DNA of 64,000 nucleotides, taken from assembly GCF_035594765.1 (NCBI RefSeq), contig NC_085844.1:184404107-184468106 (forward strand). Direction: 5' to 3'. Positions 1-64,000 of this stretch are shown here, piece after piece (position 1 is the stretch's first letter; the number at the start of each line of letters is the position of its first letter). The position numbers and the translations under genes are program-made. The stretch is from Anolis carolinensis. Taxonomy: Eukaryota. A model generated the notes under the pieces. It was given only the letters and a program-made list of their open reading frames with translations. It was not told where the DNA came from and did no database searches.

Positions 1-1022
1 CCCCAAATCAACCATTTTTACAAAGTGATCCTTGTTTCCGCTTTGTAGTGGAAAAAGGGATTATCACTCCTATCCCAATAAAATGTGGTTATAGGGAAAG
101 ATAACTAAGCAAAAATGCCTTGGATTTTTTTAGTTTTGCTTTGCACAAATAGTTTTTTGATTGGTAATTTTCTCTTCCATCTTAAGAAATAAAGCATGAT
201 TGTGTTAAAATATATACAAATATATTTTGATACTAGCAGTTATATTTGAAACCATTTTGAAAAGCAGGATAAAAATAAATAACCCTTTTCACAATAATCG
301 CCAACATGGATATCCTGCTTCCCACTATCGCTGAATTGACCGTATCATTGAACTATTTACCAGACTATAAGGTTTCCTTCTTGGCTACTGAATACCAGTG
401 TAGACTACCATGGTGTGTACCTTGCTGCACATAATTTTACATTTGTAATTCAGTCTCTGGGCAGTATCTCACTTGCTTAATCCATCTGGTGCTATCTGCT
501 AATTTAGTGATTTTCTTGTTAATTTGTCACTCGGTATCATTAGTTTATAGCAGTGTTTCTCAAACTGTGCTCCTCCAGGTGTTTTGGACATCAGCTCTCA
601 GAAATCCCAGCCAGCTTGCCAGGTGTTAGGAATTGTGGGAGCCATGTTTTTCCCTTATGATAATAACAAGAGAAAAAATGGTGCTCCTGGACGTTATAGT
701 AATACGCTGTCAATTCTCATGCTATTTGAATGGGTGAACTAAATTAGGCTGTTATAAATTAGAGCCTGTATTATTAATTCCAGGAAGTTCTTAAGTTTTC
801 TCCCCAGCTTTATGAATATATATACATAAACTATAAATAAACAATTAAAGAAAAACTTATATAGAGTTATTTAATTTTACATATATTTTTTTAAAAAAAA
901 ACTATATCAGATACAAGCATTTGGTTTCTTATACCAGCTATTCCAAGTAGCTACTTGGTAGTTTGAGGACTGTGGCTAGAAGTTGCTCTCATCTGCTGTC
1001 CCCCATAGGAGGTCTCCTTATC

Positions 1023-4000
1023 TTACATACTGAGCCAGGCCAATTTCATCTTCTGGCTGTGACCTCTGGAGGGTTTTGCAAATAAACTTTTTACAATCTG
1101 AAGTGGCACTGACTTCCCACTGAGGTACAGTTTGTTGTGGCAGTCCGGCAACCAAGGCCCTTCACTTGAGTCTCTGTGTTCATCATTCTTGAGCATATGT
1201 ACATATGCCATTATGTAACCTGTCATGAAGGCATCAAACCCAGCCCTGTGAATACCTCCCTCTGAACTGCAAGGCAGAGACACTGCTGGGTTCTCTGTGC
1301 CTGGTAAGTAGTCCGCCGCCAATGCACACTCAACTGGGGCCTTGGGCCTTGATCCTTCAGGCCCTGCTCCCTCCTCCTGTTGGCCATCTCTGGAAGGTGA
1401 GGAAATGGAGCCCTCACTGTCAGCCAAGTTGATTTGTTCTTCATCCATTTTGGTATCACCTGCAGTATCAGAACCTAGTTCCCGTTCCACATCCATAAAA
1501 CTCTCCTCATTGCTGGAGGCAGGTCCTCTCCCTGCACCGTCTGCAGCAGCAATAGTGCTGCTAGGACAGGACTGTTTGGAGGGTGGCCCATCTTCCATGT
1601 TGCAATATTCACCCCCATTCTTCTCAGCTCTTTCCAACTCAGGTTTGTTAGAGGGATCTGCAGCACTCTTACGCCGCCTCCATCTTGGCTTCCTCTTCTT
1701 CCTCTTCCCCTCTTTGTGGTTTTCATCTTCAGTAATTATTAGTTCAATGTTATGAGACTGTGAACACCTTGGTCCATCTGGGCACCAGCCATACGCCTGA
1801 GGGAGGATGAAAATCATTAGCAGAGCTGAAAAAGAATTTGCATTGGACTAGAGGGGCCCCTGGTGGCACAGTGTGTTAAAGCGCTGAGTTGCTGAACTTG
1901 TGGACCAAAAGGTCCCAGGTTCAAATCCCGGGAGTGGAATGGGCGCCCGCTATTAGCCCCAGCTCCTGCCAACCTAGCAGTTCATGCAAATGTGAGTAGA
2001 TCAATAGGTACCGCTCCGGCAGGAAGGTAACAGTGCTCCATGCAGTCATGCCAGCCACATGACCTTGGAGGTGTCTATGGACAACGCAAGCTCTTCGGCT
2101 TAGAAATGGAGATGAGCACCAACCCCCAGAGTCAGTCACGACTGGACTTAACATCAGGGAAAACCTTTAGCTTTTAGAGTACTTCCAACTCCTAAACATT
2201 TATGTGACTGAAATCACAGCAACCTGATTCCCTAGAGAGCAGCAGGACTACGGTAATATTCCAGACTATCAATACCTCCTTGGTTGGGTCACACATCCCA
2301 TTTATTCCTAATATTTAAAAAGCAGCACCCGAATATCCAAGAAAAAGATTCCATCTTTTAATGATTCACCAGTCAGAATAAACATTTACCTCCCACTACT
2401 GGATACCCAGCAATCAAGATAATTGTTAAGACCCAATATCTAGAAGATCTGTCTCTCACATACTGGTTAGCCTGTCCTTTTAAGTCCTCACTGCAGAATA
2501 AACAGAGTATAGAATCACCTATATGCAAACTACCCTGAGAAGCATGTTATTTATTTATACCCTGCTTTTCAAACTGACATACACTTGATCTTTAAAATAA
2601 TGCAGTGAGATGGTAAGGCCAATAGTGTTACTGGGTGAAGGTTTCCCAATAAGTTTCCACAGCCCAATAGGGAACTGAGTCTGGATTTGCTAAATCCCAG
2701 TCCAAGCCTTTAATCACTACACTATGCTGGATCTTTAAGAATCTGAACAAAATTATGGTTTTGACAAGCAATTTGTGGCCCTTGAGATAACATGTGACTG
2801 CAACTCCCATCAGACCTAGCCAGCAGGAAGGGTGATGGGAGCTTAAGTCCCAGAGCCTCTCGAAGTTCCCTCACCACTTTAAACTATGGGAAGCAAAGGG
2901 GAGGGAGACTTACAGAAAATGTCTGGCAGGTAGTGACTTTATTTGCAGTGTCATTTCCAGGTTGGCTGATATCAGACAGAGAACAGAGGCGGTAGTCAAT
3001 ATAGGAAGCTATGCTGGCAGGGTAGCTGCAGAACTCTATGGTGAGGTGCTCCTTCTTGGAGTCTTTCAATCTGCAATTTTCTCTCTTGCTGAAACAGAAG
3101 AACTGCATTAAAACTAGAAGAAAATAAACTGCCTTCAGAAATGGTTATTACTCTGTATCCAGAATCAGGGCAGTTTGTGACCTTCCAGATGATGTTAGAA
3201 TACTAGCCCAGCTAACACAACACAAGCAAAAGACTTTGAAACAGTCAAAATCCAATGTACTAATGCCTTGAAAAATCTCTCCAGCTACTACAAAGATAAC
3301 CACCTGAAGCCTAACCCTGCCAAGACACAAATGTGTGCTTTCCACTTCTGGAACTGTGAAGCCAATGGGAAATTGAAAGTTACCTGGGAAGGCCAAGAGC
3401 TTGAACATTGTTTACATCTTAAAAATCTTGGTGTCACCTTAGATCAAACAGTGACATATAGGAAACACTGCATGAACACCAAGCACAAAGTAGCTGCACG
3501 CAGTAACATCCTGCAGAAACATACTGGCAGCCCATGGGGTGCAGACCCAAAATTAGTAAGAACATCAACCCTGGCCTTGTCTTACTCAACTGCTGAGTAT
3601 GCCTGTCCTGTCTGGCACAAGTCTGCCCATGTGAAGCAGGTGGACATAGCACTGAACGAAACATGCAGAATAATCACAGGATGCCTTAAACCTACACCTG
3701 TTGATAAACTCTACAAGCCAGCTGGCATTCCCCCCCCCCCCCCAGGTGCAACGGGAAGTTGCTGTTAACTGTGAGAGAAATAAGGTTGAACACTGTGACA
3801 GCCACCCATTGCATGGCTATCAGACTCCTCCCAGTAGACTCAAATCAAGGAAAAGCTCCATGAGAACCACCACTCCTCTTAACGTTCCCCCAGCAACAGC
3901 GAGAGTGTCCCTCTGGGCAGCTATGCCAGGAAATCCCAGTTGGATGGCCCCCCACAAAGGTCTGCCTCTAAGAGCAAACCAAGAATGGGCAACTTGGAAG

Positions 4001-7000
4001 TCCCTGAACAGACTCAAGTGGAGTGGGCAGATCAAAAAACAACCTGGCAAAATGGCACTACCTAAAAGAATCCTCCACTTTGTGCAACTGTGGAGCAGAG
4101 CAGACAACTCCCATCTGTATGCTTGTCTGCAGTGTCCTGCCTCATGTACAGAGGAATAATTGTTTGAGGCTACAGACAATGCAATCGCTGTTGCCTGTTG
4201 TTGGTCAAAAGATATTTAGCCACTTGTGCTTCTTCTATTTTTTTATGCGTTTTATTTCTAATTTATGCAATGCTTTTGATACAAAAGTCCAGCTAACGGC
4301 TCCCAGCCGAACACAGACAACAAATTAGCCACCAGGAAAGCTCTTTTGGTGTACAGGGGGAAAAAACAATGGTAGAAACAGAAATCAGAAAGTAAAATAT
4401 GCTTCCTCCTTTAGAACAGTGCAGCTCAAAACAATAGCCCTGGACCAGTGTGTCTCTGAGCCAATGACCACTGGTCCTTGACTGGTTTACTGGGGTGAGG
4501 TGCGGAGGAGCAATTATTCCCAATGGGCAGAAATATGTTACTGGTTTCCCACAGTTCTCAGACAAACTGAGAAGTACTATTTAGATGGCAGTACAATTTT
4601 ACATCAATTTATTTTGCATCAACCATTCTGGTAGTGCAAAATAAAGTGAAGGATCACTTTTTCCCATCCAAAATTTCTCCATGTGCCAGAGGAATAAGAT
4701 TGCTAGTGACTATAAATAATAGCTGGCTAACTACAGACATTTTAGTTCTTATCCTGCACCAACCCATTCATTTGAGAATCAGATGATGTTCTTGCACAGT
4801 TTGGCAAGCAACACAGAAACAGACCTGATCCCAAATGTATTCCAGAAATCCATGCCAGAATGTGAAAGCTTCACCCAAATAGGAATGCTTACCACTTTTT
4901 GTAGGCATACTCTAAGTAAGAGGCCACAAAACGTGTCTCAAACTCAGAAGCATACTTGGTGTCATAGATCCCAGCTGGGAACATCTCTGAAAGGTCACCA
5001 GTAAATGTACCCAAGTTATCAGGTAGCTGAGCATAGAAACACTGGTACAAGAAGACCAAATCGATTAGGCCATTATGTAGGATGAGAGGCTTTCGAGCTC
5101 GAATCAGTTCCAGGAAAAAAGTACGAACAGTCTGGCTCTCGTTTTCATTTCCCTTAGATGGGAGAAGGAGAGAGAAAGTAAGTAAACTCCATCTCTAAGG
5201 CATACATGAGCTTTCCTATTATGAGAATCACTTCTGTTTCGGAAAACCCATCCCACAGCCTCATATGGTAAGGGATTTTAGGACCAGCCCTCCTCAATAC
5301 AATTTACAATATAAATGCAACAGAGCCCAGAATATAACAAAGGAAACAAAACATCCTCGGTCATGGTTTGCCACCAGTTAAAGCACTGGCAAGAATAGCA
5401 TATAGGAACTCCATATACTAAGCCCACAATTTTCAATGATGTTTCCAATCAATGCCTCTGAAAGATATTACCACTAGTTAGCTCCTTGATCCCAACATGA
5501 TGTCATAAGAGGACACAGACTTGTTTTCTGCTACCCTCGAGATTAGGACTCGGAGCAATGGGTTCAAATTACAGGAAATGAGATTCCATCTGGACATTAG
5601 AAAGAACTTCCTGACCGTATGACCTATTCAACAGTGGGATTCACTGCCTCGGGGTGTGGTGGAAGGTGTGGTCCTTCCTTGGAGATATTTAAACAGAGGC
5701 TGGATGACCATCGGTGGGGGTACTTTGTGCTTTTTCCTGAATGGCAGGGGGTTGGACTGGATGGCCTTGGGGTCTCTTCCAACTCTATTATTCTATAATT
5801 CTGACTGTTTTCTCAGCTAGTGGAATGAGTGTCTCATAGACTGATAACGGGTGTACAATTCTCCAAGGCTAAAGGGCTACACTGGCATCTGAGGAGACCT
5901 TGGAGAAAAACATAACCCACTGCAAGAAGAATTCGATCCCCCACCCAAAAGTTATGTTCTGTTTTTAAAAAATGCCTCTCCTGGGCATGAAATAGTCCTG
6001 CGGACACACTGCATTTAACCCGCCCCTACACCACAGAGTTTTCTGTTAAAAAAACGTGGATTAGCATAAACTCAACATCTAATGTTCTGGCTCAGGTGGA
6101 AGTACATCTTTCAGCAACCATACTATGAAGTAAAATATTCATCTAGGATGCTAACTGAATAAGACCACTTTTCAAGTATTTATTTGTAAAAGACTATTCA
6201 CATTTGTATTCCAGAGACCCAACAGTAAACACTATAATTAAAACATACAACTAATTAAATAAAAACACCTCCCAATGGTGCCCTCATACCTTGTCATTGC
6301 CCTTATGATAAGGAATCCCCTGAGAATACTGTTTGTTGAAGTCAAAGCCATGTTGTACCAGGAACTGAACTGATTGTGGTTCAATGACATAATCCTCCAT
6401 GCAGAGCAGGGTCAGATTGTAGATCTGGGAAAGGTATGTGTTTTCTGTCTGAAAATATATGCCAGCCCAATGAAAAAGAACAGAACAGAAAAAGAGCAAC
6501 AGTTACTTCCTAGAAGACTATAAGTTCCCTTTATTAATTTAAAAACAAAGCTAGTAGTTATATATATATTCATTCCTTTAGGGATTATTCTTAAGGCTTA
6601 CCAATTTTTACCATTCTCCACATCTATGTCTCAGCATTAACATACATTTAACTCACAAACAATTAAATGAAAAAAATGACAAGCTGAGCACCATACCTTG
6701 TCAAGTAGCTGTTTGAAACAAGCAATTCCAAGAGATAAAATGGAGCGTGTCCGGGCAGCAGTACAAACAGCCTTGTAGCGCTCTTCAATACATCTGTGAG
6801 AGAAGCATCACTCAGTAGGAAGCAAACTTAATGATAAGACTTTGGGATCATTCTGCCATAGCTTCCTTAGATTTTCTTTCTTATATAACAGGTTTCTTCT
6901 TCACATTCAATTGGACACAATCATGCACTTGGGATGACTTCCAAAAGTGGAATAATTTTTGAATCACATCTTAAATAATACACAATAGAAACACTACACA

Positions 7001-10000
7001 ATACCCAATGAAGTATAGTATGTTGAAACAACTCTTGGGATAAGTAGGGGAAGATTCCTGAGAACATTCTGTGGACGCTTTGTGCACAAGTTAGTCCACA
7101 ATTGTGGCAAATCCCTATATTCTGATGCAGCTCAATTAACGGCCTGCAAGGAAACTGGAATAGGTTTATTTCAGATTTTATTGTCTAATGTGCATTCAGA
7201 ACTTAAGCTCTTTTTATAATAAATCATTAATAATTTACACAGAATAAAAGACAACACAGACTAAAATAATAACATTTTACACTGACTAAAAACACTAAAC
7301 AATTGAACAAATTAAACCCTGTGTAGAAATACATTTTGGGAGAAAAAACTCGGGCAACTAATGCTTGAATAAAAAGCCATGCTTTTACTTGGTACCACAA
7401 AGAAATAAGCACAGATGGAAATGGACCTCCAAGGAGAGAACATTCTACAATGGTATATTTACTGCAAAATAAGGCTCTCATTTATGTTTTCCCACAATAT
7501 ATTGTTCAATTGATGGGAGACAGAAGAAAGCTCCTCAATTCCTCAGTAAGTGAAAAGGTTCATCTTGATGGGTGGAAACCAATTAGTAATTGCTTTTAGG
7601 GGAACTCTTGAAAAGAAAGGTCCACCAAGATGGAAATCTCCCTGACTAAAACAGAAACAAACAGGAAAATACAACAGAAGCGAAACATTTATATTTAGCT
7701 TATTACTTACTGGTTCAGCAAACTCTTCCTTGATCCAAGCCCACTAAGTTCCTACAGAGAAGAATAAATGTTAGACTTTCACTACCTGATGTTGTAAGAT
7801 AGGCAACTGTGTACAATGGATATGGGGAAGATGTAGGTCAGCAGTATGAACATGCAAATTTTCCCAAGTTCAATCACTGATATTCAAGATAGGGTTGGAA
7901 ATCACTTCTGTCTGAAACACCAAAGACTTACTATAGATTTATTTATTTCATGTCAAAAGCATTGCATAATAAATAAATTTAAAAGTGATGAAATAAAGGA
8001 AATCACAAGCAGCTAAATAGTTTTAACCAAAAAGCGGGCAACAGCGACCACACTGTCCGTAGCTTTAAACAACTCCTCTGTACATGAGGCAGGACAGTGT
8101 GGGCAAGCATACATATGCGGAGTTGTTTGTTCTGCTCCACAGTCACACAAGGTGGAGGATTCCTCCAGGTAGTGCCACCTTCCCAAGTTGTCTTTTGATC
8201 TGCCCACTCCGCTTCTGAATCTGTTTAGGGACTTCCAAGTTGCCCATTCTTGCTTTGCCCCTGGAGAAAGACCCTCATGGGGGGCCATCCAGTTAGAATT
8301 GCCTGGTTTAGCTGCCCAGAGGGATACTCTTGCTGTTGCTGGAGGAACATCAAGAGGAGTGGAGGTTCTCATGAAGCCCTTCCTTGATTTGAGTCTACTG
8401 GGAGGAGACTGATAGTCATGCAGTGGGTGGCTTTCACAATGTTCAACCTTATTTCTCTCACAGTTAGCAGCAACTTGAGTCCTCTTGGGGAGAAGGGCAG
8501 GGTAGAAATATCGGAAATAAATAAATAATAAATAAACTTCCTGTTGCACGTCAGGAGGGGCAATGCGAGCTAACTTGTAGAGTTTATCAACGGGTGTAGG
8601 TTTAAGGCATCCTGTGATTATTCTGCATGTTTCGTTCAGTGCTATTTCCACTTGCTTCGCATGGGCAGACTTGTGCCAGACAGAACAGGCATACTCAGCA
8701 GTTGAGTAAGACAAGGCCAGGGCTGATGTTCTTATTAACTGTGGGTCTGCACCCCATGCACTGCCAGTAAGTTTCCGCAGGATGTTGTTGCGTGCAGCTA
8801 CTTTGTGCTTGGTGTTCATGCAGTGTTTCCTATATTTTAGTATTCGATCTAAGGTGACACCAAGGTATTTAGGATGGAAACAGTGTTCAAGCTCTTGGCC
8901 TTCACAAGTAACTTTCAGTTTCCTGTTGGCTTCACGGTTACATAGGTGGAAAGCACACACTTGTGTCTTGGCAGGGTTAGGCTTCAGGTGGTTCTCTTTG
9001 TAGTAGCTGGAGAGATCTTTCAAGGCATTAGTGAGTTGGTTTTCAACTGTTTCAAAATCTTTTGCTTGTGTTGTTAGGCCAAGATCATTGTCATACATAA
9101 AACTCTTTGTGAGTGGTGGTTGTAGCTGATCATTGGTGAAGATGTTAAATAAGGTCGGTGCAAGGACACTGCCTTGGAGTAAACCATTCTTTTGCCTCCT
9201 CCATCTACTTTTCCGGCCCTGAAACTCCACAAAGAAGCTGCGGTTTTCCAGGCTATTCTGGACAGTTTTTGTAAAGTCAAAGTCCCGGGTGATATGGTAG
9301 ACTTTATGCAGCATTTTTCTATGTTGCACTGTGCCATAGGCTGCCATAAGGTCCACAAAAACTGTTCCCGTAATGCAGCCTTTCTCATAGCCTTCCTCGA
9401 TATGCTCAGTCAAATGAAGAATTTGACCTGTACAGTTTTTCCTTGGTCTGAAACCTGCTTGTTGTGCAATAAGTTTGGGTTCGATAACAGGTCCTAATCG
9501 ATTTAATAGCATCCTCTCATATACTTTATATAGATGACATAAGAGAGAGATTGGTCGGTAGCTTTGGAGGCATCTTTACCGGGTTTTCAAATGGCAATTA
9601 TCTTAGTTTTCCTCCATACTCTGGGAATCTGTTTGTGTGCCAAGCATTGATTGTAGAATTTCAAAAGCTAGTTTTCAGCTTTGGGCCCCAAGTGTTTGAT
9701 TTGCTCTATCATTAAGTCATCTAGGCCTGGGGCTTTACCAGTTTTATATCACTTGATGGCTTCTCTGAGTTCTTTCAGGTTTAGAGGAGAAGACAACTGG
9801 TGGGTTTCAAGTTCTGGCACCCTGTTGATTTTCAGCTTTACTGCGGTTGGTTTTCCCATTCTGAATTAGCTGGTGAGCTATCTGGTCTGGTGTTACGTTT
9901 GCATGTCCAGAGGGTCACTATCCAGGCGTCTCAGCAATTGCCAGGCTCTTCGGCTGCTCTTGGACGTATCAAGATTCTTAAGCAGCTCTATCCAGCGGTC

Positions 10001-10949
10001 TTTCTTAGCATTAGCTAAGGCTGTAGATAATTTTTGGCCTGCTGCTATAGTCTCATCGCAATAAAGATTCTCTTGAAATAGTCTGAGATATTCCTGTAGC
10101 TGATTTAGCGATTCTTCATTTAGGCCTGGTAGGTAGCTTGTGTGATAGCCTCTAGGGATTGAGAGCCTTGAGGATCTTTTCACAGCTTCTACAAACAGGT
10201 CATAATTTTCTATAGAAGGTTCTATATCAGAAATAACAGCTTCCAAGGTCTCTGTAAACTTTGTCAAGTTAGCTTTATTGAAATTATATCTTCTGCGGAA
10301 TGGGACACTTTTTGGTCTTACAGCTGCATATGCTACACAGCATATTGGTCTGTGTTGTGAGTTAGGTATCGGGTTTAATACCCTTTTGATGCATTGGTGG
10401 ATTATGCTTTCATTTACAAAAATCAGATCAGGGTTATAACCATGCTTCCATCGGCCGCTATTAAATGATAATAATAATAGATAATATTGAGTAGATGGAT
10501 AACTGATTCTCCAAGACAGAGCACATGCTATTGTTCCCCTGAACATAGAGGCAATTGCCTTCAAGCAATTGGAAAAAAATAATACATACCCAACTAAGAC
10601 CTAAGGTTATTTTCTGCATTAGTATTACTTTCCAAAACACCACTTCTCACTAAGTGGAAGACACCCTGAAGAAATCAGATTTCCTTTTTGTCTCTAAGCA
10701 TCAGCTGAAGAACACCATGCCTACATTTCCAAAAAAAGACTGACTAGCCACCATTCAAAAAACAACCACACAGCTCTTGAGACTTCACTGCACACATGCT
10801 ATCCCTGTTAGTAAATAGAGAAAAGCACCTTTACTCACCGTGTCAACAGCTACAAAGCTAGACGTTTGAATGGCCAGAAGCATGGATGGCCAGAGTTCTT
10901 TGAAATTATCATTCTGGACATCAATGACTGGTACCTTCAAGGAAGCCAT
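1023..10949 (-). CDS. TOE1: Target of EGR1 protein 1 (CAF1/DEDD-family deadenylase with CCCH zinc finger), 7 coding exons, about 538 aa
   Basis: Exons on the minus strand: 10949-10839, 7751-7711, 6793-6697, 6448-6290, 5152-4893, 3088-2914, 1796-1023. All introns are GT-AG, phases are consistent, total 1617 nt. The translation starts [43 protein letters not shown] (DxE exonuclease motif). It also contains [16 protein letters not shown], a C-x8-C-x5-C-x3-H finger split across exons 6 and 7, a basic NLS ([13 protein letters not shown]) and [11 protein letters not shown]. Confidence 0.96.
1852..2172 (+). mobile_element. Sauria SINE
   Basis: tRNA-like head (TGGTGGCACAGTGTG...GGTTCAAATCCC) and an ACCTTT tail; near-identical to other copies in the window. 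Confidence 0.85.
3217..4288 (+). mobile_element. 5'-truncated Vingi/I-group LINE (RT C-terminus)
   Basis: The ORFs at 3268, 3701 and 4023 are frameshifted pieces homologous to the 8013-9512 ORF. TSD CCAGCTAAC at 3208-3216 and 4289-4297. Confidence 0.8.
5515..5802 (+). mobile_element. CR1 LINE 3' fragment
   Basis: Typical CR1 3' end GGGGTTGGACTGGATGGCC...TTCCAACTCTATTATTCTAT. Confidence 0.7.
7938..10460 (-). mobile_element. Vingi/I-group LINE, 5'-truncated, degenerate endonuclease and RT
   Basis: ORF 9893-10564 carries the APE endonuclease end (YNPDLIFV...SQHRPI). ORF 8013-9512 has RT motifs [25 protein letters not shown] (degenerate YADD) and YLGVTLD, plus a C-terminal CDCG...H zinc knuckle. 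Confidence 0.85.
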
Positions 10950-11383
10950 CTTCACACAGCTGTTAGACAGAAAACATGCAGCATTAAAAAAATTCAGAAA
11001 CTATGCAAGCAGAACCTGTGATTAAGAGAAACAAAAGAACTATTAGAAAATGCCAGAGAGATGTCACAAAGCATAACAACTCAAACATAAGGGAAAGCAC
11101 AAATGATTTCATATGACAGAAAGTTGAAAGCTAACAAATAGTCTTGTGGTGTGCTTTAAATTAATATTATAAGGCATAAACTTCTATAATATTATCCCAC
11201 TCTATCATATATATGGCTTTCCCCTTAACCTTCCCTACTGTTTTATGAAAAACAAGTGCATCCAATCACTTCCTACCATTAAAGCAATCAAAAGATAGGC
11301 AAGACCAGGTATTGTTCTCAGTTTTTTAGGTGTATATATTTTGTTCAACACCACTTAAACTAATATGGCTCAATGCTATGTAA

Positions 11384-11517
11384 CAGTGGTTCTCAACCTG
11401 TAGGTCCCCAGATGTTTTGGCCTTCAACTCCCAGAAAGCCTAACAGCTGGTAAACTGGCTAGGATTTCTGGGAGTTGTAGGCCAAAACACCTGGGAACCC
11501 ACAGGTTGAGAACCACT
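11384..11517. mobile_element. hAT-type palindromic MITE
   Basis: TIRs CAGTGGTTCTCAACC/GGTTGAGAACCACTG with an internal inverted repeat. Confidence 0.75.
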
Positions 11518-12009
11518 GCTGTACAATAATGGTGAAGCACCATCACTCTTTGGCAGAGAAGACTAAAGGCCTTGTCAAATTACAGCTCCCATGATTCCAT
11601 ACCATTGTGACATGACAGTTAAAGTGGGGTCAAAATGCATTAATTCTACAGTGTAGATGCATCTGTACAGCTCTAACTTTTGCTGTCCCCTAGTCTCTGA
11701 CTAGCAATTTGCTTAGGAAATACACAAAGTGCAAATAAAATTATTGAATAAAGCAGCAAGTCTCCTCCTCTAAAAAAATCAATATTAAGCTTCCCCTCTA
11801 GATTCAGCATTTAGGCCGATACTTTCTTATGTTATTTTAACATTATAAACCCACTTCTTCAGATGCAGTGCAGAGTAATATTAAAATCTTTGGTATAAAA
11901 TATTTATATAGTTTTGGGAATGTGATAAAAAGATTCAAATCAGGTTCCTTGCCCTAAATTTTCAGAGGGCTGAGCAAGATTATGCTGTTTTTTCAGATCT
12001 CTACAGTGG

Positions 12010-12240
12010 TTTTTTTTATCGTGTCAGAAGTGACTTGAGAACATACTGCAAGTCACTTCTAGTGTGAGAGAATGGCAGTCTACAGAGACATTGCCCAGGG
12101 GACGCCGGGATGTTGTTTGCTGGGAGGCTTCTCTCATGTCCCCGCAAGCTAGAGCTGACAGACTCTGACCTGACAGGCAACCTTCAGGTCAGCAACCTAA
12201 CCTTCAGTTCAGCATTCAGCTGGCATAAAGGTTTAACTCG
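12010..12240 (-). mobile_element. tRNA-derived SINE (non-Sauria family), partial
   Basis: Homologous to the copies at 23576-23869 and 63472-63726. Confidence 0.65.
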
Positions 12241-12759
12241 TTCTACAGTGGTTAATTAGCTTGATTTGTGGGAGCAATAAATCTGCTCACCAAAAGTCAG
12301 TTTCCCCAAGAAAATTACTGTTGTTGTATCTGCAGGAGCAAGTAATGTGCCATAAAACAATGGTATATTTACTGCAAAATAAGCCCTCTATGAATGGACT
12401 GGAATTTATTTTCACTCATTGACACTGAATGCACCTACACTGTATAATTAATGTGATTTGACAGGACTTCAACTGCTGTAGCTGAATGCTATGGATTTGT
12501 GGTTTGGTGGGGCACCAGTATCAATTGGCAAAGCAGGTAACTCCCATGATTCCATAGCTTTCGGCCATGGCAGTTAAATGGTGTCAAACGGCATTAATTC
12601 TACTATGCCGATGCACTCTCTGGCTGCTCACTGGAAAGATCCGAAAGACCTTGATCACTCCTGAAAATGTAGGGCCAGGGACATGGCTCACATCTTTTAG
12701 GGTCCAGTTCCATCCCATCCCACTTTCAAAACTGTATGCTTGAGACTTTCATAGCATTG

Positions 12760-13240
12760 TGTTGTTGACTGCTTTCATGGCCGGAATCACTGGGTTGCTG
12801 TGAGTTTTCTAGGCTGTATGGCCATGTTCCAGAAGCATTCTCTCCTGACATTTCGCCCGCATCTATGGCAAGCATCCTTAGAGATTGTGAAGTACAGCAC
12901 TGTATAGTGGAAACTAGGCAAGTGGGGTTTATATATCTGGGAAATGTTCAGGGTGGGAGAAGTACCCCCCAACAAAGGATTCCCGTAGGCAGGGAATAGC
13001 CAGGCTTTAAGCTGCCAGGCTATTCAATGCTAATCAAGCTGGACAATTGCAACATTCACACTTCCAACAGATGAGAGTTCTTTCTCCTACCCTGGACATT
13101 CCACAGATATATAAACTCCACTTGCTTAGATTCCAAAAACTAATAACCTCTGAGGATGCCTGCCATAGGTGTGGGAGAAACGTCAGGAGAGAATGCTTCT
13201 GGAACATGGACATACAATCTAGAAAACTCACAGCAACCCA
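12760..13240. mobile_element. Penelope-like element terminal repeats in inverted arrangement
   Basis: CCAGAAGCATTCTCTCCTGAC... occurs in both orientations. The same unit is linked to GIY-YIG coding sequence at 48500-49390. Confidence 0.75.
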
Positions 13241-13426
13241 GTTTCACAGCATTTTATGCTGCATCCGAAGAAGTGGCCTTATATCCACGAAAACAAATGC
13301 TAAAATAAAAACCAATCAGTCTTAAAAGGGCTCTCGCATCCCTTTATTTCCCTCCCCTGCTCCTTTTTCTGCTGCAAGAGACTAACACGGCTAATTCTTT
13401 GAAACCCAATCCATAAATTCTGTCAC

Positions 13427-13520
13427 CTTCTTCTGCGAAGGAAGAAACCTCCTGAGACGAGCAGGCGTCGCTACAAGGCCACCATCTTCTTTCCCACTAC
13501 ATGCGCCAACTTCCGGTGCG
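13427..13520 (-). promoter_or_regulatory. TOE1: Probable TOE1 promoter and non-coding first exon
   Basis: CpG-rich patch with an ETS motif CCGGAAGT (13509-13516), a YY1-like AAGATGGTGGC and a splice donor AAG|GTGACA at 13427/13426. The ATG-containing exon has an acceptor at 10960-10961, which requires an upstream exon. Confidence 0.55.
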
Positions 13521-13929
13521 CTGCGGGGTCCTTCCCCTCCTGTCAGACCTTGCGCTTAGCTGTCTATGTACATGCCTTACTCACGTTCTCGCCACTTCAG
13601 TTTCATATCAAAGCGGTAAAATTTATAATAAGGATGGCTGTGCTTCCTCACCTTAAAAAGGCCAGTCAGCATTCATTTCTTACACAAGAAAAGTACAGCT
13701 GCCTTTTAAAAAAGGAGGCAGTATGAACTCTTGGGAAAAACACTTTAATGCTCTACTGACTCTACTGGTCGGTTTTTCACCCTGTAGAGATAAGGGTGCC
13801 GAAAACAACCAGGAAGGAGCCAGAATTAAAAACCATTGCTGTGACATGTTTTTGGGACTACATCTCCCAGAATTCCCGTCATTGGACAGCTTTTCTGGGG
13901 CTTCTGGGAGTTGAAGTCCACAAAAGTAT

Positions 13930-14190
13930 ATCTAAAGAGTAAAGACAAAGATCCACCCAGAGGAAAAGTGGATACATCAAAGGAACCACTGACCACATCA
14001 AAGGAACCACTGACCACATAGGGAAGCTGATGAAGAAACACAACCTACAAACTATCTACAGACCCACTAAGAAAATCCAACAAATGCTACGATTCTCTCA
14101 CTTCTGCAGAAGTCTACCGTATACCATGCAGCTGTGGACAAGTCTACATAGGGTCCACCAAATGCAGCATTGCCCAGACACACCAAAAGG
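13930..14190 (+). mobile_element. Penelope-like ORF fragment
   Basis: Translates to MKKHNLQTIYRPTKKIQQMLR, as in the 48800-49160 copy. It includes a 21-bp tandem duplication (ACATCAAAGGAACCACTGACC x2). Confidence 0.7.
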
Positions 14191-14537
14191 GCGCCAAAAA
14201 GAACTAACGAGTCAGAATTCAAAACCGTTGCTGTGACAGGTTTTTGGAATACATCTCCCAGAATTCTCGGTCATTGGACTGCCTTGCCGGGGCTTCTGAG
14301 AGTTGAAGTAATATTGTCTGCGCGATATGCTTGCAGTTGAACCTCATAGCACCTTTGAGGCCAAGGATGCATCTTCAGCAGGCATGGACAAACTTCAGCC
14401 CTCGAGGTGTTTTGGACTTCAGCTCCCACAATTCCTAACCCGTGTAGATGCCCGTGGGACTCTAGACTTTTGCTACCTCTCTGCAACTGCGAGTCTCGCC
14501 CTTCCCCTTTCTGAGCCTTCTCTTGGTAGAAAAGACT

Positions 14538-14715
14538 GAAGCCATGACTCTCTTTGATTGGTTCACAGAAATGCGGAAGCCATGCCTCGTTTTGATTGGT
14601 TCACAGAAATACGGAAGCCAGTGCGTCGTTTTGATTGGCTCTGCGCTGCCTCGCTTTAGAACTCCCAAGTAAGGCGCGCGGGGCAAGGAGGGAGCAATAG
14701 CAACAAAGACACGAG
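14538..14715 (+). promoter_or_regulatory. MUTYH: Probable MUTYH promoter (three tandem ~38-bp CCAAT/ETS units) and non-coding first exon
   Basis: Three ~38-bp repeats each carry ATTGG (14557, 14595, 14634), with CGGAAG at the junctions. CpG-rich sequence follows, then a donor GAG|GTAGGA at 14715/14716. Confidence 0.55.
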
Positions 14716-14844
14716 GTAGGATTATGCTTAATTCGTTTTGAGCTCAGGTCTCCATCCCTAACTATCACATGGGATTAAAAACACCCCTTCTGAATGCATT
14801 TCTTGAGCTCAATATTACAACAGCATCGTAATGCAAAATCTCTA

Positions 14845-15190
14845 TTACAGAAACAGTCAGGGCCAGTTAACAACCCGCAGCAAAGGATTTCCCCAGGAAG
14901 GAAGCAGCCAGGCTTTGAAGCTGCAAGGCTATTAAATGCGAATCGGGATGGGCAACTGCAACATTCACACTTGCTCCAAACAGACAAGAGTTCTATCTCC
15001 CATCCTGAATATGCCACAGATATATAAACCCCACTTGCCTAGTTTCCAGCATACCTCGTAACCTCTGAGGATACCTGCCATAGATATGGGCGAAGCGTCA
15101 GGAGAGAATGCTTCTGGAACATGGCCATACAGCCCGGAAAACTCACAGCAACTGTGATTCCAGCCATGGAAGCCTTCGACAACACATTGA
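14845..15190 (+). mobile_element. Penelope-like 3' terminal region
   Basis: Same terminal unit as the other Penelope copies. Confidence 0.75.
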
Positions 15191-16285
15191 ACATCTCTAT
15201 TACATGTTCATAAGGCAATACTTTTTAATGAGAATATGCATCACTGAGTTCAAGGGGATTGATGTCTGAGTAGATGTATCCTGGCTCATAATTTTCAATG
15301 TACTTATTCAGAACTTATTTTTAAAAAGTCATTTCACTCCATAAGTAATATAACCATTTTATTACAAAAGCAGCACTTTTCCCACCTGGAAACAGACACA
15401 GACCAACAAACTCTCTCTTAACAATTGCACCCTAAACTGAAGACATTTGGTTGCTTCGACAGTCTCATAACAACATGCAAGTGGGAAAAGAAGATTAAGC
15501 AGCACATCTACACTGTAGAATGAATATAGTTTGACACTTTAAATTGCCATGGCTCAATGCTATGGGATCCTGGGATATGTTGTTTGGTGAGGCAGCAGCA
15601 GTCTTCAGCAGAGAAAGCTACAGCCCTTGTAAAACTACAACCCCCACTATTCCACAGCACTGAGCCATCGCACTTAGATTACATTAATTCAGCAGTGTAG
15701 ATGTACCCTTGATGTCCATGTCCCTTGTCAAATGATGTAATATTTTTGTTACCACAGGGTTCTGGTTTTTCTGTTGCACATATAAACCCTAAAAGAATGA
15801 TTAAGATTGGGTTATACATGTTGAGATTCTCCTGTCTGAAATGCTTAGACCAAAAGTGTTTTCGATTGCGGGATTATTTATTTTTTACTTTGAGATAGCT
15901 GTACATAAATGAGATATCTTGAAATTAAAACCAAAGTCCATATGTGGAGTTTATACACCTTAAACACATAGCCTGAAGGTAATTCTATACATACTTTAAA
16001 TATTTTTATGCATGGAACAAAGTTCATTGAACCATCAGAAAGCAAAGGTGTCACTGCCTCAGCCACCCATGTGGGTGATTTCACATTTGGAATTCTGGAT
16101 AAGGGATGCTCAACCTGTATTTCACTTTTAATTTTGTAAAGATTAAAGATGATTTTTTAAAGATCTATGTTCCTGTTATGATGGAATGCAGGGCATTATA
16201 TACAAAGTGGTATCCAAAACTCTAAAATTGTGTTTGAAGAATCTAATCTGAGAGTAACATGGTCTCTGCCGTTCTTAGCTTGGCA

Positions 16286-19200
16286 ATGATTAAACATCGA
16301 CTGTCAACATGCAACAAGCTGAGAACACAACAGAACATTGCAAAGAAACAGAAATCACCAACTAAATATGAAGATGACATTACACTCAGCAAAGGTGGGC
16401 AAAAAAAAAGACATTCTGTATGAAGCAGGACAGGAATTTATATACAGTAGAGTCTCACTTATCCAAGGTTCTGGATTATCCAAGGCATTTTTGTAGTCAA
16501 TGTTTTCAATATATCATATTTTGGTGCTAAATTTGTAAATACAATCATTACAACATAACACTACTGTGTATTTTTCTGTCAAATTCGTTGTATAACATGA
16601 TGTTTTGGTGCTTAATTTGTAAAATGATTACCTAATTTGATGTTTAAAAAAAGGTGAAGACCTAGCTTTGTGAACAAGCGTTTAATGAATGAATTATGTT
16701 GGCTTTGACTCGGTCCGGATTAAGGTTTACATGCAAGGTTTTTGTGGACGAATGGTTTAAGTATTTTTATTTTACTGTTTTAAATGTATTTATTGTATTA
16801 TGCTAAATTGATTGTTTTAATTGCCTATGTTTTATTTTTTGTACTGTATACGGCATTGAATTTTGCCAGATTGTGAGCCGCCCTGAGTCCCTTCGGGTGA
16901 GAAGAGCGGCATAGAAATGATGGAAATAAATAAATAAATAAATTTAATAGGCTTTTCCTTAATCCCTCCATATTATCCAAGATACTCGCTTATCCAAGGT
17001 TCTGCCGGCCCGTTTAGCTTAGATAAGTGAGACTCTACTGTAATATGAAACGAAAGAGAAATTAGTCTTCCTAGCTATGTTTTCATAAAGGTAAAGGTTT
17101 CCCCTGACGTTAAGTCCAGTCATGTCAGACTCTGGGGGTTGGTGCTCATCTCCATTTCTAAGCCGAAGAGCCAGCGTTGTCCGTAGACACATCCAAGGTC
17201 ATGTGGCCGGCATGACTGCATGGAACGCCGTTACCTTCCCGCCTGAGCGGTACCTATTGATCTACTCACATTGGCATGTTTTTGAACTGCTAGGTTGGCA
17301 GGAGCTGGAGCTAACAGCGGCCGCTCCCGGGGTTTGAACCTGGGACCTTTTGGTCTCCAGCTCAGTGCTTTAACACACTTGGCCACCGAGGCTCTATGTT
17401 TTCATAGTTCGCTTTAAATAACAACTGCCGAACTCTCCTCTGCTTCTCTTTTGGTTGCAAATTCAAAGACTGAATCAGAGAACTGGGGTTGTAAACCTTT
17501 TATGGATTAATCCATCACTCGTTCTGGGAAGTGCTAATAAACATAGACTGTTCTTGATAGAGGATTTGGGAATATAAGGAAAACTACACAGAATATGAAA
17601 GCATGTGTCTTCTTTGCTTCCACTCTAGCAGTGCTTCCTGTAGTTATCAAGGTTATTGAAATGTTTGTAAAGGACTTTTAATCATTGTAGTATTGTATTT
17701 TTTAAGATTAAAAATGTACTGTACTTTGAATATGTAGTCAGCAGAAGTGCTATGTTGTGTTCTGAACGAACAAACTCATTTGCAGCAACAAGATATCATT
17801 TTACTACTCTTTGCATACCCTTGTGACCAAGCAGACATCTAAGGATTTCTTTGTTCATTTATTTACTATATGCATGTTTATTTTATGTGGCATATTTATT
17901 TGTATTTATATTACTGACCATGGTTTTAAAAGGCACATGTTTGGAGTATATTTGGAGATTATGCCAAAAGAAATACCTCTTCTAGCTTTGTCAGAAATGG
18001 GATGGTTGCAGATTTTATCAACTTTTTATAGTTTTACTTGCTCCGTACTGTTCACAGAAGTGGCCACTCCAAAAAAATTAACTGGTTTGTCTTTGTTTCA
18101 GAAGTACCCAGTCAACAGTGTTTCTTCCATACTTTCAGCGATGCAGCCGAAATCAAAGATTTCCGTAAGAGGTTACTTACCTGGTACAATAAATGCAAAC
18201 GGGACCTTCCCTGGAGGAAAATGGTAAGGTGTCATGTAGGATCAAGAGTGCTTAAAAATGACTTTGTTGTTTTTAAAGACCTAGGTCTTCTTCCTAAAGT
18301 TCCCATATCATTTTTAACAGGCTACAAGTGAAACTGATGCTGACAGACGAGCCTATGCTGGTGAGAAAGACTGGTAGCTGCAATGTGGGAGTTGATGTTT
18401 TGTTGCATGGAAAAAAAACTGATGTTTTGTTGCATGGAAAAAATTTTTTTTGTTTTTGCATTAAAGCCAATTAAACATAATAGCAAATTGGTCAGGGTAT
18501 GGCAGTAGTTTAGCATTTAGAGGGAGGAAAGATTGTCATGTCAAACAAGTTTTCCTGAGCTGAACAGTCTTGAGATTGAATAGATTGTTCAAAATAAGAC
18601 ACTGCATTTCTTGCAATTGCGCCTAAAGTCTATTTAGCAGCACCTCCCACTAGCTAAGCAGAATCAGGAAGATTTGAGGAAAGAATCAGGTGAGAATCAT
18701 AGAGGAAGAAAAGTATTTCAACATGGTTGTTATAACTCATTGCTAACATTTAAATTACAATAAAAGAGAGGTAAGAATCAGAACCTCTAATATCCTAATG
18801 TTTTCTCTTTGTGTGTATGTAGTGTGGGTATCTGAGATCATGCTTCAGCAAACCCAAGTGGCTTCAGTGATCAGCTACTACAATCGCTGGATGCAGGTGA
18901 TGCTGAGCTTCTTTCTTTTCTGTAGCACATTATTTATTTATTGAATGTATGCCCCAACTTTTTTCCAGAATGGGATTCAATTTTAGCTGTGCATGCATTC
19001 TGCTTTGTAGACTCTGTAAACAAGTCACTGTTTTTCTTTGTGGTGCAGAAATGGCCAACTTTGCAGGAGCTTGCTAAGGCTTCACTAGAGGTAAGAATGT
19101 GAATGCAGGAGGGGGTGTGGGTGCTTACATCATGCATGTGTGAATGGAGGGTAGAGCTTTGGTTTTCCCTTTTTTCCACATTAACATTTTCCCTAATTTC

Positions 19201-22200
19201 TTTTTTCTGTTTGGGAATAGGAGGTGAATGAGCTATGGTCTGGGCTTGGCTACTATTCCCGAGGGAAGAGGCTCCAGGAAGGTGCACGCAAGGTAGCTGA
19301 TAGCATGGTTTGGGCTGATAATGTGTTTTTTTCCTCTCTCAAGAAGATGTTTTTCCTTCTGTAATTACAAGTCACAAAGGAAGGCTGATTATTGCTTTTA
19401 TCCCATAGTTGCTTTGGAAATACGTAGGTGGTATAAGTAATACACAGTAATTACTGTTCAGATGTGATTGAGACATTTGATGTTGGCAGGAAAATGTTCA
19501 TAAATAACAAGAGTTCATAAATAACAAGGGCTGAGGGACTCCTGGAAGCTGAAGGCAAGCCTTATAGAAAAGTTGTTCAAATTCCCCCCATATATATTTA
19601 CATGTGACATTTACCTTATACTCTTCCTCTGAAAACATGTTTTAGCTTCACAATATTTTATCAGCAGAAGGATAATTTCCTTATTAAAGAGATATTCATA
19701 TTTTCAGCATTATATCTGTATGGATAGTGCTGTTGGTAAAAATGTACTTGCCCTGCCTTGGCTATTATGAATATATTACAGCAGTGTGGTTTAACTTGCA
19801 GTTCTGGACATTTCTTCACCTTGTTTTCTGCAGCTGCCCTTTGTGTAGCAAGTTGCTTGTGGCATGGTTGATCAAAGGCTGTCACTGCGATTGTTTTTTA
19901 ACTGAAATTGCTGTGTTTTATCTATAATGTATTTTTGTTATATTTTATTTTATGTTGTTTTGTATTTGTATTTGTACTCTTTGGAAACCGCCCTGAGTCC
20001 CTTTGGTGAGATAGAGCGGTATATAAATAAATTATTATTATTATTATTATTATTATTGACACAACGACGTTGTATGACACAGCAAACAAGATAGATATGC
20101 TGGATTTCGTTTCACAAAATCACAAGTCGAACACTTCCCAAGTGTCTAGGACTGTGTGATGTATTTTCGGATGATGCGTGCAGATCCCAGTAAGGTGGCC
20201 TTTTGCAGTTGGCAGATCGTAATTTTGTCAATGTCTATTGTTTCCAAATGCCGGCTGAGATCTTTTGGCACGGCACCCAGTGTGCCCATCACCACCGGGA
20301 CCACCTGCACTGGTTTCTGCCAGAGTCTTTGAAGTTCAATCTTGAGGTCCTGATAGTGGCTGAGTTTTTCCTGTTGTTTTTCTTCAATGCGACTGTCACC
20401 TGGGATGGCAACATCAATGATCCAAACCTTGTTCTTTTCCACAACTGTGATGTCTGGTGTGTTGTGTTCCAGAACTTTGTCAGTCTGGATTCGGAAGTCC
20501 CACAGTATCTTTGCGTGTTCATTTTCCACAACTTTTGCAGGTTTGTGATCCCACCAGTTCTTAACTGCAGGGAGGTGATATTTGAGGCATAGGTTCCAAT
20601 GAATCATTTGGGCCACATAGTTGTGCCTCTGTTTGTAGTCTGTCTGTGCAATTTTCTTACAGCAGCTGAGGATATGATCAATGGTTTCATCGGTTTCCTT
20701 GCACAGTCTGCACTTTGGGTCATCAGCTGATTTTTCGATCTTTGCCTTTACTATTATTATTATTATTTTCCATCTTTCTCCTGCAGGTGGTGTCCCAGAT
20801 GGCAGGCCACATGCCCAGGACAGCAGAGGAGCTGCAGAAGTTGTTGCCAGGAGTTGGGAAGTATACTGCAGGAGCTGTAGCATCCATCGCATTTGGCCAG
20901 GTAATTAGGCTGCAATCTGATGGATAGCTTTGCTTTATGTTACGTGTAAGCAGCCTGCACCTATCCTTCTGTGAACAATATACTGATTGTCCATATCGAA
21001 GGTTGGAAGAAGTGCAGTTTACATGCAGGGGAATATTGCTCACTGAGGTTTTTCTTCCTGTTGAAAATTGTGTTCTTCTTGCCCAACAACTGTCTCACAG
21101 AATACGGGGAGCTCTAGGGAATACATGGTGGCATATAGGAAAGACTCCCTGTGGGCTGCCCTTTCCATCCCAGTTGTCCAGGATGCCAAGTTCCTGATCT
21201 ACATGCCAATAGGGGCAAAGTATAATTTAAAGTTGATGGGCGCAGAGAAAAGCTGAGGAAACCGCACCAACCAGCTGAGCAAAAGCAGTGAAGAGCGTGG
21301 TGGAATCTCAGTGTGAAAAGAGGAAATATTTACTACTCCATGCCCATTGTGCACAAATAGCGGGGAAAATATTTGGATATATCCTCAACACACAATAAAA
21401 CTTCTTTGATATCAGTATTATTCCTCATATTGGCGATGGAGGAAGGAAAAACTGCCCACAGACTCAAGAGGCAGGGGAGAGATTTCTTGAGTTGCAGGTC
21501 AAGTATCCATCATGGAGTCATTGTGAAGCTGGTCTTAGATGCATTGGTCTTCCTATCGATGATGCTTGAAATGAAAGGTCTGACAAATCTATTAACAATT
21601 GTTTTACTGTTCATTGTGGTCCTATATTATCCAACACATCCAGGTGACAGGTGTGGTAGATGGAAACGTAATTCGAGTCTTGTGCCGTGCACGAGCCATT
21701 GGTGCTGATCCCACAAGTTCAGCTGTCGCTGACAGACTTTGGTAAGCAAAAGAGGGAGAATTGTACAGATATAAGCATTGCTTTGGGGCATAAGGAAAGT
21801 GGATTATTTACGGAAGCAAGACAAGAAAATAAATAACACCTGGTCTCCATCTGAAATCCAAAGTGGAAATTAGTACTAGCTGGCAAGATCCCGCCAGTTC
21901 CTAATTGTAAACAGATGGTTGTTAAGTAGTCCTCCATTACTGATAGCATAGTAGGAGATTCCTGTATGTTGAGTATGTAGATTTAAATCACAGAAAGTCT
22001 TAATTTCATCATTATCACAAGGACCAAGAGAAGTAATAACTGAAAAGGTAGGGGAAAGATTTATGCAGATAAAGAATCCAATCCTGTATATGTAAGTAGG
22101 TCCCATTTGAACCAGTGAAACTTATGTTAAAAATTACTCTAGAAGGATTAGGAACTTACTATAGAGCGCTGTTTTGTATACTATGTGCCCGACCCCAAAT

Positions 22201-25200
22201 GGAGTCCCTTTAGCTCAGTGTTGGGGGCCCCAAAAATTGCAATAATAAATCTAGTGGCTGTTTTAGACATTTACATGAATCTGTCAACAACAGTGTGAGC
22301 TGTTTACAGTGGATTCTGCAGAAAATGCATCAGCTGTTCTCCAGAGGAAAACCCGTCTGATTAGCAAGCCTTGTGAATGCTGATTTATTCTCTTTAAATT
22401 TTTATTTTATATCTAATTTATATACCTACTATATACTTGGAGTCACATAAAAATTTCTCAGGTTAAAAGGGGTCCCAAGCAGAAAAGTTTAAAAAGCTCT
22501 GGTATACAAAATGCAAATTTGTTCAAAATATAGCTCCTTTTGGAAACCCCATGCTATGAAATCTACAGCTCCTCGCTAAAATTAGGGATTCCATGCCATT
22601 TTTCACTGCAATACACTCCTGCCAATTATTGTCACAGCCAGTATCTCCAGGCTTATTGATGAAGAAAAGATTACTGCTCTCCCCAAGACCCTTATTTCAC
22701 ACACAACTCATTTCACCACCCCATGATTGTAGGTATTTCTTCACAGGCCTTTGCCGTGTACATAACTGTTCAGTTTGCTAATGTAGCTGTCTCCTGTTTT
22801 TAGGGCTTTAGCCAACAGTCTGGTGGATCCAACTCATCCAGGTGACTTTAATCAAGCAATGATGGAATTGGGGGCAACTGTGTGTACCCCCAAGACACCC
22901 TTATGCACAGAGTGTCCAGTGAAGCAGCACTGTAGGGCTTATCACAGAGTGAGTAGGATCCTTTCTCTTCTCTGTGTTCTAGTCCAACCTGTGTTGTCCT
23001 GCTGTGGAATCAGATTAATATTTGCTGGAAAGGGGACATAGAATCTGTGAAGGGCTTACTGCAGTCAACATTCACTCCATTTATGTGTGAATTTATTATT
23101 TATCTGTGTGTCTGTCTGTGTGTCTGTCTGTCAGGGAAAGACGGGATACTGCAGACTTCCATGCAGTGCATGCTTCATGAGAAGTTCTCACTGTGTTCCA
23201 TATTTCTTATTTAGTATTGCAGTATTTGCTGTCTTTCAAGATTTCAGTCTTCCAAAGGTGGCTTCAGAGGGTTATCCTTGCTATTAAATGTGTCTAAGAT
23301 TGCAGTCCTGTTCATTTACATAGAACTAACTCTTCATTGCATGTAATTGGATTAGTATCTGTGTATAGGATTGCAGTGCTAGTCTAACAAAGTAATCTAA
23401 ATGTGAGTTGGTATTTTATAATATCCTAAACCACAAATCTTTTCCAATTCCTTCCACATAACAATGTCTAATTCATCATAATTCTTTAAATGCTGTGTAT
23501 ATTAAACAGCATCTTTCCATACTGACTTGGGATTTTCAGTACTGGAATCATAGCTTTGTTAGCACTAAACTTGATTTTTTTTCGTGTCAGGAGCGACTTG
23601 AGAAACTGCAGGTTGCTTCTGGTGTGAGAGAATTGGCCGTCTGCTAGGACGTTGCCCAGGGAATTCCTGGATATTTTTTTGGTGGTTTTTTAATGTTTTT
23701 ACCATCCTTGTGGGAGGCTTCACTCATGTCCCTGCATGAAACTGAAGCTGATAGAGGGAGCTCATCCGCACTCTCCTCGGGTTGGATTTGAACCTGGCAG
23801 CCTTCAGGTCAGCAACCCAACCTTCAAGTCACAAGGCTTTAATCCACTACGCCACCGGAGGCTCCTACAAAACTTGATCATGAACCAAGAGACACTGAAA
23901 TTCTAGAGGAGAAAATCTGTGGAGGAGAAGTGTGACTCTCATTCACACTTCTGCTATTCATAAGTGACTGAAATCTTCCTCTTTTGCAGGTGGAGAAGGA
24001 TCTGGTACTTTCTGGAGAGAGACTGCTAGGAAAAGCAGCCTCGAAGTACTCCCACTTGCCAGATGTGGAAGAATGTGGTGAGTGTTAATACACCTTGTAT
24101 TGCCAGGTTATTTATTGGCACAGGGAACTGATATTTATTGACGTTTATAACAGCAGGAAAACTCTAGGTTATTCATTCTCAAGAAATCGCTCTTTCCTTT
24201 CTCTCTCTACCATTCAAGAAAGATGCTTCAAGAAGGAGGAATGGGCTACTGTCAGCAAAGTCAGACTGTCCTTAAAAAGGCATATTTGTGTTCAGATGTC
24301 CCTGGTTTCCAGACCACTGTGTTTTAATTTCTGTGAAAGATGGACTGAGATCCAGGACTGCTGGAACCATAGTGGGCATTTCTCCTTGGTTTGGTGACCA
24401 AGTCAGCCTGGGCAGATAACAGCAGCTGGAGCTTAATAAATAGAATATTTTTTCCTCCTGCATTTCCTTGAGTTCTGTGGCACTATTAGGTTCCCCTCAA
24501 GTGAAAGAAAACTTTAGTGTGTTCAGGTGACCAACTTGAAAATGTTCTTTCAATTCTGAAAAAAAGTGCTTTTAGAAAACAATCTGTTCTCCGCCATGTG
24601 AATAAATTATTTTATGGATTTTATTGTTATATTTGTAACTGCATGTGCATAAGATGAAACAGAAATATATACTCCTAAATGCAGAGGTTCATATCCCTAG
24701 TAGCAGTCAACTGAGGGAATAAATAAATGCTAGCCAACATTATTATTTTCCCTGCCATTAAGTATCTGTTCTCCAGGTTTTGCAGTCCAGCTGCCATTTC
24801 CTTCTGATAAGTTGTCTAAATTTTGTAGGTTTTTCCGTTATACGACTGTTGAGTGGATGCATATTGAAGTAGAAAGTCATACAATCTGTTACATCTGCCT
24901 GATACATAGCCAGTATTAGAACACTAGTTCACTATCATGGGATGGACAGCATCATCTGGTTTACTAAGTGAATTTGAATCAAATTCTTTTCTTCTCATTT
25001 GCAGCCACCACTACAGGGAGTTGCTCTTTCTGCCTGCCTACTTCAGAGCCGTGGGATCCCAGTCTTGGGGTGGCCAATTTCCCCAGAAAGGTCACTAAGA
25101 AGAAGCCAAGAATCGAACATACAGCCACGTGTGTGCTCCAGCGGAGAAGCATTGGTGGGGAACCAGAGTATCTTATTGTACAGAGACCCAGCTCAGGTAA

Positions 25201-27161
25201 ATGCTTCACAAATAGGTATTTCTGAAAAAAGGGAACTATTTTCAGGTGGCAAACTATTATTCCTTCCCCAGCCAAACATCCTCTTTCTTCACCAACTAAA
25301 GAAGTGTGTGTGCAAATGTGTGATAAGCCCACAGTATATCTTTGTGTATTAAAAAAGAGAAAAACAACGCACATTGCTTTTGTGTGAGCATTTAGTGGGA
25401 AGGAGAGGTTTTCCCTGGAATGACACATGTGATTTTAAGTTGAAGTGTGTAAGAGACTTAGTAAGAGGCTGCAGAAAGTGAGTGCCTGCACTGCTGAAGT
25501 TTGCTCGAGTTTAGTTGCCTGTTAAAAGACTATGATGCAGTTGAAATAAAAGAAGAAAACAAAATGAATTGTTGATGCACCTCTTCCCTCAACAATAGTA
25601 AAGATATACACAATTTTGCCTGGGGAATATCAGTTCAGTTACTAAGGAAAATAATGTATCCTCAATAATGGCCTTCCTATCTTGTGATAATTTGTATAAT
25701 ACTAGCTTGGGTACCCTGCCCGGGCTATTTGAAAAAGTCTTTTTTTATTTTACAAAATGTATAAGGCTGAGGGTCAACTACAACTCACATCATGACCCCT
25801 GAAACTCCATCAGTAGTAAAAATGTGTTATGTTTGGCAAGTTGCTCTAGATGCATGATTGGTAGGATTCAGTGTACTCTCTGGCTGTAGGATGAACTACA
25901 ACTCCCACCATGGTGAGTCAGTCCCCCTCAATTCCCTCCAGTAGGTTCAGTTGGTCATGGGGGTTCTGTGTGCCAAGTTTGGTCCAGATCCATTATTGGT
26001 GATGGTCACAGTATCTCTTGCTGTCGGTGAACTACAACTCCCAGAAATGAAGGTCAGTTTCCCCCAAACCCCTCCAGTATATTCAGTTGATCATAGTGAT
26101 TCTGTGTGCCTAGTTTGAGCCAGGTCCATCGTCAGTGGGGTTCACAGTTTCTCTGGTTGTAGGTGAACTACAACTCCCAGAAATTGAGGTCTATCCTTCC
26201 CAAACCCCTCAAACATTCAAATTTGGGTGAATCAGGCATGCGTGCAATGTTGCTTGAATTCACAATGCTATTTGTATGTAGGTGAACTACAACTCCCCCA
26301 AATTAAGGTGAATTCCCCCCAAAGCCCTCTGGTATTTTTTGTTGGTCATGGGGGTTCTGTGTGCCAAGTTTGGTCCAGGTCCATCTTTGGTGAAGTTCAG
26401 AGTGCTCTTTGATTGCAGGTGAACTTTAAATCCCAGTACCTACAACTCCCAAGTGTCAAGGGCAATTCCCCCCAAAACCCACCAGTATTCAAATTTGGGC
26501 ATATCGGGTATATGTGCCAAGTTTGGTCCAGATCCATTGTTCTTTGGGTTCACAGTGCTCTCTGGATGTGAGCTACAACTCCTATAAATCAAGGTCAATT
26601 GCTCCAAAACCTCTCAAGTATTTTTCGTTGGTCACGGGGCTTCTGTGTGCCAAATTTGGCCCAGGATCATTGCTGGTGGGGGGTCACAGTGCTCTGTCTT
26701 GGTGCAGGGTGAACTACAACTTTCATCATGTTGAGTCAGTCCCTCAAACCCTTCCAGTATGTTCAGTTGCTGATCAATTCTGCTCTGTTTGCTGTGCACC
26801 ATAGAAAAGAGTAGGAAAGGGTTATGGGAGAGGCAGTGGACTGGGTCATGCAAATTCCACACCAATGGAGAGACTAAGAAACACTGGAGTGTCTGTGGTG
26901 GAGGAAACACGTAAAATCTAGGATGAAATTATGCCTGTATGAAAGCCTTCACTTGGGTGGCGGGCAGTATGGTGTTTGTGGAAGACACTGGCAGGGGTTG
27001 TACATATTCACGGCACTCACTATAACCTGCAATGTCATTGGAGAGAGGGCCATTGGTGTCTCCTGCATAGTGGGAGCTATAGCTATTTGTGGAAGTGGGA
27101 GCCTGTCTGTGTAAGTGGACATCCCAGGCACATACACACATACATATTTTCACTTTTATTA

Positions 27162-27230
<69 letters not shown>

Positions 27231-30200
27231 GTAATGGCATCAGGGCGATGCACAAAACAACAAAAGTAAAGGCCCTCCAACCTTGAAATTTGGCCACATA
27301 ACCCATCATCCACGGCTCCAGTAAGATACAGCACAATTAGATGGCAAACACAATCACAGGGCCAACAAAAGCCCAAAAACCGCAACAGGCGGTCTGCGCC
27401 TGCGCGCACACCGCCCTCTCCTCCCTTCCCGCGCGCACACACACACATCATCCTCACCCAGGAGGCCTCACAAACACCTCGCCATAGCTGGACCTGGGCT
27501 GAAGGAAGGCAGGAAGGTGGATTCCTCTGCCCTCTCCCCCTCAATCTCCTCCCCCCTCAGGACCCATGGAGGGTCGCCGAGCAGCCCCCTCCTCCCGCCC
27601 CTCTCCCCTCCCCTCAGCGCCAGGAAGGCCCCGCGGACCCCCGCCTCACCCTCTCTCCTCCTCCTGGCCTCGGCCTTCCTCCTACCGGGCCCTCCGCAGT
27701 GCCGTCTGCACCCTGGCCCGCCTCAAGGACTTCTTCCCCGGTTCTTCTCTGAGGACTTCAAGGTGAGGGGGGAAGAGGAGGGTATGGCCCTCGAGCAAGC
27801 CTGGACCTCCCCTCCAGTTGTTTTGGGTGCCAAGCCCCGCCCTTCCCGGCCTCAGGCCCCTTCCTTTCCCCCCTCGTTAAACGGCTGACGGGGGGGAAAG
27901 TAAACAGCCTCAGACCAGGAAGGGTGGAAGTTGGCGCCCAAAACAACTGGAGGGAAGGCCCAAGTTGGCCCAGGCTGAGCCCCCCCCTTTTCTGTTGTTA
28001 TTGTGGTTGTTGTTGTTCTCACCCACAAATGACAACCCCTCCAATGCCTCAGCAGCACCCCTTTTTTCCCTCTCAAGCCCTATCGCCCTCACCTTTCCCT
28101 TCCCTGTCAGTAATCATTATTATTAATATAATAATAACTGGTCATCATTTAAGAATGTAATAGTAACCAATAATAATAGTAATTTATTATTGTTATTATA
28201 ACAGTAATAATCATTCAACAATACAATAATAACTAATCATAACAAGTTATTATTATTACAACTATAATAAACATTCAAGGCTGTCATAATAATAATTATT
28301 ATAACACTGATAATCATCCAACAATGTATTAACAATTCAAAATAAGAGTAAATTATTATTATTATTATTATTACAGTAATAATCATTCACAAATGGAATA
28401 ATTATTAGAACATTGATACAAGGGAATTCCAGACAGGAAACAATCAGGGCCAGCTAACACCTCCCAACAAAAAATTCACTCAGCCAGAAAACAGCCAGGC
28501 TTTAAAGCTGCAAGCCCATTACATGCTAATCATTTTCCCTAATTCCAACATTCATACTTCCCTCCAACAGACAAAAAACAATCAGAAATATTGTATATTC
28601 ACAACCTTGAGAAAATAATCTCTCCTGATGGCGCAGCGTGTTAAACCGCTGAGCTGCTGAACTTCTGCACCCAAAGGTCGCAGATGAACACAGCCCCCAC
28701 TATTAGCCCCACCTTCTCCCAACCCAGAAGTTCGAAAACATACAAATGAGAGTAGATGAATAGGTGCCTCTGCGGCGGGAAGGTAACGACGCTCCATGCA
28801 GTCATGCTGACCACATGACTTTGGAGGAGTCTACGGACAACGCCGGCTCTTCAGCTTAGAAATGGAGATGAGCACCAACCCCCAGAGTCAGACACGACTG
28901 GACTTAATGTCAGGGGAAAACCTTTACCCTTTACCTTAACTACCACCACTTCCTCAATACTTTATTTCCCATACCACCAGACTTCGCCACAGCAACGCGT
29001 GGCCGGGCACAGCTAGTAACTTTATATAATGCAGTTCCTGAGGGCATTATCTCAGAAACCTTTGTAACAGCCAGCTCATCCTGTTTTTTAAGTGATCTTA
29101 AGAGTGTCCAGTTCTTCCCATTAAAATCAAGTCTATGCCTTTAGCTAATTTTACAACTAGGTTTTCTAGCTCAGGTTCTTTGTCAGTATCTTGTTTAGGA
29201 ATTGTTGTTGTTCCAGGCATCTCCCAGAATGCTTTTGTTACTGGACACTAACAAGCATTACTGCCATAGCATGTGCTTGATGCAGCAGATGATGCACAGT
29301 TGTTTCTGTGAAATATTATATTGTAATGTATACAGTGAGGCTTCTGTAGCCATGGAATTGGTTCCAGGATCCCCAGAAGATACCATAAAAACATATCCAT
29401 CACTCAAGTCCTTTACATAAAGGGACAAGAAAGGAGCTGAAATAAATTCCAAAGGGAGTTGCCTGTGTGCTCATAAGCTTCAGCCTCCCTGAAAATCAGT
29501 TTCCCTTTGGGGCTTCTTTGAGTTTTCTGGGCTGTATGGCCATGTTCCAGAAGCATTCTCTCCTGACGTTTCACCCACATCTATGGCAGGCATCCTCAGA
29601 GGTTGTGAGGATGCCTGCCATAGATGTGGGTGAAATGTTAGGAGAGAATGCTTCTGGTACATGGCCATACAACCTGGAAAACTCACCGCAACCGGCCATG
29701 AAAGTCTTCAACAACACAGTTCACCTTTTTTTCTCTCTCCTTCATTACATGATCTTTTCGGTTTACCACCTGTCTACACCCCAAAGTCAGATGCCATATG
29801 CAAGAAATTCAGTCTCCCTTTTCATCCTCAACAGCTTTTTCATCCTTAGCAGGGAACTGTTGCAGAAGAGTTTTTACCATAGTCTTTATGCAAGGCCACC
29901 AGGTGGGACAAGGGAGAGATGAGATGTCCTGCAATATCTTTAAAGCCCTGATTCCTTAGAATTATTTTCAATTTGCCACTTGTTAAATCTGCAGTTCCAA
30001 GGCCTGTGGATAGAGAGGGACCACTATAATCAACATTGTATTAAAATATATTAACGTTTTAACATTTTGTATGTGGCTTTGTATCACCAAGAGGACAAAT
30101 TCTCACATCCACTATGCCACATGAATTTGCACTAATGACTATGTGCTTCCTTGTAGGACTGCTGGCAGGGCTGTGGGAGTTTCCAAGCCTCCTCCTTGAG

Positions 30201-33190
30201 CCAGGACAAGAGAAGCAACTGAAATCAGCACTCGCAGGTCACCTCCAGACTTGGGTTGGTAGCGATGTGGCAGTAAGGCGCCTGCAGCATGTTGGGGAGG
30301 TAAAGTAGATCCTACAGAAATGAGCAGCAATGCACCATGCCAGGATTTATTTGTGTTTAGCCAGTATCTCCCAGCAAGCTCTTTCCATCATACTCAATAT
30401 AGGATTTACAGCCCAACCATATTTGAGATGTTATTGGAGTCGTTATCAATGTATGTCTATCTCAGAGTAGTTCAGCTCAGTTATTCATATTTAGTTATTC
30501 TTACATGAATACAGGCTTTGGTTCCATAAAGCACCATTCTCTTTCCCAGCTAAATGTCACTCTTACCCAAGTTATTAATATACCTGCAGATCCTTATTTC
30601 AAGGCAATGAAAGGAGAAGCTCTCCATTTAAACCTTGCTGCTCAACCTCTCTTTACAAGGGTGGGCTTTATCCACTTCTTGGCTGAGGAACTGCATAACG
30701 TGTCCACCAGAAGAGGATGTTGTTGAGCTATAGGCTATTATTTATTTATTTATTTATTTATTTGCAGCATTTATATAATAATAATTTTTATAATAATTTT
30801 ATTCTTATATCCCGCCCCATCTCCCCGGAGGGACTCAGGGTGGCTTACATGGGGCCATGCTCAGACACGACAGCACAAATCAGATAAAACATTAAACCGA
30901 GCAGTAAAACTTCAACATGATTAAAAACAGTCATAAAAGTCAATATACACAATAATATTAAAATCCCGATTTGGGTCAAAAGATCCAGGCCAAGGTGCAA
31001 AGCAATATCAAGTTATCAGGGAGGGATAATTATACAGCAGGTGTAATACTTAAAGTGCTGAATGAATCCTAAAAACAATCCAGAGGGTCTACTGCTTAAT
31101 AGGTAAATAACATGATCCCACAAGGATCAGTCAACGAAGGCCTTCTGGAATAACCAAGTTTTCAGGCTCTTCCTGAAAGAAAGTAGGGTAGGGGCCTGCC
31201 TAATCTCCCTGGGGAGCGAGTTCCACAGCCGGGGGGCCACGGCGGAGAAGGCCCTCTCCCTCGTCCCCACCAACCGCAACTGCGAAGTTGGTGGAAGCAA
31301 GAGGAGGGCCTCCCCCGACGAGCAAAGAGGTTGTGCGGGTTCATAGGGGGAAATGCGGTCTCGAAGGTATACCGCCCTTCTCAACCCTGAAGGGGACACA
31401 GGGCAGTTCACAGTGTTGACTATGCCTCCATTTCTACCCTCATCTCTTGTCTTCACCAGGTCCTCCATGTTTTCTCCCATATCCGCAAAACATATGTGAT
31501 CTATTTTTTAAATCTGAACAAAGAAGAGGAAAACTGTGACAAAGAAGTGGAGCTGCCAGCATCCCGATGGGTGACCAAAACCGAATTCCAGAGCTCAGCT
31601 ATTTCTACAGCCATGAAAAAGGTACTGAATACTGACGGCTAGGTATTTTCAAATTTCAGGTTGCATTTCTCCAAAGAGATGCAGGTGAAAAACAATGTGA
31701 AATGTTAGCCATAGAATCTGAAAATAATTGAACTATTTAATATCACTAAGGGGTATAAGCAGTATGTAACTTTCAGGCAAGGGATACACAGGTTTTGTTT
31801 TGTTTCAGCTGTTCCTGTGTGTGTGTGTGTGTGTGTGTGTGAATGTTCTGCTCCACTGATGTAAGAAGTAGTTCTAGATGATCAATAGTGATAATGTTCC
31901 AAACAACAAATATATGCAGTCCTGCTATACTGAATTTGAAGGAAGTGAGGTCACAAATAGTCTTATACTAGTGTTCCACGTCCCCATGGTGGCACTAAAG
32001 ACCTTTGTGTGTTTAGTGCTAAGGTTTCAGTGCGGAATGAATACACTTGTAAGCACTTTGCCAGGTCTTTTGGTCACAGACAGATGATTTTAGGGGAGTT
32101 CATTTCTGTTTACTTGACCTCTTGCATGCTTGGCACAAACTTTGTATTGAATGAAATTTTTACAAACCGTCTGGACATCTTTATCTGTGGAGAAGCCAAG
32201 GGCATAAGGATGCAGAGACGGAGTGCCTCATCTCTACCACATCCTTTAATTTTCACTTTTGAAACTGGGTGCTTGCATGGGATGCTGATATTAGTAGAAT
32301 TTATTTGTATACCACCTTTCATTTCAATTACTAAATTATCAATTTAATGCACTGCTAAATGGTTTTGAGTGTCATGTGGGGCGTCTTATTTTCAGATTTT
32401 GAAAGCCTATGAAGCATGGAGCTCTAAAACCAGTTCTGACAAGGTAAGTTCATCATTTTGATAGAGGCGAACTGCAATTTTGTGAATATTCCCAAAACAA
32501 AATAAGTACATACTTCAGAATTAGTTATCGGTCAAAGAATTTTTCTTTGAAACTTACTACAGGCAGTCCCCAAGTTAAGAAAAATATAGGTTATGTAGGT
32601 TTATTTTTAAGGTGAATTTGCATGAAAGTCAGAACAGGTACATATTTTAAGTGTAACTCTAGCCAAAAGATTAACAACCATGTGGTGTTTGTTTAGAATA
32701 TTTCACTTTACTTCTGTCAATGTGATAATTGGATTTTGAAAAAAATGGCTTGTTGTGGAAACAAGGATTACTGAGAGAGCTTCAGTGGAGACCCCTTTTC
32801 TCCATGATAACTCTTATAGGAATGAATTTCTCTCACTTCCTGTTGTCTCACCCCCGTTCTTAACTATGAGTCATTTGTAAGTCGAATATTTGTATCTCAG
32901 GGACTGCCTGTAGTTACACTTCCTTACAATCATACCATGTAGATGATGATGGTTTGGCTTTTCCCCTAGACCCAAGGACCCAAAGATGGGGCTAGTGTTC
33001 AGTGGGAAGCTGGAGTATAAATACAGCCACAGGCATTTCAGTATTAAAGATATCTGCATGTGTGATTGTGCAGGTTGTTAAGCGGAAACGAGACACCCTA
33101 CATGCGAGCCATTCAAAGCCAGAAGAGGCCAGTGTCTGCAAAAGGCAACTTTCTCTGGATTCTTTTCTTGCAACAAATCCCAAGAACTGA
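16286..33190 (+). CDS. MUTYH: Adenine DNA glycosylase (MutY homolog), 15 coding exons, about 521 aa
   Basis: Exons: 16286-16394, 18102-18223, 18321-18360, 18823-18896, 19049-19090, 19221-19292, 20787-20900, 21644-21741, 22804-22948, 23990-24077, 25005-25196, 30157-30299, 31460-31621, 32396-32443, 33074-33190. All introns are GT-AG, phases are consistent, total 1566 nt. Motifs: [26 protein letters not shown], Hh[16 protein letters not shown], Fe-S C-x6-C-x2-C-x5-[14 protein letters not shown] loop, PIP box QLSLDSFL. The first coding exon is less certain and is supported mainly by phase and splice sites. Confidence 0.96.
16445..17040. mobile_element. Tc1/mariner-type MITE with nested L2 3' fragment (about 16647-16942)
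   Basis: TIR CAGTAGAGTCTCACTTATC with a TA TSD. The nested L2-type tail is CCGCCCTGAGTCCC...(AAAT)n. Confidence 0.8.
17088..17392 (-). mobile_element. Sauria SINE
   Basis: Reverse complement of the 1852 copy. Confidence 0.85.
20058..20750 (-). mobile_element. R4/Dong-clade non-LTR retrotransposon 3' fragment (RLE endonuclease)
   Basis: Encodes [18 protein letters not shown] (zinc knuckle), RHN and PDITVV...IIDVAIP...EK (PD-(D/E)xK). It is flanked on both sides by (TTA)n. Confidence 0.85.
23576..23869 (-). mobile_element. tRNA-derived SINE (non-Sauria family), full length
   Basis: tRNA-like head and A-tail. TSD AAACTTGAT at 23567-23575 and 23870-23878. Confidence 0.75.
25702..27170 (-). mobile_element. 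Non-autonomous Helitron-like element with internal ~120-140-bp tandem repeats
   Basis: The minus-strand 3' end reads GCCCGGGCAGGGTACCCAAG-CTAG|T. About eight repeats contain AACTACAACTCCC. The 5' end is TA-rich and there is no TSD or TIR. Confidence 0.6.
27170..27223. repeat. (TA)n microsatellite
   Basis: Directly visible in the sequence. Confidence 0.95.
27566..27762 (+). pseudogene. Captured, frameshifted first-exon fragment of a TESK1-like kinase
   Basis: Reads ...[22 protein letters not shown], then after a frameshift FFSEDFK|GTGAGG (splice donor). This matches the recalled TESK1 N-terminus [34 protein letters not shown]|V. Confidence 0.75.
28625..28937 (+). mobile_element. Sauria SINE (inside the Helitron-like element)
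   Basis: Homologous to the other Sauria SINE copies. Confidence 0.8.
29515..29720. mobile_element. Penelope-like inverted terminal repeat (near-palindrome)
   Basis: The same Penelope unit occurs in both orientations around 29600. Confidence 0.7.
30740..31410 (-). mobile_element. L2 LINE 3' portion nested inside another L2-type tail
   Basis: Translation [15 protein letters not shown]...[10 protein letters not shown] is typical of the L2 ORF2 C-terminus. The 3' tail is CCACCCTGAGTCCC...GGCGGGATATAAG(AAT)n. Confidence 0.8.
31816..31841. repeat. (TG)n microsatellite
   Basis: Directly visible in the sequence. Confidence 0.9.
32560..32910. mobile_element. Tc1/mariner (Tigger-like) MITE
   Basis: TA-CAGGCAGTCCCC...GGGACTGCCTG-TA; related copies start at 50734 and 63753. 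Confidence 0.7.
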
Positions 33191-33508
33191 CATAGTCTAT
33201 CTGCTGTGCCTGACTTCATATGGGAAATGATACACATCCCCTGCTCCCCTATAGAAAGCACTGCTGGTGTCTCCCCAAGGAGATGATAATTTCATGACCT
33301 TCACATTATTTCTGAGAGCATTCTTGTCTTATGTTCATGTGCCTGTTGGAGACAATTCTAAACACAGCTTGCTACTATGAAGTATTAATGTTTCTCTTGG
33401 ATTCCCCATGTGTCTTTTACCTTGAGAGATAAGGGACTAAACGAAGGGTAACAACAGCTGTCTGCAGCAAGCACATCACGGAGTCTACTAACATTCTTGC
33501 ACATGCAC

Positions 33509-33767
33509 AATAAAAGCAGATGAAGCTATTCCCATGGTTTCATACAGTCATGACATAACAACAAAGAAAATATGTTTTTAAATGTGACACAGGATAGCAG
33601 AAGTAGGATAGGATATCTGATCTCCTGTGGCTGACAAATTTGATCAGGCTTTCTTGTTGCTTCTTAAGACATGTAAATATTCTTTTACTGGGTCTTAGCG
33701 CTATATTAATTGTCATTTTTATCACAAATTAACAATATCCTGTTCTCATTTTGTTTACCTTAATAAA
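33509..33767 (+). terminator. Candidate MUTYH polyadenylation signals
   Basis: AATAAA at 33509-33514 and 33762-33767, downstream of the stop at 33190. Confidence 0.45.
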
Positions 33768-35973
33768 TTTTTAAATAATTTGTATCAAGGTATTATTTAT
33801 GTCAGTTTTTCAGTGACTGTTGCTTCCCCAAAATCAATCATGTTATCCACATTACAGTACTGAATTGTGAAAGTTCTTCTATGGTTGATAAATTGAGCTC
33901 CAGTTTATTGGTGACCTGTGTGGAGTTGTGGTGGTGGGATGTAACAAAGAGATTTGATCATATGCATGGCTGAAGCATAATTAAAAATAGAGACACATCT
34001 GAGAATAAGAAGACTGTTCACACATATGTAGTATGTTGTGCCATCCACAAATAATACCACAATTGCAATATGCACACACACAAAAATTACCACTTTTAAA
34101 AAAGCATTCTGCCTACTGACCGAAAAGAGTGGCTTGCTTGAAGGACTGGAAGGTCCTTCCAGGCTGGCTGGAAGGTGTCAACTATGGTCTTTTATCAGGT
34201 ACAGATAAACCACTATGTTAGCTTCCCCAAGTGGAAGATATCAAGTTCAAAAAGCTTGGTCTTGTGGCAAATAAATCAGTAAAGCATGATTTAGAAAAAA
34301 GAGACAGAAAAAAATAACAAGATTTATACACAGTGGTTTCTAAGAATGACAACAGATTATCAATTATTTTAATTTTAAGGAGAAAGGAAATACAGGGGAA
34401 CCATTATACTTGGAAAAAGTTATATCCAGGATTACAGAAATTGAGAGTTTATCAAACAAACAAGCTGACTAAATTACCAAACTAAAATATCAAAACACTA
34501 CGCCATCACATCCAGTAGAAAAAGAATAGTATGCCTAAAAACAATGAATGAAACTGTGTTTCTAAAGAGAACAGTGCTGCTTTTGTTATTCCATCCCAAC
34601 AGCTAAGATACTTAGGAGGGAGCCCTGAAGCAGAAGAAAAGTAATAGCTCAACAGCACCAACTGTTCAAGCTCTCAAAGGGGTTTGGGAAGAAAGCCAAG
34701 CTTCCTTTTGTTTTTGAGATAGACTTCATGCTTTTGAATGTTCCAACTTCCTTACCTTGGGATTGGGACAAATTTGGGCAGGTGTCAACATGCCACTTCT
34801 CTTTTTCCATTTCAGTTTCTAAGATATATCTCCCAACAGCATGCAAAGTTATGTTTCTATTTTTCACTTATTTATACAGTTGATTCACTTATTTTATCAG
34901 GTTGTGTTTATGTTGGTTGTGTTTCCAGGAGTCTTCAATAGGTATATTTAAAAGCAAGCTGATATTCTTAAAGAAAATCACACGCCCTATGTTCACCACT
35001 CCTCCAATTGTGTAGTCCTGTAACAATGGGTTTCTGTGTTAATATTAATAAGGAAAAATAATTCAATAGGTAAATAATAGTTTACTATCTCTGTAATGCC
35101 ATTGTTACATCAATAATATTACTAAAACACAAATAATAGCACCATATCTTCTCCCAGTAAAATCTAGATTTCATTTAGTACTGAAGAGAATCCAAGAACC
35201 CGAGGAATCAGTGAGGTAAATACCATTCAGTCCAGGCAATTACTGAGGCATGTTCTGAACTAAAACAACGTGCATTGTCTCTCTGGCTCTCTACAGTCAA
35301 TGGAATCCTTTTTATGGCATGTGAACTAAAGCAAAATAGGAAGATTTTTTTTCACTGGGAATATTACAAACTGGGCAACAGAAATTGTATAAGCAGCAAG
35401 ACTAGTAGAGACAGAAGTAAGTTCCTCATTTTAAGGAAGGGACAGCAGAAAAAGATTTGTTCAAAGGGCATTTTAGCTATATCAGACTTTGTTTCCAGGT
35501 CCCTAAAGAATATAAGTTTTATTATAGACCAATAACTTACTTGAAAATAATAGCATTCACTCCTCTCTGGGACAGAAATGCATGCTATGTCTTATACCAT
35601 TTCAGGGTTGAGAAAAAAAATATTAGCTTAGATGTACAGAAAGACAAAATTCATATGCATTCTTTTGAAAAGCTGTGGTTGCTGCCACAATAGTTCTTTC
35701 CTACCGTCGTCTCCCAATTCCTGTCAGTGACGTATACAAGTTCTAGTTAAAGGTCAGCCATAGGATATAGAGTTTTTCTACGTGACAGTAAGCAAACAGG
35801 ATGGAGTGTGCTTTGCTAATGTAAGAAACAAGTATAGTATCTTCATCAGAACTCTTAGGCAAATTATTAATCTAACATGGGAACACAAGCTACAAAGGTA
35901 GGTCTGCAAGAGCATTGATACCACATGGGACTCACAAAAGGGTTTTTTGAGTTGAGAACTGAAGTATCTCTCC

Positions 35974-37146
35974 CTACTGATGGCCCATATAATTCTGAAC
36001 AGCTTGCCAAAGAGCACGGATATTTCCCTCTCCAAAACCTGCAGCCCCACATCGCTCTATGACTTCCAGAAAGAAAGTCTCCTCTCTAAAGAGTGGCTTG
36101 GTGAAGATCTGCATCAGGAATTGTTTCCCATGAAGGTCACTGTGGTCTCCTTCTCCATCTACAGCAGCATCCAGAAGAATACCACGATCTTTTAAGAGCT
36201 GAATATCCTGCCCAGCTCGCTGTATCTCCTGCATCTTTCTTTTCTCAGTGTAATATTCTACAGGCGTTTTGACAAAGTTTACTCCAGACTTGGCCATGGC
36301 TGCAACAGTACTTATGATATCTGTGGTATAGAGTGCTATGTGTTGGATGCCAGCTCCACCATGCTGCTCTAAGAAATTGTCCACCTGGTTGTGACTCTGC
36401 CCTGGCATTGACTCTGCCAGAATAAATTTACAGTCCTGGTCAAGCCCACTGTACCACATAGCAGTGAGGCGAAGACCCACACCCGCCCCATGGATTACAT
36501 AGCCCTCTGCGACGTCATCTTGCTTATGGACCAGGAAGCGCTGGAAATCAAAGCAGGTCTCATACCACTCCAGTAAAGCTTGTGTACTGCCCTGGGGGCA
36601 AACGAAAGTGATGTGGTCAAAGTGTGTGATCTCCCCAGTCTTCTGGAACTTCTTGAGGGCATCCTTCTCAACCTGGAAACCAGGCAAGAATGGTCCACAA
36701 TACTGAGACCGGTCAAGTAGAGTGTGGCTAATGTTGCCCACAATAGATTTCACCACAGAATAAATGACACAGCCATCCTCATCCGCTACAGTGGTGGGAG
36801 GGATAAGGATTTGGCAGCCACGCTCCTGCAGACTCAGGGTGAAGCCAGGTACATCTTCTGTTTCAAAGCCAATGTTGGAGGCTGTACTAACAGAATACTG
36901 TAGGTCCACATCGTAGAGGATCCCACTATCAGAAGATGACTCAGATGCAACTTCTCCCGGTATCACCTGCCGTTTTTCATTGACGACAAAAATTGCATCC
37001 CCTCTTCGCAAAGCCAGTTGCCTGCTTGATTCTGCTTTCCGTGTTGCAAACAACTCAAAGCCAAACTTACTCACCAGATCTTTAGCCAGGTGTTCCTTCT
37101 CAAGAACATGAAACCCGATGTAACATAAGCGGTGTAGAAGAGACAT
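35974..37146 (-). CDS. HPDL: 4-hydroxyphenylpyruvate dioxygenase-like protein, intronless CDS, 390 aa
   Basis: ORF from the ATG at 37146 (MSLLHRLCYIGFHV); the ORF-track start at 37176 is a TTG. VOC dioxygenase His-His-Glu ligands lie in FDHITF, GIQHIAL and FFLEVIER, with a C-terminal GFGEGNIRALW. Tail-to-tail synteny with MUTYH is as in other vertebrates. Confidence 0.95.
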   Translation of the reverse strand: MSLLHRLCYIGFHVLEKEHLAKDLVSKFGFELFATRKAESSRQLALRRGDAIFVVNEKRQVIPGEVASESSSDSGILYDVDLQYSVSTASNIGFETEDVPGFTLSLQERGCQILIPPTTVADEDGCVIYSVVKSIVGNISHTLLDRSQYCGPFLPGFQVEKDALKKFQKTGEITHFDHITFVCPQGSTQALLEWYETCFDFQRFLVHKQDDVAEGYVIHGAGVGLRLTAMWYSGLDQDCKFILAESMPGQSHNQVDNFLEQHGGAGIQHIALYTTDIISTVAAMAKSGVNFVKTPVEYYTEKRKMQEIQRAGQDIQLLKDRGILLDAAVDGEGDHSDLHGKQFLMQIFTKPLFREETFFLEVIERCGAAGFGEGNIRALWQAVQNYMGHQ

Positions 37147-38609
37147 GATACAGTTTGGGAGGACAGCTGATGGCAACTAACAGCTCTGTTGCTGGATCTA
37201 TAAAAATAGAGCAAAATCCAGTTCAGTGTTTGATTATTTGAGAGCAGGGCACAGGCAGGAGGGGCTGGAATGCAAATTGAGATCCCTTCTATTGCTACTC
37301 TTAACATAAATACCCCATGTTTTGCAGGAATAGGAATGAGTACATGAGTACAAAAATATCCAGGCCTAGAATGCAAAATAGGACCAATATCTAAGGTTCA
37401 AGACCCTGCCCCTCAATAACCCCTTTCTTTCATTCCTTTAGAATAGGGCTTCTTCACCTTTCCCACTCAGGAAACATTTTGGCCCAGTTTTTTTACATGA
37501 TCCCAGTTATATAAGTGGTATATAAAAGAGATATAAAAATTGGACATCTACTGATAGCAAACCAGCATTTGCAAGGACTTGCTAAACTGGCTGATTTTTC
37601 TTTTTATGAAGTACAGTTGAAGCATCTTCTGCAGAGTCCACTATAAACATTGCACAACAGATTCATGTAAATGTCTAAAACAGAGACTAGAGATGATGTT
37701 CAGGAAAAGTCATCATTCAGGACCCCAACATTTAACTAAGGGGACCCCATTTGAGGTTGGGACCCACATGTTAAGAAGCAGCACTTTATAAAAGGTTCTG
37801 GCTGCTTTATGTTCATGCTTTAGGTATGTTGCTATCACTATCCCTTCACATTCACGCTAAGGACAGTGTGTTCTTCATCAAATGGGAAAAGCAGGATATT
37901 TAGAGACATTGTAAAAGAAATGTGATGCAAAGCTACAACATCAGAAAGAAGTAGAGCTTCTCTGCCGTCCCACTTGTATTCACAAGAGGGGGGAAATGGG
38001 GGGGGGGTCTCAAAGATAGCAGCATTTATCCCTATCTGCTCTGCTACAGAATAAATCCTGGAAAGCATGAAATAATGATGAAAATAAGGGCACCACAGAA
38101 TATGGAGCACATACCTTTCCGGAACCTATTTTCCCACAACACTGTTAAAATACTTTTGTAATCCAGATCATTGTATAAACCTATTCTGTAGTTACATGAC
38201 TGTAACCAAATACAACACATTTAAACAGCTCTGCCAATTGAGGAATATTTAAGAGTTACATGTACTGTCAATCCACCATATTGGCTCTGGTTAGGGGCAC
38301 AGGAATTCTGCAAAAGTGGGAACTCTGTAAATAAATAACATTATTTTTTCAGCTGAGAAATCACCTCTAGGTCTTCCAGTGCGACCGTAGTCATACAGAA
38401 GTTCCTCAGGTTAAGTTAACTGTTATTTATGAAATACAGCTTATAGTAAAGTTTAACCAGGGGTATGCAATTTCCCTTGCTGAGCAGAATAACACTTAAC
38501 ATATACAATTCTATTGCTGTGCTGAATACAAGAATCCACATATTACAGATACAAAAGGGGTAAAGATCATCACTGCAGATGACCTCCGCACAAGATCCAA
38601 CTGATAGTA

Positions 38610-38952
38610 CAGTAGAGTCTCACTTATCCAACAAAAACGGTCCGGCAGAACGTTGGATAAGCGAAAATGTTTGATAATAAGGAAGGATTAAGGAAAAGCC
38701 AATTAAACATCAAATTATGTTATGATTTTACAAATTAAGCACCAAAACAGCATGTTTTACAACAAATCAAAAGAAAAAGCAGTTCAATACACAGTAACGT
38801 TATGTAGTAATTACCATATTTACAAATTTAGCACCAAAACATCGCGATTTATTGAAAACATTGACTTAAAAAAGCTGACTACTAAAGGACAGACTGTGTT
38901 GGATAATACAGAATGTTGGATAAGCGCAGCTTGGATAAGCGAGACTCTACTG
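38610..38952. mobile_element. Tc1/mariner-type MITE
   Basis: TIR CAGTAGAGTCTC with a TA TSD. The site is empty in duplicate copies 2 and 3. Confidence 0.85.
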
Positions 38953-39117
38953 TAATAGAGATTTGGTACTTGTATGCTTTTTTATTTTCTTCACATTATG
39001 TTGTAGAATAATGCTTTGATTTAAAGGCACCCTGAGACAACTGCACCAAAAGTACAAGCCACAGTCTACAAAAGATGATTCTTATCAGACTTTACTATAT
39101 ATGTATGTGTTTGCAAT

Positions 39118-39432
39118 CCCCCCCGGTGGCACAGCAGGTTAAACTGCTGAGCTAGGGACCTTGCTGACTGAAAGGTCAGCAGTTTAAATCCGGAGAGCGG
39201 TGTGAGCTCCCGCTGTTGGCCCCAGCTCCTGCCAACCTAGCAGTTTGAAAACATGCAAATGTAAATAGATCAATAGGTACCGCTTCAACGGGAAGATAAC
39301 GGCCAAATGACCTTGGAGGTGTCTACGGACAACGCCAGCTCTTCGGCTTAGAAATGGAGATGAGCACCAACCCCCAGAGTCGGACACAACTAGCCTTAAT
39401 TCCAGGGGAAAACCTTTACCTTTACCTTTACC
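39118..39432 (+). mobile_element. Sauria SINE (also at about 44372-44685 and, partial, 47925-48055 as part of the triplication)
   Basis: Homology to the other copies and an ACCTTT tail. Confidence 0.8.
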
Positions 39433-39924
39433 TTGCCATCCCCCTGTGCATATATCCTTAACAGTCGATAATTCTAGGATTATTTTTAAAATTAACCCCT
39501 TGAAAAGATTACAGTAGCAGAGTATTAAAAAATTACAACACTTTTAAAGAGAGGCTTGCAGTGCCTTGCTGAGCACTTTGAACGCCTGGCATAGAATTGC
39601 AATTCAAGATTGAATGTTTTAACTCTGATTGAACCATTACGCTATGTAACAAAGTTTGGAAAAAAAAATCTGTTCCCGGTTTGAAAATGTTATTTCCTGT
39701 TTAATTGTGCGGTGACTACTTTGAAAGTAGTTGTTATACTCCAGAAACTTCGTTTTTGTGGCTGCCACAAACTATGTTAAATTGGTTGAGACTGGATGAA
39801 ATGTTCATTGAAAGACTGGAGCAAAACGTGCTGCAGGATGTCCCGCAAAAACAAAGTTTTTGGCAGTTTACATTTTTCCCCCATGTTTTATGACAGAACA
39901 ATTAGAAAACGACACTTATAACCA

Positions 39925-42900
39925 CAAGAAGCCATTAAAAGTTTCCATGTCCCCCAATAAAGGCTCATCAGTTGAAGCAAAGGCCACCGAAGTCTTTATT
40001 TGCATTCCAGCTGGAATAGATGACGAATGCAGTAGTCTGCCAAGAAGATGCCATCCCAAGATACACCAGAATACAGTTTATATACACTTTTCCCCTTTGA
40101 ATCTCCTGCCCCCCGCCCCCAGAGCCGCTTTTCTGTGATTGGCCAGAGTTTCCTGGCCTCCTGAAGCTGGGAGGAGCAGCCAGCGGCTCTAGCGCCTCAG
40201 CCAATCAGGGCTCAAGCCCACTTCCATCACTCGGCCAATGGTGGAAGAGGAGGTGGTGCATGGATACAACAATGGGATTTTGAAAGAATGATTGGGTTTG
40301 GGTTGGCCCTTCCTGAGCTGTATTTGTCAAGCGGATCAGAACAATTGCTTTGTTAGCCCTCCAGCCCTGTCCTATGACAAGTTGAATATACAAGTCTCCT
40401 GAGAGTGTCTGGCTACCCAGAGCCAGTCCATTGTTCGATATGCAGCAATCTGAGAGCTTTGATGGGATCGCTGATCCAATTTCCTGGGAAAGGGGATGTG
40501 TCATTGTTTGGAAAAGGCTGCAACATTTTCCTCTCCTCACAGAGAGAAGAATGTCTTTTATGAAGAGTGATTAACATGTCCAAGGGTGTCTCATCTTCTC
40601 AAGTGGCCTGGCCTCAAGCCCTCCGAGGCTTGGGAGATAAATTAATAGCTTATTGTCCACTGTGTCAGATGCATGGAAGTCCTTTGTCAAAAGTGATTAT
40701 CTGAGGCAATCTGAGTGCTCCCAGACCTTGGTATGCTGCTAGAAAGTTCACATTACTTCTTGATTTTATATAACGTACAACATATAATTCATAAACAGTA
40801 CAGGGATACACATGAGGGTCCACAAAGGTTGGAGTTTTCCCATCTGAGCGGAGGCCCGCCTTTGTGAAGATCTGGGGAGACATGTACACCATAGCTCCGT
40901 GGGCATTCTGAGAACCAGTCTCGTGGAAGTCAGAATGCCCACGGGGGAAAAAGAGGGGGTTTTGGGGTACCACATGGCTCCTTGCAGGCAAGGGGCTTCT
41001 GGGAACCCCTAACACATAAGGAGAGAGGGGCAAGGGTGGTCTTGGAGTGCATGCAGGGTGGGGGAAGGGAGTCCCTAGCATAGGAAATTCATAAAAGATA
41101 TTGGGGGTTCAGCAAGGCAGACATCTGTCAGTGTCCATTCATAAAAAAGTAGAGTTCATTCATAAAAAAGGAATCCAATTCATTAAAAAATAGTGAAAAC
41201 AACCCACTGAAAGCTGGGGTCAGAGGGGGAGCACAAAGGAAGGTCTCAGAGGTCTGGGGGGCCATCCAGGCACCCCACTGAACAATCCTTAGAATTAGTA
41301 GAGAGTCAGAATGTCGTTAGTCTGGTGAAGATTGGTGAACCACAGTTACGGAGGTTCAAAGCAGAGAACTGGTATCCACAGTTTAAATGACTGCACTTCC
41401 TCGTTCTGGGGACGCTAGTTAAATGTCCCCGAGGAGCCTGCAGGGATCCAGGGCTTGGAAAGGAGTGAATTCATAGCTTAGAGTCAGGAAGGATACAATG
41501 TTGCCAGATAGGGTTAGAGAGGAAGACACATTTTATTAGGGACTTTGTTACAAAGTGGCCAAGGGAAGTTAAAGTGATGTCCAGCACACAAGCCCCCGCA
41601 CTCACATTGCTTTGACACTCAGCTGATTACTTCCATGGGCTTATAGAAGACCCTGAATTTCCACTCCAAATAAGCTTCAGTCACTCTGAAACATTGTATC
41701 TCCTCTTCAAAGCAGCTACAATAGCTGAAAACAATAGGCAGCCGCTCTCAATCAAGGCTCTATTGTCCTTTGCTATGTTTTAACCAAGGGTAATAAATAG
41801 TATCCGCTTTCTGCTTTCACTTCCAACCTGCAAAAGAGCTCCTTTTGCAGGCTCCTTCTGCAACCCAAAAACTAACAATACACCCCTTCCCGAGCTGCGG
41901 ATCTCTGCCAGCTTGACTGAGGCAGTCCAGGACCACCTCGGGAACAAGGGAATGCGGTTTTTCCAACCGCAGATACGGAAACCCACCAGGCCCCTGTATC
42001 CGCGCCTTCACGGATTCACTCCAGACCAATTCCATTTCACTCCGGAACATTTTTTAAACTAAACTGCTATCATGCTTTTTGCCACAATTGCCTCATTTCC
42101 CCTCCTGGAAATAACACAATGGACTCTTTCTTAAGCCTTGGAGGGCAAAGCCAGACAACTTAAGAATGGAGCAACCTTTGGACATTCTAATCCGTTCATA
42201 TGAATGGCATATCTCCTCCACGGGGAGGCAAAAATATGCCACAGTTGTCAAGACAATACCATTTCCCCTTCCCAGACTCTGAATCACATAATCTCATCAA
42301 GACTGCCGATGATGCTGCCTTTTGGACAATAGAACTGACATCTAGGTGTCAGGCCCCTATTCAAGGAAATGGTTATTTCAATCATTGTATTATAGGACAG
42401 GTCCGGCTGGCAGGACCCTGGGGCTCTCGCCAGACCGCTTGACAATAGACCCAGTATAGGGTCACGCAATAATCCTTTCATCAACATATGATTGCCTTTG
42501 TTTCTCCTGCTGCCGCTCCTCCATCTCTCCCATTGGCCAGCCAGAGAGAGACGTCACAGGCGGGGCCCACGCTCCCATTGGCTGAGGCATGTGAGCCCCC
42601 AGACCGCTGACCAATCAGTGCGAAGCCAGTTGGATGGGCAGGAGCAGGAAATTTAAAATGTAAAAAGTATAAAATGTGGATTTTCTTGTATAATGGCATG
42701 CCAGTTCCTTTTGCAACTTGTTGTGACCGTCATCCTGCTCCAGCTGGACAAGAATAAACTTTGCTTCAAAACTTGGTGAGCCTTTTTGTTGGGGAATAGG
42801 AAAATCTTTATTTGCTTCTCGCAAGCTCGCCAGGTGTTGTGTAACCCTCCTTCTGGAGTCTTGTGCTGGTCTCCATTTCTAGCGAGATGCCCAAAACTTT

Positions 42901-43040
42901 GATCATATCAAAAGGAGTGAGTTAGCGATCTATGCTTCTGCTGGGGCTGTTGCTGGTACCCTTCAGCCCAGTGCCAATTCCAAGTTAAGACTGTTCCTGT
43001 GGGATCTGTGGAACGCCCTGCTGAGGCATGCTGTGTCAAA
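39925..43040. mobile_element. Region with two diverged, outward-facing LTR-like units (probable LTR-retroelement remnants)
   Basis: 39925-~40300 (minus) and ~42515-42822 (plus) share the order CCAAT boxes, TATA, CGTCATC..TCCAGCTGGA, AATAAA, TTTGCTTCAA. Confidence 0.5.
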
Positions 43041-43062
43041 TAAATTTGAAAGCAGGGGTTTC

Positions 43063-45170
43063 TAATCTATTGATAACAAATCAGTGTTTGCAAGGACTTG
43101 CTCAACTGGTTGATTTTTCTTTTTACGAAGTACTTTTGAAGCATCCTCTGCAGAGGACACTGGAAACATTGCACAACAGGTTTGTGTAAATGTCTAAAAC
43201 AGCAACCAGAGATGATGTTCAGGAAATGTTTACTGTTGCCAAATTTTTGGGACCTCAACATTTAGCCAAGGGGGGCCCATTCGGGCTTGGGACCCACATG
43301 TTAAGAAGAAGTGCTTTAAAACAGCTTCTGGCTGCTTTGTTTCTTCCTTACAGACAAGCAGCTACCAAGAAATCAACTATTTTAGTTGCTCTTCTTATAG
43401 ATGCTGTTTTTCAACTAAAGGTATGTTGCCATCGCTATCCCTTCACATTCACACTAAGGACAGTGTGTTCTTCATCAGATTGGAAAAGCAGGATATTTAG
43501 AGACATTGTAAAAGAAATGTGATGCAAAGCTACAACATCAGAAAGAAGTAGAGCTTCTCTGCCATCCCACTTGTATTCACAAGAGGGGGGAAATTGGGGG
43601 GGGGGGGTCTCAAAGATAGCAGTACCTATCCCTATCTGCTCTGCTATGGAACCAATCCTGGAAAACATAAAATAATGATGAAAATAGGGGCACCACAGAA
43701 CATGGATCACATACCTTTTTCCACAACCTACTTTTCCACAACACTGTTAAAATACTTTTGTAACCCAGATCATTGTATAAACCTACCCTGTAGGTACATG
43801 GCTGTCACCCAAATACAACACATTTAAACACCTCTGCCAATTGAGGAATATTTAAAAGATTTACATGTACAGTCAACACACCATATTGGCTTTGGTTAGG
43901 GGCACAGGAATTCTGCAGAAGTGGGAACTCTGCAAATAAATAACACTATTTTTAAGCTGAAAAATCACCTCTAGGTCTTTCAGTGTGACTGTAGTCATAC
44001 AGAGGTTCCTCGGGTTAAGTTAACTGTTATTTATGAAATACAGCTTATAGTAAAGTTTAACCAGAGGTATGCAATTTCCCTTGCTGAGCAGAATACCACT
44101 TAACGTATAAAATTATATTGCTGTGCTGAGTACAAGAATCCACGTATTACAGGTACAAAAAGGGGTAAAGATGACTGCAGATGACCACACAAGATCCAAC
44201 TTATGGTAATAGGAAATTTGGTACTTGTATGCTTTTTATTTTCTTCACATTATGTTGTAGAATAATGCTTTGATTTAAAGGCACCCTGAGACAACTGCAC
44301 CAAAAGTACAAGCCACAGTCTACCAAAGATGATTCTTATCAGACTTTACTAAGTATGCATGTGTTTGCAATCCCCCCCAGTGGCACAGTGGGTTAAACCT
44401 CTGAGCTGCTAAACTTGCTGACCAAAAGGTTAACAGTTTGAATCTTGAGGGGGGGGGGGTGAGCTCCTGCTGTTGGTCCCAGCCTTTGCCAACCTAGCAG
44501 TTGGAAAACATGCAAATGTGAGTAGATCAATAGGTACCGCTTCAGTGGGAAGATAATGGCCACATGACCTTGGAGGACTCTACGGACAACGGAGGCTCTT
44601 CGACTTAGAAATGGAGATGAGCACCAACCCCCAGAGTCGGACACAACAAATCTTAATTCCAGGGGAAAACCTTTACCTTTACCTTGCCATCCCCCTGTGC
44701 ATATATCCTTAACAGTCAATAATTCTGGGATTATTTTTAAAATTAACCCCTTGAAAAGATGACAATAGCAGAGTATTCAAACATTACAGCACTTTTAAGG
44801 AGAGGCTTGCAGTGCCTTACTGAGCATAGAACTGCAATTCAAGAGTGAATTCTTTAACTCTGATTGAACCATTACACTATGTAACAAAATTTGAAAAATA
44901 AAATTCTGTTCCTGGTTTGAAAGTATTATTTCCCGTTTAATTGTGCTGTGCCTGCTTTGAAAGTACAGTAGTTGCTATACTCCAGAAACTTTATTTTTGT
45001 GGCTGCCACAAGCTATTTTGAATTGGTTGAGACTGGATGAAATATTCATTGAAAAACTAGAGCAAAACGTGCTGCAGGATGTCCCGCAAAAACAAAGTTT
45101 TTGGCAGTTTAATACACTTTTTCCATGTTTTATGACAGAACCAATTAGGAAATGACATTTATAACCCAGG
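43063..45170. repeat. Local segmental triplication, copy 2
   Basis: Collinear with copies 1 and 3. Confidence 0.9.
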
Positions 45171-45193
45171 AACAAAAATTGTGTTATATGGTG
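44875..45193. mobile_element. MITE with CAC...GTG termini and TTA TSD (Chapaev3-like by termini)
   Basis: TTA|CACTATGTAACA ... TGTTATATGGTG|TTA. A truncated copy lies at about 39640-39924. Confidence 0.55.
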
Positions 45194-45265
45194 TTACTGT
45201 ATTGTAACATGCATACACCAATATCCATGCATTCAGTCCGCCTTCAAATAATTATAACCAAAGAA

Positions 45266-45400
45266 GAGGCACGGGCAAACTTTCAGCCCTCCGGGTGTTT
45301 TGGACTTCAACTCCCACAATTCCTAACAGCCTACCGGCTGTTAGGAATTGTGGGAGTTGAAGTCCAAAACACCCGGAGGGCTGAAGTTTGCCCATGCCTG
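45266..45400. mobile_element. hAT-type palindromic MITE
   Basis: Near-perfect ~65-bp inverted repeat GGCACGGGCAAACTT.../...AAGTTTGCCCATGCCTG. Confidence 0.75.
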
Positions 45401-45459
45401 CCATAGATACTAGCTGTATACACATTTTTTGGAAGAGATGCCTTGCATATCTCTCCCTG

Positions 45460-45790
45460 GACTCGCCCCCTTGCCTTCGGGGTCCCCTTCTCGCTGCCTG
45501 AAAGATCCCTTCCCTCCCACCCGTTCCCGTTTCGTGGGTCTTGCCTTTCTTGAATCCGGTTCAGCTCTGCTCCAGGCTGCAGCCTCGCTTCCTGCCACCT
45601 CTAAAGGACAGCAAAACGCATGCGGCGGGAAGCCGGTGACGGTCGGAAGCGGAAATTTGGGCGGTGTTAGCGACGCAGGCGGGCTCAACCTTGGACGCCT
45701 GACCTTGGGCGAGTCACACTCTCTCAGCCTCCGAGGAAGGCGAGGGCAGGCGCGCACGCAACCAAGGCTGCGCTAGGAAAACCCTCCTCT
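45460..45790. promoter_or_regulatory. CpG island, candidate HPDL promoter
   Basis: GC- and CpG-rich unique sequence with several CGGAA/GGAAG ETS motifs and GCGCGCACGC. HPDL has a splice acceptor at 37198-37199, just upstream of its ATG, which implies an upstream exon. Confidence 0.45.
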
Positions 45791-45849
45791 GATAGGCTGA
45801 AGGTCTCTATAAACTCTGGCATGATTTGAAGGCTAACACTGCGAAGGGA

Positions 45850-46620
45850 TTCAGGCATTGGAGCAAATGTAGGACACGGCGTATTATTGGAGAACACAGA
45901 AATGCTGGACCACTCAAACGGCCACCATGTCAGACTCCACAGAGAGGCTACTGAAATCCGCAAGCATGTGGACAATTAAACCATGAAAATGAACAAAATC
46001 TGGCTACTAGTATTTAAAAAACCCTCTAAATTCAGGACAGTAAATAAAGAACAACACTCTGAAAACAGGGGAGTTCCAGACAAGAAAGAATCAGGGTCAA
46101 AAAACACATCCTAACAAAGGATTCCCCCAGACAGGGAACAGCCAGGCTTGGAAACTGCAAGGCTATTGGGTTGTTAGTTTTCCGGGCTGTATGGCCATGT
46201 TGCAGAAGCATTCTCTCCTGACATTTCGCTCACATCAGTGGCAGGCATCCTCAGAGGTTGTGAGGTATAATGGAAAACCTAAGCAAAGGAAGTTTATATA
46301 TCTGTGGAAGGTCCAGGGTAGGAGAAAGAACTCTTGTCTGCTGGAGGCCAGTGTGAATGTGTAATTAATCACCTTGATTAGCGTTAATGGCCTTATCAGC
46401 TTCAGGTCCTGGCTTCTTCTTACCTGGGGGAATCCTTTGTTTGGAAGTGTTTCTGGTCCTGGTTGATTCATTTCTGGAATTCCACTGTTTTGAGAGTGCT
46501 TTTCCTTATTTGTTGTTGTTTATTTGTTCAGTCCACCACTTAACCACTTAACACCACTTAACATAGGATTCCCCCAGGCAAGAAGCAGCCAGGCTTTGAA
46601 ACTGCAAGGCTATTCAAGGC
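45850..46620. mobile_element. Penelope-like fragments (both orientations)
   Basis: GIY-YIG C-terminal coding remnant (ILLENTEMLDHSNGHHVRLHREATEIRKH) plus the terminal unit. Confidence 0.75.
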
Positions 46621-48056
46621 TAATCTACTGATAACAAACCAGTGTTTGCAAGGACTTGCTCAACTGGCTGATTTTTCTTTTTATGAAGTACCTTTGAAGC
46701 ATCTTTTGTAGTGGCCACTGTAAACATTGCACAACAGATTTGTGTAAATGTCTAAAACATCCACTAGAGATGATGTTCAGGAAACGTTTACTGTTGCCAA
46801 ATTTTTGGGACCTCAACGTTTAGCCAAGGGGGGCCCATTTGGGCTTGGGACCCACATGTTAAGAAGAAGTGCTTTAAAACAGGTTCTGGCTGCTTTGTTT
46901 CTTCCTTACAAACAAGCAGCTACCAAGAAATCAACTATTTTAGTTGCTCTTCTTATAGATGCTGTTTTTCAACTAAAGGTATGTTGTCATCACTATCCCT
47001 TCACATTTACACAAAGGACAGTGTGTTCTTCATCAGACTGGAAAAGCAGGATATTTAGAGACATTGTAAAAGGAATGTGATGCAAAGTTACAACATCAGA
47101 AAGAAGTAGAGCTTCTCTGCCATCCCACTTGTATTCACAACAGGGGGGAAATTGGGGGAGGGGGGAGTCTCAAAGATAGCAGTACCTATCCCTATCTGCT
47201 CTGCTACAGAACCAATCCTGGAAAACATAAAATAATGATGAAAATAGGGGCACCACAGAACATGGATCACATACCTTTTTCCACAACCTACTTTTCCACA
47301 ACACTGTTAAAATACTTTTGTAACCCAGATCATTGTATAAACCTACCCTGTAGGTACATGGCTGTAACCCAAATACAACACATTTAAATAACCTCTGCCA
47401 ATTGAGGAATATTTAAAAGAGTTACATGTACAGTCAACCCACCATATTGGCCCTGGTTAGGGGCACAGGAATTCTGCAGAAGTGGGAACTCTGCAAATAA
47501 ATAACACTATTTTTAAGCTGAGAAATCATCTCTAGGTCTTCCAGTGCAGAGGTTCTTCGTCTTAAGTAAACTGTTATTTATGAAATACAGCTTATAGTAA
47601 AGTTTAACCAGGGGTATGCAATTTCCCTTGCTGAGTAGACTAACACTTAACGTATGCAATTCTATTGCTGCGCTGAGTACAAGAATCCACATATTACAGG
47701 TACAAAAAGGGGTAAAGATCATCACTGCAGATGACCTCCACACTAGATCCAACTGATAGTAATAGGATATTTGGTACTTGTATGCTTTTTATTTTCTTCA
47801 CATTATGTTATACAATAATTCTTTGACTTAGAGGCACCCTGAGAAAACAGCACCAAAAGTACAAGCCACAGTCTACCAAAGATTATTTTCACCAGACTTT
47901 ACTATATATGTATGTGTTTGCATTCCCCCTGATGCCACAGTGGGTTAAACCTCTGAGCTGCTGAACTTGCTGACCCCCCCCCCCCGATTGAATCCGGGGG
48001 GGGGGGGGTGCGGTGAGCTCCAGCTGTGGGTCCCAGCCTTTGCCAACCTAGCAGTT
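46621..48056. repeat. Local segmental triplication, copy 3
   Basis: Collinear with copies 1 and 2; bounded by Penelope sequence on both sides. Confidence 0.9.
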
Positions 48057-48977
48057 GTATGGCCATGTTGCAGAAGCCTTCTCTCCTGACATTTCGCTCA
48101 CCTCGGTGGCAGGCATCCTCAGAGGTTGTGAGGTATATTGGAAAAACTAAGCACGGGAAGTTTATTTATCTGTGGAAGGTCCAGTGTAGGAGAAAGAACT
48201 CTTGTCTGTTGGAGGCCAGTGTGAATGTTCAGAAGTGTTTCTGGCCCAGATTGATTCATTTCTGGAATTCCTCTGCTTTGAGAGTGTTGTTCCTTATTTG
48301 TTGTTGTTTATTCGTTCAGTCACTTCCAACTCTTCGTGACCTCATGGACCAGCCCACGCCAGAGCTCCCTGTCAACCATTGCCACTCCAGCTCCTTCAAA
48401 GTCAAGCCAGTCCCTTCAAGGATACCATCCATCCATCTTGCCTATGGTTGACCCCTCATCCTTTTTCCTTCCATTTTCCCCAGCATCATATCTTCACCAA
48501 GCTTTCCTTTCCCAACAGTCCCTTATTTACTGTTCTGATTTTAGAGTTTTTAATACTGGTAGCCAGATTTTGTTCTTTTCCAATATTTCCTCCTTTCTGT
48601 TGAAATTGTCCACACACTTGCGGATTTCAATGGCTTCTCTGTGTAGTCTGACATGGTGGTTGTTCGAGTGGTCCAGCATTTCTATGTTCTCAGATAATAT
48701 GCCGTGTCCAAGTTGGTTCATCAAGGGCTCTGCTATGGCTGACTTCTCTGGCTGAGTCAGTCTGCAGTGCCTTTCATGTTCCTTGATTCATGTTTGGGCA
48801 ATGCTGCGTTTGGTGGTCCCTATGTAGACTTGTCCACAGCTGCATGGTATATGGTATATGGTATATGGTATATGGTATATGGTATATGGTAGACTCCTGC
48901 AGAGGTGAGAGGATCCCACTTGTCCTTCGCTGAACGTAGCATTTGTTGAATTTTCTTAGTGGGTCTGTAGATAGTTT

Positions 48978-49016
<39 letters not shown>

Positions 49017-49390
49017 TTATTCTTATATCCCGCCCCATCTCCCCGAAGGGACTCGGGGCGGTTGTGTTTCTTTATTAGCTTGCCTATGCAGTCAGTGGTT
49101 CCCTTGATATATGGTAAGAATATTTTTCCTCTGGGTGGATCTTTGTCTTTACTCTCATGCAAGTCTATTAAATGCTAATCAAGGTGGCCAATTGCAGCAT
49201 TCACACTTGTCTCAAGCAGACAAGAGTTATTTCTCCAACCCTGGGCATTTCACAGATATATACACTCCACATGCCTAGTTTGCAACACAACCTCTGAGGT
49301 TGCCTGCCATAGGAGAGAATGCTTCTGGAACATGGCCATACAGCCACACAGCAACCCAGTGATTCTGGCCATGAAAGCCTTCAACAACAC
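48056..49390 (-). mobile_element. Penelope-like element (GIY-YIG region) with nested RTE 3' fragment (about 48300-48500) and L2 tail (about 48980-49060)
   Basis: The minus strand encodes KIFLPYIKGTTD, GVYHIP..CSCGQVYIGTT and ENIEMLDHSNNHHVRLHREAIEIRK. Confidence 0.8.
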
Positions 49391-50733
49391 AATGCAGGAA
49401 TTGACTATTTTGGATTTCAGAAGAGCCGCAGAGATGAAACCCTTCCTTGTGGTTGCAGCCAAAGAAAGAGAGTATTGTCCACAAAACTTGACTATGCTGC
49501 AGTCCATTGATTCTTCCTTGCAGGCCACACAAGGTTCCCCTCCCTCCTTCTCCCCTCTTTTCTTGATGAAATACATCAAAGCTGCTTTCTCTTTTCTGAT
49601 TGTGCTGCTAATTGACTTGGAAGACATTTCTTTCTTCCTCTCTCTGGCTGCATCTGCACTGTAGAGTTAATGCAGTTTGACACCACTTTGAACTGCCATG
49701 TCTCAATGCGATAGGATCCTGGGAGTTGTTTGGTGAAGCACTGGCTCTCTTTGGCAAAGAAGGCTAAAGATTTCTGGACCCCCCTTTTACACAGCTGAAT
49801 AAATTTACTCATTTTTTATTTGAACTGGAATATATGGCAGTGTGGACTCAGATAACCCAGTTCAAAGCAGATATTGTGGGATTTTCTGCCTTGATATTCT
49901 GGGTTATCTGGCTGCGTGGAAGAGCCCTGGGAAATTTACTTTCCTTCTGTGAAGATCTCTCTAATCTCTGCAATCTCTGTCTCTTTATTTTGCTCCTCTG
50001 ACTATGTTAAACTTGTTCTTCAATGGGGCTGCCACCTGGAGTGAAGGAACACACTGCTGGGTGGATAGGGTAAAACATGGCTTCAATGTTATTCTATGGG
50101 AACTTCAAAAGAAAAGACAAATTTGCTTGAAATTATGAGTGCAGAAAAAGGGGTTTGTGCAAAACCTTAACTTAGATCATTGGACTTGAGGATGAGTGAT
50201 GCGTATTTTTCAGAAACTGGAAGTAATAAAAATATTCAAGATTATTGCACTTCTTTTCTTAGGAGGGCACAATAGACTTCCATTTCAAAAATAACATAGT
50301 GAGTGGGAATGGCCTTACCTATTTATGTGTAGTAAGTAAAGCATTCTGGGTTTTTTTTCAGTTAACATTGAATTGTATTTTCAAACTTTTTGTCATTTTC
50401 TCTTAAATAAAACATGGTGTATGAAGGGTGAAGGAACCACATGCGTAGCAGTATGCACGGGGTTTAAAAGACGAAATGAAAGGGGTTGGTGCAAAATGTA
50501 ATTTTCACAGGTTAGCATTTTCCAGATGTAGTGGACTACAAATGTCATGAGACAGCAATCAGATTGTGAGATCTGCATATATTAGTTTGAGGAAAGCAAT
50601 AAAATCTAGTCCCAAGAGAGTTTTGAATGAGTTGAATGTGCCATTTGTAGGCAGTGGTATTAATATCCTCCCTTGTATGTGGCTCATGCAACATTCTGTG
50701 AGGATGTAAGAATATGGTGTCACTTCTGAAATA

Positions 50734-51616
50734 CAGGCAGTCCCCGAGGTACAAACATCCGACTGAAAAATGACTCATAATTAAGAATGGGGTTGAAACA
50801 AAGGAAATGAGAGAAATTGACCCCTCGAAAGGGAAATTCACATCTGAATTATCATGGGGAAAAGGTGTCTCCACTTAAGCTTTATCACCAATCCTTGTTT
50901 CCAATCCACCAATGAGACAAATTTTTCAAAATCCAGTTCTCACAATGGAAGTCCATTGCGCCTTCCTAAGAAAAGAAGTACGATAAACTTGAATATTTGT
51001 ATTACTTCCAGTTTCTGAGAAATATGCATCACTCATCCTCAAGTGAGGTGAAATCTTCTGAACGGGGACATATTTATTTATTTTATTTACAGTATTTATA
51101 TTCCGCCCTTCTCACCCCGAAGGGGACTCAGGGCAGATCACATTATACACACATAGGGCAAACATTCAATGCCCATAAACACATCAAACAGAGACCGAGA
51201 CAGACAGACACAGAGGCAAGTTAACCTTCTCCTGAGGGGATGTTCGATTCTGGCCACAGGGGGGAGCAGCTGCTTCATCATCCACTCTGACGGCACTTCC
51301 TCATTCCAGCGTCGTAAATTAGTTAACCTTGCCTCCCCACTTTTTTTATAAGTGGTACCTTATTTCCTACTTGATAGATGCAACTATCTTTCGGGTTGCT
51401 AGGTCAGCAACGAGCAGGGGCTATTTTTTATTTTTAATTGACGAGTGCTCACCCCGCCACGGGTTGGCCTCGAACTCATGACCTAATGGTCAGAGTGATT
51501 TATTGCAGCTGCTCAACAGCCTGCGCCACAGCCCGGCAGTAAAACAACCATAGGAGTGTTATCCCTTAACTATGCTCTCCCTCCCTCTCCCTCTCCCTCT
51601 CTCCCCCTCTCTCTAT

Positions 51617-51664
<48 letters not shown>

Positions 51665-51776
51665 AGGGAGAGGCTGGAGTTATGCTTAAAAATGTACCTG
51701 TTCCTTACTTATATACAAATTCAAATTAAGAACAAACCTATACAACCTATCTTGTTTGTAACTTGGGGCTGCCTGT
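50734..51776. mobile_element. Tigger-like MITE with a nested tRNA-derived, L2-tailed SINE (about 51070-51536, minus) and a (GA)n tract
   Basis: TIRs CAGGCAGTCCCC/GGGGCTGCCTG with TA flanks. The nested element has a tRNA-like head and the L2 3' tail. Confidence 0.65.
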
Positions 51777-52089
51777 ATGCTTTCTATAACAATACCCTCT
51801 TTTTGCTTCATTTTCTTTTGACGTTCCTTGAAATGGTCAGGCAGCAGTTTTGTCAACTTGCCATCCTCTCCAGAATGTATGTCCTGGCTTTGCATGGTAT
51901 TTCTCCCAACTCCTGCCTCTGATGTTTTTGTGAAGCAAATAACACTGCATGATTGTCAGCAATAGGCACAAGCATACTGAAATTATCAAGAGGGATCTGT
52001 AGATATCCCAACAACCAACTCCCTCCTTCCTCCCAGCCCCTTTTGAGTGGAGAGATCTGGAGAGATAGCTTATGTTGGGGGTGTCAGTT

Positions 52090-52280
52090 TGGGGATGGGC
52101 GGTCAGAGGCTTGTATCAACACTAGAATAGTCCAAAGTCCCTCAGAAGACAAGAGTAGAGCAACAACTGGAGTCGCATGGAGAAAGGCAGAGTATATTTT
52201 TGTTGGGAATTGCCAGTGCAATGGACTGGGGGAGGGTGCCATTTCTTGACAAATGTGCTCTCCAAGTGGTTAAGGTAGCT
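52090..52280 (+). promoter_or_regulatory. Candidate SELENOP2 promoter and non-coding first exon
   Basis: GC box GGGCGG near 52097, an HNF4/DR1-like AGTCCAAAGTCC at 52129-52140 and a donor AAG|GTAGCT near 52274. The acceptor at 52865-52866 before the ATG implies an upstream exon. Confidence 0.35.
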
Positions 52281-52884
52281 GGTTTGTTGTTGAATTTAAT
52301 ATGAAAGAGGTATCACTAAAACATAAAGCTTGGAAGGGTTCAAAAAAGGAAAGTGAAAAATTCTTGGTGGATATCTGAGAGGAGTCATGGTTTTGTATGT
52401 TATCAATTCAGTTTGTGCTGATGAGAATGTAAAAGGATTTGAGTCACATATATAATTGTATTTTAGGGCTTTGCTATTTGAGCTTAAGGTTTGATCTCTG
52501 AGTTACATGAGAGCCAGCATAGTGGTTTGAGTGTTGGACAATGATTCTGAAGACCAGGGTTTGCATCCCCACTTAGCCGTGAAAACCCACCGGGAGACTT
52601 TGTGATAGGGTTGTCTGAATTTGGAAATGCCTTGAAGGCACACATATAATTGCATGTAGTCATTGCATGTCTGAAGTGAGACAGTCCCTGACATATACAT
52701 ATGGCCTCATTGTCTCACTGGGGAAAACTGTCTGTGAAGTTCTGAGGGGCTGCTATGTGACAGTTTCTTCAAATCACCAATTAATGTCTCATTGCCTTCA
52801 GAGATGCATGCTATACAGCGCAACCCTATCAGAGATCAGGGTTAATGCTGCTCTCTTCTGTTCCAGACTGAAGGGGTGGCTAGG

Positions 52885-55800
52885 ATGGATTACTCCCTAG
52901 CTACCAGAATCCTGCTGCTGGGACTGGTGGTTATTTCTGCTACACAAGCAGAAGTGACTGAGAACAAGACCCGGATATGCCAGCCTGCACCACTATGGAA
53001 GATCAATGGGACTGCCCCAATGGCTGGGATGGAGGGGCAAGTGACAGTGGTGGCCTTGCTGAAAGCCAGCTGACCTTTCTGCCTCAAGCAGGCTGCCAAG
53101 TGAGTACATGCCAAAGGGAAGTTAGCTTTTCTTGGACTGTGAGTCTCACAGTTTCCCAGCCAAGTTTCTTTTCCAAACTGCTGTAACTGCATCTCTACTG
53201 TTCATAGCAAATATGGCCACTCAAATGTCACGGTTTTCCCCTGAGGCTTTCTGCCAGGAAATGTAAATCTGCTAAACAGAGCAGTAGTCAAATGTTAAAC
53301 AAAACAGATTCTCCATAAATTCCAGTTCAATAACCTACAGCCTTGGCTGTAATAGACAACATAATGAACGAATGAAGCAATTTGCCTCAATAATTCAATT
53401 ACAATATAAAATATAATCTATTTTTAGAGCTATGCAGCAATGGCAAAGAGTGAATTGATAAATGAAGGAAGGAACCTCTGGCTGTGAAAACATATATCAG
53501 ATAGTATATGAAAAGAGCAAGGCAAGGGTTATATCTCCTTTTTGTAAATGTTGGTTATTTCTCTTCCGGCCATCAGCATTGGTGGCTTGCAGAAGAAGCT
53601 GTCCAACGAAGGGGTGGCCAATGTCAGCTTCCTGATTGTGAATGAGAAGACCCCTTTATCCAGGGCTATGTACTGGGAGCTTAAACGAAATGCCCCTCAA
53701 GGCATTCCTGTTTACCAGCAACAGATCCTGGAACCTGATGTCTGGCAGATTCTAGATGGGGACAAGGATGACTTCCTGATTTATGACAGGTCAGTACTTG
53801 TTGGGCATTTCCAGAAGGCTCTTCTCATTAGAAGGCACCAGCCACCATTCAAATTATTTTCCTTTTATTCCCTAAGGCAGTGGTTCTCAACCTGTGGGTC
53901 CCCAGGTGTTTTGGCCTACAACTCCCAGAAATCCCAGCCAGTTTACCAGCTGTTAGGATTTCTGGGAGTAGAAGGCCAAAACATCTGGGGACTCACAGCT
54001 TGAGAACCACTGCCCTAACGGATCTTGTTATTAACAGCAGTCAAGTTGACTTTGATTTAAGGTGATCCTACGAATAATATACCTCTTCACCTGGTTGGAA
54101 AAAATATAGAAAATCAAAGGAAGGTTGTAAGGGGATGGAATTGAAACTGTGTGAAAATCCTTTAATGTTCAGTGAATGAGTTAAGGTGGCATAATCAAAA
54201 TTCTCTATGAATGAATCCATATGGGGAAGAAAACCCAAACTCACCTTGAATCTGCTGCTGGCTGTCTGTACAACATTCCATCAACGCATGGTTTTTAATG
54301 TTTAAACCTAAAGCTCTGGAATATCAGATGCCAACATGCATTGACTGAGTGTGTTTGGCCACCTTTTTGCACCATTTTGGCTTTCAAGCCATTTTAGACA
54401 ATTCAGGCCTGGATACATTAATTCCTAGATGGCTATAGACTCCCTGATATTATGTTGGTGTCCTTTCCTTTTTATTTTTGTCTTGGGCTTTGCAGGTGCA
54501 GCAGGCTCACTTTCCACATCCAGTTGCCATACAGTTTTCTGCACTTACCATATGTTGAAGCAGCTGTGCATTACACACACCGGAAAGACTATTGTGGCAA
54601 TTGTTCCCGGTACTATTCTGAGAGCAGCCAGGAGGTAGGAACCTCTTAATTCTCCCCCTTTCTATTTTTTTGTTTAAGACAGACATTTTCTTATTTAGCC
54701 AGCCTGATTTGACTAAGAATTATAGAAGACTTCTCATTGCTTCCTTCTTACAGCTGAGAAAGCAGAAATAGGTCATTTTTAGAATTGGTCTTCAATATTT
54801 TACTGCCTCAGGCAAATAATATTATAGTTTGAACTCCCATTTCTGTATGGAAAAGCTGGCTAACTAACTGCCCATTGAATCTTCCCGCCATAATAACAAT
54901 TATATTACTACCTGTTGAGAACTGTGGGAGACGATGTGATTGAGACCTAGGAATGCATCTCCCTGAAACTGCTGTCCACATTCATAGAAATAGGGCCTTT
55001 TTGCTTGTGTCTAAGGAATGCAGTACTCAGAGACTAACACAGTGAAGCAAATACACTTTAGATAGTTTAACAGAGAACCAATGTGGTGTAGTGGTTGGAG
55101 TCAGACTGGGAAACTAGGGTCTGAATCCCCACTTGGCCATAGAAATCTTCTGCGCGATCTTAGCCAAGTTGCACATTCTCAGGAAGGAAGACAATGGCAC
55201 TCCCCCCCCCCCTAAATAAGCCTGATAGTGTCTTTTTAGAGGCATCGTAAGTCAGAAATTACTTGAAAGTACACTACAATAATTATACTTTGTTATATGA
55301 CACTTGGAGCCTCTGATGGCTCAGTGTGTTAAAGCACTGAGCTGCTGAACTTGCAGACCAAAAGGTCCCAGGTTCAAATTCGGGAGCGGAGTGAACGCCT
55401 GCTGTTAGCTCCAGCTTCTGCCAACCTAGCAGTTCAAAAACATGCAAATGTGAGTAGATCAATAGGTATCGCTCCGGCAGGAAGGTAATGGTGTTCTATG
55501 CAGTTATGCCAGCCACATGACCTTAGAGGTGTCTAGGGACAACGCCGGCTCTTTGGCTTAGAAATGGAGATGAGCACCAACCCCCAGAGTCGGACACGAC
55601 TGGACTTGACGTCAGGGGAAACCTTTACCTATATGACACTTAAATGAATCGTGAGTGGGTAAAGGGATCATTAAGAGTATAGTGTATTTTAAAAACCTGC
55701 TTAATAGATAGGAGGTGGGGGTGGAAGACTATGAAGGGCGTATGCAGTGGTTTAGGGCGGAAAAACCCAGCAGGACAAACATTGTAAGGGCTTAGCATGT

Positions 55801-57047
55801 TCCTTCCCATTAAATTGTAAAATAGGAGTAGAATGGCTCAGTGGAGAATTGCAGTTTGAATTGAAGAAGGAAGCAAAGTAGAAGGAAACTATGGATTTGA
55901 TCAGAAGCAGGAATGGGGAGGGACCAGTTGTTGTTACGTTTCTGCCTTGCCAGTTTCATTACTCTGCTTGTGAGATGCAATACTGTGTGTTATTTTTCCC
56001 AACATCTCCCCTCCCAACGCACCTCTTCCTTGGGCCATTCCTGTAGATTAAGGGAGCAGTGCATTTGTATTCAAAATAAAATATGAACATACTTTCAGTG
56101 CTATTAAACCAAATACCCCACAGCACCACAACCTTTCACATTCTGTTCCCATCACACCTAGGATGAAGACAAATGTATCTGCTTCTAGGAGTTATTGTAT
56201 GATGTTTGGTTGCATTGAAAGCTCTGTTTTCCCTTTCCTTACCTTTTACTGATACTGTGGAGAAGAACAAACAACTCAGTATCTGTATGCTTGCCCACAA
56301 TGCCCTGCTTCATGCACAGAGGTTGAACTCTTTAAAACTACAGACAATGCAGTCACTGTTGCCCATTTTTGGTCTACTCTAAAACTATTTAGCTGCTTGT
56401 GATCCCTTTATTTTATCAGTTTTAAACTTATTTATTTATGCAATGTTTTTGACATGAAATAAAATAACTGATACATACAGTTGGTTCCAGATTCCAGTGT
56501 AAATATTTTGCCCTCCAATCTTAGTTTTGGACTTTTTTAGACATCCACAACTTCCACCATGTTTATTTATTCCATAATTAAATAATCACCTTCTATTAAT
56601 CACAAAAATGCAAAACATTCATTTGAGTAGATGGTTCTAACTTCTTCAATGGCTATTGAAGAAAATCTGATTGTGAAAAGTGGGAGAACTTCAGACAGTC
56701 AGACAACCAATAAGTACTTCATAGCTAGCTTCTCCAGAAGATACATGGGACCTGTTGCTTTGTATTCTGTTCACTCTGGACATGTATATATTTGTCCAAG
56801 AATATGAATGTGAATGTACCACTTGAGATATCTTAGTTCCTCCTTAAAATGTTTGTCTTCCTTCTGAGATCAACAGCCTGACTCTACCTGTACAATATAT
56901 TAGAACCTGCTATTCTATTTACAGGTGAACAGCACAGCAAATGCTCAAACGATGACAACAACTGAAGCTCCCATGGTCATAGAGAAAATCCTTCCCAAGC
57001 ACAAGCATGAAGAAAAGAGCAAGGCGAACATAACACTGATTATATAG
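52885..57047 (+). CDS. SELENOP2: Selenoprotein P paralogue (SELENOP2/SelPb type, single Sec), 4 coding exons, 229 aa as assembled
   Basis: Exons: 52885-53099, 53577-53789, 54496-54634, 56925-57047. Signal peptide MDYSLATRILLLGLVVISATQA, then CQPAPLWKING and VTVVALLKAS-U-PFC with the in-frame TGA at 53071-53073 (codon 63, UxxC). Further SelP motifs: DVWQILDGDKDDFLIYDRC, LPYSFLHLPYVEAA, CGNCS. There is no Sec-rich C-terminal domain and one SECIS lies downstream. Confidence 0.92.
53878..54012. mobile_element. hAT-type MITE
   Basis: TIR CAGTGGTTCTCAA and an 8-bp TSD CCCTAAGG/CCCTAACG. Confidence 0.85.
55307..55631 (+). mobile_element. Sauria SINE
   Basis: Full-length homolog of the other copies. 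Confidence 0.85.
56260..56465 (+). mobile_element. Vingi-like LINE 3' end
   Basis: Homologous to 4090-4288. Confidence 0.65.
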
Positions 57048-57685
57048 CCCACCAATATTCACAGCATGGAGAACCTAGCAGAGAGATAGTTTTACATTTG
57101 CTCAGTACAGACCATCCATTTCACCACTCTCAGAGCTACTCAAAGAAGCTCCATGCAGGTGAACCCTAGTAAAATATATCCAATTACATAGAAATAAACC
57201 CATAAACAAACATTTAGGCATACATATACATACATATACTTTTAAAAAACTCACTTACCGTGTGCAAGCAATTAAAAAGAATAAAATAAAAACTCACCAA
57301 CAGAGAAGAAGTTCCATTTTCAGCAAGTCAAGGAAACAATATCCTAATTCTGTGCCTAGGAAAAGATGGACCATCTAGATATCTCTTTGATAGCAAAGTA
57401 TAACACAGCCTTTTGATTTTTGGTGTTTATTACTGGAAGGTATAGCCAGGGTCTTTGATGAGAGCAACCCCCTCATTTTGAATATTTTGGCACAAATTCA
57501 TTCATTCTGTTCCACAAAAGCAAGGGTGCAATTTATCTCAAACTCCGACATCTTTTTAGGATTTCTGGATTTTCTGTTGAGGTTTGGCTCAAGTAACCTT
57601 CTTGCCTTCTGTCAAAACACTCAGGCGTTAGTCTTCTCTTCTGTTGGAAAGCTAGTTTTAATTCCCACTTCCATTTGCTTTTTTT

Positions 57686-57763
57686 GCTTTTTTGCACTTA
57701 ATGAAGCATGTGGTGTAAACTAAAATATTTTAGTCACTGCAAGCTGACACTTTGCAGAAAGGT
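57686..57763 (+). promoter_or_regulatory. SECIS element (type II) in the SELENOP2 3' UTR
   Basis: Helix I TTTGCA/TGCAGA. Core ATGAA (57701) opposite TGAC (57745). Helix II GCATGTGGTG pairs with CACTGCAAGC with one mismatch. Unpaired AAA at 57717-57719 and an apical mini-stem CTAAAA-TA-TTTTAG. Confidence 0.9.
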
Positions 57764-60700
57764 TTTTAAACAAGTGGAAGTATGTGATCAGTAGGAGGGT
57801 GGCTAAGTCATCAAAGAAGGCTAATTTTGACCTGGAACCTAATGCTTTGGACATTAATGGAGCTTGAAGACTCTGACATTTGTTTTGTTGTATGGAAAGA
57901 ACAGCTGGGAAGTTTGGGATAATGGAGATGGGATGGGATATAAATATACTAAACTTGCACATTTCAGGGAGGTTTAGGAAGAAGCTGGAGTAAGCGATTA
58001 TGTGTTGAGTTGATCAACAAAGAAAACCAATCTGTGCCAATTATACCAGAGAATTAAAATGATTAAATGCAGTAAATCTGTATCCTAGGGGAAATTATGG
58101 AAATAAAATTTCTGAAGTGTATGTATTCTGTTCTTACAATATCTTTGTGTATAAGAGGCTTTACAAATTTATGACATAACCACTAGGTTTCTGTTGGGGC
58201 TTTATGTCTTTGTAAGTGGACTTATGTCCATGGGATTAACCAAGAATGCTTCTTAGTCTCAGGCCAAGAATGTAACAAAGGATAGGCGATAGCTCCCAGC
58301 TACAAGCATCTTGTTTGCCCAGTCCAGCCATTCTTCTCCAGGGCCTGGATTTCATAATTCCAGGACTCTTGCTAGTCTGGAATGCCAGCACTCTTTTCAA
58401 ATTCTTCTCTGCCCACAGAGCTTTCCTTGCCTAGCTGGGAAGAGATTTCCAACCACATCATCGGAGCTCAGCCAATCCGAACAGAAGAGAGAAGATTCAA
58501 ACTCAAACAATTAAACAAACCCTATTTAGCCTCATGCAGGAGCACATGTAGTCAGACTTATTCTTTGAGGCAGGAGCCCACAAGTCTCCATCTCTGATCA
58601 GAATGAACAATAAAACACCTCTACCCTTGTCTTCAGCTGCTTTGGTGAATTTTAATCTGGGTTTATTATTAATTAGGGTTGGGTATTAATTGTTAGCATT
58701 TCTTGCCAGGAAGAATCCTCAAAGTATTGCAGTCTAGATTCTATAACAATAATACTGATCCAAAACATTACTGCTGTGTATTATCGCAAATAACATTTAC
58801 TCTCCCAATTTTTATATTCGTTTAGTTTTCCCTCTTATTTTCCTGCATGTCTATTTGAAAACTAGAAAATCAATTTTGAATAAATATGAAAAGGCTCAAT
58901 ATCATAAACAGCTGGGAAATATAAAATTGTTGTTGTTATCATTATTATGTTTATTTGTACCCCGCTTTTTATCTCCACAAGGATACTCAACACAGCTTAC
59001 ATTAAAACTATTGCCATACAATATAAAATCTATAAATATACAAACATTAAAACAGTATTAAACATCAATGATATTGAAAAATCCAGTTAAAATCCAAGAA
59101 AAACATATTCAAAGCAAAAAGCCATAGCACCCCCTGACTTGATCTTTAAAACCTCTTTAAAGGCCTGCCTGAATAAAAAGGCAAAAGGACATTTAGGCTG
59201 CAATCCTATGTTTACCTCAGATTATACCCATATGAAGAAGTGGGACTTACTTTTGAGTAAATGTGCATAGGATTGCACTGTAAGAGCCTAAAATAATGTG
59301 TTTGTTCTTTCAGTGCTTTTGATCTAAATTTACCTGTTTTAGTATTATTATCATTATCATTTTGTTTTGGTTTTGAGAATAATTAATCTCCATATACTAC
59401 TGATTTTTAAAAGACAAGAGAAAACTAATTGTTGCTAAGAAGAGCAAAATGAAGAGCTTGAATGGCTTTGGACTGTCATCTATTTTCCCTGGTCCCTTTT
59501 GATCAAGACTACTCTACCCATGACCCCATGACCTGGACTACTTATGGTCTGTTTATGAGTCCACAAGTTCACATCTCAAGTGGAGCAAAATCCTGGTTTC
59601 TTATCATGTTCACTATCATACCAGCTTAACATATTTCTCAAATATTTGCTAAAAGGCATTCTTCCTGGGGCCTCTCAGTTTCTCTGCAGCCTGAATCTAC
59701 TCAGAAGTACAATCCACAGGAATATGCCTATTTTATTACATGTATGCCCAAGCTTTTATTTAAGTTGCTCAGGGCATACATAATTTCCCACGTTCACAGA
59801 ATCTCTGCAAAATAAATTAGGCCAAGGTGAAGTGACTGAGCCAGGGTCAGTCACTACAATCACAAATGGTGATTTTGCCAGCTCAAGTCCAATAGACAAG
59901 TAATACTTTAAAAGTCATCCCATTCCCTATGAGGCATTACTTGGGGGAGATTGGATTAGTGGGAAATTAATAATGACCCTTTGGAAAATAACATAGGGAT
60001 GGGTCACTATTTTGATCAGTGTCATATAAATTTTCCTATTTGATTTCCTTGGCTTTCTTTTTTTGAAGCAAAAATACTTTTTAAGGCACTTTGCTCAATT
60101 AACCCATTTAATGACTGCTTCATATTCCTATCCAAGACTACACAGTATTAGTAGGTTACTCTGATTGAAAAAGGAAAATCAATAAGTGACATCAACAAGC
60201 ATAGTGCTTGCCAAATTATTACTCAATTCTCTGTCCAGCTGCCTTTTCCCAACATTTTTTAAGTGAAGAGGCATGGATGAGAAAACAGAGTTCATACATT
60301 CTCTGTTAATTTACACTTTAAAATACAATGAGAACATATAACAAGATGAACATTAAAATAGGATCTCACTATTGATAGTATTAAAATAAACTACACGTGA
60401 AACGATAAAACATGAAGGATTTTTACAACCTGTAACTGGAGACATTTTGGCTTCAAATAATGGGGGCAAAGTTTGGTTTCAAAATTCTAGAATTTATTGT
60501 CAAAGGCTTTCACGGCCAGAATCACTGGGGTATTGTGTGGTTTCCAGGCTGTACGGCTATGTTCCAGCAGCATTTTCTTCTGACATTATGCCTGCATCTG
60601 TGGCTGGCATCTTTGGAGGATCTATTCTAGAATTGCCTTTATGTTTGCTTTGCACTGGACAGAAGAACACTGAATGTGATTTTGAGTGTGGACTAATATG

Positions 60701-62384
60701 ACTATGTAAACACTTGTCCATCCACATTTGTGGGTTTAATCTTTATAAAATTTATTCTTTACAGATTACTTGCTGTGTCCTTCACTTCTGCCCTACACCA
60801 TTTTTAATAGTGACTTTTACCCACCTTGAGCCTAGAGACCTATAATGGTTTTCCACTTTCACAAGAGTTCTGAGCTCTAACCCACATAAAAGTAGATCGA
60901 GTTTTTTCAGTCAGGCAATTAGATGGTTGGGGATGTTCAAGGTTGTAGATTTTTGTCATTGCTGTTCTAGAAGTATTGGATTCATGGAGATTTCAGATCT
61001 TTGCACCCATTTCTTTGTTCTAAAAATGGTTTTTGGAACTTCTAAACCTTAATTTTGCTCTTTGTCTTCTCCCTTCTCTCTCAAACACACATGCACAAAT
61101 GTGTATGACAGTTTTTGTCTCACTTAACTAGTATCAAAGTTGTGTAGATTTTTGGATGTTTTATTTTCCGTATAGCTCTGCCTTTTGCTGTGGAGGTCCT
61201 TGAACCTTGAATATCTGGGAGGGACATCTGTGGAAATAACATCTGTGGAAGTAGTACAATATTGTGTGCATGTAATTATTGGCCTGTGCATGTATGTTTT
61301 CCCATACAAGATACATTGAGGCTAGCCAGCACCTTCCAGGAAATACAAGTTTTGTCTGGATACTTCCCTATTTTCTGGTTGAATTTAAAAAATACTTGAT
61401 TATAGTCATCCGTATGCTGAGAGCTGAGCACATTGAAACCTATTCTGGTTTCTCCTTCTGATGATAAATTTAGTAATTCTTTCCCAAGCATTATTTAAAG
61501 AATGTTTCAATTGACATTCTCTGAATCTTAGAATACTGGTACCCATACAAAGAAATCTCAAACTGCGGGCAGTTGATTGGATTTGAGAAAAAGCAGAGGA
61601 AAAGTTGGATTCAGTTACTGCCTTCTTCTGAATCTTTTCTTGTTGGTGAAATTGTACCAAGAACTCTATTGTCTTTGTTGGATGCATTTTTCCAGCTTTG
61701 TGGCACATGAATGACTCAACGTATTGTGGCTGTGGAAGACCTTCTGGCTACACCTGCAGAGGTTGTTGTAATAAGGCAATAAAATCTGATGACAAAATTA
61801 AACTTTGTATGTTTATTCAGTAATTTATATACTGCGATGGCCTGAGTTTTTTGAGATACAAGGTGGGCTATTTCTTGCAGAAATAAGTTATATCTCGCCA
61901 AAGGTACAACTTTTAAAAGTCTGTAGTGCTAGAGTGTCAATGCCCTGATGTGTTTTGTAGTTTACAGCCTATTTTTGAAGATATACAAAATTTAGAAAAA
62001 TTAGGATGGTGTAATTGCTCCTATTGTCATGTACACAATGCATTCAATTCAACTTACTGGTACAGTGTGTAATACAATATACAGCTATCATGGTCCTAAG
62101 AGCATGTTTTATTTACAAGGCACCACCATTCACAACATGACAGAAGAAACTTGTTCGCAGAGCCTCCCACAAAAAGCACAAGTTATCAGAGGGAAAATAT
62201 TAGGATTACGTTCTGAATCCTTTTGGGAAGAGCCCAAAGCTCAGTGTGTCCTTTCATATTCACAAATAAATCTAGTTTTCCATCTTTAGTCTATTTGAGT
62301 GGCATCTTGGAACGCTAAATGTAGTCTTTCCTTTCACATCAGTAAGCACAATTGATGCCACACATGGTATTTGGAAATGTTTTA

Positions 62385-62805
62385 AGTGTGTTGTCGAAGG
62401 CTTTCATGGCCGGAATCAACTGGATTGCTGTATGACCATTTTCCAGAAGCATTCTCTCGCGACGTTTAGCCCACATTTATGGCAGGCATCCTCTGAGGCT
62501 GTGAGGTCTGGGGGAATCCTGGCTGGGGGAAACAAAGGATTCCCCTAGGCAGGAATCAGCAAGGCTTTGAAGCTGCAAGGTTATTCAATGCTAATCAAGT
62601 CGGCCAATTGCAACATTCACACTTGCCTCAGGGAGACAAGAGTTCTTTCTCCCACCCTGGACATTCCAGAGATATATAAACCCCACTTGCCTAGTTTCCA
62701 ACAGACCTCACAACCTCTGAGGATGCCTGCCATAGATGTGGGCGAAACATCAGGAGAGAATGCTTCTGGAACATGGTCATACAGCCAGGAAAACTCACAG
62801 CAAGC
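62385..62805. mobile_element. Penelope-like inverted terminal repeats
   Basis: Same architecture as 12760-13240. Confidence 0.75.
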
Positions 62806-63471
62806 CAATGTTTTTTGTTTTCCTAAGCAAGAGCAACCTTCTTACAGTTCTCTGCAACTCGACAAGAGTTGGATATTACAAAAAACAAAGCCATCTAGGA
62901 TACAGGGAACATTTCTTGGGCAGCTAAGGTAGCTCCTATGTCATGACAACCCAAACTAAAAACTTATATTCTAAGTTTAGTTAAATGTTTGCCCTGAAGG
63001 AATATTGAGAATGTACATGGAGCTATTTTTATTTAAGAATTTATGCCTGCCTCTCAATGCTCAGGTGGCTTTACACGGACAAAGGATATTTATTTATTAC
63101 ATGCATTTATACCCCGCCCTTCTCCCCGAGGGGACTCAGAGCAGCTTACATTCTGCCACGAGGGCCAGCAACAAGTATACTATAAAACAAAACAATTTAA
63201 ACCTGATAAGTATACAAACATTAAAACGCTGCAAGGCAGCGATATTGCACCATCCTCAGTGACATTTTAATATGACAATGATAGTGATATGACATTTTAA
63301 TGAAAATGACTGGATTCCAACAGCACCCTCCTTGTGACAATACCAGTTTAAGATAGCATACTGACACCTCGTGGTAGCAACAACATAGCATTGTAAATGA
63401 GACACAGTGGGGCCCTGGTCTCCATTAGCATTTGGTTCCCCTCCCACATCTCCAATCTCCATAGATGATTT

Positions 63472-63726
63472 ATTTTTTTCCGTGTCAGGAACAACCCGAG
63501 TTGCTTCTGGTGTGAGAGAACTGGCCGTCTGCAAGGACGTTGCCCAGGGGACGCCCAGATGTTTTGATGTGTTTACCATCCTTGTGGGAGGCTTCTCTCA
63601 TGTCCCCGCATAGAGCTGGTAGCTCATCCGCGCTCTCCCCGGGTGAGATTTGAACCTGGCAGCTTTCAGGTCAGCAACCCAACTTTCAAGTCACAAGGCT
63701 TTAACGCACTAGGCCACGGGGGCTCC
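63472..63726 (-). mobile_element. tRNA-derived SINE (non-Sauria family)
   Basis: Homologous to the 23576 copy; TSD TCCATAGATG on both sides. Confidence 0.75.
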
Positions 63727-64000
63727 TTCCATAGATGCTGAACTCCCGTTATACAGGCAGTCCCCGAGTTACTAACATCCAACTTACAAATGACTCATAA
63801 TTACAAATGGGGGTGAAACAGAAGGAAGCGAGAGAATCCTATCCCTCGGAAGGAAAATTCACTCCTATAAGTTATCATGGAGAAACTGAAGCTCTCACAC
63901 CAATCCTTGTTTCCACAAGCCAAATTTTTCAAAATCCACATGTAACACACTAATCTTGATTTTACAACAATATGCAAATGGTACCCAATAGGGCACTAGA

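What the first reader, a model, noticed from the sequence alone, without database searches (positions are those of the whole stretch)
27380..28100. Helitron-like element carrying a captured TESK1 first exon (with CpG-rich flanks and splice donor) inside a MUTYH intron
Seen: a GC-rich island in an AT-rich intron. It encodes [10 protein letters not shown]...[22 protein letters not shown] and, after a short frameshifting deletion, FFSEDFK followed by a GTGAGG donor (27763). It sits inside an element ending in a hairpin plus CTAG|T with no TSD. Recalled knowledge: TESK1 begins with a Pro/Gly-rich stretch and then [34 protein letters not shown]|V. TESK2, the usual neighbour of TOE1, has RALISAF, so the source looks like the unlinked TESK1 locus. 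Inference: the donor and intron-like sequence are retained, so the capture was DNA-level (rolling-circle) rather than retroposition. Helitron gene capture is well known in plants and bats; I cannot tell whether it has been reported for this lineage. The element could spread a CpG promoter plus donor module, here sense to MUTYH and upstream of its last four coding exons.
Basis: partly seen in the sequence, partly recalled or inferred. Interest (0 to 1): 0.8.

Follow-up and report, generated by a model that had tools for sequence, protein, structure and literature searches.

The report
Lizard transposon carrying kinase-like exon copy
A 1.8-kb many-copy mobile element, most likely a rolling-circle Helitron, sits in an intron of a lizard MUTYH gene and carries a decayed DNA copy of a gene start whose exon looks like that of the kinase TESK1; this kind of event is well known from bats and maize, and I found no sign that the copy is used.

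Summary
The sequence features are all there. A GC-rich block (27380-27980) lies in a 4.96-kb MUTYH intron, on the MUTYH strand. It holds the ORF MEGRR...[12 protein letters not shown]..., then FFSEDFK in a shifted frame, then an AAG|GTGAGG donor at 27763.

Contigs from four public DNA runs show the block is not single-copy. Other copies about 93% alike run unbroken across the exon end and donor. Repeated DNA stops at 29016, right after ...CTAG|T.

There are no terminal inverted repeats. From about 27120 to 29016 the + strand has the strongest shortage of G relative to C in the window. I read it as a non-autonomous Helitron with captured cargo.

Three things stay unproven.
- The 5' end is hidden in a (TG)n(TA)28 microsatellite.
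- The 3' hairpin folds no better than shuffled sequence.
- No tool could confirm the TESK1 match. Every protein search was blank, as expected for a match of about 22 residues, so it rests on recalled sequence.

No RNA run was available, so promoter or splicing activity is untested.

The scan already found the same cargo on other DNA of this genome (s1-517346, s1-517391, s1-558062). Verdict: a new example of a known kind, of modest interest.

The parts
25197..30156 (+). MUTYH intron that holds the element
   Evidence: The flanking exons match adenine DNA glycosylase residues 272-337 and 335-382. GT at 25197 and AG at 30155-30156 were read.
27153..27226 (.). (TG)n(TA)28 microsatellite at the probable 5' boundary
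   Evidence: TRF finds 28 perfect TA units at 27170-27225. Cumulative G-C peaks at 27118. Read laying masked 27153-27235.
27227..27395 (+). 5' segment of the element, shared with many more copies than the cargo
   Evidence: Summed contig depth is 1.5e5-5.6e5 at 27222-27308, with 56-98 contigs per variant site. There is no other copy in the window.
27380..27565 (+). GC-rich stretch upstream of the ATG, possibly promoter or 5'UTR, ending in an acceptor-like CCTCAG
   Evidence: GC 0.66, CpG o/e 0.57. A pyrimidine tract plus CAG lies at 27558-27560.
27566..27762 (+). Exon-like ORF with a TESK-type N-terminus, frameshifted near 27736
   Evidence: Other copies at 93% identity span 27641-27848 and 27648-27818.
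27763..27768 (+). Splice-donor-like GTGAGG
   Evidence: AAG|GTGAGG read.
27795..27969 (.). Imperfect palindrome: 79-nt arms, 78% complementary, 17-nt loop
   Evidence: Contig depth is about 10 times that of the exon part.
27970..28109 (+). Pyrimidine-rich stretch ending in an acceptor-like TGTCAG
   Evidence: Read.
28110..28417 (+). AT-rich spacer (GC 0.18) with internal repeats
28418..28580 (+). Fragment of an abundant interspersed repeat, G-depleted
   Evidence: Other copies lie at 14850-14987, 46065-46167, 46334-46483(-), 12964-13065 and 62531-62629. It has lost 13 of 31 consensus G.
28618..28937 (+). Sauria-type SINE copy inside the element
   Evidence: Five other copies lie in the window at 73-80% identity. 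Contigs in all four runs join 28618 to 28937 without it.
28938..29016 (+). 3' terminal segment: hairpin 28986-29003, spacer, CTAG 29013-29016, then host T at 29017
   Evidence: Depth falls to a single contig's level (7, 12, 12.5 and 82 in X1, X2, X10 and X14) in the first wholly unique bin, 29049-29135. Unique contigs start at 29000, 29001 and 29017.

Best explanation
The stretch from about 27150-27240 to 29016 (+) is one decayed copy of a non-autonomous Helitron-type (rolling-circle) transposon of a lizard genome. Its ends belong to very abundant families. Its middle (about 27396-28350) is a rarer cargo, present in roughly tens of copies. That cargo was copied as genomic DNA from the start of a host gene: CpG-rich upstream DNA, a first coding exon with a TESK-kinase-like N-terminus (most likely TESK1), its splice donor and some downstream non-coding DNA. 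The element also carries a fragment of another interspersed repeat and a Sauria SINE. In this copy the exon is frameshifted and CpG-decayed, and I take it to be an inert passenger in the MUTYH intron. Shown: multi-copy status, the 3' boundary, absence of TIRs, continuity across the donor, and a strand-biased composition that spans the whole unit. Inferred: the Helitron mechanism, the TESK1 source, and inertness.
For: (contigs of four DNA runs, at least 80% alike): everything left of 29016 is covered by many contigs, while 29049-29300 carries one contig at single-copy depth. Unique contigs reach 29000 and 29001 (X1, X2) or start at 29017 (X14). Variant sites in 27562-27834 are covered by 3-65 distinct contigs, nearly all with the family letter, and several of them (for example 27665) are CpG in the family and TpG or CpA here. 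Pieces 27641-27848 and 27648-27818 are ungapped at 93% identity. The joint 28618->28937 appears in all four runs; the terminus is CTAG|T with a hairpin 9 nt upstream; no TIRs; the 1.8-kb window starting at 27201 has the lowest GC skew of the whole 64 kb (-0.256); cumulative G-C peaks at 27118 and levels off at about 29000. Literature: anoles hold thousands of roughly 2-kb non-autonomous Helitrons, and one family, Helitron-2N3_AC, contains Poseidon and SINE fragments (PMC3014272). [quoted passage not shown]
Against: No 5' TC end was found. The boundary lies in a microsatellite that the read tool masked. The hairpin folds no better than shuffles. No Helitron consensus or Rep/Hel partner was available for comparison. 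All protein searches for the ORF were blank, so the TESK1 assignment rests on recalled sequence: a run of 12 identical residues, then LAR, DF and GFFSE.K, as I remember human TESK1. Summed contig depth is not a copy number, by the tool's own warning.
Confidence: 0.68

Rival explanations
1. The cargo is real and multi-copy, but the carrier is not a Helitron. It could be another transposon type, or a composite block 25702-29016 moved or duplicated by another route.
For: The 5' end is unresolved. A second ...AAGCTAG|T-type end lies on the minus strand at 25702-25725. The outer flanks of the block share TTTGTATAATA and TTTATATAATG. Anole hAT elements also pick up foreign DNA (PMC3014272).
Against: The two ends do not align with each other: score 14 against a shuffle mean of 15.5. 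No inverted repeats link the ends. The skew domain starts at about 27120, not at 25702. The CTAG|T end is typical of Helitrons.
Confidence: 0.15
2. The source gene is TESK2, or another TESK-like gene, rather than TESK1.
For: Letters between joints in two family contigs read ...TTCTTCTCGGAGGTCTTCAAG, that is FFSEVFK. As I recall, that is the human TESK2 form; human TESK1 has FFSEVYK. TESK2 is the usual neighbour of TOE1 and MUTYH (recalled).
Against: RALRSAV and LAR fit TESK1 as I recall it; TESK2 has RALISAF and LTR. The family letter C at 27665 turns the W codon into R, giving RPRPSSY, which is nearer to the TESK1 GRGRPSSY (plus memory). All of this comes from memory, not from a tool.
Confidence: 0.15
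3. The kinase likeness is chance: the block is a GC-rich repeat of some other origin.
For: No tool gave any significant protein match. The ORF is Pro/Ser-rich and of low complexity.
Against: A match of about 22 residues cannot reach E 0.001 in a library of 1.84 billion proteins, so the blank tells little. The recalled run of 12 identical residues, plus the glycine-loop motif placed directly at a good donor, is hard to get by chance. Earlier notes of this scan reached the same reading on other copies; these are unchecked and not independent.
Confidence: 0.1
4. The block works here as an alternative promoter and first exon, or as a cassette exon, of MUTYH.
For: It is in sense orientation. CpG o/e is about 0.6. 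It has a good donor and an acceptor-like CCTCAG at 27560, which would make a 202-nt cassette.
Against: It is a decayed copy of a many-copy repeat. The ATG frame leaves the exon in phase 2, whereas the next MUTYH exon needs phase 1. A 202-nt cassette would shift the frame. No RNA run holds the stretch.
Confidence: 0.05

Closest known systems
[quoted passage not shown]
   Same: A non-autonomous element amplifies a genomic copy of a gene's 5' end, including the splice donor. The captured part has a lower copy number than the shared termini.
   Different: The host is a lizard and the cargo is TESK-like. There are tens rather than over 1,000 copies, by a rough reading of contigs. The Helitron termini are only half shown here.
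Helitron-2N3_AC of Anolis carolinensis (PMC3014272)
   Same: An abundant non-autonomous Helitron of about 2 kb, reported to contain Poseidon and SINE fragments. The element here also holds an interspersed-repeat fragment plus a Sauria SINE in front of its 3' end.
   Different: That paper reports no host-gene capture and calls composite Helitrons rare in anoles.
Maize and bat Helitron gene-fragment captures in general (PMC4224331)
   Same: Capture at DNA level, a bias towards gene 5' ends, and decayed pseudo-exons that can be exonised.
   Different: No transcript evidence here.

Membership tests
Helitron (non-autonomous) | 3' end CTRR followed by a host T | tested here: met
   CTAG at 29013-29016 and T at 29017. 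The boundary between repeated and unique DNA falls there.
Helitron (non-autonomous) | GC-rich hairpin about 10 nt before the 3' end | tested here: inconclusive
   A 5+2-bp stem lies at 28986-29003, 9 nt before CTAG, but its energy is -5.5 kcal/mol with z -0.5 against shuffles.
Helitron (non-autonomous) | 5' end TC after a host A | tested here: inconclusive
   The boundary falls in (TG)n(TA)28 at 27153-27226. The nearest A|TC is at 27239|27240. The read tool masked 27153-27235.
Helitron (non-autonomous) | No terminal inverted repeats and no target-site duplication | tested here: met
   No inverted repeat links the ends. No duplication flanks 27150-27240 and 29016.
Helitron (non-autonomous) | Termini shared with a family that has a Rep/Hel-coding partner | not testable with these tools
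   No eukaryotic genome or Repbase consensus was at hand. The papers' supplements are not held.
TESK1 exon 1 | Significant protein similarity to TESK1 | tested here: inconclusive
   Pfam, PDB, two word searches, the big HMMER search and the Atlas were all blank. The searches are limited by query length or by library size. The match is recalled only.
TESK1 exon 1 | Closer to TESK1 than to TESK2, with flanks collinear with the parent locus | not testable with these tools
   No TESK sequence could be fetched.
CpG-island promoter | GC above 0.55 and CpG o/e at or above 0.6 over 200 bp or more | tested here: inconclusive
   Over 27380-27762 GC is 0.66-0.71 and o/e is 0.57-0.62, which is borderline. 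At several variant sites the family letter restores a CpG (for example C at 27665).
CpG-island promoter | Transcription starts there | not testable with these tools
   No RNA run holds the stretch.

The most novel reading that the evidence does not exclude
The whole element, cargo included, has lost G on its top strand, mostly to A and C. This could be a mutational footprint of the single-stranded top-strand intermediate of rolling-circle transposition. Such a footprint could orient and delimit Helitrons, and it would blur captured exons such as this one. An earlier follow-up of this scan (s1-517356) saw the same on other DNA. Here it recurs in two cargo pieces that have outside references.
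Probability: 0.3. Interest if true: 0.65.

Novelty: new member of a known kind. Interest (0 to 1): 0.3.

Why it matters
Helitron capture of gene 5' ends is textbook for bats and maize. The anole transposon survey I read (PMC3014272) reports only transposon fragments as Helitron cargo, and I found no paper that links Helitrons with TESK1. A dispersed module of CpG-rich DNA, exon and donor could seed chimeric or poison exons in host genes such as MUTYH. Nothing here shows that it does so.

Tried and rejected
- **Protein identity of the ORF.** Pfam, PDB, word searches with the 66-aa and 87-aa pieces, the 1.84-billion-protein HMMER search and the ESM Atlas were all blank. The word search only sees proteins of 36-152 aa. 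A match of about 45 bits would have E near 0.4 in the big library. So these blanks do not argue against TESK.
- **Papers.** A search for the peptides PSSYRAL, FFSEVYK, FFSEVFK and SYRALRSA gave 0 papers. Helitron plus TESK1 also gave 0.
- **RNA families.** Rfam found nothing at gathering score in the window. An E-value scan of 12700-15300 found no hammerhead, so I could not show that the abundant repeat is Penelope-like.
- **TIR or TSD model for 25702-29016.** Rejected.
- **Viral contigs.** The 18-mer of the 3' end has six exact matches in IMG/VR, but those contigs share nothing else with the window. About two matches are expected by chance, so I take them as chance.
- I did not type remembered TESK sequences into any tool.

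Full report
**Setting.** The window is from a squamate. It holds six copies of a Sauria-type SINE and sub-threshold matches to mir-5408, which I recall as an anole microRNA family. A CAF1-family gene of TOE1 type lies on the minus strand (Pfam CAF1, E 7e-26). MUTYH lies on the plus strand from about 18.1 to 33.2 kb. Its exons give HHH, HhH-GPD, EndIII_4Fe-2S and NUDIX_4 matches. The stretch 24968-25222 matches adenine DNA glycosylase residues 272-337 and 30063-30305 matches residues 335-382. The finding lies in the intron between these two exons, about 25197-30156. It is on the MUTYH strand, with three or four coding exons downstream.

**Observation.**
- The ORF 27566-27766 reads MEGRR...[31 protein letters not shown].
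- A second frame reads PRFFSEDFK and is followed at once by GTGAGG at 27763.
- GC is 0.66-0.71 and CpG o/e 0.57-0.62 over 27380-27762, against o/e 0.11-0.13 around it.
- Upstream of the ATG there is an acceptor-like pyrimidine tract plus CAG, ending at 27560.
- The 3' end reads hairpin (28986-29003), nine bases, CTAG (29013-29016), then T.
- The hairpin is weak: -5.5 kcal/mol, z -0.5.

**Is it repeated?** Yes. I laid the contigs of four DNA runs from four studies on 26700-29300 at 80% likeness or more.
- To the right, 29049-29300 carries a single contig at depths of 7, 12, 12.5 and 82 in X1, X2, X10 and X14. Unique contigs reach in to 29000 and 29001, or start at 29017.
- Everything to the left is covered by many contigs.
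- In the exon-like part, variant sites are covered by 3 to 65 distinct contigs. Nearly all of them carry the family letter where this copy has T or A. At several of these sites (for example 27665) the family letter restores a CpG, so part of this is CpG decay private to this copy.
- Ungapped pieces at 93% identity span 27641-27848 and 27648-27818. They cross the exon end, the donor and the downstream sequence, so the unit was copied as DNA, not from mRNA.
- The middle (27396-28352) is far less covered than the two ends (27222-27395 and 28353-29016). This is the pattern expected for a subfamily-specific cargo between widely shared termini. The tool warns that depth is not a copy number, so "tens of copies" is a rough reading.

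**Anatomy.** The claimed element is a mosaic:
1. (TG)n(TA)28, 27153-27226
2. a 5' segment, 27227-27395
3. the GC-rich cargo
4. a 79-nt-arm palindrome, 27795-27969
5. a pyrimidine-rich stretch ending in an acceptor-like CAG at about 28109
6. an AT-rich spacer
7. a fragment of an abundant interspersed repeat, 28418-28580
8. a Sauria SINE, 28618-28937
9. the 79-bp 3' tail

Contigs in all four runs join 28618 directly to 28937, so relatives without the SINE exist. No inverted repeats link the ends.

**Carrier.** The following fit a non-autonomous Helitron:
- the CTAG|T end lies at a sharp repeat boundary;
- there are no TIRs and no TSD;
- the cargo lies between widely shared ends;
- the anole literature describes thousands of roughly 2-kb non-autonomous Helitrons, one family of which contains Poseidon and SINE fragments (PMC3014272).

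A further argument is compositional. The 1.8 kb starting at 27201 has the lowest GC skew of the whole window (-0.256). Cumulative G-C peaks at 27118 and flattens at about 29000. This treats 27120-29016 as one unit with one strand history, and it places the 5' end at the microsatellite. The 5' TC itself I could not find. No Helitron consensus was available.

**Cargo identity.** No tool could confirm TESK. Pfam, PDB, two word searches, the exhaustive HMMER search and the Atlas were blank. This is expected for a match of about 22 residues. The word search only sees proteins of similar length, and a score near 45 bits gives E around 0.4 in 1.84 billion proteins.

From memory, human TESK1 reads ...[38 protein letters not shown]. 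That gives a run of 12 identical residues, then LAR and DF, then the glycine-loop motif ending at the donor. The family letter C at 27665 turns this copy's W into R (RPRPSSY), which is nearer to TESK1. Two family contigs carry letters that read FFSEVFK, which I recall as the human TESK2 form. The lizard orthologues may differ from the human ones. My estimates are TESK family 0.85 and TESK1 specifically about 0.65-0.7. Both are inference, not test.

**Function.** No RNA run holds the stretch. The ATG frame leaves the exon in phase 2, whereas the next MUTYH exon needs phase 1. A 27561-27762 cassette would be 202 nt long and would shift the frame. I take the copy to be inert. At most it is a potential poison exon.

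[quoted passage not shown] Bat Helitrons in general are biased towards capturing gene 5' ends (PMC2997563, PMC4224331). I found no paper on Helitron capture of TESK1 or of host genes in anoles. The scan itself had already noted the same cargo at other loci of this genome (s1-517346, s1-517391, s1-558062). I used these as leads and did not check them. The finding is therefore a new member of a known kind.

**Seen in passing.** Cargo pieces that have outside references have lost G on the element's top strand.
- The repeat fragment lost 13 of 31 consensus G (six to A, six to C, one to T) and gained none. Five other copies in the window lost 2-7 of about 30.
- The SINE lost 20 of 85 G, seven of them to C. 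The other copies lost 5-16, with 0-3 to C.
- Pooled, the loss is 33/116 against 78/576 (Fisher p 1.6e-4). G>C is 13/116 against 10/576 (p 1e-5).
- The palindrome arms differ by eight C/T against two T/C mismatches, in the same direction.

Noticed in passing
window 27120-29016: G is depleted on the + strand across the whole element (GC skew -0.256, the lowest in the window). Cargo with outside references lost 33 of 116 consensus G, against 78 of 576 in other copies (p 1.6e-4). G>C is enriched (p 1e-5). This may be a footprint of the single-stranded transposition intermediate.
   Followed up: partly
window 25702-27152: On the minus strand, GCCCGGGCAGGGTACCCAAGCTAG|T ends at 25702. Beside it lies a tandem array of 136-bp units (about 25826-26770) and repeated DNA up to 27152. 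This may be a second Helitron in the opposite orientation, with its 5' end meeting the first at the (TG)n(TA)28 run. The outer flanks share TTTGTATAATA and TTTATATAATG.
   Followed up: partly
window 27795-27969: A palindrome with 79-nt arms (78% complementary) lies just after the donor. It is covered about ten times more deeply by contigs than the exon part, so it may be a separate foldback repeat inside the cargo.
   Followed up: partly
window 13846-13929 and 14237-14320: Sub-threshold Rfam matches to the mir-5408 precursor (49 and 37 bits; gathering score 90) on a repeated unit. Probably repeat-derived hairpins.
   Followed up: no
window 12750-13320, 15040-15210, 29446-29920, 46170-46270, 60390-60700, 62380-62930: A very abundant interspersed repeat recurs at these places. 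In one frame it reads ...[23 protein letters not shown].... Its upstream part is the fragment carried in the element at 28418-28580. Rfam found no hammerhead in it.
   Followed up: partly
run X14, contig 24 (window 29017-29300): This contig starts exactly at the first host base after CTAG and has 24 unmatched letters before it. It may be an empty site in that individual or population. The letters were not shown.
   Followed up: no
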